NCBI GenBank assembly: GCA_964389765.1
Contig: CAYMES010000003.1
Location: forward strand, 1-53,767
Length of the DNA: 53,767 nt
Origin: Candidatus Woesearchaeota archaeon
Lineage (GTDB): Archaea; Nanobdellota; Nanobdellia; Pacearchaeales; GW2011-AR1
Direction of reading: 5' to 3'
Shown here: piece by piece, positions 1-53,767 of the stretch
Position numbering within the stretch: the first letter of the stretch is position 1
Layout: each line of letters starts with the position of its first letter
Position numbers and translations under genes: made by a program
Notes under the pieces: model-generated
Databases searched by the model: none
What the model was told of the DNA's origin: nothing
Seen by the model: only the letters and a program-made list of their open reading frames with translations

Positions 1-2
1 AT

Positions 3-3000
3 ACATTACAAAATGATATAACAGGAATATCTGGAACTTGCTTCACAATCTTAGCAAATAACATAACTCTGGATTTAAATAGTTATAACATTACAGGAGA
101 TAATTCAGCAACAGATTCTGGAGTTTATTCAGATGGATATAATTCTTCTACTATTGAAAATGGAGAAATTTATGATTTTTATTATGGAATATTATTTGAA
201 AATAATAAGAACAACACAATCCAAAATATCACAACAGATGCTACAATTAGTTTTAGTTCAAGCAGTTATAACTTCTTTAATGATACAACAATTACAGATA
301 CTTCTGGTAGAGGAATTAGTTTTGGTTATTATTCTTATTACAATGATGTTTATAATGTTGAAATCTTAAATACATCAAATGATGGGATAAGGATTTTTTA
401 CCCTGCATCTAATAATACATTTAAAAATATTTATATAAATTCTTCTGTTGATGGGATTGTATTTGAATGTCTTAATACAGATGAATGTGTTAATACTAAT
501 TTCACAGATGTAATTATTGAAAATTCAGTAAACAACGATACATTTTTAGAATATGCAAAGAATGTAATTATGAAAAATGTAAGTTATAATCTTTCAAAAG
601 AATATGTTGATAGCAATAGTGAATTAATAAGGAAATGGTATTATAGAGCTTATGTAAATGATACTAATGGAAATGATGTAAGTGGAGCAAATGTTACTGC
701 TTTTAATGTTTCAGATGTTTATCAATTCAATCTAACATCTAATGAAAGTGGATATACTCAGAAAGAAGAGATAATAGATTATGTAAATGATGGAGGAACA
801 AAAACATTTTATAGTTTATATACAATTTATGCTCAAAACAGTAGTTATCCAGATAAATCTGTTAGTTATAATGTAACTGATAATGAAAATAATCTTGCTC
901 ATAACATTTTTTTAGATAGTAATGAACCAATAATCAATTCTGTAGATATAAATCCTTCAATAACAGGGTTAGGACAATCAATAAATATAACTTCAAATGC
1001 TACAGATGATTCTAGTTTGGATTCTGTATGGGTAGGAATAACTGCTCCTGGACAAGATGAAGTAAATTATACAATGACAAGTTATGCAACTGATTTATAT
1101 TATAATAGCAGTTATAGAGGATGGTATAATGGAACTTATAATGTTACAGTTTATGCAAATGATTCAGGTAATAATTTAGGAAGCAATAGCAGCCAATCAT
1201 TCCAAATTTATAATGATAATATAACTGTTCAAATTAGAACTTTAGAAGATAGTTATCAAAATGGTAGTTTTATTAATCTGACTGATCCTCCTTCTGGAAG
1301 TGATGATTTAGAAAGATTAGATGAATTAAGCAGTATAATTAATGAAATGTTTTTAATCGAAGAAGTAAAAGAGAACTTATCGAGCATAGAGAATAAAATA
1401 TTATTAGAAAATAAAAGTTATAAAAATATAAAAGATATAGAAATCGGAGATAAAGTCTTAAGTTTTGATTTAGAAAAAAGTTCTTTAATTAAAGAAAAAG
1501 TTATATCTATTAAAAGAAATAATTATAGAGATTATTTAAGATTAAATAATAAATTAAAAATACCTTTAGATTATGATATATGGATAAATGGAGAATTTGA
1601 AAAAGCAAAAAATATAGAAGTTGGAGACCATATGCTAAATTATAATTTGTCTAAATCTTTAGTAAAAAGTATAGAATATATTGAAAAAGAATATAGCAAT
1701 TTTGATTTGGAAATTGAAAATTCACATAATTATTTTGCTTCAGATTATCTTATCCACAATCTCCAAGTAGGAGGGGAAAGTATAACATACTCAGAATTCT
1801 CCTCACATTCACAAACAACAAATCTCTCTGCATTAAATTTAACATCTAATACAAATGTTTCAAATTTAGTATTAGCAAATTCAAGTGGAAAAATAAGTTT
1901 TTTAGAAGATGTTGAATTAAATTCTAGTTTTGATTTAGATAGTTCTGTTGATATAAATGTTAATAATATTTCTATAGATAGTAGTGCTTATAGCGGAGCT
2001 TTAAATAAAACTGCTAAATTAACAATGAAAACATCTGGAATTGGTTATCCTAAGATTATGAAAGAGGGTTCTGAATGTTCTGCTCCAGATTGCAATATAC
2101 TAAGTTGGGATGCTTCTACAAAAGAAGTAACATTTAATGTTACTTCATTTAGTGATTATACAGCTGCAGAAGCTAATCAATCAAAAGTTCAAAATAATGG
2201 AACATATAATATTAGTTTTTATTTGTTAATGAAAACTGAATATTGGGATGGAGCAAGTTGGAATTTAGAAGATATAGTGATAAATGATACAAAGCAGAAC
2301 ATATTAAGAACCACAAACACGAGTGATTTACTAAAATTAGACACATTATGGAATGCTCAAAATTATAATTCTAGTAATTTAAGTAATGGAGATGGTAAGT
2401 ATAGAGTTTATGTAGCTCTTGAAGATGGAAATGGAAATGTTTTAAGTGATGAAGATAGTAATAATTTAGAAGCTTCATTTAATTTTACTTTTGATAATAG
2501 AGTTCCATATAAAATAGAATTAAATGCTCCTGATAATGATGCATCTTTCTCTGATACAAATAACAATGTTTCATTTAACTGGACAGTTTATGATGCTTTA
2601 GATACTAAATTAACTTGTAATTTAACTGTTGATAGTGTTGTTGAAGGGGAAAATGTTCAGAGTGATAATGGAACAATGGCAAATTATACTGTTAGTGATT
2701 TAACATTAGGAGACCATTTCTGGAATGTGACATGCTGGGATGATGCTGGAAATAGCAATATAAGTGAAACTAGAAATGTTTCAATATATTTAAGTAATAC
2801 AGCTCCAAATGCTCCTAGTTTAGAAATAAATTCAACAGATGGAAGTAATAGAAGTAATCAAGATTTAAATTGTTATGATGTTTTAAGTGATGATGATGCT
2901 GATACAATGAATATAACAGTTGAATGGTATAAAGAAGATGTTTTTAATTTTTCTGCTGATTATAATGATAGTTATGCAAATGGAACTTTATTTATAGCTA

Positions 3001-3878
3001 CACTTAATAAAGAAAATACAACTAAATATCAAAACTGGAGTTGTGGAATAAAGGTTTATGATGGACAAGCTTATTCAAGTTGGGAGAATTCTACTAAATT
3101 AAAAGTTCTTAATACATTGCCTACAGTTTCTTTAACAAATCCTCCAGACGGAAATATAACTTCAAATAGAACACCTGAATTTTCATGGGGTGGAACAGAT
3201 GCTGATGATGATAGTTTAGAATATGAAATTAATATAACTTGTTATGAATCAGGAAGTTTTGTTACTGCTGGTTCTGTATATGAAGATAAAAGTTCTATTG
3301 GAGCAACAACAACATATGTTCCTTCACCTTATTTAAGGTGTTTAGTAGATAATGGACAAACTTATAATTGGACAGTAAGAGCTTATGATGGAGAAGGATA
3401 TGGAAACTGGACTACAATCAGGAATCTTTCAATAAGATCTTCAATAATTATAAGTCTTCCTGTAGATGATGTTGATTTTGGAGATATGAATCTTTCAGAA
3501 ATAGATAATACAACAGATAACTCCCCATCTCCAATAGTTTTAAGAAATGATGGGAATGCAGAATTAAATGTATCTTCTAATTTCACTAATTTATGGGAAA
3601 CAGAAACAAACCCTAATAATAGTTATCAATACAAGATAAGAAACCTTTCATCTGGTTGTTTTGTTGAACAAGGAACTCAAAAAACATGGGCACAATCTCC
3701 TACACCAAGTATAACTAGTAATGTTATAAATAGGTTGAATTTCACTTCAGGATATCAACAAGGATGTAATAATGTATCTATAGATATTCATGTAGAAGTT
3801 CCAAGTAGTGAAACACCTGGAAATAAATCTTCAATAATAACTTTTATATCAAGTTTAGGAGAACCAAAAGTAAATTAA
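3..3878 (+). CDS. Giant secreted surface glycoprotein/adhesin, 5'-truncated by the window: parallel beta-helix repeats, Ig/FN3-like domains, internal Hint domain, C-terminal pilin-like domain
   Basis: The frame of ORF 570..3878 is open back to position 3 (TLQNDITGISGTCFTILANNITLDLNSYNITG...GIRIF...GIVFE), which reads like NosD/pectin-lyase-like beta-helix repeats. Ig/FN3 signatures (YNVTVYANDSGNN, HFWNVTCWDDAGN, YNWTVRAYDG) and very dense N-x-S/T sequons. Confidence 0.8.
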   Translation, partial: TLQNDITGISGTCFTILANNITLDLNSYNITGDNSATDSGVYSDGYNSSTIENGEIYDFYYGILFENNKNNTIQNITTDATISFSSSSYNFFNDTTITDTSGRGISFGYYSYYNDVYNVEILNTSNDGIRIFYPASNNTFKNIYINSSVDGIVFECLNTDECVNTNFTDVIIENSVNNDTFLEYAKNVIMKNVSYNLSKEYVDSNSELIRKWYYRAYVNDTNGNDVSGANVTAFNVSDVYQFNLTSNESGYTQKEEIIDYVNDGGTKTFYSLYTIYAQNSSYPDKSVSYNVTDNENNLAHNIFLDSNEPIINSVDINPSITGLGQSINITSNATDDSSLDSVWVGITAPGQDEVNYTMTSYATDLYYNSSYRGWYNGTYNVTVYANDSGNNLGSNSSQSFQIYNDNITVQIRTLEDSYQNGSFINLTDPPSGSDDLERLDELSSIINEMFLIEEVKENLSSIENKILLENKSYKNIKDIEIGDKVLSFDLEKSSLIKEKVISIKRNNYRDYLRLNNKLKIPLDYDIWINGEFEKAKNIEVGDHMLNYNLSKSLVKSIEYIEKEYSNFDLEIENSHNYFASDYLIHNLQVGGESITYSEFSSHSQTTNLSALNLTSNTNVSNLVLANSSGKISFLEDVELNSSFDLDSSVDINVNNISIDSSAYSGALNKTAKLTMKTSGIGYPKIMKEGSECSAPDCNILSWDASTKEVTFNVTSFSDYTAAEANQSKVQNNGTYNISFYLLMKTEYWDGASWNLEDIVINDTKQNILRTTNTSDLLKLDTLWNAQNYNSSNLSNGDGKYRVYVALEDGNGNVLSDEDSNNLEASFNFTFDNRVPYKIELNAPDNDASFSDTNNNVSFNWTVYDALDTKLTCNLTVDSVVEGENVQSDNGTMANYTVSDLTLGDHFWNVTCWDDAGNSNISETRNVSIYLSNTAPNAPSLEINSTDGSNRSNQDLNCYDVLSDDDADTMNITVEWYKEDVFNFSADYNDSYANGTLFIATLNKENTTKYQNWSCGIKVYDGQAYSSWENSTKLKVLNTLPTVSLTNPPDGNITSNRTPEFSWGGTDADDDSLEYEINITCYESGSFVTAGSVYEDKSSIGATTTYVPSPYLRCLVDNGQTYNWTVRAYDGEGYGNWTTIRNLSIRSSIIISLPVDDVDFGDMNLSEIDNTTDNSPSPIVLRNDGNAELNVSSNFTNLWETETNPNNSYQYKIRNLSSGCFVEQGTQKTWAQSPTPSITSNVINRLNFTSGYQQGCNNVSIDIHVEVPSSETPGNKSSIITFISSLGEPKVN
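1374..1760 (+). other. Degenerate Hint (intein-like/BIL-type) domain inside the surface protein
   Basis: KNIKDIEIGDKVLSFD (block A tail), KAKNIEVGDHM, and FDLEIENSHNYFASDYLIHN (blocks F/G ending in His-Asn). No N-terminal Cys and no TxxH in block B. Confidence 0.8.
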
Positions 3879-3907
3879 AATGAAAATAATTAAATATAGA
3901 GGTAGAA

Positions 3908-4390
3908 ATGAATAAGCATAGAAAAATTATAGTTGTGCAGTTGATATTTTTAGCTGTGGTTTTTATTGTTTTATATGTTTTATATCCTAAAGCAGATATT
4001 AATATTTCAGGAAATGTAGTTAGTTTTGATTCAGCAAATGCAGAGACAATAATCATTTCTGAAAATCCTGATTTTTCTAATCCTCGTTATATTGATATTG
4101 AAGAAAAAGGAAACCTTTCTTTTAATCTTCCTCCAGGAACTTATTATTGGAAGACAACTAATGGAATAATACAAGGAATAGAACATGAATTAATAATTAA
4201 CTCGGAAGTAGGCATGAAAATTTCAAGAGATGAAAGTAATGAATCAAAGTTAGTTAATATTGGAAATGTCAAAGTTAATGTAACTAAAAATCAAAAAGGA
4301 GTTATGGTAGGGCATATTGTTCTTGAACCAAATCAAAGTAAAGAAATTCAAGATAAGGAAGATGAAAAATATACTGGGAGGCAAATATGA
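3908..4390 (+). CDS. Membrane-anchored small beta-rich protein (FN3-like segment plus NIGNV-containing segment)
   Basis: N-terminal TM helix; ISENPDFSNP...LPPGTYYWK; LVNIGNVKVNVT shared with the neighbouring pilin-like genes. Confidence 0.7.
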   Translation: MNKHRKIIVVQLIFLAVVFIVLYVLYPKADINISGNVVSFDSANAETIIISENPDFSNPRYIDIEEKGNLSFNLPPGTYYWKTTNGIIQGIEHELIINSEVGMKISRDESNESKLVNIGNVKVNVTKNQKGVMVGHIVLEPNQSKEIQDKEDEKYTGRQI

Positions 4391-5673
4391 TTAAAATTTT
4401 AGAAAGAAATTTTATTAAAGAAGAAATTAATAGAGGGATTTATGAGAGTTTATTTAAGATAATCTTTGCGATGTTTATAATTTTGTTTGCGTTATGTTTT
4501 TTTAGTTTAAATGTTTATGCTCTTGGAATATCTCCTGGTAGAACAACTATTGATTATGAACCAGGTTTAGAAAAACAAGTAGAAATATCTATTATTAATA
4601 ATGAGCATAAAAGTATGAAAGTAGCTTTATTTTCAATGATGAGAGATGACTTAAATGGTTCTATTAATTTATTTGAAGACCATCTTGAATTTTTACCAAG
4701 TGAAAAAGAAAAAATTCTTAATTATGAAATAAAACTTCCAGAAGAAATGGGTCCTGGATTGCATAAAGGAGAGATAGTTGCTGTAGAAGTTCCTAGTGGA
4801 CAAGGAGGAGAAACAAGTGTAGGAGCGACAATAGCTGTTGTATCTCAATTACATATTTATGTTCCTTATCCTGGAAAATTTGTAGAAGCTGATTTAAATA
4901 TTTTAGATGCTACTGAAAATAGCACTGCTACTTTTATAGTTCCAGTAACAAGTAGAGGAAAATTGGGAATAGGAGAAGTAAGAGCTGTTATAGATATTTA
5001 TAAATTAGGAGAAAAAATAACAACTTTAGAAACAGACCATCGTTCACTAGATTCAGGAAAAAGAACAGAACTTTCTTCTAAATGGAAAGTAGATGTAAGT
5101 CAAGGAGATTATTTAGCTAAAGTAACTGTTTTTTATGATGGTGAAAGTATAAGATTTGAAAAGCCTTTTACAGTAGGAGAGAAAAAGATAAATGTAGAAA
5201 GTATTTTAGTTAATGATTTTCAGTTAGGAGAAATAGCTAAATTAAGAATATTGGTTGAGAACAAATGGAGCCAAGAATTAGAAAGTGTTTTTGCTAATTT
5301 GTTAATTTATAATAAACAAGAGCAAATAATGGCAGATGTTAAATCATCTTCAGAATCAATTCCTGCTTTAAGTAAAAAAGAATTAGTTGCTTATTGGGAT
5401 ACAGTTGGAGTTAAAGAAGGAGAGTATGAAGGAAAATTAATGGTTAAATATGGGGAAAAAGCATCAGAAAAAGATTTAATATTGAAAGTTTCTCAAGATA
5501 ATCTTGATATTGTAGGATTAGGTTATGCAATAAGAAAAAAACCAAAAGGAATAAGCTTAACAACAATACTTATTATTTTAATAGCAATATTAGTTATAGC
5601 TAATATTTCATGGTTTGTAATACTGAGGAGATTTTTAGGTAAGAAAAAGAAAAAGAAAAATGTTAAGATATGA
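4387..5673 (+). CDS. Secreted multi-Ig-domain protein with C-terminal TM anchor (LGISP family; chaperone/WxLIP-like candidate)
   Basis: Signal-like hydrophobic stretch ending VYA|LGISP, about three Ig-like domains, VPYPG linker, C-terminal TM plus Lys tail. Paralog of 8262..9380. The true start may be downstream of 4387. Confidence 0.7.
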   Translation: MIKILERNFIKEEINRGIYESLFKIIFAMFIILFALCFFSLNVYALGISPGRTTIDYEPGLEKQVEISIINNEHKSMKVALFSMMRDDLNGSINLFEDHLEFLPSEKEKILNYEIKLPEEMGPGLHKGEIVAVEVPSGQGGETSVGATIAVVSQLHIYVPYPGKFVEADLNILDATENSTATFIVPVTSRGKLGIGEVRAVIDIYKLGEKITTLETDHRSLDSGKRTELSSKWKVDVSQGDYLAKVTVFYDGESIRFEKPFTVGEKKINVESILVNDFQLGEIAKLRILVENKWSQELESVFANLLIYNKQEQIMADVKSSSESIPALSKKELVAYWDTVGVKEGEYEGKLMVKYGEKASEKDLILKVSQDNLDIVGLGYAIRKKPKGISLTTILIILIAILVIANISWFVILRRFLGKKKKKKNVKI

Positions 5674-5716
5674 TTCATTACTGACATTAGGTAATAAAAT
5701 TTATCTACTAAAAAAA

Positions 5717-5731
5717 GAAAACATTTAAATA
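5717..5731 (+). promoter_or_regulatory. Archaeal BRE/TATA-like promoter
   Basis: GAAAACATTTAAATA about 45 nt upstream of ATG 5775; the same pattern recurs upstream of several genes in the window. Confidence 0.5.
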
Positions 5732-5774
5732 CCTTTATATTTTATATATAATAATTAAATAAAAAGAGAGGAAA

Positions 5775-5966
5775 ATGGTTTCAGAAAAAATAATTGTTGC
5801 ATTGCTTGTTATAGCTATTTTGTTAACTATTGTTTCTGTTACAGTTACGATAACTGCTTTGAATTCTGATATGGTTCCAAAAATTAGTATTAGTGAACAA
5901 GAAGGTGCTCCAGACACACAAAAAGGAAGAGTTGGTTTAGTAATCAACACTCCGTCAGAAGGTTAA
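5775..5966 (+). CDS. Small membrane peptide (63 aa): TM helix, linker, C-terminal beta-strand motif
   Basis: GAGG upstream of ATG, promoter-like element, stop 1 nt before the next ATG; C-terminal TQKGRVGLVIN. Confidence 0.75.
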   Translation: MVSEKIIVALLVIAILLTIVSVTVTITALNSDMVPKISISEQEGAPDTQKGRVGLVINTPSEG

Positions 5967-5967
5967 G

Positions 5968-6642
5968 ATGGATTCAGAGAATATAAATAATATAATAGCT
6001 GTTTTTGCAGTAGTTCTTGTTGTAGCAGCATTAGCTAATTTAGCAATTACATTTACTAAGGTTTCAGATATAAGACAAGAAATGACAGGAATGGCAACAG
6101 GATATGTGAATATCACTGTAAATACACAGGTAAATATAAGAGTTAATAATGATACAATATGGTGGGGACCAGGAGTTGTAAATGGTACATGGGAAGGAGA
6201 AGATAATTATAATGCTGAATTAACTACTCATGGAGAAGGATCTCCAACAGTTACAGGAGGAAATTGGACAAGTACTGATGAATCACATGCATATGCAATA
6301 CAAGTTCAAAATATTGGAAATGTAAATTGTTCTTTGAAACTTTATTCAGATAAAGATGCATCTGATTTATTCAACAGTTTAAGTGGGACAAATCAATCTT
6401 TTCAATGGAATGTTTCTCAAAAAGAATCTAGTTCATGCAGTGCAGGAACAGAACCACTAGGAGTTTTTAGAGACGTTAATAAAAGTGCTGCAAATGAAGC
6501 TATGTTTTGTGGACAGTTTGATTCTAATCCAGCTAGAGATGAAGTATTTATAGATACTTATCTTATGGTACCTAATGATGCACGAAACACTAATAGTCAG
6601 GAAGTAGCAACAATAACAATAACAGGAGATACAGCAGTTTAA
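5968..6642 (+). CDS. Putative fimbrial/pilin-like subunit A1 (N-terminal TM, TGxATG-YVNITV strand, single beta-sandwich)
   Basis: TM helix, EMTGMATGYVNITVN, NIGNVNC motif, three Cys, C-terminal ATITITGD strand; paralogs at 6805 and 7565. Confidence 0.7.
   Translation: MDSENINNIIAVFAVVLVVAALANLAITFTKVSDIRQEMTGMATGYVNITVNTQVNIRVNNDTIWWGPGVVNGTWEGEDNYNAELTTHGEGSPTVTGGNWTSTDESHAYAIQVQNIGNVNCSLKLYSDKDASDLFNSLSGTNQSFQWNVSQKESSSCSAGTEPLGVFRDVNKSAANEAMFCGQFDSNPARDEVFIDTYLMVPNDARNTNSQEVATITITGDTAV
6031..6637 (+). repeat. 607-bp near-identical direct repeat, copy 1 (copy 2 at 6859..7465)
   Basis: Visual alignment at offset 828 nt; I count about 9 substitutions, clustered near the two ends, with a long identical centre. 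Confidence 0.9.
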
Positions 6643-6644
6643 AT

Positions 6645-6702
6645 TAGTTTATTTTTTTATTTTTGTAATTTTTTTATTTTTAGGTTGGTTTATTTTAATT
6701 TT
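6645..6702 (+). terminator. T-rich archaeal terminator-like tract
   Basis: Multiple oligo-T runs directly after the stop of 5968..6642. Confidence 0.4.
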
Positions 6703-6749
6703 TACTAATATTTGGTAAAATTTTAGTAAGGAATATGGTTGTGATTTGA

Positions 6750-6764
6750 GAAAAGTTTATAAAT
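6750..6764 (+). promoter_or_regulatory. Archaeal BRE/TATA promoter
   Basis: GAAAAGTTTATAAAT about 40 nt upstream of ATG 6805, close to the archaeal consensus. Confidence 0.6.
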
Positions 6765-6804
6765 GTGGCTATGATGTACAATATATAAAAGAGGAAAAAT
6801 AAAG

Positions 6805-7473
6805 ATGGATTTAACTAAAGGATTGTTTATTCTTGTTATTACAATGATTTTTGTTGCGTTAGCTAATTTAGCAATTACATTTACTAAGGTTTCAGATATA
6901 AGACAAGAAGTTACAGGAATGGCAACAGGATATGTGAATATCACTGTAAATACACAGGTAAATATAGCAGTTAATAATGATACAATATGGTGGGGACCAG
7001 GAGTTGTAAATTCTACATGGGAAGGAGAAGATAATTATAATGCTGAATTAACTACTCATGGAGAAGGATCTCCAACAGTTACAGGAGGAAATTGGACAAG
7101 TACTGATGAATCACATGCATATGCAATACAAGTTCAAAATATTGGAAATGTAAATTGTTCTTTGAAACTTTATTCAGATAAAGATGCATCTGATTTATTC
7201 AACAGTTTAAGTGGGACAAATCAATCTTTTCAATGGAATGTTTCTCAAAAAGAATCTAGTTCATGCAGTGCAGGAACAGAACCACTAGGAGTTTTTAGAG
7301 ACGTTAATAAAAGTGCTGCAAATGAAGCTATGTTTTGTGGACAGTTTGATTCTAATCCAGCTAGAGACGAAGTATTTATAGATACTTATCTTATGGTACC
7401 TAATGATGCACAAAACACTAATAGTCAGGAGGTAGCAACAATAACAATAACAGGAGATACAGCAGGCGGCTAG
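6805..7473 (+). CDS. Putative fimbrial/pilin-like subunit A2 (near-identical to 5968..6642)
   Basis: Same mature region with a different N-terminal half of the TM and different last residues. Confidence 0.7.
   Translation: MDLTKGLFILVITMIFVALANLAITFTKVSDIRQEVTGMATGYVNITVNTQVNIAVNNDTIWWGPGVVNSTWEGEDNYNAELTTHGEGSPTVTGGNWTSTDESHAYAIQVQNIGNVNCSLKLYSDKDASDLFNSLSGTNQSFQWNVSQKESSSCSAGTEPLGVFRDVNKSAANEAMFCGQFDSNPARDEVFIDTYLMVPNDAQNTNSQEVATITITGDTAGG
6859..7465 (+). repeat. 607-bp near-identical direct repeat, copy 2
   Basis: Matches 6031..6637. Confidence 0.9.
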
Positions 7474-7564
7474 TTATAACTGGGTTGGTAGAGATATGAA
7501 TTTAAAAAAATTTTATAAATATCTATTTCTTGTTATTTTGATATAAATTATAAATAATTAAAAA

Positions 7565-8197
7565 ATGGATTTAAAGAGATTAGTTTTTATTTTTTCAATA
7601 ATTCTTGTTTTTTTAATGCTTTTAAATATTTTTATGGTTTTTCTTAATATATCTTTTTTTAAAGAAAAAATAACAGGGCATGCAAGTGGTTATGTAAATA
7701 TAACTATTTTAAGTCAGATTAATATTGCTCTTTATAATGATAGTATTGAATGGGGAGGTGGAGATATAGATATTGGAGAAAGTAATGCTACTCTTTATAC
7801 AAGAGGACATGATCAAGCAGTTGTTTTAAGAGGCAATTGGTCTAATGAAAGTGTTTATGGAATGATAATAAAAAATATAGGAAATGTAAATTGTTCTCTT
7901 TTTATAAAAACAGAAAAAAATGCTAGTAGTTTTTTTCAAAGTTCAAGTAATTCAAATCAAGAATATATGTTAAATGTTTCAAATAAAAATGGAGATGCAT
8001 GTAATGGAGGAGTTGTTTTAGGAAATTGGAGCGATGTAAATGTTTCAGATCCAGGAACAAAATATTGTAGCCAATTTAGTTATTCAATTAATAATAATGA
8101 GGTTTTTTTGGATGTTCTTTTTACAGTTCCTTTTGATTCCCAAGTAACAGGTTATCAATCTGATAACATCATAATTACTGGAGATTCTGCAAGTTAA
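7565..8197 (+). CDS. Putative fimbrial/pilin-like subunit B (diverged paralog)
   Basis: KITGHASGYVNITIL, NDSIEWG, GNWS, NIGNVNCSL, EVFLDVLFTVP and IIITGDSA are all colinear with 5968..6642. Confidence 0.7.
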   Translation: MDLKRLVFIFSIILVFLMLLNIFMVFLNISFFKEKITGHASGYVNITILSQINIALYNDSIEWGGGDIDIGESNATLYTRGHDQAVVLRGNWSNESVYGMIIKNIGNVNCSLFIKTEKNASSFFQSSSNSNQEYMLNVSNKNGDACNGGVVLGNWSDVNVSDPGTKYCSQFSYSINNNEVFLDVLFTVPFDSQVTGYQSDNIIITGDSAS

Positions 8198-8261
8198 ATT
8201 ATAAAGAACTGCTAGGATGATAAATAGAAAATTATAAAAATAAAGAAATTTCTTTTATAAG

Positions 8262-18298: not shown

Positions 18299-19219
18299 AT
18301 GTTTATTAGTTTTTCAAATCCTGAATATCTTTTGTTTTTATTGATAATTCCATTTCTTTTTTTAATCCACTTTTTTACTTTAAGAAATAAAAATAAAAAA
18401 GCATTACATTTTGCAAATTTTCAAGCAATAGCAAGAGTTAGAGGAAAAGGATTACTTTCTAAAAATATTTCAATTCTTTTTTTAAGTATCTTTCTTAGTT
18501 TATTGTTAGTTTCTGCTCTTTCAGGTATTAATCTGCATATAATGAAAAAAGCAAGTAGTTTTTCTTTTGTAATTGCTATTGACACTTCAAGCAGTATGGA
18601 TGCTAAAGATATTTTTCCTAATAGATTAGAAGCTGCTAAACAATCTGCAAATAATTTTGTTGAAAATTTACCTTCTCATACTAAAGTAGGAGTTGTTTCT
18701 TTTTCTGGAAATTCTTTTATTCATCAAGATATAACAGACAATAAATATCTTTTAAATAATGCTATAAATGAAATTGAATTAAGTGATATTGAAGGAACAG
18801 ATATTAATGAAGCTGTAATTACCTGTTCAAATTTATTAAGAAAAGAAGATTCAAGAGCAATTGTTTTATTAAGTGATGGGCAGATTACTGTTGGAGGATT
18901 AGATAAGATAGTTAAATATGCAAATGAAAATAATATAATTATTAATTCTGTTGCTATAGGTACAAGACAAGGAGGAAAAACAGAATATGGTATCTCAAAA
19001 TTAGATGAAGATACTTTAAAAGCTCTTTCATATAATACAGATGGAAATTTTTTTAATGCTAGTGATAAACAAGAACTTTCAAGTTCTTTTGAAAAAGCGA
19101 TGAATCTTACAGAAAAAAAAGTAGCTGTGAGTCTTACTTCTTATCTTGTTATAGCTGCTTTAATTGTTTTTTTAATAGAGTTCTTTTTATTAAATACAAG
19201 ATATAAGGTATTGCCTTAG
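18299..19219 (+). CDS. BatA-like membrane VWA domain protein
   Basis: N-terminal F.NP.YL BatA-like TM, MIDAS DTSSSM, NRLEAAK, GTDI, LLSDG, C-terminal TM. Confidence 0.9.
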   Translation: MFISFSNPEYLLFLLIIPFLFLIHFFTLRNKNKKALHFANFQAIARVRGKGLLSKNISILFLSIFLSLLLVSALSGINLHIMKKASSFSFVIAIDTSSSMDAKDIFPNRLEAAKQSANNFVENLPSHTKVGVVSFSGNSFIHQDITDNKYLLNNAINEIELSDIEGTDINEAVITCSNLLRKEDSRAIVLLSDGQITVGGLDKIVKYANENNIIINSVAIGTRQGGKTEYGISKLDEDTLKALSYNTDGNFFNASDKQELSSSFEKAMNLTEKKVAVSLTSYLVIAALIVFLIEFFLLNTRYKVLP

Positions 19220-19311
19220 CTAGATAGATGTAGATAAAAATAATTTATTATTAATATGTCAGATTTAGTTGAAGAAATTGTTGATAAATTCTTAGAAGAT
19301 TCTTATAGAAT

Positions 19312-20385
19312 TTAATTATTTAATTTTAAAGAAGCTATTATTTTTATATTTATTAGGTATTCATCTATTAATTGTAAGATTTTTATTTGTTTTTTAAAAG
19401 GATTATTTGTTTCATTTATTATTTTCTTCTGTTCTTTATTCCAGTGGTTTATAATTTTATTTAATTCTTTTTTCTGTTCAGGATTTGCTTGATGATATAA
19501 TTGTGTTAAGATGGTTCGGAAATTATTATAGATTTGTTTTGAAGGATTTATTATTTTTAAAGTTCTTTCAAAGTCTTGTTTATTTGATGAAAGATATTTT
19601 TTTAAATCCTGTTCATTTTTTGGTTCATATTCTACTATTTGTTTTATGTTATTATCTAGAGAAACATCATAGAGAACTTTTTCAGTTTCTCTTTTATTTT
19701 CATCTATTTTTTTAATAAGTTCTTTTATATTTATTTTTTCATTTGCTTGTTGTTGTATTTTTTGGATTGTTGGTTGTTGATTTTGTTGAGGAGGGTTTGG
19801 GGTTTGTTCAGGTTGTTTCTGTTCATTAGGTTGAGGAGCTTGAGAAGTTGGAGATTCCTGGAAGTTTTGTTCAATAGATTTGTCTTGTTCTTTTTTTACT
19901 TCTTCTTCTTTTAGTTTTTTTAGTTCTTCACGTGTGTATTGTTTTGTAATTTTGTTTTCATGAACTATTTTTTTAAAGAGATTTAAAGCTTTTTCAAATT
20001 CTTGCTGTTTTATTTTTTTCCCTGTATAAGAGAATTCAATCATTAATTTTGAAAAAGCTATAGAGTTATTTTTTTGTTGTTTTTTTAATTTTTCAATTAT
20101 TTCAGAATATTCTAGATTATAAGGAATATCAAATGCTTCTTTAAAAAAATCTCTTCCTATATCATTAAGATTGTCAATTTTTTTATCTAGAGCTTCACCA
20201 GATTCTTGCAGTTGTATTAGTTTTCTTTTGTAATATGTGTTTTTATCATATTTTCTTGATATAAATTTTTTTTCTAGTTTTCTTTCAAGAAGGTGAAGAA
20301 TTATTATTGTTATGCTTGCTAATAAGACTATGCTTCCTATGATTATTGCTATTCCTCTTATGCTTGTTAAAAAAGACCAGTACAT
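19312..20385 (-). CDS. Hypothetical membrane protein with Q/P-rich linker and coiled coils
   Basis: 357-aa ORF, N-terminal TM, low-complexity QPxQ segment. Confidence 0.7.
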   Translation of the reverse strand: MYWSFLTSIRGIAIIIGSIVLLASITIIILHLLERKLEKKFISRKYDKNTYYKRKLIQLQESGEALDKKIDNLNDIGRDFFKEAFDIPYNLEYSEIIEKLKKQQKNNSIAFSKLMIEFSYTGKKIKQQEFEKALNLFKKIVHENKITKQYTREELKKLKEEEVKKEQDKSIEQNFQESPTSQAPQPNEQKQPEQTPNPPQQNQQPTIQKIQQQANEKINIKELIKKIDENKRETEKVLYDVSLDNNIKQIVEYEPKNEQDLKKYLSSNKQDFERTLKIINPSKQIYNNFRTILTQLYHQANPEQKKELNKIINHWNKEQKKIINETNNPFKKQIKILQLIDEYLINIKIIASLKLNN

Positions 20386-20447
20386 TTTACCTCTTTTTGT
20401 ATTTTTATAAGGAAATCAAGGTATAAAAAATTTATGAGTTTTATTTT

Positions 20448-21071
20448 TTAGTATTTTTCCTGATTTATTTTAAATATTTCAGCTTTTTTTCCTATATCAT
20501 GTTTGAGATTTTCTATTGGCTGATTTATTATGTTTTTTATGTTTTTATATTTTTTTAAAAGTTTTTTTGCTGTTGCTGGTCCAATTCCAGGATATCCTTC
20601 TAATATAAATTGTTTTTGTTGTTTTTTGCTTTTTGATTTTTTAGTAGCTCTTATAGATATATGGGATTTAGGTTGTTTTTTAGCAAGAAGCATTAGGAAT
20701 TTAGCTGTATCTTGGCAATTATTAGTATAGATTACTGGGACAGTAGATTCAAGAACAATTGAAAGTAAAAATCCTCTTATTGCATTTCCATTAATTCCTT
20801 CAGAAAGGTCGTTATATAGTTCTTGTTCTTTAATTCCCTCTATAATTAGCAAGTGTTTGGGATATTGTTTTATTTCTTGAAGTTGTTTTGCCAGTCTCTT
20901 GTTTATCATTGAGCTTATGAAGTCAGAGATGGTTTTTCTTTCTATTGCTGTATCTCCAATTAAGTAATCTGCAACTTTTAGATGTTTAAAGTCTACATCA
21001 GTCCCTAATTCAACAAGTTCAGATGTAACAAGAGAATTTTTTTCTCTATAATCTGCTATTATTTTTTTCAT
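20448..21071 (-). CDS. ERCC4/XPF-family structure-specific nuclease with HhH (Hef nuclease half)
   Basis: IIADYRE, VADY, IERKTISDF..S (ERKxxxD), LIIEG, HhH YPGIGPATAKKLL. Confidence 0.92.
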   Translation of the reverse strand: MKKIIADYREKNSLVTSELVELGTDVDFKHLKVADYLIGDTAIERKTISDFISSMINKRLAKQLQEIKQYPKHLLIIEGIKEQELYNDLSEGINGNAIRGFLLSIVLESTVPVIYTNNCQDTAKFLMLLAKKQPKSHISIRATKKSKSKKQQKQFILEGYPGIGPATAKKLLKKYKNIKNIINQPIENLKHDIGKKAEIFKINQEKY

Positions 21072-21132
21072 TATAATGAGTATATTTTAGAGTATATAAA
21101 TTTTTAAAAATTTATATAAAGGTGTTATGATA

Positions 21133-21418
21133 ATGAAAAAACTAAAAGTATCAGGTTTTTTAAAAGTAAATTTAGGAAAACCATCTCTATTAACTTTTAG
21201 AGCTTTTTTTAATTATCAGAAGTAATTTGAGTTGTCCTAATTGTAATGTAGATAAAAGAAATAATTGGGAGATGTCTACAGAAGATTGGTTAAATGCAAT
21301 AGATGTTTCAGATAAATTGAGGACTGTAAGTTTAATTTTTAAGGAAGAGAACCTTCTGTCTATAACAATAAGGAGAAATAGTTTTTTATATTATTTGGAC
21401 CGTAATGCTGTTTTTTAA
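21133..21418 (+). pseudogene. Possible small frameshifted ORF (break at a T7 run near 21204-21210)
   Basis: ATG 21133 reads MKKLKVSGFLKVNLGKPSLLTFRAF and stops shortly after; removing one T joins it to the CPNC-containing 21227..21418 frame. No recognised homology. Confidence 0.2.
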
Positions 21419-21452
21419 AAGTCTTGTTTCTTTTAATGAGATTGTTAGTTGT

Positions 21453-23027
21453 TTATCCATTTTCAAATAATTTTTTTTGTCCTTGTTCTTCTGATTTTTG
21501 TTTTTTGTTATTTTCTAATTTATCTTTTATACCATTTAAAGCTTTATGCATCCTTTTTTCTTTATGAAAAGCAGCCCAATAATAAGATTCATCTCTTGTT
21601 TTTTTAACCATTAGGATTAGTAATTTTCCTGGTTTTAATCTGGCTGTTCTTCCTCTACGTTGAATTTGTCTTATAGCCGAAGGAATTGGTTCATAAAATA
21701 TAACAGCAGAAACTTCAGGTATGTCAAGTCCTTCTTCTCCTATTGAAGTAGATACAAGAATATTTACTTTTCCAAGAGTAAATTCTTTTATTAAAGCTTG
21801 TTGTTCTTTTTGAGAGAGTCCTTTTTTATCTTGTTTTTTAGCTTGTCCTACAAATACTCTTGCATTTACTTTATCTATTGTATTGAGTTCTTTACAGATT
21901 TTTGTTACAGTATCTCTAAATTGTGCAAAAACAATTATTCTTTTGCTTTTGTTTTTAAATTCATTTTTAATTATCTGTTTTAATTTTGATAGTTTTGGAT
22001 TTTCTGTTTTTCTTGCGATAAGTTCTGTTGTTTTTACATAAGCTTGATTAAATTCAGGTTTTTTTATTAGTTGCTTGACTGCTTTGCTTTTTCCTTGTTG
22101 CGCTTGCTTAAATAAATCTTTTAAATAAGATTGAAAAGATTCAAGAGTCTGAGTTTCAAGTAATTCAAGAGAATGTTGTAATTTTATTGCTTGGGCACAT
22201 GCAGATGCTCCTGCCATATTGTTGAAGTGTCTGTCCCCATTTGATATTCTTTTCATAAGTTGTTTTTGCAATTGAATAAGGCTGGTTTTTGTTGCACGGG
22301 TAAATAAAAGTTTTCTATTTTTTAATTCTTGAATTTTTTTATCATATATTTTTTTAATAAGTTTTTTTATTTCCTGGAATTCTGAAGGAAAATCTAATTT
22401 TATTATCTGGAATTTTAATTTTTGAAGATATGGTTTAACATCTCCAGACTGTCTGGTTCTTGCTTCAATTGCTTCTATATCAAGATTATTTGAGATCCTT
22501 TGTATTTTTTGTTTATTTGCTCCTGGTGAAGCAGTAAGTCCTAAAATCCTTTGATTTTGTGATTGATGTTTGTATATTTTTGTAACTGTTGTATATGCAT
22601 AATTTTTTAAACATCTATGGCACTCATCAATAACAAGTAAAGAAACATCATTTAAATCATATAACTTGTTTTTTAAATCATTAGCTACACATTGAGGTGT
22701 TGAAAATATAATTTCTGCATTTTGCCATAATTTTCTTCTTTTTTTAGAGTTGATTTTTCCAGTAAAAAGTTCTTTTGTAGCAAATAATTCAGGAAGGTGT
22801 TTAGAAAAATAATTAAAATGCTGTTCAGCAAGGGGACGAGTAGGAGCAAGAAATACTATTTTTGATTCTGGAAATTGTTTTAAACGGTATATAGATAACA
22901 TTAAAGCTATGAGGGTTTTTCCTGTTCCAGTAGGCAAGACAACTAAGCAGTTTTTATTTCTACAAGTTTCAAATATCTTCCTTTGATATTTTCTTGGTTT
23001 TATGGTTTTTAAAACATCATATGGCAT
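21453..23027 (-). CDS. hef: Hef/FANCM/Mph1-type SF2 helicase (Hef helicase half)
   Basis: PRKYQ, LPTGTGKT, LAPTRPLAEQH, DECH, GLTASPG, FAQFRDT, EEGLDIP, QRRGRTAR. Confidence 0.92.
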   Translation of the reverse strand: MPYDVLKTIKPRKYQRKIFETCRNKNCLVVLPTGTGKTLIALMLSIYRLKQFPESKIVFLAPTRPLAEQHFNYFSKHLPELFATKELFTGKINSKKRRKLWQNAEIIFSTPQCVANDLKNKLYDLNDVSLLVIDECHRCLKNYAYTTVTKIYKHQSQNQRILGLTASPGANKQKIQRISNNLDIEAIEARTRQSGDVKPYLQKLKFQIIKLDFPSEFQEIKKLIKKIYDKKIQELKNRKLLFTRATKTSLIQLQKQLMKRISNGDRHFNNMAGASACAQAIKLQHSLELLETQTLESFQSYLKDLFKQAQQGKSKAVKQLIKKPEFNQAYVKTTELIARKTENPKLSKLKQIIKNEFKNKSKRIIVFAQFRDTVTKICKELNTIDKVNARVFVGQAKKQDKKGLSQKEQQALIKEFTLGKVNILVSTSIGEEGLDIPEVSAVIFYEPIPSAIRQIQRRGRTARLKPGKLLILMVKKTRDESYYWAAFHKEKRMHKALNGIKDKLENNKKQKSEEQGQKKLFENG

Positions 23028-23127
23028 TTTATTTATAGAAGAAAGTTTTATTTAAATAGGTATTTAAAAATTAATTTATATTTTTCATTATATAAAAGTA
23101 TTTATTTTATAAAATTCTTGTTATCTG

Positions 23128-24249
23128 ATGTTTAAATTTGATTTTTTTGGTGCAAAAGTTAAGGAGCCACCTCAATTAACTATGGCTCGTACTGTTTTAG
23201 GTGTTAGTAGAAAGGCTGAAAATTTTGAAATTAAAAAAGCTTATAGAAAATTATCTATAAAATATCATCCAGATAGAAATCCAGGAGATAAAAAATCAGA
23301 AAAAAGATTTAAAGCAGTTTCATCTGCTTATGAGTTATTGGCAGATCCTAAGAAAAAGAAAAAAGCTGATGAAGAGTTTTCAGAAGCATTAAAACAACCA
23401 TTTATAATAGGGCATAGAGTTTTTTCTATTGGTTCTCTTTATGGACAGAGGATTTATATTCCATCAATACAAAGAAAACCAATTACAAATACAAGAAGAT
23501 TAATAGGTTCAGGAAAATATTTAGAAGAAATTATTTCTGAAGAACAGGTAAAAGAACCTGAAATTTATTCTATTAGAAGTTGCATTATGGAAAGCCAATT
23601 AGCAGATTCTTTAGAGATTTATTATCAGGAAAATCTTCCAGAAGAATCTAGAGAAGAACATTTTCAAGCATTTATGAGGAGAGGAGAAGGAGGTTTAGAT
23701 GATTTAGATTGGATAAGAAGAAATGATGTAGCTATTTGTAATTTTTTACATGAAGATCTTAAAGGAGCTGTTTCAGAATTTAGAGAAGTTAATAAAAAAG
23801 CTCCTGGAAATATTATTTTCATGTATAGATTTGGGGTGTGTATTGAGGCAATGGTTGCAAAGCCAGGATATAAGCAGAAGTTTCCAGATAAATGGATTCA
23901 GAATATGGGAAGTGCTATTAAACTTTATGATTCTTGTTTAGAAAGATTAGTTAAAAGAAAAGGTAGCTGGTATGAGGGAAAAACAATTAAAGATAATGAA
24001 GAAAAAATAGATGCAAGATTTGTTGGGAATATTAATCCTAAGTCTTTATTAACTGTTAAAATGCAACTTGCAGATGCTTATTTTGAAATTGGTGAAAAAA
24101 GGAAGTCAAAAGAAATATGGAAAGAAATTCAGGAAATAGATCCTTCTTGTTATGAAGCAGAAGATAGATTAAGAAGTTCTGCTTTAAGATTAGGAAGCAC
24201 TACATTAGGAAAATTTGCTGGTTTATTAAGTATTGGAAAGAAATATTAG
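23128..24249 (+). CDS. J-domain protein with C-terminal TPR-like helices
   Basis: VLGVS...EIKKAYRKLSIKYHPDRNPGD...F..VSSAYELL (intact HPD); TPR-like segments (LADAYFEIGEKRKSKEIWKEIQEIDP). No DnaJ zinc finger. Confidence 0.85.
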   Translation: MFKFDFFGAKVKEPPQLTMARTVLGVSRKAENFEIKKAYRKLSIKYHPDRNPGDKKSEKRFKAVSSAYELLADPKKKKKADEEFSEALKQPFIIGHRVFSIGSLYGQRIYIPSIQRKPITNTRRLIGSGKYLEEIISEEQVKEPEIYSIRSCIMESQLADSLEIYYQENLPEESREEHFQAFMRRGEGGLDDLDWIRRNDVAICNFLHEDLKGAVSEFREVNKKAPGNIIFMYRFGVCIEAMVAKPGYKQKFPDKWIQNMGSAIKLYDSCLERLVKRKGSWYEGKTIKDNEEKIDARFVGNINPKSLLTVKMQLADAYFEIGEKRKSKEIWKEIQEIDPSCYEAEDRLRSSALRLGSTTLGKFAGLLSIGKKY

Positions 24250-24878
24250 AGGTAGAATATAGAGAGTGCAGTTGCTATTATTGTTATGATTGCTGTAATT
24301 ATCCATAGAATTCTTGAGCCAAAGAATAGTTTTGTTCCATCAAGTTGGCTTATGGGAATTAGGTTCCATAAAGCATAATAAATACTAAATTTTGCAATTA
24401 ATTGTTGATTTATAAAATAAGCTATTATAGATAAAAAAATACAAGAGATAATTCCTATAAAAGCAATTATAGATATATGCCAGTCTGTCATTTCTGTTGT
24501 TCTTATGGTTCCATATTTTTTGCTAACTCTTTCTGTTTTTGATTTAACGTCAAATTGTAGGAATGTCAGAATTTTTAGGATTCCAGAAGGATAAGAAAGC
24601 CATACTCCTAAAAATGGAAGGATAATTCCCATTGGTATAGGTTTTGGAAAATAAGATCTTTCATAATATCCCCATCTTTGAAATAACCAGATTTTATGGT
24701 CAATATCTGCATCTAAGATATATGCAGTTATTTTTTTAGTTCCTATACTAAATATCAAGATAATAAAAGCAGAAAGCAAAGCAAAAACAAATTGGTTAAA
24801 AGGCTCTAAAAATGATATTACAAATGCAAATAAGATTACAGCAATTAAAATATGGGCACCTTCTTTTATGTTAAGCAT
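24246..24878 (-). CDS. Site-2 protease (M50)-like multi-TM protein lacking HExxH
   Basis: ALWNLIPISQLDGTK matches the NxxP..xLDG motif; the expected HExxH position reads SIGTKKITA. Confidence 0.7.
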   Translation of the reverse strand: MLNIKEGAHILIAVILFAFVISFLEPFNQFVFALLSAFIILIFSIGTKKITAYILDADIDHKIWLFQRWGYYERSYFPKPIPMGIILPFLGVWLSYPSGILKILTFLQFDVKSKTERVSKKYGTIRTTEMTDWHISIIAFIGIISCIFLSIIAYFINQQLIAKFSIYYALWNLIPISQLDGTKLFFGSRILWIITAIITIIATALSIFYL

Positions 24879-24965
24879 AATTAGAAAAGAGTATTAATTT
24901 TTATAAAGTTATGTATGGTTATTTTGAAATTTTTATTTTTAGGATAATTATAAAGTGGTAATATG

Positions 24966-24980
24966 GAAAGATTTATAAAT
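24966..24980 (+). promoter_or_regulatory. Archaeal BRE/TATA promoter (spacing implies a leaderless or short-leader transcript)
   Basis: GAAAGATTTATAAAT ending 20 nt before ATG 25001. Confidence 0.55.
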
Positions 24981-25000
24981 TTCTATATTTTTTACGATGT

Positions 25001-25567
25001 ATGGGAAAATTTAAAAGCTTATGGAAGAAATTATGGGGAAATGAATCTCATGGTTATGGTGGTGGAAGTTTATCTATTGGAGGAATTTTAAGTGTAATGC
25101 TTTTTTTTGGAAGTGTTGGAGGAGGTGTATCATATTTAAGTTATATGGGGATTGAAGCACAAAAACAGAAAAAAGCAGAAGCTTTTGAAAAAGGTCAAAA
25201 ACCTATTGTTGGAGAAGTAGTAGATGAAGTTTATGAGAAGAGGTTAGAAAAAGTTCCAGAAGTTTATAAAAGAGGATTAGTAAGTCAAGCATATTCAAGT
25301 GAAACAGTGAAATTAGATTCAAAATATATTTTAAAACATAGAACCTTAAAAGATAGAGAGATTAGTGTTTCTGTTTTAGATTCAGAAGATAAAGATAAAG
25401 AATCTCTAGATATTTTAGTAGATGCAGGTTCTGTTGTAAGTTTTCCTAGGGGGAATATTGAGAAATCAGGAGATAGTTATTCAACAATTAATAAAGAAAC
25501 TTATTTTAAAGAAGGCACCCAATTTGGGAATAAAAGAGTTGGTAGAATAAAAATTTTAGAAGAATAG
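25001..25567 (+). CDS. Hypothetical membrane-anchored protein
   Basis: 188-aa ORF with a Gly-rich TM near the N-terminus. Confidence 0.7.
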   Translation: MGKFKSLWKKLWGNESHGYGGGSLSIGGILSVMLFFGSVGGGVSYLSYMGIEAQKQKKAEAFEKGQKPIVGEVVDEVYEKRLEKVPEVYKRGLVSQAYSSETVKLDSKYILKHRTLKDREISVSVLDSEDKDKESLDILVDAGSVVSFPRGNIEKSGDSYSTINKETYFKEGTQFGNKRVGRIKILEE

Positions 25568-25650
25568 AGTTAATTAATTGTTTATAAGAGAGAAGGTTAT
25601 ATGTTTTTATTTATAGAAAAATATATAAAGAGCTTTATTTTTATTTGCAT

Positions 25651-25950
25651 ATGCTAAAGATAAAAAGGTTATCAGAGATAATAGGAAAAAGAGTATATAC
25701 AGATTCAGGAGATTTTTTTGGAGAAGTTGAAGAAGCTAATTTAATGGGAAATAAAGTTGATAGCTGGAGAATTAAAGTAGGAAGTGGAATTAGTTCTTTT
25801 TTAGGTGGTGCAAAAGGAGTTGTAATTCCAAATCAATTTGTTAAAGCAGTTGGAGATATATGTATAGTAAGCAGAGCTAATCTTCCTTTAGAAGAAAAAG
25901 AAAATTTTAGTGAAGAAGAGAGTTTTGAAGAAGAAGAGATTGAATTATAA
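25651..25950 (+). CDS. PRC-barrel domain protein (CdpB-like)
   Basis: LSEIIGKRVYTDSGDFFGEVEE...VVIPNQFVKAVGDICIV and an acidic tail; ATG at 25651 preferred over TTG 25645. Confidence 0.85.
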   Translation: MLKIKRLSEIIGKRVYTDSGDFFGEVEEANLMGNKVDSWRIKVGSGISSFLGGAKGVVIPNQFVKAVGDICIVSRANLPLEEKENFSEEESFEEEEIEL

Positions 25951-25976
25951 ATATATAAAAGAGGATTATTATAAAA

Positions 25977-26471
25977 ATGGTTGAGAGTGTACTTTTAGAA
26001 CCTATATTTGTGAATTATATTTTGCCTTTTTTACTTGTGTTTACTTTGGTTTTTGCTGTTTTAGAAAAATCAAAAATACTTGGAGAAGGTAAAAAACAGA
26101 TAAATGCAATTATAAGCCTAGTTATAGGTTTATTATTAATTTCTTTTCCAGTGGCAAGAGATGTTGTTGTGAGATTAATACCTTTTTTAGCTGTAGTTTT
26201 AGTTATTTTGTTTGTTTTTATGTTATTATGGGGATTTATTTCTGAAAAAAAAGAAGGAGAAGTTTTAAATAAAGGATTGAAAATTACTTTAGGAATTATT
26301 GTAAGTTTAGCTATAATTGTTGCTGTTTTATGGATTACTGGAGCATGGGATGTTATATATGAAACCACAGTTAAAGGAAGTTCTGCTGGAAAAATATGGG
26401 TTAATGTTTTGTTAGTTGCGATAATTGGGGGAGCAATTGCTGTTGTTCTTTCAACAACTAAAAATGAATAA
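25977..26471 (+). CDS. Multi-pass membrane protein, paralog family member 1
   Basis: YILPFLLVFTLVFAVLEKSKILGE...INAIISLVIGLL; about 5 TM. Confidence 0.8.
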   Translation: MVESVLLEPIFVNYILPFLLVFTLVFAVLEKSKILGEGKKQINAIISLVIGLLLISFPVARDVVVRLIPFLAVVLVILFVFMLLWGFISEKKEGEVLNKGLKITLGIIVSLAIIVAVLWITGAWDVIYETTVKGSSAGKIWVNVLLVAIIGGAIAVVLSTTKNE

Positions 26472-26738
26472 TTTTTTTAATTAAATATATGTTTAATTTT
26501 CTAAAGTTTTAAAATTTTAATTTGTTATTGTTAAGTTGAGATTAAGGTTTTGTAGATAACTTTATATAGAAAGGATATTGTTTATGATTAGATTAATAAG
26601 AATTGATATTTTTGATTAGATTAACAAAATATTAGTAATTTGTATAAATGTGTAGAAGTTATTAAAATAGGTAATTTAATCTGTATAATAAAAAAGCAAA
26701 ACATATTTAAATAATCTTTTTTTAATAGATATATAAAA

Positions 26739-27266
26739 ATGAGTGTGATGTTAAATGCTTTGACTGGGTTAGTTTCTGGTTGGAGTAATATAGGTTATAT
26801 TTTGCAGGAATGGGAATATTATGGCATATTTGAGTATGCTCTTCCATTTTTATTAATTTTTGCTCTTGTTTTTGGAATTTTATCTAAAAGCAAACTTTTT
26901 GGAGAGAATGCTAAAGGAGTTATTACTGTTGTCTCTCTTGCTGTGGGTTTGTTAGCTATAACTTCTCAAGGTTTAAGGGCTTTTTTTAGAGTTATTTTTC
27001 CTTATGCAGGAATTGGATTATCTGTTTTATTAGTAGCTTTAATTTTAATGGGTTTGTTTGTTGATTCAGATAAAGATTGGTATGGAATTGTTTTTTATAT
27101 TCTTGGAGGTTTAATAGCTTTAATTGTTATTATTTCAGCTTTATCTTCTTATGAATATGGGTGGTTTGGTGGTTGGTGGTGGGCGCAATATTGGCCTGCA
27201 ATTGTTGCTTTTTTAGTTATCGGGGGTTTAATAACTTTAGTTATTCTTGCAACTAAGAGTAGTTGA
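26739..27266 (+). CDS. Multi-pass membrane protein, paralog family member 2
   Basis: YALPFLLIFALVFGILSKSKLFGE...VITVVSLAVGLL. Confidence 0.8.
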   Translation: MSVMLNALTGLVSGWSNIGYILQEWEYYGIFEYALPFLLIFALVFGILSKSKLFGENAKGVITVVSLAVGLLAITSQGLRAFFRVIFPYAGIGLSVLLVALILMGLFVDSDKDWYGIVFYILGGLIALIVIISALSSYEYGWFGGWWWAQYWPAIVAFLVIGGLITLVILATKSS

Positions 27267-27702
27267 GATTAATAAAATTCTTTTTAAATAAATATTTTTA
27301 ATAGGTCTTAATTTTAGTATTATGGTGCATTTATGATATTCATCAGTTATAAAGGTAAAAGTAAGAAAAGATTATTTAACTGAGAAGTTCTTTATTATAT
27401 TTCTCATTTTGTATGAAAAGTAATATCTGTTCTATTTTAATTTAGCTTAATTAATTAGCATTATAAATCAAATTTAATTAAAATTATCAAATTATAATAG
27501 AGAGATTCAGAAAGCTAAGTTCTTGCAATTTATCTTTAAGTTTATGAATTACAAAAATTAATTAAAGGTATTATTAGAAGTTATAGGGGAAGAAGATATA
27601 AGAAACTCATTTAAAAGCTTTTATTGTTGAAATGATTGATAAGTTGATAAGATATTATTATAAAGAATTTTTTAAATAAAATTAAATAAAGGAAGGTGTT
27701 AA

Positions 27703-28470
27703 TTATCCTCTTGTTACTACAAAGATTGCAATTGCAGAAACTATAAGCAGCCAGAAAGCATTAAGGATTTTTTCTCTATAAAACCAGTTTCCCAAATTTT
27801 GAAAAATATTTTCTGAATCTTCATAATAGTATTTATTGTTATGGGGGTCATAATCACAATCTTCATAACTGCATTCTTTATTACAGTCATTATAATTATA
27901 GCATTTATATCCATCTCCATATTTTGAACATTTGTCAAGTTTTTCATAATATCCACCATTATAACATCTCCATTTTCCATTTTTTTTATAACATTCTTCA
28001 TTATCAAACAGGTCATAATCACAATCTTCATAACTGCATTCTTTGCCATAGTCCTCATAATCACAATATCTATTGTCATTTTCATCATGATTATTTCCAG
28101 GCAAAACTGCTCTTGTTGTTGGAAAGGTGTAAAAGATTGCTCCAATTAATAATAAAGCAAGCAAAATTACAAAAATTATTGCAAAAGGTTTTGTAAAATT
28201 GTCAGGTTCTTTAGCTATAAAATATATTGTTATTAAAAACATAAATGCCACTACAACCAATAAAGCAAATAAAGGAGTTATATTAAGGATGTATTGCCTT
28301 ATTGATGAAAAAGTTATAAATATTGCTCCTAAAATTAAACTTACAATTAGATTTATTGCTTTGCTTTCTCCAAGTATTTTTGTTTTTGCAATAACAGCAT
28401 AACTTATAAATACAATTAGTGCAAATCCTAATATAGGCAGCCCTTCAGTTAGCCATGATAAATCTGTCAT
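27703..28470 (-). CDS. Multi-pass membrane protein, paralog family member 3, with Cys/Tyr/Asp-rich loop
   Basis: LPILGFALIVFISYAVIAKTKILGE.KAINLIVSLILG; loop with KECSYEDCDYD twice. Confidence 0.8.
   Translation of the reverse strand: MTDLSWLTEGLPILGFALIVFISYAVIAKTKILGESKAINLIVSLILGAIFITFSSIRQYILNITPLFALLVVVAFMFLITIYFIAKEPDNFTKPFAIIFVILLALLLIGAIFYTFPTTRAVLPGNNHDENDNRYCDYEDYGKECSYEDCDYDLFDNEECYKKNGKWRCYNGGYYEKLDKCSKYGDGYKCYNYNDCNKECSYEDCDYDPHNNKYYYEDSENIFQNLGNWFYREKILNAFWLLIVSAIAIFVVTRG
27846..28044. repeat. 34-bp exact direct repeat (27846-27879 and 28011-28044) encoding KECSYEDCDYD
   Basis: GGTCATAATCACAATCTTCATAACTGCATTCTTT occurs twice, offset 165 nt (55 codons). Confidence 0.9.
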
Positions 28471-28471
28471 T

Positions 28472-28786
28472 TTATATTTCTCCTCCTGCTGGTTTTGTTG
28501 TTTTTTGTTCTTGTCTATTTAATTCTTTTTCTATTTCTTTTTCTGTGTCTTGTATTCTTTGTTTTAGTGTTTCTATTTTTTGGCTATATTCTTTTTCTAT
28601 TTCTTCAAATTTTCCCCATTCATATCCTTGTTCGTATCCTAAATTATATCCTCTTTCAACTCCTATCATGTTTCCTGCTAAAAATCCAATTCCTGTTGCA
28701 ACTAATGGAATTGCTACTTTTAATGTTAAAGGCAGTTTATCTTTTTGATGGTAGTTGTTTTGCGAGCCATATTGTTTATTTTCCAT
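28472..28786 (-). CDS. Small membrane protein with GxxxG repeats and coiled coil
   Basis: TM, then GYNLGYEQGYEWG, then a charged heptad region; stop sits 1 nt before the next minus-strand gene start. Confidence 0.7.
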   Translation of the reverse strand: MENKQYGSQNNYHQKDKLPLTLKVAIPLVATGIGFLAGNMIGVERGYNLGYEQGYEWGKFEEIEKEYSQKIETLKQRIQDTEKEIEKELNRQEQKTTKPAGGEI

Positions 28787-28945
28787 ATTTCTTTTAATTT
28801 TAATGTATTTATAAATCTTTCTATTTGATGTAACTAAGAAGTAGTATCTTAATATAAAGAAATATAAACACTAAAAATTAGGAATTTGCCTTTATAGCCA
28901 CATATAAACCAAGAGATATTTTATAAAAAAAGCAGTTTAGAATAT

Positions 28946-29941
28946 TTATCTTAAGAAGTTTTCAAACCCGCTATCTTTTTCGGGTCTTGAATTATTTTGT
29001 TGTTCTCCAGGTTGTCTTTCATTGTTTCCAGCATTATCAGGATTTTCATTATCTCCATTTCCAGTATGTTCTGAGTTGTTATTTTGGTTGTTTTTATCAT
29101 TAGCTTTTTCCTGACTATTTTGTTTATTTGTTTGTCCTGATATTTTTTTAAGTTTTTCCATATTTTTTGAAAGAGGACTCATTACTTTTGAAAAAGATTC
29201 TTGAGTTGCTTTCATTTCATCTTTTAAATCAGAGATATCTTGGCCATATTTTCCTACCCTTCCTATTATTGAGTCTTGTAATTTATCAATTTTATCTTCA
29301 ATTTTTTTTAATCTTTTGTCAATATTTTTTATTTTTGAATGAGATGTTGTTTTAAATTCAATCATTTCATTTATTTGCTCCCTTATTTTTTCTAATTTCT
29401 CATTTACAATTTGCTCAGCTATATCTGATATTGTTTCAGCATCTGAACCGTAATTATAATCATAACCATATTGGTCTGAATAACCATATTGTCCTGGATA
29501 TTGTTCAGTTTGTTCAGGTTGCATTGGTTGAGGAGCTTGAGGATATTGTTCTTGTTCAGAAACTTCTCTAGACATTGTTTTTCCCTGTCCTCCTGCTTGT
29601 CCAGTTGTTTGAGGATATGGAGAAGGTTGCTGATTTTGTTGAGGTTGGTTAGATTGTTGAGGAGTTGGTTGAGAAGATTGAGGATTTGGAGATTGTTGAG
29701 GAAGAGGAAGATTGTTATTTTCTTGTTCCATCATACTTTGTTGCATTCCTTGTGTATTTTGAGATTCTTGAGTTGCTGATTGAGGTGTTTCGTTTTTAGC
29801 TATAGCAGATTTAACATTAGATTGTTCTAAAGCATCTTTTATTTGCTTTGGTGAAACTCCTTGGTCTCGTAATTGTTTAATTATCTGGTTTTCATTTAAA
29901 CCTTGCTGTTGCATTTGACTTATTTTTTCAATTAAAGGCAT
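28946..29941 (-). CDS. Hypothetical protein: N-terminal helical module, Q/P-rich linker, coiled coil
   Basis: QGLNENQIIKQLRDQGVSPKQIKDAL; IAEQIVNEK...IDKLQDSIIGRVGKYG; C-terminal GFENFLR. Confidence 0.8.
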   Translation of the reverse strand: MPLIEKISQMQQQGLNENQIIKQLRDQGVSPKQIKDALEQSNVKSAIAKNETPQSATQESQNTQGMQQSMMEQENNNLPLPQQSPNPQSSQPTPQQSNQPQQNQQPSPYPQTTGQAGGQGKTMSREVSEQEQYPQAPQPMQPEQTEQYPGQYGYSDQYGYDYNYGSDAETISDIAEQIVNEKLEKIREQINEMIEFKTTSHSKIKNIDKRLKKIEDKIDKLQDSIIGRVGKYGQDISDLKDEMKATQESFSKVMSPLSKNMEKLKKISGQTNKQNSQEKANDKNNQNNNSEHTGNGDNENPDNAGNNERQPGEQQNNSRPEKDSGFENFLR

Positions 29942-29989
29942 TTTCTCTTTTTTATTTTAAAGTTTATAATATTTTAATAATTTTCTTTT

Positions 29990-30319
29990 TTATTTATTGT
30001 TATTGAAAAAAGGCTCAAACATTTTAAATTGTCTAGCAAGTATTTCTACTTCGCTTTTTCTTGCAAAATTATGCATTTCTTCAGTTATGCTAGAAATTCT
30101 GCTTTTAATTTTTTGTAGTTCAGTTTTCATATTTTCTATATCTGATTTTAGTTCAGCTATTTGTTTTGTATTTTTTTCTTTTGTTGAAACTAGATTTTCT
30201 CCAATAAGGAGCACTCTATCTTTAATTAATCTTTGTTTTTCTTCCATATCTCTTAATCTTGTGTTAAAATCAGATAAAAGAGAAGATACATCTGCTTGGA
30301 TGTTCTGGTCTTTTGCCAT
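29990..30319 (-). CDS. Small coiled-coil protein
   Basis: GAGG upstream; heptads throughout; ends FARKSEVEILARQFKMFEP. Confidence 0.8.
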   Translation of the reverse strand: MAKDQNIQADVSSLLSDFNTRLRDMEEKQRLIKDRVLLIGENLVSTKEKNTKQIAELKSDIENMKTELQKIKSRISSITEEMHNFARKSEVEILARQFKMFEPFFNNNK

Positions 30320-30471
30320 TTTTACCTCGTTTTACTTTATATAAAGGCAAAAAGGGTTTAAAAATTCTTTTATAAAGGGTTTTTAAAATAACAACAAAAG
30401 ATTTTAATAGTTTCTTTATTTTTTAGTTAAAAGGAGATATTGTCTTAATTATAAAAAAGGTAAGTAAGCAG

Positions 30472-33400
30472 ATGTTATTTAAACCAAATACTCCTCTTTA
30501 CTCTTATGAAATTCAGAAAGAGAGTGGAGAAGATGTTTTATATATAAATTATTTAGGAGCTTCATATGTTCCTAGTTTAGCTGATAGTGAGGAAGTTATG
30601 TCTAGAACAGTTGATTTATTAGTTGAAAATCCAAATGTTTCTAGAATAGTTTTTGTTCAACAAAGAAATTATAGTTATGGGTTCAGTCAGATTTCTTTAT
30701 TACAGGAAATAGCCCAGCTTTATGTTTATTCAACAAAACAAGAAAATATATTGTCTCCTCAGAAACTTTATATTTCAGGACAGCCAAGTGGTAAGAGATA
30801 TGATTCTATGAATTATTTGTTAATGATATTAAAACAAGATCCAATTGCTTGTTATGATGAAATTAAAAGAATGTTAAGACAAGAAAGAGCATTGCTGGAG
30901 AAGGTTTCTGCCCAATATAAAGCAGATGAGATGAATTATATTAGGATATTAGAGAAATTTTTAGCTTTATTAGAAAATACTCAATTAATTAAACAAGCTG
31001 TTCCTTATTTAAGTGATTATTCTCTTGGAGATAGAGAAATTTATGAACAATTTTTTAGACCAGATATAATTCCTAATTTTACATTTACAAGATTAGTTTC
31101 TGCATTTCCTGACGATGCAGAGATAGTTGACCAGTATCAGATTGCTTCTGGTTATGATAAGTCAAATGTTACTATATTAAAGAAAAAAGGAAAAGCTAAA
31201 TATATTTATCATTTAACTCCTCCTGAATATACTTTAGATGAAGACCATCATATGTTAATGAATCTTGCTAGAAATGTTTTAATGGAACATCAGCCAAAAT
31301 CTGAAGAATTTACAGATCCGGAAAGAACTAGAAAGGTTTTTTTTAATGTTGCAAGAGATTTATTGCAAGATTTAGCAAAAAATAAAAATATTAATTTATC
31401 ATATTCAGAATTAAATAAATTAGCTACAATTCTTGTGAGACATACTATTGGTTTTGGTTTAATTGAGGTTTTATTACAAGATAAAAATCTGCAAGATATA
31501 GTTTTAAATGCTCCAATTGCTTTAAATCCTGTATTTGTAAGGCATCAGGAATTTGATGAATGTTATACTAATGTTATTCCAAGTAAAGATGATGCTGATT
31601 CTTGGGCTGCTAAATTTAGGATGATTTCAGGAAGGCCTTTAGATGAAGCAAACCCTGTTTTAGATACTGATTTAAGTATTAATAATGCAAGAGCAAGAGT
31701 TGCTATAATTCAAGAGCCTCTTTCACCAAGCGGATTAGCATATGCTTTTAGAAGACATAGAGACAAGCCATGGACTTTGCCTTTATTTATTCAAAATAAA
31801 ATGATTAATCCTTTTGCTGCAGGTTTAATGAGTTTTTTAATAGATGGAGGAAGAACATTTCTAATTGGAGGAACAAGGTCAAGTGGAAAGACATCTATGT
31901 TAGGAGCTTCTATGTTAGAGATAATGCCTAAATTTAGAACCATAGTTATAGAAGATAGTGTTTCAGGAGATTGCAAAATTCCAGTTAAGAGTAATGGCAA
32001 GTTTAAAATACTAAATATCGGAGATTTAATTGATAGTGAAATAGAGAATAACGGATATCTTGATAAGGATGGTAGAGAAAAAGCAATTCCAGACAATTTA
32101 GAGATTTTTTCAGTAAATAATCAAGGAAAAGTAGTTCTTTCAAAACCTTCTAAACTAATAAGGCATAAATGTAATAAACAAATTTTTGAGATAATTACAA
32201 GAAGTGGGAAAAGAATAAAAACTACCGAAGATCATTCTTTATTTTCTCTTGGAGAAAAAGATATCTTAAAACCTGTAAAAGTAAAGGAGTTGAGAAAAGG
32301 AGATTATTTAGCAATTCCTAGAAAATTATCTTTTAATAGTTTCTTAAAAAAAATAGAATTGATAGATTATACAGATAAATTCAATAAAAAAATATTTGTT
32401 TGTGGAGAGAATATAAGAAAATATTTTTTAGAAAATAAAAAAGATATATTTTCTTTAGCATATTCTCTTGGATATAAGAAGTCTACAATACAAAATTGGA
32501 AAGTAAAAAACATTTTACCAATAAAAATCTTTGAAAAAGTTGAAGATAAGATAGTTAAAGAAAATTTATTTATAAAATCTTATGGAAATTCAGGAAAGAT
32601 TCCTTTTGATTTAATTTTAGATAAAGATTTTTTAAATTTTGTGGGATTATGGATTGCTGATGGTTGCTATGATAAAAACAGTATAATAGTTAGTGTTCAA
32701 GAGCAAGGAAATAAAGATTTAGTTAGAAGATTTGCTAGTAAATTTGGTTTGTTAATTAAACAACATAGTGACGGATTTTCTTTAATGTTGAATTCAGCAG
32801 TATTAAAACAAGCTATGGAAGTTATTGGATTTAAAGGAGATTCATTTACAAAAAAGATTCCTGATTGGGTATATAATTTATCAGATGAACAAGTAGGATG
32901 GTTGTTACAAGGTTTTTTTAGTGGAGATGGATGTGTTTCAGATAAAGAGATAATGCTTTCTGTAAGAAGTAGAAATTTAATAGAAGATGTAGATATATTA
33001 TTGTTAAGATTAGGCATAGTATCAAGAATTATTTATGGAAAAAATAAAGGTTCATATTTTAAAGAAGCTAAAGATATGTTTAATATTAGAATAGGAACAG
33101 TAAAAGAAATTAAAAAATTCAGAAGAAATATTGGTTTTTTGGTTAAGAAAAAACAGGAGAGACTTGAAAAATTAGCAGGAAGAGTTTCTTCACATGATAG
33201 TTCTGATGTTATACCTGTTTGTTTAGATATTAAAAAGGAATTACAGAAGATTCTTGGAAAGAGATTTAATAAGCATGATTATATAACTAGGAGAAATAAT
33301 CCAGGTAGAGAACATTTGAGGAAGTTGCTTAGTTTAGTTCCAGAAGGAGTTACAAATCCTGTAGATCCTCTTAGAAAAGCAGTAGATTCAGATATTTTTT

Positions 33401-34299
33401 GGGATCAGGTAAAATCAATTAAGAAGATTAATTATAAAGGATATGTTTATGATATTTCTGTTCCTGAAAATGAAAACTTTATTTGCGAAAATATAATTGC
33501 ACATAATACTTTAGAGCTTCCTGTTGAATCTTTGAGAAAAATTGGTTATGATATTTTAAGAATGAAAGTTAGAGGAGCTTTACTTAAAACAGAAACAGAA
33601 GTAAGTGCAGATGAAGGAATTAGAACAAGTTTAAGATTAGGAGATTCTTGCCTTATTGTTGGAGAAGTTAGAAGTACAGAGGCGAAAGCTTTGTATGAAG
33701 CTATGAGGGTAGGTGCTTTAGCTAATGTTGTTGCAGGAACAATTCATGGTGCTAGCCCATATTCTGTTTTTGATAGAGTTGTTAATGATTTAGAAGTTCC
33801 AGTTACATCTTTTAAAGCAACAGATGCTATATTAATTGTTAATCCTGTTAAAACTGCTGATGGACTTCATTCTTGGAAAAGAGCAATACAATTAACAGAA
33901 GTTAGAAAGCACTGGACAGAAGATCCTTTAAGAGAAGGAGGATTTGTTGATTTATTAAAATATAATGTTATTAAAGATGAATTAGAAGCTACTGAAGAAT
34001 TAATTAATGGAGATAGCCAGTTAATAAAAGATATTGCAGGACAAGTTAAAGGATGGGCTGGAAATTGGGATGCTGTTTATGACAACATAATGTTAAGGGC
34101 AAAAGTTAAAAAAGAAATTGTGAATATAGCAGAAAAATTAAAAATGCCTGAACTTTTAGAAGCAGATTTTAATGCTTTGTCAAATAATATGTTTCATAGT
34201 TTTTCTGAGCAGGTAATGAAAGAAGTTGGGTTGCCAGTATCTGATAGAGTTTTTTCTAGATGGCAGAAATGGTTAAAAGATTATGTTAAAAAGAAATAA
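30472..34299 (+). CDS. Type IV pilus/type II secretion assembly ATPase (VirB11/TadA/CpaF-like), intein-containing
   Basis: GFGLIEVLLQD, LDEANPVLD, Walker A GGTRSSGKTS, Asp box IED|TLEL split by the intein, LRLGD..LIVGEVR (Walker B), GTIHG. Confidence 0.92.
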   Translation: MLFKPNTPLYSYEIQKESGEDVLYINYLGASYVPSLADSEEVMSRTVDLLVENPNVSRIVFVQQRNYSYGFSQISLLQEIAQLYVYSTKQENILSPQKLYISGQPSGKRYDSMNYLLMILKQDPIACYDEIKRMLRQERALLEKVSAQYKADEMNYIRILEKFLALLENTQLIKQAVPYLSDYSLGDREIYEQFFRPDIIPNFTFTRLVSAFPDDAEIVDQYQIASGYDKSNVTILKKKGKAKYIYHLTPPEYTLDEDHHMLMNLARNVLMEHQPKSEEFTDPERTRKVFFNVARDLLQDLAKNKNINLSYSELNKLATILVRHTIGFGLIEVLLQDKNLQDIVLNAPIALNPVFVRHQEFDECYTNVIPSKDDADSWAAKFRMISGRPLDEANPVLDTDLSINNARARVAIIQEPLSPSGLAYAFRRHRDKPWTLPLFIQNKMINPFAAGLMSFLIDGGRTFLIGGTRSSGKTSMLGASMLEIMPKFRTIVIEDSVSGDCKIPVKSNGKFKILNIGDLIDSEIENNGYLDKDGREKAIPDNLEIFSVNNQGKVVLSKPSKLIRHKCNKQIFEIITRSGKRIKTTEDHSLFSLGEKDILKPVKVKELRKGDYLAIPRKLSFNSFLKKIELIDYTDKFNKKIFVCGENIRKYFLENKKDIFSLAYSLGYKKSTIQNWKVKNILPIKIFEKVEDKIVKENLFIKSYGNSGKIPFDLILDKDFLNFVGLWIADGCYDKNSIIVSVQEQGNKDLVRRFASKFGLLIKQHSDGFSLMLNSAVLKQAMEVIGFKGDSFTKKIPDWVYNLSDEQVGWLLQGFFSGDGCVSDKEIMLSVRSRNLIEDVDILLLRLGIVSRIIYGKNKGSYFKEAKDMFNIRIGTVKEIKKFRRNIGFLVKKKQERLEKLAGRVSSHDSSDVIPVCLDIKKELQKILGKRFNKHDYITRRNNPGREHLRKLLSLVPEGVTNPVDPLRKAVDSDIFWDQVKSIKKINYKGYVYDISVPENENFICENIIAHNTLELPVESLRKIGYDILRMKVRGALLKTETEVSADEGIRTSLRLGDSCLIVGEVRSTEAKALYEAMRVGALANVVAGTIHGASPYSVFDRVVNDLEVPVTSFKATDAILIVNPVKTADGLHSWKRAIQLTEVRKHWTEDPLREGGFVDLLKYNVIKDELEATEELINGDSQLIKDIAGQVKGWAGNWDAVYDNIMLRAKVKKEIVNIAEKLKMPELLEADFNALSNNMFHSFSEQVMKEVGLPVSDRVFSRWQKWLKDYVKKK
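31957..33507 (+). mobile_element. Intein (517 aa) with LAGLIDADG homing endonuclease
   Basis: Starts SVSGD after IED; block B IKTTEDHSLF; LAGLIDADG-like FVGLWIADG and LLQGFFSGDG; ends VYDISVPENENFICENIIAHN followed by Thr. Removal restores IEDTLEL. Confidence 0.93.
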
Positions 34300-34370
34300 A
34301 CATTATTAGAGTAAATAAATTATAAAGTTAAGAATATAAATTTTTTAAATAGTGATAAATTGAAAAGGAA

Positions 34371-34679
34371 ATGGTAAATAAAACTTTAGAAGAAGATATA
34401 AGGGAAATTCTTAAGAAGCATGATATAATGGATTTAATAGATGATGGAGCTTCAGAACAAGAGTATGAGGCTGAATCAGCCGTAATATCAGCTAAAATTT
34501 CTAAGTGCGAATCTGTTAAAGAAGCTCAAAATATGATTTATAGTGTATTTGTCCAGATGTTTGAATATGGTTCTAAGCTAGATGAAAATGATAAAAGAAG
34601 AGTTGATAAAGGAGGAGCAGGAAAAAAACAAGATTATGAAAAGATAACAAAAGAAATTTATGCTCTTCTTGGAAATTAA
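34371..34679 (+). CDS. Small helical hypothetical protein (weak resemblance to DUF1871/YugE-like)
   Basis: HDIMDL....EQEYEAES..I...I...IYSVFVQMF pattern. Confidence 0.55.
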   Translation: MVNKTLEEDIREILKKHDIMDLIDDGASEQEYEAESAVISAKISKCESVKEAQNMIYSVFVQMFEYGSKLDENDKRRVDKGGAGKKQDYEKITKEIYALLGN

Positions 34680-34745
34680 ATAATTTTAAGAAAATATACA
34701 ATTAATAACACAAATTCTTTTTAATGTATAAATTTTTTATTTTTT

Positions 34746-36179
34746 ATGGATATTCATGAACTTTTAGAAGGGTTTCCCGATAAGAAAATAGCAGTTATTG
34801 GAGATATTATGTTAGATAGATATATTTATGGTAGTGTTAATAGGATAAGTCCAGAAGCACCTGTTCCAGTTGTTAAACAAGAAAATGAATTTTTCAACCT
34901 TGGTGGAGCTGCAAATGTAGCTTCAAATATTTCCTCATTACAAGGAAGAACTTATTTGTTTGGATATACTGGAAATGATAAAGAAAGAGATATTTTAATG
35001 AAAGAATTATATGATAATGAAATTGAGCCATGTTTAATAGGAGTTTTAGATAATACAATATTAAAAACAAGGATTGGAAATTCTCATTATCAGATAGTAA
35101 GGTTAGATAGGGAACAGGAGATTAAAGCAGGTGAGAAACTAGAGAAAAAAGTTGTTGAACAGGTTTTTGAGATTGAGCCAGATATGATTATTGTATCAGA
35201 TTATGCAAAAGGAAGTATTTCAAAAAATTTAATTTCTAATTTAAAAAAACAAGCAAAAGACAAAGATGTAAGGATTTTAGTAGACCCTAAACCTAAAAAT
35301 AAAGAAAATTACAAAGATGTTTATTTAGTTACTCCCAATCTAAAAGAAGCACTTGAAATAGCAGGTATTGAAAATAAAGAAAAAGTGTATGAAGCAGGAA
35401 GATATCTTCAGGATTATTTTAATTCAAATATTGTTTTAACAAGGGGAAAAGATGGAATGACTGTATTTGAAAATAATTCAGATAAAGCAATTAATTTTCC
35501 TACAAGAGCAAAAAGTGTTTATGATATAACAGGAGCAGGAGATACAGTAGTAGCTAGTATGGCATTAGCTTTATGTTGCGGTTTAAGTTTAGAAGAATCT
35601 GCAAATTTTGCAAATCATGCAGCTGGAATTGTTGTAAGTAAAAAAGGAACATCAACAGTTTTAAGAGAAGAATTAGAAGAATTAATAGAAGGAGAACATA
35701 AAAAATTAAAATCTTTAGAACAGATTAAAGGAATTGTTGATAGCGAGAAATCTAAAGGAAAAAAGGTTGTATGGACAAATGGGTGTTTTGATATTTTACA
35801 TAAAGGGCATGTGAGGTATTTAGCTAAAGCAAGAGAATTAGGTGATTTGCTTGTAGTTGGTTTAAATAGTGATAAATCAGTGAGAGAATTAAAAGGAAAA
35901 GACCGTCCAATAATGTCCCAAGATGATAGAGCAGAAATATTGTCTTGTTTAGAGCAAGTAGATTATGTAACTATATTTTCAGAAAAAACAGCAAGAAATT
36001 GTTTAAAAACTATTCAGCCAGATATTTATGTTAAGGGAAATGATTATAGTTTAGAGAGTATGGATCAAGAAGAAAGAAAAATTATTGAGGATTATGGAGG
36101 GAAGATGAGTTTTCTAGATGTAGGAAGCCAAGATTCAAGCAGTAGATATATTGAATATATCAGAAAAACTGAAATTTGA
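34746..36179 (+). CDS. hldE: Bifunctional heptose-7-phosphate kinase / heptose-1-phosphate adenylyltransferase
   Basis: Kinase motifs GDIMLDRY, RISPEAPVPV, GGAANVA, SDYAKG, VDPK, VYDITGAGDTV; transferase motifs TNGCFDILHKGHVRYL, VGLNSD.SV..LKG..RP, YVKGNDY. Confidence 0.93.
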   Translation: MDIHELLEGFPDKKIAVIGDIMLDRYIYGSVNRISPEAPVPVVKQENEFFNLGGAANVASNISSLQGRTYLFGYTGNDKERDILMKELYDNEIEPCLIGVLDNTILKTRIGNSHYQIVRLDREQEIKAGEKLEKKVVEQVFEIEPDMIIVSDYAKGSISKNLISNLKKQAKDKDVRILVDPKPKNKENYKDVYLVTPNLKEALEIAGIENKEKVYEAGRYLQDYFNSNIVLTRGKDGMTVFENNSDKAINFPTRAKSVYDITGAGDTVVASMALALCCGLSLEESANFANHAAGIVVSKKGTSTVLREELEELIEGEHKKLKSLEQIKGIVDSEKSKGKKVVWTNGCFDILHKGHVRYLAKARELGDLLVVGLNSDKSVRELKGKDRPIMSQDDRAEILSCLEQVDYVTIFSEKTARNCLKTIQPDIYVKGNDYSLESMDQEERKIIEDYGGKMSFLDVGSQDSSSRYIEYIRKTEI

Positions 36180-36186
36180 GAAAACC

Positions 36187-36224
36187 AAAATATTTATAAG
36201 TTACAATTTGTTACCTATAGTAAC
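36187..36224 (+). promoter_or_regulatory. TATA box followed by GTTAC/GTTAC/GTAAC boxes at 10-bp spacing (putative operator)
   Basis: AAAATATTTATAAG (36187-36200); GTTAC at 36200 and 36210, inverted GTAAC at 36220; directly upstream of an RHH-like gene. Confidence 0.55.
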
Positions 36225-36257
36225 CAGAATATTCTCTTCTGGGGAAAAAGAGGCACG

Positions 36258-36437
36258 ATGAGTAGAAAAGATTCTGTAGTTAAGATAGATTCTGAACTAT
36301 TAAAAAAAATTGAAGATTTTATTAAAAAAAATAAATTTTATTATACTTCTAAAAAACAAGTTGTAAATCTTGCGATAATTGAATTTTTAAACTCTCATTC
36401 ATTAGATAAATCAAGAAATAGAGGTAAAAAGAGGTAA
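36258..36437 (+). CDS. Unannotated 59-aa ribbon-helix-helix (CopG/Arc-like) DNA-binding protein
   Basis: MSRKDSVVKIDSELLKKIEDFIKKNKFYYTSKKQVVNLAIIEFLNS... fits strand-helix-turn-helix; GAGG upstream; stop 1 nt before ATG 36439. Below the ORF-track size cutoff. Confidence 0.8.
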   Translation: MSRKDSVVKIDSELLKKIEDFIKKNKFYYTSKKQVVNLAIIEFLNSHSLDKSRNRGKKR

Positions 36438-36438
36438 A

Positions 36439-37098
36439 ATGAAAGTTGAGTTTAATAAAGTTAAAGATATTAAAAATATCTGGGAAACTGCAAATGAAAA
36501 AGGAAGAATTATGGATTTTTCTTCTAAAATGCCTAAGGAATTATTAGAGATTTGTAAAGGCAAGGAATTCAATAAAGCAAGATTTAAAATAGAGAGATAT
36601 TTTAAAGAGATGTATGATTCAGAAGCTTTGAAACAATTTGTTAAAGCATTTGAAAAATCATGGAATTCTATTGAAGATGAATATATGAGGAGATTAAAAA
36701 AAATTACAAAAAAACCTTTAGATAATAAGAATATAAAAGCATATGTAACTTTTGCTCCAAGATGTATTTATAATATTGGAGAGAGATGGTTTATGGTTAA
36801 TTTTTTTAGTTCTCTACCTACAGCTCTTATGACAGCTGGACATGAATTAATGCACTTTCATTTTCACGAACATTATTTTGGTGAAGTTGAAGAGCAGATA
36901 GGGTGGGAAAAGACTCACGATTTAAAAGAAGCTTTAACTTTTTTACTTAATGTTGAATTTATAGATTTATGGTATATTGCTGATTGGGGATATGAGCCAC
37001 ATAAAAAATTAAGAAGATATATTTATGAGCAATGGAAAAAGTCTAAAGATTTTGATAATTTAATTAAAAATTGTATAAAGTTTATAAAAAAGAGTTAA
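36439..37098 (+). CDS. Hypothetical zincin-like protein with HExxH
   Basis: AGHELMHFHF followed about 20 aa later by LKEALT (gluzincin-like third ligand). Confidence 0.6.
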   Translation: MKVEFNKVKDIKNIWETANEKGRIMDFSSKMPKELLEICKGKEFNKARFKIERYFKEMYDSEALKQFVKAFEKSWNSIEDEYMRRLKKITKKPLDNKNIKAYVTFAPRCIYNIGERWFMVNFFSSLPTALMTAGHELMHFHFHEHYFGEVEEQIGWEKTHDLKEALTFLLNVEFIDLWYIADWGYEPHKKLRRYIYEQWKKSKDFDNLIKNCIKFIKKS

Positions 37099-37099
37099 A

Positions 37100-39265
37100 A
37101 TGAAAAAGCCATCAACAGATGATATTTTGAAAAAATATGGGGAAAAGATTGAAAATCAGTTAAATAGCAAGGCTGTTAATTCAGAAGGAAATTATTCTAA
37201 GGAATATTTAAAATTTAAAGAAGATATGATGCCTTCTTTTTCAAGATATGAAAAATGGGCAAAATCTCTCGGAAATATTATATCTATAAAATTAGCTGAA
37301 AAAGATAAAAATAAGATACAAAATAATTTAAATATTGCTCATCTTGATGTCACAGCAAGCCAGGCATTAACTCTTGCAGTTATGGCTTTTGTAATCTCTT
37401 TTTTTGCAGGAATTTTATTAAGTGCAGGAATATATTTTATAATGGAGGTATTTCCATTGCTTTTTTTATTTTTAGTTTTATTAGCTTCTTTATTTTTATT
37501 TTATTATTTTTATTCTCTACCTTCAAGATTAGCTAATAAATGGAGGCTAAAAGCTTCTAGTCAGATGATTCCAGCTATTCTTTATATAGTTGTTTATATG
37601 AAACATACTTCTAATCTTGAGAGAGCTGTTAGATTTGCATCTCAACATATTAAAGCTCCTCTTGCTTTTGATTTTAAAAAAGTTTTTTGGGATGTAGAAA
37701 CAGGAAAGTTTTCAAGTATAAAAGAGTCTCTTGATAGTTATCTTGAAACTTGGAGAGGGTATAGTAATGAATTTATAGAAAGTTTTCATCTAATAGAAAG
37801 TTCTTTATATGAATCAAGTGAATCTAGAAGAGTAGCCACATTAGAAAGAAGCTTACAAGTTATTCTGGATGGAGTTTATGATAAGATGTTGAAATATTCT
37901 CATAATATTAGGAGTCCATTGACAAATTTATATATGTTAGGGATAATACTTCCAACTTTAGGATTAGCATTATTACCTCTTGCATCAACATTATTACAAG
38001 GATTAATTAAATGGCATCATGTTTTTGTTTTATTTAATATTTTAATTCCATTTTTTGTTTTTTATTTAACTTCAGAAATATTATTAAAAAGACCAGGAGG
38101 ATATGGAGAATCTCAGCTTTTGGAGTTAAGTCCTTTATATCCTAAATATAAAAGTAAGAAACCATATCTTATTGCTTTTTTAATTTGTTTTCCTTTATTT
38201 ATACTTGGATTTTTACCATTTTTCTTTGGGTATACAGGACTTCCTTCAATGTTAAATCTTCAAAAAGATTATACATTTAGTCAGATAGGCTTAGAGTATT
38301 TTGGTGAAACTAAATTATTCGATTTTCAAGATACTCCTGCAGGAACAGTAGGACCATTTGGACCTGTTGCTTTATTATTGAGTTTATTAGTTCCATTTTC
38401 TATAGCTTTATTTTTTGTATTGTCATATTCTATGAAAACTAAAGAACTTATTAAAGCAAGACAAGGAAGTAAGGAATTAGAAGATGAATTTACAGGTTCT
38501 TTATTCCAGTTAGGAAACAGGTTAGGGGATGGATTTCCAGCAGAAGTTGCTTTTACAAAAGTAGCTGAATCTTCTAAAGGAACAATGGCTGAAAGATTTT
38601 TTAATACAGTTAATGTTAATTTGCATCAAGCAGGAATGTCTTTAGAAGAAGCTATATTTAATGAAAAAAGAGGAGCTATTATTTATTATCCTTCAGAATT
38701 AATTAGAATGAGTATGAAGATATTAATTGAAAGTGTTAAAAAAGGATTAAAAGTTGCTGCTCGTTCTTTAATGTCTATATCTGAATATGTTAAAATGATA
38801 AATAAGATAAATCAAAGGTTGCAAGATTTGTTAGCTGAAATAATTAGTGATATGAAAAGCAATATGACTTTTTTAGCTCCTTTATTAGCTGGAATTGTTG
38901 TAGGATTAGCTGGAATGATAACTCTTATTTTAAACAAGTTGCAAAGTATAATGGCTTTAGGAAATGTAGGAGGAGCAGGAGTTAACTTAGGAAATATTTC
39001 TAATATTACTTCTATATTTGATATAACTAAGATGGTTTCTCCTTATTTTTTACAGATAGCTATTGGAATTTATATTATTGAGATAATTTTTATTTTGACA
39101 AATACTCTTGTTACTATTGATGCTGGAGAAGATAAATTAAAAAGAAAATATGACTTATCTAAAAATTTAAGATTTGGAGTTTTGTTATATGTGGTAACTG
39201 CTTTAATTGCCATAATTGCTCTTACTATATTGGCAGCTGTTGCTTTAAGTGGGATGGTGGGTTAA
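37100..39265 (+). CDS. Type IV pilus membrane platform protein (T2SS-F/TadB-TadC-like, two fused domains)
   Basis: Two cytoplasmic T2SSF-like domains (SNLERAVRFAS...PLAFDFKKV; LFQLGNRLGDGFPAEVAF), each followed by TM clusters; lies between the ATPase and the pilins. Confidence 0.85.
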   Translation: MKKPSTDDILKKYGEKIENQLNSKAVNSEGNYSKEYLKFKEDMMPSFSRYEKWAKSLGNIISIKLAEKDKNKIQNNLNIAHLDVTASQALTLAVMAFVISFFAGILLSAGIYFIMEVFPLLFLFLVLLASLFLFYYFYSLPSRLANKWRLKASSQMIPAILYIVVYMKHTSNLERAVRFASQHIKAPLAFDFKKVFWDVETGKFSSIKESLDSYLETWRGYSNEFIESFHLIESSLYESSESRRVATLERSLQVILDGVYDKMLKYSHNIRSPLTNLYMLGIILPTLGLALLPLASTLLQGLIKWHHVFVLFNILIPFFVFYLTSEILLKRPGGYGESQLLELSPLYPKYKSKKPYLIAFLICFPLFILGFLPFFFGYTGLPSMLNLQKDYTFSQIGLEYFGETKLFDFQDTPAGTVGPFGPVALLLSLLVPFSIALFFVLSYSMKTKELIKARQGSKELEDEFTGSLFQLGNRLGDGFPAEVAFTKVAESSKGTMAERFFNTVNVNLHQAGMSLEEAIFNEKRGAIIYYPSELIRMSMKILIESVKKGLKVAARSLMSISEYVKMINKINQRLQDLLAEIISDMKSNMTFLAPLLAGIVVGLAGMITLILNKLQSIMALGNVGGAGVNLGNISNITSIFDITKMVSPYFLQIAIGIYIIEIIFILTNTLVTIDAGEDKLKRKYDLSKNLRFGVLLYVVTALIAIIALTILAAVALSGMVG

Positions 39266-39295
39266 ATTTATAATAATCTTTTACTTGAGTATAAA

Positions 39296-39652
39296 ATGAA
39301 AAATAGAGGAATAAGAAAAAAAGCAATGCAGATTGCAGTAAGTACTTTAGTTATAATTATATTGTCTGTTTTGGTTCTTGTAGGTTTGCTTGTTTTTTGG
39401 AATTATCAGACAGGTATGTTTTCAGATTTTTTACAAAATATACAAGGAGAGACAAATATAGATAGTATTGTTACTGCTTGTAATACCTATGTAACTCAGA
39501 ATTCTTTTCATGAATATTGTTGCGTAGAAAAAAATATTAAGTATGAAAAAGATGGAGAGATTATTGAACAAGAGATGACATGTTCGGAATTAGGAGATAT
39601 GAATATTGGAAAAAGAATTCAGGATTTAAATTGTGAAAATGCAGGTTGTTAG
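39296..39652 (+). CDS. Type IV pilin-like protein (class III signal peptide)
   Basis: RKKA|MQIAVSTLVIIILSVLVL; NIDSIVTAC...YCC is homologous to 46439..46801. Confidence 0.85.
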   Translation: MKNRGIRKKAMQIAVSTLVIIILSVLVLVGLLVFWNYQTGMFSDFLQNIQGETNIDSIVTACNTYVTQNSFHEYCCVEKNIKYEKDGEIIEQEMTCSELGDMNIGKRIQDLNCENAGC

Positions 39653-39653
39653 A

Positions 39654-39827
39654 ATGTTGGAGATATTTAAGAGAAAAAATAAAAAAGCTATAGAAATAGA
39701 AGTATTGGTTTGGTGGTTAATAGCTGCTGCTGTATTTGTTTTAGTTGTTGCTATATATATAATTTTAAAAGTTAAAGGAATTTCGATTGTAGGATTTGTT
39801 GAAAATCTTTTTAGATTTGGAGGATAG
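39654..39827 (+). CDS. Short type IV pilin-like protein (57 aa)
   Basis: ATG 39654 follows the previous stop; NKKA|IEIEVLVWWLIAAAVFVLVV. Confidence 0.8.
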   Translation: MLEIFKRKNKKAIEIEVLVWWLIAAAVFVLVVAIYIILKVKGISIVGFVENLFRFGG

Positions 39828-39829
39828 GT

Positions 39830-41545
39830 ATGATTAGATTAAAAAGTGATAAAAGAGGGACAAGTTTATCTTTAAATAAATTAATTATCTTGATTTTAGC
39901 AGCTTTAGTTATTATTGGAGCATTTTTTGTTATTTCTATTTATGGAAGAGAAATTTTAGATTGGTTTAAAAATCAACCAGATTATCCTAGTTATGGAGAA
40001 GATGAAGTTGTTGAAGGAGCTGATGAATCATTAGGGGAAGGGATATGTGAAGTTAAGGTGGCTGAAATTAGTCAAGGAGGAAAGTTATGGCTTTATGAAA
40101 ATGGTAAAAAAAGAAGTTCAGAATTAATAATAAGTTCAGATAATAAAATTTTAAATACTCAGGATATAGATGATGAATTAGGAAAATTAATAAAAGATAC
40201 AGTAAAGATTGAAAATTATGATTTAGTAGATACATTTCCATATATATCTTATGAAGAATTGAAAAGGTTAGATGGTTCAAAAAAATTAGGTAATTTTTTA
40301 TGTAAATCTGAGCAAGAGATAGGGGAAGATGAACAAGAAGTAAAAGAAGAATGTCCTGTTAAAATTGCAGATGTTTCAAAAGGAACATCTTATGGCAAGG
40401 TTATTAGATTTTGTGGAGATAAAGAATGTACAGAAGATAATTTGATTGATTCTGAGCTTTTTTTATATTCTGGTTTGACAATTAATCCTAAAATAGATGA
40501 TATAGTTATAAAAGTTAGGAAACATATATCTTTGAAATGGAAAATTTGGGATATTGTAGATTATGAAGCAGGAGAGGTAAATAATAAGGGGATTATTCTT
40601 AAAAATGAAGTTTTACAAAATGCAGGACAAGATGATTTGCCAAGTTATGAATTATTATCTAATTTAAATGGAGCATATTTTAGACATAATTTAATTTGTA
40701 GGGATGAGAGGATAAAACCAGAAAAAAAACAAGAGATTAAAGATTTAGATTCTGCGATATTACAATTAAGTGAATTAATTAAAAGGTATGGGGAAAATGC
40801 AGAATATTCTGATAATAAGGAAATTAAAAATTTTGTAGATGAAGTTTATAGGTTGGGATTAATTACTAAAGAAGAGCTTGATGAGATTGATGGCAAGTGG
40901 GGGTGGGGAGAAGAAAGTTTGGATTATGTTAGGAATATTTTAGAGAAACAAGGGCAAAAGGAAAAGAAATCTAAAGAAGTATTTCCAAATATTAAAAGAT
41001 TTACTTATAATGAAAAAGGATATTATATTAATATTGATGATTTTATAAAGAAAAAAAATTCATTTAATCCTCCTGATAGATTTTCTTTATATGAAGATGT
41101 ACATGAAAAAGATGGCAAATTAACTTTAGTTTCAGAAGATTATTTGGTTAAATCTGGTAAAAATAAATATTATCTTGTTGTAGATGAAAAGCAAGCTTAT
41201 CCTGTCCAAATTATAGATGATGAAGGATATGATTATATTGATGTTAGTGATTATTTTGATGATTTAAATGATATGAAAGTTGAAGCAGAAAGTGAGGAAG
41301 AAAAGGTACTTGTAGGGACCCATATTGCTAATCCAGAAAGTAAGTTAGGAGTTGATACTGGTGGAGATGCTTTTGCTTATATTTATTTTAGATGGGTTAA
41401 TGGAGTAATTTATATAAGATTTGCAGATACTGATTTTTTCAAAATAACGAGAGATAAGTCTCCATGGATTTTAATTGATTATTGGAATGAATACAGGACA
41501 TTTAAAAATGCTCCTGATTGGGCTTTATTAGAAGAAAATAATTGA
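39830..41545 (+). CDS. Large minor pilin/adhesin with class III signal peptide and internal duplicated Cys-bracketed domain
   Basis: DKRG|TSLSLNKLIILILAALV; repeats CEVKVAEISQG...SYEELKRLDG...NFLCK and CPVKIADVSKG...SYELLSNLNG...NLICR. Confidence 0.8.
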   Translation: MIRLKSDKRGTSLSLNKLIILILAALVIIGAFFVISIYGREILDWFKNQPDYPSYGEDEVVEGADESLGEGICEVKVAEISQGGKLWLYENGKKRSSELIISSDNKILNTQDIDDELGKLIKDTVKIENYDLVDTFPYISYEELKRLDGSKKLGNFLCKSEQEIGEDEQEVKEECPVKIADVSKGTSYGKVIRFCGDKECTEDNLIDSELFLYSGLTINPKIDDIVIKVRKHISLKWKIWDIVDYEAGEVNNKGIILKNEVLQNAGQDDLPSYELLSNLNGAYFRHNLICRDERIKPEKKQEIKDLDSAILQLSELIKRYGENAEYSDNKEIKNFVDEVYRLGLITKEELDEIDGKWGWGEESLDYVRNILEKQGQKEKKSKEVFPNIKRFTYNEKGYYINIDDFIKKKNSFNPPDRFSLYEDVHEKDGKLTLVSEDYLVKSGKNKYYLVVDEKQAYPVQIIDDEGYDYIDVSDYFDDLNDMKVEAESEEEKVLVGTHIANPESKLGVDTGGDAFAYIYFRWVNGVIYIRFADTDFFKITRDKSPWILIDYWNEYRTFKNAPDWALLEENN

Positions 41546-41563
41546 TAAAATAACAAGAGAAAA

Positions 41564-42517
41564 ATGAGTAAGATGAAAATTAAAAATAAAAAAGCAATTT
41601 TAGCATCAACTGTTATAAAATTAGTTGTAGCAGTATTATGTCTGCTTATTTTGATAGGACTAGGTTATGAGCTTTATAATATGTTTATTGAATCTTCAGA
41701 AAGAGAGCAAGCAAAGGAAACTTTAAATCAGATTGAGAATAAAATATCTCATTTAGAAGAAGGAGAAATTGGAAAACAGCTTATTTTAGCTCCTGAAGGA
41801 TGGATTTTATTGCAGGGAAAAGAATCAAAAGAATTATGTATTTGTAATTATGAGGATTTACTTAGAAAGGAACAGAAGCATCTAGTTTGTGCTGAACAAG
41901 GTTATTGTAAAAGATTAGATTTTGAAGTAGAATTTTTTGAATTTTGTAGAGGAAAAAATGTTAATTATGGAACAGAAAAAAAATGTGTTTATTTTGAAGA
42001 AATTCCACTTGAATTAAGTTTAATAGTAAAACAAGAGAAAGTGCATATAATGACAAAAGAAAATTTTATTTATAAAAGTTATTTAGATAATCTTTTGAAT
42101 TATAAAAAAGACAGCGATTCTGAGTCTGTTAACGAACTTCTTTTATCATCTATTGATAATCCTGACAGCAATATTGGAAATAAGTTAAAAGAAAGTTTGG
42201 AGAAATATTTTAATAGTTTAAATGTGGACAGTTTATTTGGTATTAACAAAGATAAATTTCGGTGGGTATTTATATTATCAGAAGGAACTTTAGAAGAAAC
42301 TTTGGGAAAACAAGTTAATGTTATAATTAGGTTTGATAATTTTGATGAAGAGATTAAAATTTCTAAAAGAGTAATTAACCCAGGAGAAATTAGTGAATTT
42401 GATGAGATAATTAATGTTCCTGGATTTGAATTTATATATAAAGAAAAAGATTATATGATAAGGCTTACCTATTATAAAGATAAAGGTTATGCTTCAGGAG
42501 ATGAATATCTTTTTTAA
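41564..42517 (+). CDS. Minor pilin-like protein (class III signal peptide)
   Basis: NKKA|ILASTVIKLVVAVLCLLILI; Cys-rich globular domain. Confidence 0.8.
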   Translation: MSKMKIKNKKAILASTVIKLVVAVLCLLILIGLGYELYNMFIESSEREQAKETLNQIENKISHLEEGEIGKQLILAPEGWILLQGKESKELCICNYEDLLRKEQKHLVCAEQGYCKRLDFEVEFFEFCRGKNVNYGTEKKCVYFEEIPLELSLIVKQEKVHIMTKENFIYKSYLDNLLNYKKDSDSESVNELLLSSIDNPDSNIGNKLKESLEKYFNSLNVDSLFGINKDKFRWVFILSEGTLEETLGKQVNVIIRFDNFDEEIKISKRVINPGEISEFDEIINVPGFEFIYKEKDYMIRLTYYKDKGYASGDEYLF

Positions 42518-42545
42518 CAAAATAAATGAAAAAATCAAAATAAAA

Positions 42546-42662
42546 ATGATAAAAAATAAAAAAGCACAGATGGAAAATTTATTTAAGATATTATTATGGA
42601 TAGTTATATTTTTAATAGCATTAGGAGGGCTTTATTATTTGGCGAGATATCTGACAGGTTAA
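42546..42662 (+). CDS. Unannotated 38-aa micro-pilin (class III signal peptide plus TM helix only)
   Basis: MIKNKKA|QMENLFKILLWIVIFLIALGGLYYLARYLTG*; fills the gap between two pilin-like genes. Confidence 0.8.
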   Translation: MIKNKKAQMENLFKILLWIVIFLIALGGLYYLARYLTG

Positions 42663-42692
42663 ATATAAATATAAGATTTGTTTATTATTAAG

Positions 42693-43673
42693 ATGAAAAT
42701 AAAAAAGGGTAGGAGAGCAGAATTAACATCTAAATATATCATCATTATTTTGTTGCTTATAATTGGATTTGGAATTGTTTTGTTGTTTTATTTTGGTTTA
42801 GGATGGGGCAGTATGGTAGATAGAGAGGTTTGCCATCAAAGTGTTATTTTAAGAGCAACTGCTCCTGATACCTTTCTTGGAACAAAAGATTATGTTCCTT
42901 TGAAATGTAATACAAGAAAAGTATGTATAACTGAGGATTTTTTTGGAAAAGGAGATTGTGAAGAATTTGCAGGAGAAGAATATGATAAAGCAAGAATTAG
43001 TGGAGATAAAGAAGAAAAAGAGCGAAAGATTAAGATGTTTTTAGCAAGAGAAATAGCTGATTGTTGGACAATGATGGGTGAAGGAAAAGTCCAGATATTT
43101 ACAAGAGAAATGAGGGAAACAAGTAATTGTGTTATTTGTTCAAGAATTGCTTTTGATGATGAACTTAAAGAAGATATAGGAGAGATTAGAGGATTAGAAA
43201 AATATATTCTTACTCATAAAGTACCTAATAAAGATATTTCTTATTGGGAATTTTTAACACATAGTTCGCATATTCCTTCTTATAGTGCTGAATCTGATGT
43301 TTATTCAATGGATGAAAAAGCAATTGTTTTTATGGAAATAGGAGAAGGTACTTTGACTAGTTGGATTCCAGAAATTGGAGGAGCAGGAGGAGGGTGTTTT
43401 TTAGGTGCAAAAGTTGGAGCAGCAATTGGTTCTATTGTTCCAGGAGCAGGAACAGCTGCTGGAGGATTTATTGGATGTCTTGGAGCAGCAACTGTTGGAT
43501 GGTATGGAGGACATGAAATAGCCGAAAAATTAGAAGAAACAGATTTAGATGATATTCTTGGAGGAGAAGATGGATTTAATAATGCAAGATATAAATCAGG
43601 AAATTTCTTTATAGATTATGATGTTGAAAACTTAAAAGAATTAGAATGTGGCAGGTTTAGAGGAACTCCTTAA
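42693..43673 (+). CDS. Minor pilin-like protein with Cys-rich domain and internal glycine-zipper hairpin
   Basis: GRRA|ELTSKYIIIILLLIIG; CHQSV, PLKC, IADCW.MMGEG, CVICSRI.FD; GGAGGGCFLGAKVGAAIGSIVPGAGTAAGGFIGCLGAATVG. ATG 42693 preferred. Confidence 0.8.
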   Translation: MKIKKGRRAELTSKYIIIILLLIIGFGIVLLFYFGLGWGSMVDREVCHQSVILRATAPDTFLGTKDYVPLKCNTRKVCITEDFFGKGDCEEFAGEEYDKARISGDKEEKERKIKMFLAREIADCWTMMGEGKVQIFTREMRETSNCVICSRIAFDDELKEDIGEIRGLEKYILTHKVPNKDISYWEFLTHSSHIPSYSAESDVYSMDEKAIVFMEIGEGTLTSWIPEIGGAGGGCFLGAKVGAAIGSIVPGAGTAAGGFIGCLGAATVGWYGGHEIAEKLEETDLDDILGGEDGFNNARYKSGNFFIDYDVENLKELECGRFRGTP

Positions 43674-44157
43674 AAGATCTTTGTTTATTTATTTTTAAAG
43701 CAAATTTATTTAATTTTTCACTATCTTTTTTCACTCTTTTAATTACTGATTTATTATTGAGGTTTTCTTTATTTTCCCATAGAAAATTATTTAATTGGAT
43801 TAGTCTTTTGTCAATTTCTTTTGGAGTTGGGATTTCCCAAACCTGTCTCCAGATAATTCCATTAATGATGTCATCTTTTCCTTTATCAATCCATTTTTCA
43901 TGAATTTTTTCTTTTAATTTTCCATTTATAAAATGATACATTTCCCATTCTTCTTTAATTTTTCCTTTACTCATATTAAATTTTCCAGCATTAATTTGTT
44001 TTAGAATTCTATGTCCTTTTATTGTGTTGTCAAAAGAGATACTATCTCCTTTTTTGTTTAATTCAATTGTGAAGAAATATTTATCTTTTGCTTTTGGAGG
44101 AAGGATATTTCCATATAGATGAATTTCTTTGACCATGTTTATAAAAAGAGTTATCAT
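43657..44157 (-). CDS. Hypothetical basic protein, antisense insertion within the pilin operon
   Basis: 166-aa ORF with no competing plus-strand ORF; likely start at MVKEIHL. Confidence 0.6.
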   Translation of the reverse strand: MITLFINMVKEIHLYGNILPPKAKDKYFFTIELNKKGDSISFDNTIKGHRILKQINAGKFNMSKGKIKEEWEMYHFINGKLKEKIHEKWIDKGKDDIINGIIWRQVWEIPTPKEIDKRLIQLNNFLWENKENLNNKSVIKRVKKDSEKLNKFALKINKQRSFKEFL

Positions 44158-44230
44158 TTAAATAATTATTTATGGTTAAATTTATAATGTTATTATTCTA
44201 TTTTAATTTATCAAAAGAGGCTAATATAAG

Positions 44231-44644
44231 ATGGTTGAAGAATCTCCTGTTTATGAAACAATTATTTTTTTAATTCTTAATTTGGTTTTTATTTCAATTA
44301 TGCTGATTTTTGTTTGGAGTTCTGGACAAGGATTTTTTGTTTATGAAAGTATGTATGCAAAAAAGTTAGCTTTATTTGTAGATTATTCTAAACCAGGAAT
44401 GACTGTTTTTTTTGATGTTACAGAAATTATTGAAATAGCAGAAGAAAAAGGATTAAAAGGACAAGATTTAGAAGAAATTTTTAAAGTTGATAATGAAAAT
44501 AATGAGATTATTGTTGATATAAGTGGAAAAGGAGGACATAAGTACAAGTTTTTTTCAGATTATGATGTTGAGACAGAAATTTCTTCTGGACAAGGTGAAA
44601 AGATTTTAAGTTTAAAAATAAATCATCCAGAACAAGGAGAATGA
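44231..44644 (+). CDS. Pilin-cluster membrane protein (pilin-like helix, no basic leader)
   Basis: YETIIFLILNLVFISIMLIFV TM, then YAKKLALFVD..KPG. Confidence 0.75.
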   Translation: MVEESPVYETIIFLILNLVFISIMLIFVWSSGQGFFVYESMYAKKLALFVDYSKPGMTVFFDVTEIIEIAEEKGLKGQDLEEIFKVDNENNEIIVDISGKGGHKYKFFSDYDVETEISSGQGEKILSLKINHPEQGE

Positions 44645-45153
44645 AAAAGAGAGAGTTATTTAGAGATAAAAAAGCTGGAGAAAAATTACTTACTATTTGG
44701 TGGTTTTTTGTTTTAGCTTTAGTTGGGGGTGGAATTGTTATTGGGGTTTTAATATATTATAGTGGAGAGATTGATGTTAGAAAACTGGAATCTGAATTAC
44801 TTGCAGATAGGATTTTAGATTGTTTATCAGAACAAGGAAATTTGAATGAGGAATTTTTAAAAGATGATTTTGATATTTTTCAAGGATGTAGCTTAGATAA
44901 AGAAGTTATAGAAAATAGTGGGAATTTTTATATAAATGTTAGTTTATATGATTTAGATGGGGAGAGTATTAAAGAGATAACTAAAGGTGTTGGAAGTTTT
45001 GAAGTAAATTGTAAGTTAGAAGGAGGAGATTATCCAAAATGTTCTGGAAAAGAGATTTTTGTTTTTGATAGTTTAGGAGAAAAATTAAAATTTAAGATAT
45101 TAGCAGGAACAAATCAAGAAATTAAAAAAGTTTCTGTTGTAGGGGGAAATTAA
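44641..45153 (+). CDS. Minor pilin-like protein (class III signal peptide)
   Basis: DKKA|GEKLLTIWWFFVLALVGGGIVIGV; four Cys. Confidence 0.8.
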   Translation: MKKRELFRDKKAGEKLLTIWWFFVLALVGGGIVIGVLIYYSGEIDVRKLESELLADRILDCLSEQGNLNEEFLKDDFDIFQGCSLDKEVIENSGNFYINVSLYDLDGESIKEITKGVGSFEVNCKLEGGDYPKCSGKEIFVFDSLGEKLKFKILAGTNQEIKKVSVVGGN

Positions 45154-45154
45154 A

Positions 45155-45868
45155 ATGAAATTTAAAAATAAAAAAGCACAAATCAGTTCCACATTAACGT
45201 GGTTTGTGGCTTTTTTAATTATATTTTTTATTATGGTGATATTTATAGTAGCTGTTACATTTTTAGCTACTAAGAATATAAGTATTTCAGATATTTTTGA
45301 TGGAGATGAACAATCAAAAAAAGGATATTTAAAATTAGAAGATAAAGTAAATTTAATTGAGAATTTTGTTTATTTTTTAAATTCTCCTTTAGAATTTGAA
45401 GAAAAGAAGATTCCTATTAAAGATTTTATAGCAGATAATTCTGATGAAATTTTTAGTGTTCCTACAAAAAATGATATTGATGGGCAGCATGTTAATTTTC
45501 TGGTTATTAAAAATAATCCAGATAATAAATATGAAAACTTTATAGCTTTTTATCAATTTGCAGCTAATCATCTTGATGAAATTTATCCAGAAAGATGTTA
45601 TGTTTTATGTGTTTATAATGAAGATAATGGAATTAAAAGAGCTAAAGATTTATTTTATCCTGTAAAGATTATTGGAGAGAAATGTGGAGATAATAATAAA
45701 GAAGAACCTTTTTATAGAGGAGCAGAAAAATATAATTGTGAGAATATTTTTTCAGCTTTAGAAGAATGGCCTTTTGGAAGAACATATATAGGAGATGAAT
45801 TAATAGTACCTAAAAAAGATGAAAAAATAAAAATAAAATTATTTGTAGGAAAAATAAATGCAATCTAA
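45155..45868 (+). CDS. Minor pilin-like protein (class III signal peptide)
   Basis: NKKA|QISSTLTWFVAFLIIFFIMVIF. Confidence 0.8.
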   Translation: MKFKNKKAQISSTLTWFVAFLIIFFIMVIFIVAVTFLATKNISISDIFDGDEQSKKGYLKLEDKVNLIENFVYFLNSPLEFEEKKIPIKDFIADNSDEIFSVPTKNDIDGQHVNFLVIKNNPDNKYENFIAFYQFAANHLDEIYPERCYVLCVYNEDNGIKRAKDLFYPVKIIGEKCGDNNKEEPFYRGAEKYNCENIFSALEEWPFGRTYIGDELIVPKKDEKIKIKLFVGKINAI

Positions 45869-46376
45869 AAACAAATTAATGAAAAATAAAAAAGCAAATA
45901 TTCCCATAACTTTGTTAGTATTTATGGTTTTAGTATTAAGTATTGCAACTCTTTTTATACTTTCTATAAGTGATGAAGCTGAAAAATCAGAAATGAACCA
46001 TTTTATGTTTTTGAATTATATTTATATTGAAAAAGCTAAATTTGATTTTTATGTTCAGGATATGATAGATAACTCTATTAAAGGTATTAAAACAAAACAA
46101 GATTTTATTGCTAATTTTAAGGACGAATTGGAAAGATATAAACAAGATGAAAAATATATTATTCCAGAGATTAGAGATATAGAAAGTCAAGTTAAAGAAA
46201 AAAACATTGAGATTAAAGATAATGAACTTATAATTAATTTTGAAATTAGTATAAAAAAGCAATTGGATAATGATGAAATTGATTTGAGACAGATTTCTTA
46301 TAATTATAAAAAAGAATTTAAAAAAGAAGTTGATTTAGAACAAAAAGAGCAGGAAGAGCAAGATTACGATATTTAG
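45858..46376 (+). CDS. Minor pilin-like protein (class III signal peptide)
   Basis: NKKA|NIPITLLVFMVLVLSIATLF. Confidence 0.8.
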   Translation: MQSKNKLMKNKKANIPITLLVFMVLVLSIATLFILSISDEAEKSEMNHFMFLNYIYIEKAKFDFYVQDMIDNSIKGIKTKQDFIANFKDELERYKQDEKYIIPEIRDIESQVKEKNIEIKDNELIINFEISIKKQLDNDEIDLRQISYNYKKEFKKEVDLEQKEQEEQDYDI

Positions 46377-46390
46377 AAACATTTAAAAAT
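46376..46390 (+). promoter_or_regulatory. BRE/TATA-like promoter for the probable major pilin
   Basis: GAAACATTTAAAAAT about 50 nt upstream of ATG 46439, with GAGGT before the ATG. Confidence 0.5.
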
Positions 46391-46438
46391 ATCGTCTTAT
46401 TTATTCAATTAATAAATTAAATTTAAAAGAGGTAAATA

Positions 46439-46801
46439 ATGAAAGATAAAAAAGGTGCTGAATTAGCTATAGGTACAATTGTGATCATAGTTTTAGCATT
46501 AGTTGTCTTAGTAGTTTTGGTAGTAGGATTTACAGGTGGATGGGGGAATCTATGGACAAGAATAACAAGCTTTTTTGGCGGAGGAAATAATGTTGACAGT
46601 GTTGTTCAAGCATGTCAAGTAGCTTGTACAACAGGAGCCCAATATGATTATTGTACAAGAGAAAGGACAGTGAAATTTGAAGACGAAACACAAAATGGAA
46701 AATATAATTGTAAGGCTTTAGAAGATAAAGGTTTTGGTCTTGAAAAATGTGAACATGATCAGATTAAAGATAGCAGCTGTAGCAAGATAGAACCTTCTTA
46801 A
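46439..46801 (+). CDS. Probable major type IV pilin
   Basis: DKKG|AELAIGTIVIIVLALVVLVVLVVGFTGGW; six Cys; own promoter-like element, SD-like motif and downstream T-tract. Confidence 0.85.
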   Translation: MKDKKGAELAIGTIVIIVLALVVLVVLVVGFTGGWGNLWTRITSFFGGGNNVDSVVQACQVACTTGAQYDYCTRERTVKFEDETQNGKYNCKALEDKGFGLEKCEHDQIKDSSCSKIEPS

Positions 46802-46883
46802 GTGTTTTTAATTTTTATTTGTTTATTAATTGAATTTTTTATATTTTCACAAATGTAGATATTTGGAGATAAAATGGTAGAAT

Positions 46884-47147
46884 ATGGATATCCTGAAAAA
46901 AGAAGAAAAGGAAAAGATAAAAAGAGAAATAAAAAGAAACATCCATATAAAAAAGGCGGAAAACATAGAACAAGAAAGAAAAAAGATTAAAAGAAGTAGA
47001 TTTAAAAATTACAAATTACTTATTAATTTAATAAAAATAGGTAAAATGGACAAAGAAACTCTAAAAAAACTTAAATTGATTGCTTGGATAATTGGTTTTA
47101 TAGCTTTAGTTTTATTGATTTATGGAATTATAAGAGTATTGATATAA
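46884..47147 (+). CDS. Small membrane protein (true start possibly ATG 47046, giving 33 aa)
   Basis: C-terminal TM helix; AGGT precedes ATG 47046. Confidence 0.55.
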   Translation: MDILKKEEKEKIKREIKRNIHIKKAENIEQERKKIKRSRFKNYKLLINLIKIGKMDKETLKKLKLIAWIIGFIALVLLIYGIIRVLI

Positions 47148-47148
47148 A

Positions 47149-47355
47149 ATGAAAATTGGAGGAGCATTATCAGTATTTTCACAGATTATAAATTTTATGA
47201 TTTTTATTTATTTCATAATTGTTTTGTTAAGTTTAAATGTTTTAGATGCTAAAGGATTATTCATCGGTGCTTTTGGTTTGTTAGCTTCGTTGATATCAGA
47301 TATTGTTTCCACACTTGAAGCAAAAGAATTAGAAAAATCAGAAAAAAGAGGTTAA
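47149..47355 (+). CDS. Small two-TM membrane protein
   Basis: Tightly packed between neighbours; two hydrophobic helices. Confidence 0.65.
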   Translation: MKIGGALSVFSQIINFMIFIYFIIVLLSLNVLDAKGLFIGAFGLLASLISDIVSTLEAKELEKSEKRG

Positions 47356-47362
47356 AACGAGG

Positions 47363-48196
47363 ATGTTTAATGAAAATTTATTTTTAATAATCTTAGCTGT
47401 TATATGGATAGTTATAGCTGTTATTCAGGATTTGAGAAAAAGAGAAGTTGCAAATTGGTGGAATTTTTCTCTTATTGCAGTTGCTTTGTCATATAGAGCT
47501 TTTTTATCTTTATGGAAACTTGATTATTTGTATATTATTTATGGTATTATGGGATTTGGGATATTTTTTATTGTAGCTAATTTATTTTATTATTCAAGAG
47601 TTTTTGCAGGAGGAGATGCTAAGTTGTTAATGGCATTAGGAGCTGTATTGCCTTTTTCTAATGTTTTTATGAATAATGTTAAGGTTTTTATCTTTTTTAT
47701 TTTTGGATTATTGTTTTTTGGAAGTTTTTATGCTTTATTATATAGTTTTGTGTTAGTTATTAAAAGATGGAAAGATTTTAAAAAAGAATTTTTAAAACAG
47801 CTAAAAAATAATGAGAAGATGATGAATATTTGTTTTATTATTGCTGTTATTTTATCTATGTTATTTTTAATTTTAGGTTTGAAGATTATGATAGCTTTTC
47901 CAATTATTATTCTTGTTTTTCCTATACTTTTTAGTTATGCTAAGTCTATAGAAGAAGCATGTATGATTAAAGATGTTAATGTTAAAAATCTAGTAATTGG
48001 AGATTGGCTTTATCAAGATATTGGAATAAGGTATAGGGGTAAGAAAAAGATTATAAAACCAAGTTGGGAAGGATTAGATGAAGAGGAAATAAATGTTCTT
48101 AAAAAATCTGGAAAGAAAAAAGTTAAGGTTAAAGAAGGAATACCTTTTACACCTAGTTTTTTATTTGCATTTATATTTTTAATAATTTCAATTTAA
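47363..48196 (+). CDS. Prepilin peptidase, A24 family (PibD/FlaK/EppA-like)
   Basis: Catalytic Asp motifs IQDLRKREVANW and FAGGDAKLLMALG; C-terminal GIPFTPSF; multi-TM. Confidence 0.92.
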   Translation: MFNENLFLIILAVIWIVIAVIQDLRKREVANWWNFSLIAVALSYRAFLSLWKLDYLYIIYGIMGFGIFFIVANLFYYSRVFAGGDAKLLMALGAVLPFSNVFMNNVKVFIFFIFGLLFFGSFYALLYSFVLVIKRWKDFKKEFLKQLKNNEKMMNICFIIAVILSMLFLILGLKIMIAFPIIILVFPILFSYAKSIEEACMIKDVNVKNLVIGDWLYQDIGIRYRGKKKIIKPSWEGLDEEEINVLKKSGKKKVKVKEGIPFTPSFLFAFIFLIISI

Positions 48197-48546
48197 ATAT
48201 TATTTCTTTGTTTAGTTTCTCTTATATATTTTATATTGTTGTACCTTCTTTTAAATTCATTTAGTTCTTGTGCAGTTAAAGGATAGTAAATGTAACTTCC
48301 TTTTGAAGGAGTTGTTTTTGGAGAAGGTATTGTTGTTATTTCTGTTCCTTGATGTATTTCTATTTCTGGAGAAGCTTCAATATTTTGTGCTAAACTTTCA
48401 AGTTGATGTGGATGGTTATGATTAGAATAGATTTGTTTTTTTTCTGAGGTTTCAAGAATTATATTAGCTCCACAATATGCATCTTTTTTAAGAACACTAT
48501 CTAGGGAATATTTATATATTTCTATTTTTGTTGCAAAGTTTACCAT
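48193..48546 (-). CDS. Hypothetical protein
   Basis: 117-aa ORF coupled to the upstream GH3 gene (1-nt gap). Confidence 0.6.
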   Translation of the reverse strand: MVNFATKIEIYKYSLDSVLKKDAYCGANIILETSEKKQIYSNHNHPHQLESLAQNIEASPEIEIHQGTEITTIPSPKTTPSKGSYIYYPLTAQELNEFKRRYNNIKYIRETKQRNNI

Positions 48547-48547
48547 T

Positions 48548-49624
48548 TTATCTGATTTTATATCCTTTAGTTGTTAGTATTTTTTTAACACTTTTATCTA
48601 TATTTTCTTTTTTTATATTGCCTTTATTAACTTCTTGTTCTATGTTTTTAATAAGATTGTATAAAGATTTTGGAGATAGTTGAAAATCAAGAATTAAGTT
48701 TTCTCCAGAATTAATTAATTCTTTATAAAGATTTATTTTTTTTGGATAAGATTTTTTTAATCCTATCATGTTTATTTCATCAGCTATAATAAGAGCTGAG
48801 TCATCTATGCTTGAAATTACTGGTTTAGATATTGTTGAAGGTTTATTTTGGGAATTTAATTCTCCAGTAACTTTTTGATGACTTACCATAATTGCAGATA
48901 TATTGTTTTTTATGCATGTTTCAAATAGAGATAAATCCTCTTTAGTTATGTTTTGTTTATCAGAAAAATAATGAAGATTTTTTTGCATTGCTTTTCCAGG
49001 ATAATGCTTGCATGTTCCTAAAACATATTTTTGTAATCCTTGGATATATGAAGCTATTTTATCTTGTATTTCTTGATTTGTTCCTTTAAATGCTCTTCCT
49101 CCATAAACCTTATCTTTTAATTCTGCAACAGGAGCAAAATTCAAGTTAAATCCAGTGTTTTTTAATAATTTTCCATGTTTTTGTCCGATTTCATATGCTT
49201 GTTCAGACGTTTTTATTTCAGAAAATTTTGGAAATTTTTGTTCTGGAGTTGGATTATGAAAGGGAGTCCATGCTCCTTCTAAATCAGTAGATGCAAATAA
49301 ATTTATTTTTGATTTTTGTTGATAGTTTCCAATTATTTTTTTATATTGTTCAGCTGAGTTTTGTCTATCTAAAAATATTCCTCCTATATTGAGATTAGTA
49401 TATTCATAATCTTCATTATCTGCTCTAACAACAATCATTTGAGCTATTTTTTGTTGGAGGGTTAAAGAAGAAAAATCTATTGTATTATTTTTTATAATGA
49501 TGTTGTTAGTGTTTGTTTGATTTATTTTTTCTATAGTATTATGGTGGTCAAGATATATAATTAAAGAGATTAAAATTATGAATATTATAATTAAGATAAT
49601 TATCTGGATTTTATTTATATTCAT
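48548..49624 (-). CDS. Membrane-anchored glycoside hydrolase family 3 N-terminal domain (NagZ-like beta-N-acetylhexosaminidase)
   Basis: LTLQQKIAQM, STDLEG, NLNFAPVAEL, GRAF, CKHYPG, AIMVSH, IIADEINM; N-terminal TM. Confidence 0.85.
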   Translation of the reverse strand: MNINKIQIIILIIIFIILISLIIYLDHHNTIEKINQTNTNNIIIKNNTIDFSSLTLQQKIAQMIVVRADNEDYEYTNLNIGGIFLDRQNSAEQYKKIIGNYQQKSKINLFASTDLEGAWTPFHNPTPEQKFPKFSEIKTSEQAYEIGQKHGKLLKNTGFNLNFAPVAELKDKVYGGRAFKGTNQEIQDKIASYIQGLQKYVLGTCKHYPGKAMQKNLHYFSDKQNITKEDLSLFETCIKNNISAIMVSHQKVTGELNSQNKPSTISKPVISSIDDSALIIADEINMIGLKKSYPKKINLYKELINSGENLILDFQLSPKSLYNLIKNIEQEVNKGNIKKENIDKSVKKILTTKGYKIR

Positions 49625-49670
49625 AATTAATTATAGCAGATTAGCTTTAAAATATTTTTCTAATAATTTT

Positions 49671-50732
49671 TTAGTTTTTTATGATAATGTTTCCAGTTAA
49701 AGCTTTGTTTTGATTATTTATTTTATCTTGCATATATTTATAGAATTCTTTATAAGTCATAATTTTTGCTCCATCTTTTTTAACATATCCTAAGAATTTA
49801 TCTAAGTCTTCTAGTTTTTCTCTGTTATCAAAAGTATTGCAATGCAATTGTAAGATAAATAAATTGTTTTTTTCATATTCTTGTATCCATTCTTTATAAG
49901 AAGTATGTTTGAAATCTCTTGCATACCATTTGTATACATAAATCGGATCATATCCTTTTTGAGTTATAATTACATCCTTATCAAAATAAGCTTGAGGAAC
50001 ATGAGTGTTCCCAATTACTTTAAAACCCACTTTTTTAACATTTTCATATTGGGGAGTTGTCCACTGGTTTCCAGGAGGAAAATAAGTAATGAACTCTTTT
50101 TTAAATATTGTTTCTAATTGTCTTTTTCCAGTTAGTACATTATACCATACTTCTTCATATTGAGGACAATAATATGAATTTCTGCAGTGATTGTATCCAT
50201 GCATTGCTAATTCATAACCTTTTCTGTCAAGTTCTTTAAGATAATTTATCATTTCTTTGTCTTCACTTAGTGGAAAGTTTTGTCTTAAACCTTCAACAAA
50301 TATAAAAGGGGTAACTCCAAGGGAAGCAACAGCCTTGTGTTTGTCAAGTATATCTGAAACTTCTTTATAATCTTTCATAGTATAACCATATTTTTCAAAA
50401 TAAGGACCTGCACCATCTTTAGCTATATTCCAATAGTCATCTATTTCTATGATTAGTATTTTTTCATCTACTTTTACTTTGGTTGCTTTATCAAGATAAT
50501 ATACATAATATTTTAAAATTCCGAATGAGATAAATAAAACAATTAGTATTATCAGAGCAAGATAAGAAAGAAATTTTTTATGTTTTTCTGAGAAAACAGC
50601 GAGTTTATGAAAAATTTTTATGTTAGATTTAGTTATAAAAAATATTGCAATGAAGATTATTGAAAGAGCAAGGATAATATAAGATAGAATATTATATAGT
50701 TCGCAAGGATTTAGTTCTATTATCCACCTCAT
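49671..50732 (-). CDS. Membrane-anchored polysaccharide deacetylase (CE4/DUF2334-like)
   Basis: IEIDDY, ELAMHGYNH, YFPPGNQW, LQLH; two N-terminal TM helices. Confidence 0.85.
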   Translation of the reverse strand: MRWIIELNPCELYNILSYIILALSIIFIAIFFITKSNIKIFHKLAVFSEKHKKFLSYLALIILIVLFISFGILKYYVYYLDKATKVKVDEKILIIEIDDYWNIAKDGAGPYFEKYGYTMKDYKEVSDILDKHKAVASLGVTPFIFVEGLRQNFPLSEDKEMINYLKELDRKGYELAMHGYNHCRNSYYCPQYEEVWYNVLTGKRQLETIFKKEFITYFPPGNQWTTPQYENVKKVGFKVIGNTHVPQAYFDKDVIITQKGYDPIYVYKWYARDFKHTSYKEWIQEYEKNNLFILQLHCNTFDNREKLEDLDKFLGYVKKDGAKIMTYKEFYKYMQDKINNQNKALTGNIIIKN

Positions 50733-50759
50733 TTTTTAGTTTTTTGTTTATCTATTTAT

Positions 50760-51416
50760 TTAAGGAATTCTTTTTGGAGCATGTGGAAGTTCACTTAATT
50801 TTTTTGCAGCAGCTTTTTTTCTTTGTTTTCTTGGTTTAACTTTTAATTTTCTCTGTAATTTTTCAAGTTCTTCTGGTTTGGCTTGTTTTTTTTCAGGTTT
50901 TTCATTTTCGTAAAATGGAATTATATTTATTAAACCATGTCCTTGAACATTTGCTGTTTCTATTTTGACATCTTGAGCTTTTAGTTTTGATTTGAGTTTT
51001 TTAGCTATTTTTTTAGCAAGAGATAATACTGAAGATGATGATTTTTCTATAGGGAGGTGTTGTTTTGGAAGAACTATTGAATGCCCTTTTGTTAAAGGAT
51101 TAATATCAAGTACAGCTATTGCTTTTTTATTTTCATCTATTTTATAACTTTGAGTTTTTCCTTCTGCTATATTACAAAATATACATCCTCCTCTTCCTTC
51201 TGCTTGTCCAGCAGCTTCTCCAGTTTCTGTTTCTTGTCCAGGTTGTTGTCCTGGCTGTTTAATTAGATTGTTTTGAATTAGAAATTCTTCTAGCTGTTCA
51301 TTATTCATATTTTTAATTTGTTGTTCAAGTGCTTTTCCTTGTTCTGGTGGAAGATTTTTTATCTGCTGCATTAACTGCTGCTTTATTTGTTTTGCTTGTT
51401 CATCTGTAAGTGCCAT
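50760..51416 (-). CDS. HIT-family protein with N-terminal helical extension and degenerate histidine triad
   Basis: CIFCNIAEG, AVLDINPLTKGHSIVLPKQH; the triad region reads QGHGLINIIP. Confidence 0.85.
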   Translation of the reverse strand: MALTDEQAKQIKQQLMQQIKNLPPEQGKALEQQIKNMNNEQLEEFLIQNNLIKQPGQQPGQETETGEAAGQAEGRGGCIFCNIAEGKTQSYKIDENKKAIAVLDINPLTKGHSIVLPKQHLPIEKSSSSVLSLAKKIAKKLKSKLKAQDVKIETANVQGHGLINIIPFYENEKPEKKQAKPEELEKLQRKLKVKPRKQRKKAAAKKLSELPHAPKRIP

Positions 51417-51471
51417 ATTTTTTAGAAGAGGTTTTGGTTTTTAAATTTATAGAAAAAATATATAATTTAAT

Positions 51472-51546
51472 TTTACGATTATCCAATTGCCCTACTCCCA
51501 ATTGTATAATCCACCATTATTTTAGAATTTACGATTATCCAATTGC
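51472..51546. repeat. 19-bp direct repeat duplicating the 3' end of the EF-1beta gene
   Basis: TTTACGATTATCCAATTGC at 51472-51490 and 51528-51546. Confidence 0.85.
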
Positions 51547-51801
51547 TCGCCTATAATCTATGACTTCTACACTTGAAATGCCTATTATTTCTTTTAAAGA
51601 ATTTTCAACAGTATCTGTCCCTTTTTCTTCTGGCCATGCAAAAGTTGCTATTATTGCTTTTAATCCAAATGCAATAGGCTGTTCTTCTAGATTTATATTT
51701 TTAGCTTCACTTAATTTTGAAGGAATTTGTTTTTTAATTTCATCTAAATCTGTTTCAGGAGATTCAGGCATTATTCTAACTTTAACTGCTGCAGTTGCCA
51801 T
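51535..51801 (-). CDS. ef1b: Archaeal translation elongation factor 1-beta
   Basis: RIMPESPETDLDEI, EEQPIAFGLKAI, GTDTVEN.L..I.GISSVEV. Confidence 0.95.
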   Translation of the reverse strand: MATAAVKVRIMPESPETDLDEIKKQIPSKLSEAKNINLEEQPIAFGLKAIIATFAWPEEKGTDTVENSLKEIIGISSVEVIDYRRAIG

Positions 51802-51817
51802 ATTAATATTTGTATTT

Positions 51818-52258
51818 TTATTTTTTAAATGTTATGTTTGAGATTTTTTTAGTAAGATTGATTTTATTTTTTAATTTTCTTATCTTGCTTTTTCTTTCTT
51901 CCGCCTCTAGCCATTTTTCAAATTGTTTTATGTTTTTAAATGAAACTTTATAGGGTTTTCCTCCACCGTATTTTTCACATTCATCTACAGAATGTTCTCT
52001 GCAGATTTGAGGTCTTGTTTTATATATTGCACATAGCCCATTTTTCTTTAATTTTTTACATTTAGTATTAAATTGAATATTCCAATTGTTGTCATTATCT
52101 ATATAAACTTCTATATTTTCATGTAAAAGAAACCATTTAATTTCATCTATATCTTTCTTACTATTTAATCTTGGTTTGTCTATTTCCACAGAAACATATT
52201 TGCAACATAAAGAGCAGCCAAAACAAGGATTATCTTTTTTATTTTTATTTGATTTCAT
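51818..52258 (-). CDS. YkgJ-family CxxCxxCC cysteine-cluster (Zn/Fe-S) protein
   Basis: CFGCSLCC, CKKL...GLCAIYKTRPQICR. Confidence 0.88.
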   Translation of the reverse strand: MKSNKNKKDNPCFGCSLCCKYVSVEIDKPRLNSKKDIDEIKWFLLHENIEVYIDNDNNWNIQFNTKCKKLKKNGLCAIYKTRPQICREHSVDECEKYGGGKPYKVSFKNIKQFEKWLEAEERKSKIRKLKNKINLTKKISNITFKK

Positions 52259-52380
52259 GAAAAGGAGATTATTAATGATGTTTAAAAACTTTTCTATGAT
52301 TTTTATTTTGTTGTTTAATTATAACAATACTTAAAAATAAGCACATTCTTTATTAAAATATTAAAATGAGGAAAATTTAA

Positions 52381-53313
52381 ATGTCAAATTATCAGAAACT
52401 TATTCAAAGAATAGCAAGAAGTTCTGGAATATCTGAACAAGAAATAGAAAGAAAAGTAGAAGCTAAAAGAGCTAAGCTTTCAGGATTGATAAGTAAGGAA
52501 GGAGCAGCACAAGTAGTTGCTTCTGAACTTGGAATTAATTTTGACCAAGAAAATATTAAGATATCTGAAATATTGCCAAGTATGAAAAAAGTAAATTTAG
52601 TAGGTAAAATAATTAGGTTGTTCCCTGTAAGAGAATATGAAAAAAACAATAAAAAAGGCAAGATAGGAAGCTTTGTTCTGGGTGATGAAACAAGCAATAT
52701 AAGGACAGTATTATGGGATACAAATCATATTTCTCTTATTGAAAAGCAAGAGATTAAAGAAGGCGATGTAGTAGAAATAAGCAATGCAAATATTAGGAAT
52801 TCAGAATTGCATTTGTCAGGATTCTCAGATATTAAGTTATCTAATCAAAAATTAGATAAGGTGGTAGAAGGAAAAGTATTTCAAGAAAAATATATCAAAG
52901 ATCTTGCCCAAGGAATGCAAGCAAGAATAAGAGCAGTTATTGTTCAGGCATTTAATCCTAAGATATTTTACTCTTGTCCTGCTTGTGGAAAAAAGGTTTC
53001 AGAATCAGGAGAATGTCAGGAACATGGTAAAGTTAATGGAGAAAAAAAAGCTATTCTTAATTTTATATTAGATGATGGAACAGAAACAATAAGATCTGTT
53101 TTATTTTCAAATCAGATAGAAAAAATAATCTCAAAAGAAGAAATGGAAAATATTGACAAATTACAGCAAAAAAGGCAAGAAATGTTGGGAAGAGAGATGT
53201 TTTTTTCAGGAAGAGTAAGACAGAATAAATTTTTCAATAATCCTGAGTTATATGTAGAAGATGTTGAACAAATTGATATTGATAAATTAATAGCTCAACT
53301 TGAAAATAAATAA
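52381..53313 (+). CDS. rpa: Replication protein A-like OB-fold ssDNA-binding protein with Zn finger
   Basis: N-terminal LSGLISKEGAAQVVA.ELG, OB fold LGDETSNIRTVLW, CPAC...CQEH, LDDGTETIRSVLF. Confidence 0.88.
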   Translation: MSNYQKLIQRIARSSGISEQEIERKVEAKRAKLSGLISKEGAAQVVASELGINFDQENIKISEILPSMKKVNLVGKIIRLFPVREYEKNNKKGKIGSFVLGDETSNIRTVLWDTNHISLIEKQEIKEGDVVEISNANIRNSELHLSGFSDIKLSNQKLDKVVEGKVFQEKYIKDLAQGMQARIRAVIVQAFNPKIFYSCPACGKKVSESGECQEHGKVNGEKKAILNFILDDGTETIRSVLFSNQIEKIISKEEMENIDKLQQKRQEMLGREMFFSGRVRQNKFFNNPELYVEDVEQIDIDKLIAQLENK

Positions 53314-53767
53314 TTTTCATGAAGAAATGTTTTTAGAGGTTTTATCATCTATATTTAGTTTTAGTAATTCTTAAAATAATTTAAATTATTTATTTGAGGA
53401 TAGAAGAATTTGTTAAAAATGCTCCTAAAAAAATTATGAAGATGAGGTTATTACAGAAGATATTAGTTTTAATTTTGATTAAGGAGATTCAAGAGATAAA
53501 GATATTAAAGAATTTCAAGATTATGGAAAAACTTTGAAATTTGTAAGAGGCAATATATTTTGTAGAAGAGATGATTACCATCTATTAAAAAGGACAAATG
53601 TCATTTGTTATGAAAAAGATATCCATATCTATGGAACAAAGAAAGATATAAGGGAGTTTAAATGTGTTGTTTGTAGGAAATAGGACAGAATTAAGAAAGT
53701 TCAAATTAAAACCTTCTGTTTATTTTAGAAATCTTTTAGATGATTTATAGAATTTTATTCTTTATTA

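What the first reader, a model, noticed from the sequence alone, without database searches (positions are those of the whole stretch)
1374..1760. Half-disabled Hint domain in the middle of an extracellular adhesin
Seen: a 129-aa Lys-rich Hint domain interrupts an otherwise Asn/Ser/Thr-rich surface protein. The N-terminal nucleophile position (NLSSIENKILL) and block-B TxxH (IPLDYDIW) are lost, while C-terminal FDLEI...HNYFA...IHN is intact and followed by Leu, not Cys/Ser/Thr. Established: Asn cyclisation at His-Asn can give C-terminal cleavage without splicing in bacterial intein-like and pretoxin-Hint domains. Inference: it cannot splice but may autocleave at HN|L, shedding the N-terminal beta-helix part from the C-terminal pilin-domain part as a release or detachment switch.
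Basis: partly seen in the sequence, partly recalled or inferred. Interest (0 to 1): 0.72.

Follow-up and report, generated by a model that had tools for sequence, protein, structure and literature searches.

The report
Half-disabled Hint domain, archaeal surface protein
A giant, probably secreted protein of a small-genome archaeon carries an intein-like domain that has lost the residues for cutting at its front end but kept all four for cutting at its back end, so it likely cannot splice and would at most cut the protein once, just ahead of a second domain predicted to fold like the self-cutting domain of the nuclear-pore protein Nup98.

Summary
The Hint domain is real (PT-HINT above cut-off). 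Block A and block-B Thr/His are replaced by residues seen in 0 of 258 homologues, while Asp568, His575, His585 and Asn586 are intact. Corrections: Leu at +1 is normal for type-A bacterial intein-like (BIL) domains (Cys/Ser/Thr in 21 of 247); two serines lie 1-2 residues off the nucleophile position; 'pilin' is unproven. The Hint fills a hypervariable slot that holds other cargo in most relatives, so it is dispensable. No orthologue with this Hint was found, so selection on His-Asn could not be tested; its survival alone is not significant (P=0.55). Three other front-dead Hints also keep His/His-Asn, but all sit in tandem pairs. The next domain has the Nup98 autoproteolytic fold (Z 10.8) with SFS instead of HFS. 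Best reading: a BIL-derived domain that likely cleaves slowly only at Asn586|Leu587 (0.5); inert folded relic 0.37; a regulated detachment switch is unsupported. The scan noted front-dead Hints and Nup98-like domains before in other CPR/DPANN genomes. New variant of a known kind.

The parts
3..3878 (+). 5'-open ORF, at least 1291 aa, Asn/Ser/Thr-rich modular surface protein (6.8 N-x-S/T sequons per 100 aa outside the Hint); start lies off the contig end
117..536 (+). Right-handed beta-helix (PF13229, 35.8 bits, cut-off 25.9)
1275..1292 (+). Conserved NLTDPP motif that marks the left edge of the hypervariable slot
1377..1760 (+). Hint domain, residues 459-586, derived from type-A BIL-like domains
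1377..1394 (+). Degenerate block A (Leu459 at the nucleophile register; Ser460, Ser461 adjacent; Asn464 for conserved Thr)
1563..1574 (+). Degenerate block B: Pro521 and Tyr524 in place of Thr B7 and His B10
   Evidence: same letters in a second assembly
1704..1763 (+). Intact blocks F and G: Asp568 (F4), His575 (F13), His585-Asn586 (G6, G7), then Leu587; predicted cut site Asn586|Leu587
   Evidence: cleavage inferred from PMC4031507 section 6
1773..2186 (+). Nup98-type autoproteolytic-domain fold; motif Ser715-Phe716-Ser717 (2145-2153) where Nup98 and MAIN have His-Phe-Ser
2490..3430 (+). Run of probable Ig-like domains (weak Big_13 and Ig_Rha78A_N hits, below cut-off)
3426..3875 (+). C-terminal domain homologous to the three small secreted proteins downstream; possible filament-subunit-like anchor (inferred)
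   Evidence: hhalign 92.9%, E 3.6e-7; weak complex support
5968..8197 (+). Three small paralogous proteins (224, 222, 210 aa) with an N-terminal hydrophobic segment; family found in 63 of 201 genomes of the same family; no Pfam, NCBIfam or PDB match

Best explanation
The segment is a Hint domain of the type-A bacterial-intein-like kind, sitting in a swappable slot of a giant, probably secreted archaeal protein; it has lost the residues for the N-terminal step and kept those for the C-terminal step, so it likely cannot splice and would cut once, probably slowly and without a trigger, at Asn586|Leu587. Shown: domain identity, residue pattern, slot variability. Inferred: Asn586 cyclises with help from His575 and His585; the N-terminal part (beta-helix repeats plus the Hint) parts from the C-terminal part (Nup98-like domain, Ig-like run, subunit-like end). 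Which half stays on the cell is unknown because the gene start is missing. The cut is an accessory feature, since most relatives lack a Hint in this slot.
For: PT-HINT above cut-off; 108.5 bits to a family HMM. Of 41 conserved columns only 8 carry rare residues, 5 of them in blocks A and B; the chance that 8 random losses hit all 3 N-side and none of 4 C-side catalytic sites is 0.003; if only the 7 catalytic sites are free, 1 in 35 (my arithmetic, post hoc). C-side residues are not kept for folding alone: His F13 survives in 2 of 10 homologues that lost the terminal Asn, against 168 of 236 intact ones and 4 of 4 front-dead ones that keep Asn, the window included. One more block-B-dead domain with His/His-Asn kept among 39 further domains (P0179). 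Type-A BILs end in His-Asn, lack a +1 nucleophile and give mostly cleavage products; His F13 and His G6 assist Asn cyclisation (PMC4031507, passages and sections 4 and 6).
Against: Given the N-side losses, keeping all 4 C-side residues has probability 0.55 by chance. No orthologue with this Hint: best identity 43%, none. The three comparable front-dead domains (P0012, P0015, P0033) each directly follow a Hint that lost its Asn, a context the window lacks, and two of them are clearly orthologous. One front-dead domain is dead at both ends (P0013). In some inteins C-terminal cleavage is strictly coupled to earlier steps, and in a class-2 intein loss of His B10 cuts both cleavages sharply. The end branch is long (1.2 against a median of 0.79), as relaxed selection would give. 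The homologue set is biased toward intact domains by how it was collected.
Confidence: 0.5

Rival explanations
1. Inert relic: the domain is catalytically dead, kept only because it must fold inside a secreted chain; the C-terminal residues have not yet drifted or cannot act without the N-terminal step.
For: C-side retention not significant on its own (P=0.55); slot cargo is interchangeable and a Hint was seen in 3 of 17 loci with the slot in view; single-sided decay occurs at both ends (11 N-side only, 7 C-side only, 3 both among 257); long end branch; no orthologue found.
Against: Losses cluster on the N-side catalytic positions while blocks F and G carry no non-conservative change; homologues that lose Asn usually lose His F13 too (8 of 10), whereas the window keeps Asp, His, His and Asn.
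Confidence: 0.37
2. Regulated detachment switch: the cut is triggered by pH, contact or force and sheds the beta-helix adhesin from a filament tip.
For: C-terminal cleavage of inteins is favoured at low pH; the C-terminal domain is homologous to the small secreted neighbours and gives weak complex support with one of them: score 0.46, best control 0.13, runs agreeing in at least 97% of contacts, partner pLDDT at least 82; the mark was reached by 116 of 157 solved and 2 of 215 mismatched pairs, but at 0.60 or under by only 18 solved pairs and both mismatches.
Against: No sequence feature points to a trigger; the Hint is absent from most relatives with the same architecture; the filament role is not established (no family match); the two chains are homologues; the anchored end is unknown.
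Confidence: 0.08
3. The N-terminal step survives through Ser460 or Ser461 with a substitute for His B10, so the domain still cleaves at both ends or splices weakly.
For: The nearest homologues by identity and path are mostly Ser1 Hints; some Ser1 homologues have Gln or Asn at B10 with His-Asn kept; one intein splices without His B10 (Tko CDC21-1).
Against: Pro at B7 and Tyr at B10 occur in 0 of 258 homologues; Phe2 and Thr6 are lost too; a Ser1 reading needs a deletion in block A; the placement among Ser1 Hints is not starred by IQ-TREE.
Confidence: 0.04
4. The degenerate N-terminus is an assembly error in a low-coverage, AT-rich stretch.
For: The second assembly does not span 1365-1513; the gene has repeats elsewhere in the genome.
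Against: The frame is open throughout; the linker before the Hint aligns by eye with the paralogue on C28 and with P0001; the block-B changes are present in the second assembly.
Confidence: 0.02

Closest known systems
Type-A bacterial intein-like (BIL) domains, e.g. PDB 2lwy (Amitai 2003, Dassa 2004 and Aranko 2013 seen only as citations and as summarised in PMC4031507, PMC5874633, PMC7765530)
   Same: Short Hint without endonuclease; C-terminal His-Asn; no nucleophile at +1; sits in a hypervariable region of a poorly conserved protein; best PDB sequence hit.
   Different: No Cys/Ser in the nucleophile register and no block-B Thr/His, so the N-terminal thioester step and BIL-type splicing should be lost; archaeal host; stands alone at a domain boundary.
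Pretoxin HINT (PF07591) of polymorphic toxins (PMC3482391, passages)
   Same: Scores above the Pfam cut-off when isolated; predicted role is autoproteolytic release of a C-terminal part.
   Different: No toxin domain was found after it; what follows is a Nup98-like domain, Ig-like domains and a subunit-like end.
[quoted passage not shown]
   Same: No Cys/Ser at position 1.
   Different: Class 2 needs Cys+1 and block-B Thr/His; class 3 needs Cys at F4. The window has Leu+1, Pro/Tyr in block B and Asp at F4.
Nup98/Nup145N autoproteolytic domain and microbial MAIN domains (bioRxiv 10.64898/2026.05.12.724683, passages), for the adjacent domain 1773-2186
   Same: Same predicted fold (Z 10.8, rmsd 3.4, 122 aligned to 2q5x); Phe-Ser of the cleavage turn kept; surface protein with adhesion-type domains.
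   Different: Ser replaces the His of the H-x-S/T motif; closer to Nup98 (Z 9.4-10.8) than to GAIN/ZU5 (Z up to 6.7); among 55 distinct homologues 14 read HF[ST], 19 GFS, 11 SFS.

Membership tests
Type-A BIL domain | Hint-family sequence | tested here: met
Type-A BIL domain | C-terminal His-Asn with block-F His | tested here: met
   His575, His585, Asn586
Type-A BIL domain | No Cys/Ser/Thr at +1 | tested here: met
   Leu587; family norm, 21 of 247 have Cys/Ser/Thr
Type-A BIL domain | Insertion in a hypervariable region of a non-conserved protein | tested here: met
   slot of 169 aa here, 206-1741 aa with different cargo in relatives
Type-A BIL domain | N-terminal Cys/Ser nucleophile | tested here: inconclusive
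   Leu459 in ungapped register; Ser460 and Ser461 adjacent
Type-A BIL domain | Block-B Thr-x-x-His | tested here: not met
   Pro521, Tyr524; each in 0 of 258 homologues. Filed therefore as a BIL-derived variant, not as a working member
Type-A BIL domain | Autocleavage or splicing activity | not testable with these tools
   needs expression and assay
Class 1 intein | Cys/Ser/Thr at +1 and block-B His | tested here: not met
   Leu587, Tyr524
Class 2 intein | Cys at +1 with block-B Thr/His | tested here: not met
   definition
Class 3 intein | Cys at F4 | tested here: not met
   Asp568; definition
Pretoxin HINT | PF07591 score above cut-off | tested here: met
   32.9 bits isolated; 27.4 (just under 27.7) in the whole ORF
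Pretoxin HINT | Position directly before a C-terminal toxin domain | tested here: not met
   followed by a Nup98-like fold and Ig-like domains; no toxin family hit
Nup98/GAIN/MAIN autoproteolytic domain (adjacent domain) | Fold | tested here: met
   pLDDT 85.4; Foldseek prob 1.00, E 8e-5; Z 10.8; 22 of 23 aligned members hit PF04096, the window at 28.0 bits against cut-off 28.4
Nup98/GAIN/MAIN autoproteolytic domain (adjacent domain) | H-x-S/T catalytic motif | tested here: not met
   Ser715-Phe716-Ser717
Nup98/GAIN/MAIN autoproteolytic domain (adjacent domain) | Self-cleavage before the Ser/Thr | not testable with these tools
   needs assay
Pilin (C-terminal domain and small neighbours) | Match to a known pilin family or structure | tested here: inconclusive
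   no hit in Pfam, NCBIfam or PDB sequences; no fold search could be run on it

The most novel reading that the evidence does not exclude
A natural, stand-alone C-terminal-only Hint protease placed in series with a His-less Nup98-type domain: the Hint supplies an irreversible cut that sheds or matures a filament-tip adhesin of a DPANN archaeon, and C-only Hints are a recurring, selected class in small-genome prokaryotes (here alone, elsewhere as the outer half of tandem pairs).
Probability: 0.17. Interest if true: 0.68.

Novelty: new variant of a known kind. Interest (0 to 1): 0.4.

Why it matters
If it cuts, it is a naturally evolved C-terminal-only Hint, a small and directly testable answer to what BIL domains do in surface proteins, and a possible source of self-cleaving tags. 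It would also give host-attached archaea a way to shed or mature an adhesin. The neighbouring Nup98-like domain, mostly His-less in these archaea, bears on the prokaryotic roots of a nuclear-pore autoprotease. If it does not cut, it is an ordinary decayed insert in a hypervariable gene.

Tried and rejected
Orthologue hunt for the half-dead Hint: representative search (150 best of 2384 hits read; best full-length identity 43%), word-index searches (with no hit, 107), 301 and 401 genomes of the same family, GTDB and metagenome scans with the flanking region: none found, so no selection test. The closest collinear relative (L107) is cut off 59 residues upstream of the Nup98-like domain and shows other cargo there. 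Single-sequence AlphaFold of the Hint region gave pLDDT 29.9 and was discarded, so the Hint fold rests on sequence profiles. A combined two-domain alignment mis-aligned and was not used. Placement among Ser1 Hints: FastTree 0.93 was not confirmed by IQ-TREE (no starred set, 46 of 259 rows); not claimed. Descent from the two intact Hints in the same slot of P0001 is rejected at p-AU 0.0145, with a long branch in play. Pairwise BLASTP of the C-terminal domain against the small neighbours was not significant (E 2.3 and 63); only profiles link them. The protein atlas gave no answer. No RNA holder listed. Sigma-70-type and terminator scans were at chance level and do not suit an archaeon. An out-of-frame Cys-Phe just upstream (about 1348-1353) ends in a stop and lies about ten codons too far from the domain; rejected by eye. 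Papers not held: Liao et al. 2014 on GAIN/ZU5/Nup98 and two Nup98 mechanism papers, so how much Nup98-type cleavage depends on the His is left open.

Full report
Setting. The window is contig C3 of a 1.31-Mb, 88% complete genome with 27% GC. It carries archaeal genes such as a FlaK-type peptidase, and relatives of the host protein lie in records titled Woesearchaeota, Nanoarchaeota, Aenigmatarchaeota, Nanohaloarchaeota and Methanosarcinales; a DPANN-type archaeon is likely (inferred). The finding lies in a 5'-open ORF of at least 1291 aa (3..3878). Two other contigs, C53 and C67, end in open frames with repeated copies of its first 300 residues; they may be its 5' part or paralogues.

Observation. 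Residues 458-586 score 32.9 bits on PT-HINT (cut-off 27.7), hit the BIL structure 2lwy first (E 0.002) and score 108.5 bits on an HMM built from 57 intact homologues. The Lys-rich, sequon-poor make-up against the flanks is real. I tabulated catalytic positions in 259 full-span domains out of 300 hits; partial hits were dropped, leaving 257 distinct domains besides the window. The set was gathered by likeness to the window and aligned to a profile of intact domains, so decayed domains are undercounted. Of 41 conserved columns the window has a rare residue (under 5%) at 8. Five are in blocks A and B: Leu459 for Cys, Ser460 for Phe, Asn464 for Thr, Pro521 for Thr B7 and Tyr524 for His B10, each seen in 0 of 258 homologues. 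The other three are Met, Leu and Ile at non-catalytic columns. Asp568 (F4), His575 (F13), His585 and Asn586 are intact. A second assembly, possibly of the same sample, matches 1514-2215 without a difference but leaves 1365-1513 uncovered.

Is the asymmetry more than chance? That 8 random losses among 41 columns would hit all three N-side and none of four C-side catalytic sites has probability 0.003, but once the N-side losses are taken as given, keeping the C-side set has probability 0.55. So the N-side loss is targeted; the C-side retention is not significant in this one sequence. If only the seven catalytic sites are free to drift, the pattern has a 1 in 35 chance (my arithmetic, post hoc). 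Among homologues, 236 of 257 are intact, 11 are hit on the N side only, 7 on the C side only and 3 on both. His F13 is kept by 168 of 236 intact domains, by 2 of 10 that lost the terminal Asn, and by 4 of 4 that lost both position 1 and His B10 but kept Asn (window included); a fifth front-dead domain is dead at both ends. This suggests that the C-side residues decay together when unused. Against over-reading: the other three (P0012, P0015, P0033) lack Asp/Asn at F4, each directly follows a Hint that lost its Asn, so that only the outer ends of the pair survive, and P0012 and P0015 are orthologous. Among 39 further domains, one more has block B lost and His/His-Asn kept, at the very start of P0179. 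No orthologue of the window's Hint was found; the best identity is 43%.

Context. The Hint fills a slot between an NLTDPP motif and the next domain. A paralogue on C28 has about 480 unrelated residues there. Of 29 related loci, 17 show both edges; the slot is 206-1741 aa against 169 here, and a Hint is present in 3 of the 17 (two distinct proteins; several loci are duplicates). In those, intact Hints (two Cys1 in P0001, one Ser1 in L115) sit inside a loop of another domain; in the window that domain is absent and the Hint stands alone at a domain boundary. Sisterhood with the P0001 Hints is rejected (p-AU 0.0145, long branch caveat); the nearest rows are mostly Ser1 Hints, but IQ-TREE stars no set that holds the window. 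The Hint is thus an accessory, probably independently acquired cargo.

The next domain. Residues 591-728 are a Nup98-type autoproteolytic fold: 22 of 23 aligned members hit PF04096, the profile finds Nup116 and Nup98 chains first, the model has pLDDT 85.4, Foldseek gives Nup98 at probability 1.00, and VIA-align gives Z 10.8, rmsd 3.4, 122 aligned, with GAIN and ZU5 chains at Z 6.7 and below. PF04096 matched in 28 of 151 genomes of the family, 12 above cut-off, and in 0 of 14 control genomes. The cleavage turn reads Ser-Phe-Ser; among 55 distinct homologues 14 read HF[ST], 19 GFS, 11 SFS, 7 other and 4 could not be read. Microbial GAIN-like (MAIN) domains cut at H-x-S/T and stay associated (bioRxiv 10.64898/2026.05.12.724683, passages; its supplements, which may list such proteins, were closed). 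Whether His-less versions cut is open. Earlier scan notes had found this domain in other DPANN proteins.

The ends. The N-terminus has a beta-helix above cut-off. The last 150 residues are homologous to three small secreted neighbours (hhalign 92.9%, E 3.6e-7), a family found in 63 of 201 genomes with no Pfam, NCBIfam or PDB match. A predicted complex of that domain with one neighbour gave weak support: 0.46 against a best control of 0.13, contacts agreeing at 97% or more, partner pLDDT at least 82; the mark was reached by 116 of 157 solved and 2 of 215 mismatched pairs, but at 0.60 or under by only 18 solved pairs and both mismatches. A filament with this protein at its tip is plausible and unproven; 'adhesin' and 'pilin' are inferences.

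Mechanism. From PMC4031507 (passages, sections 4 and 6): Thr B7, His B10 and residue F4 drive the N-terminal step; His F13 and His G6 assist Asn cyclisation; type-A BILs end in His-Asn, lack the +1 nucleophile and give mostly cleavage products, and their splicing needs the N-terminal thioester. The same review notes inteins whose C-terminal cleavage is strictly coupled to earlier steps, and a class-2 intein in which loss of His B10 reduces both cleavages. So splicing is very unlikely; a single cut at Asn586|Leu587 is chemically possible but not assured. I put a slow, untriggered C-terminal cut at 0.5, an inert folded relic at 0.37, a regulated detachment switch at 0.08, residual N-terminal activity at 0.04 and artefact at 0.02. 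Unlike a GAIN/MAIN cut, a Hint cut leaves no shared strand, so the halves would probably separate for good (inferred). Which half stays on the cell is unknown: the gene start is missing, and some relatives begin with a hydrophobic segment that could be a signal or an anchor.

Novelty. Hint/BIL domains in variable surface proteins are known (PMC4031507, PMC5874633, PMC7765530, PMC3482391; passages only; the primary BIL papers were seen only as citations). Six searches listed no paper on Hint domains in DPANN or Patescibacteria surface proteins or on natural C-only BILs; I saw listings and abstract starts, and the library lacks most subscription journals. The scan's earlier notes describe a Cys-less Hint and a lopsided tandem pair in other genomes (unchecked). 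Verdict: real feature, new variant of a known kind, interest 0.4; the boldest reading not excluded, a selected C-only Hint working in series with a His-less Nup98-like domain, has probability 0.17.

Noticed in passing
L002 (G000:C17:14434-16251, +): A thioredoxin-like gene with an intein of about 490 aa (Cys start, His-Asn end, endonuclease-sized) inserted inside the W-C-x-x-C active-site motif, just before its first Cys. An unusual host for an intein; not checked against the literature.
   Followed up: no
window 30472-34299 (+): TadA/FlaI/VirB11-type ATPase with a LAGLIDADG intein that ends His-Asn before Thr.
   Followed up: partly
P0012 (485-749), P0015 (284-548), P0033 (1-266): Tandem Hint pairs in which the inner junction residues have decayed and the outer ends are kept: the first lost its Asn, the second lost position 1 and His B10. 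May act as one excisable unit.
   Followed up: partly
window 1773-2186 and loci L065-L094: Nup98-type domain widespread in surface proteins of this archaeal family; about three quarters of the copies read lack the catalytic His.
   Followed up: yes
window 3908-16320 (+): Co-directional run of secreted and membrane-anchored proteins: three small paralogues, two Ig-rich proteins with C-terminal membrane segments, a 161-aa protein with a weak WxLIP hit and two large Ig-rich proteins; candidate undescribed filament system.
   Followed up: partly
G000 contigs C53 and C67: Open frames of 2187 and 1290 aa that run off the contig ends and hold several copies of the beta-helix module of this gene (69-87% DNA identity); possibly the missing 5' part of a much larger gene.
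   Followed up: partly
L008 against L010, L015, L025, L039: In a set of orthologous proteins with a Hint near the N-terminus, one copy has lost Cys1 while keeping block B and His-Asn.
   Followed up: no
window 16379-19219 (+): MoxR AAA ATPase, DUF58 and vWA/BatA genes directly after the surface-protein run.
   Followed up: no
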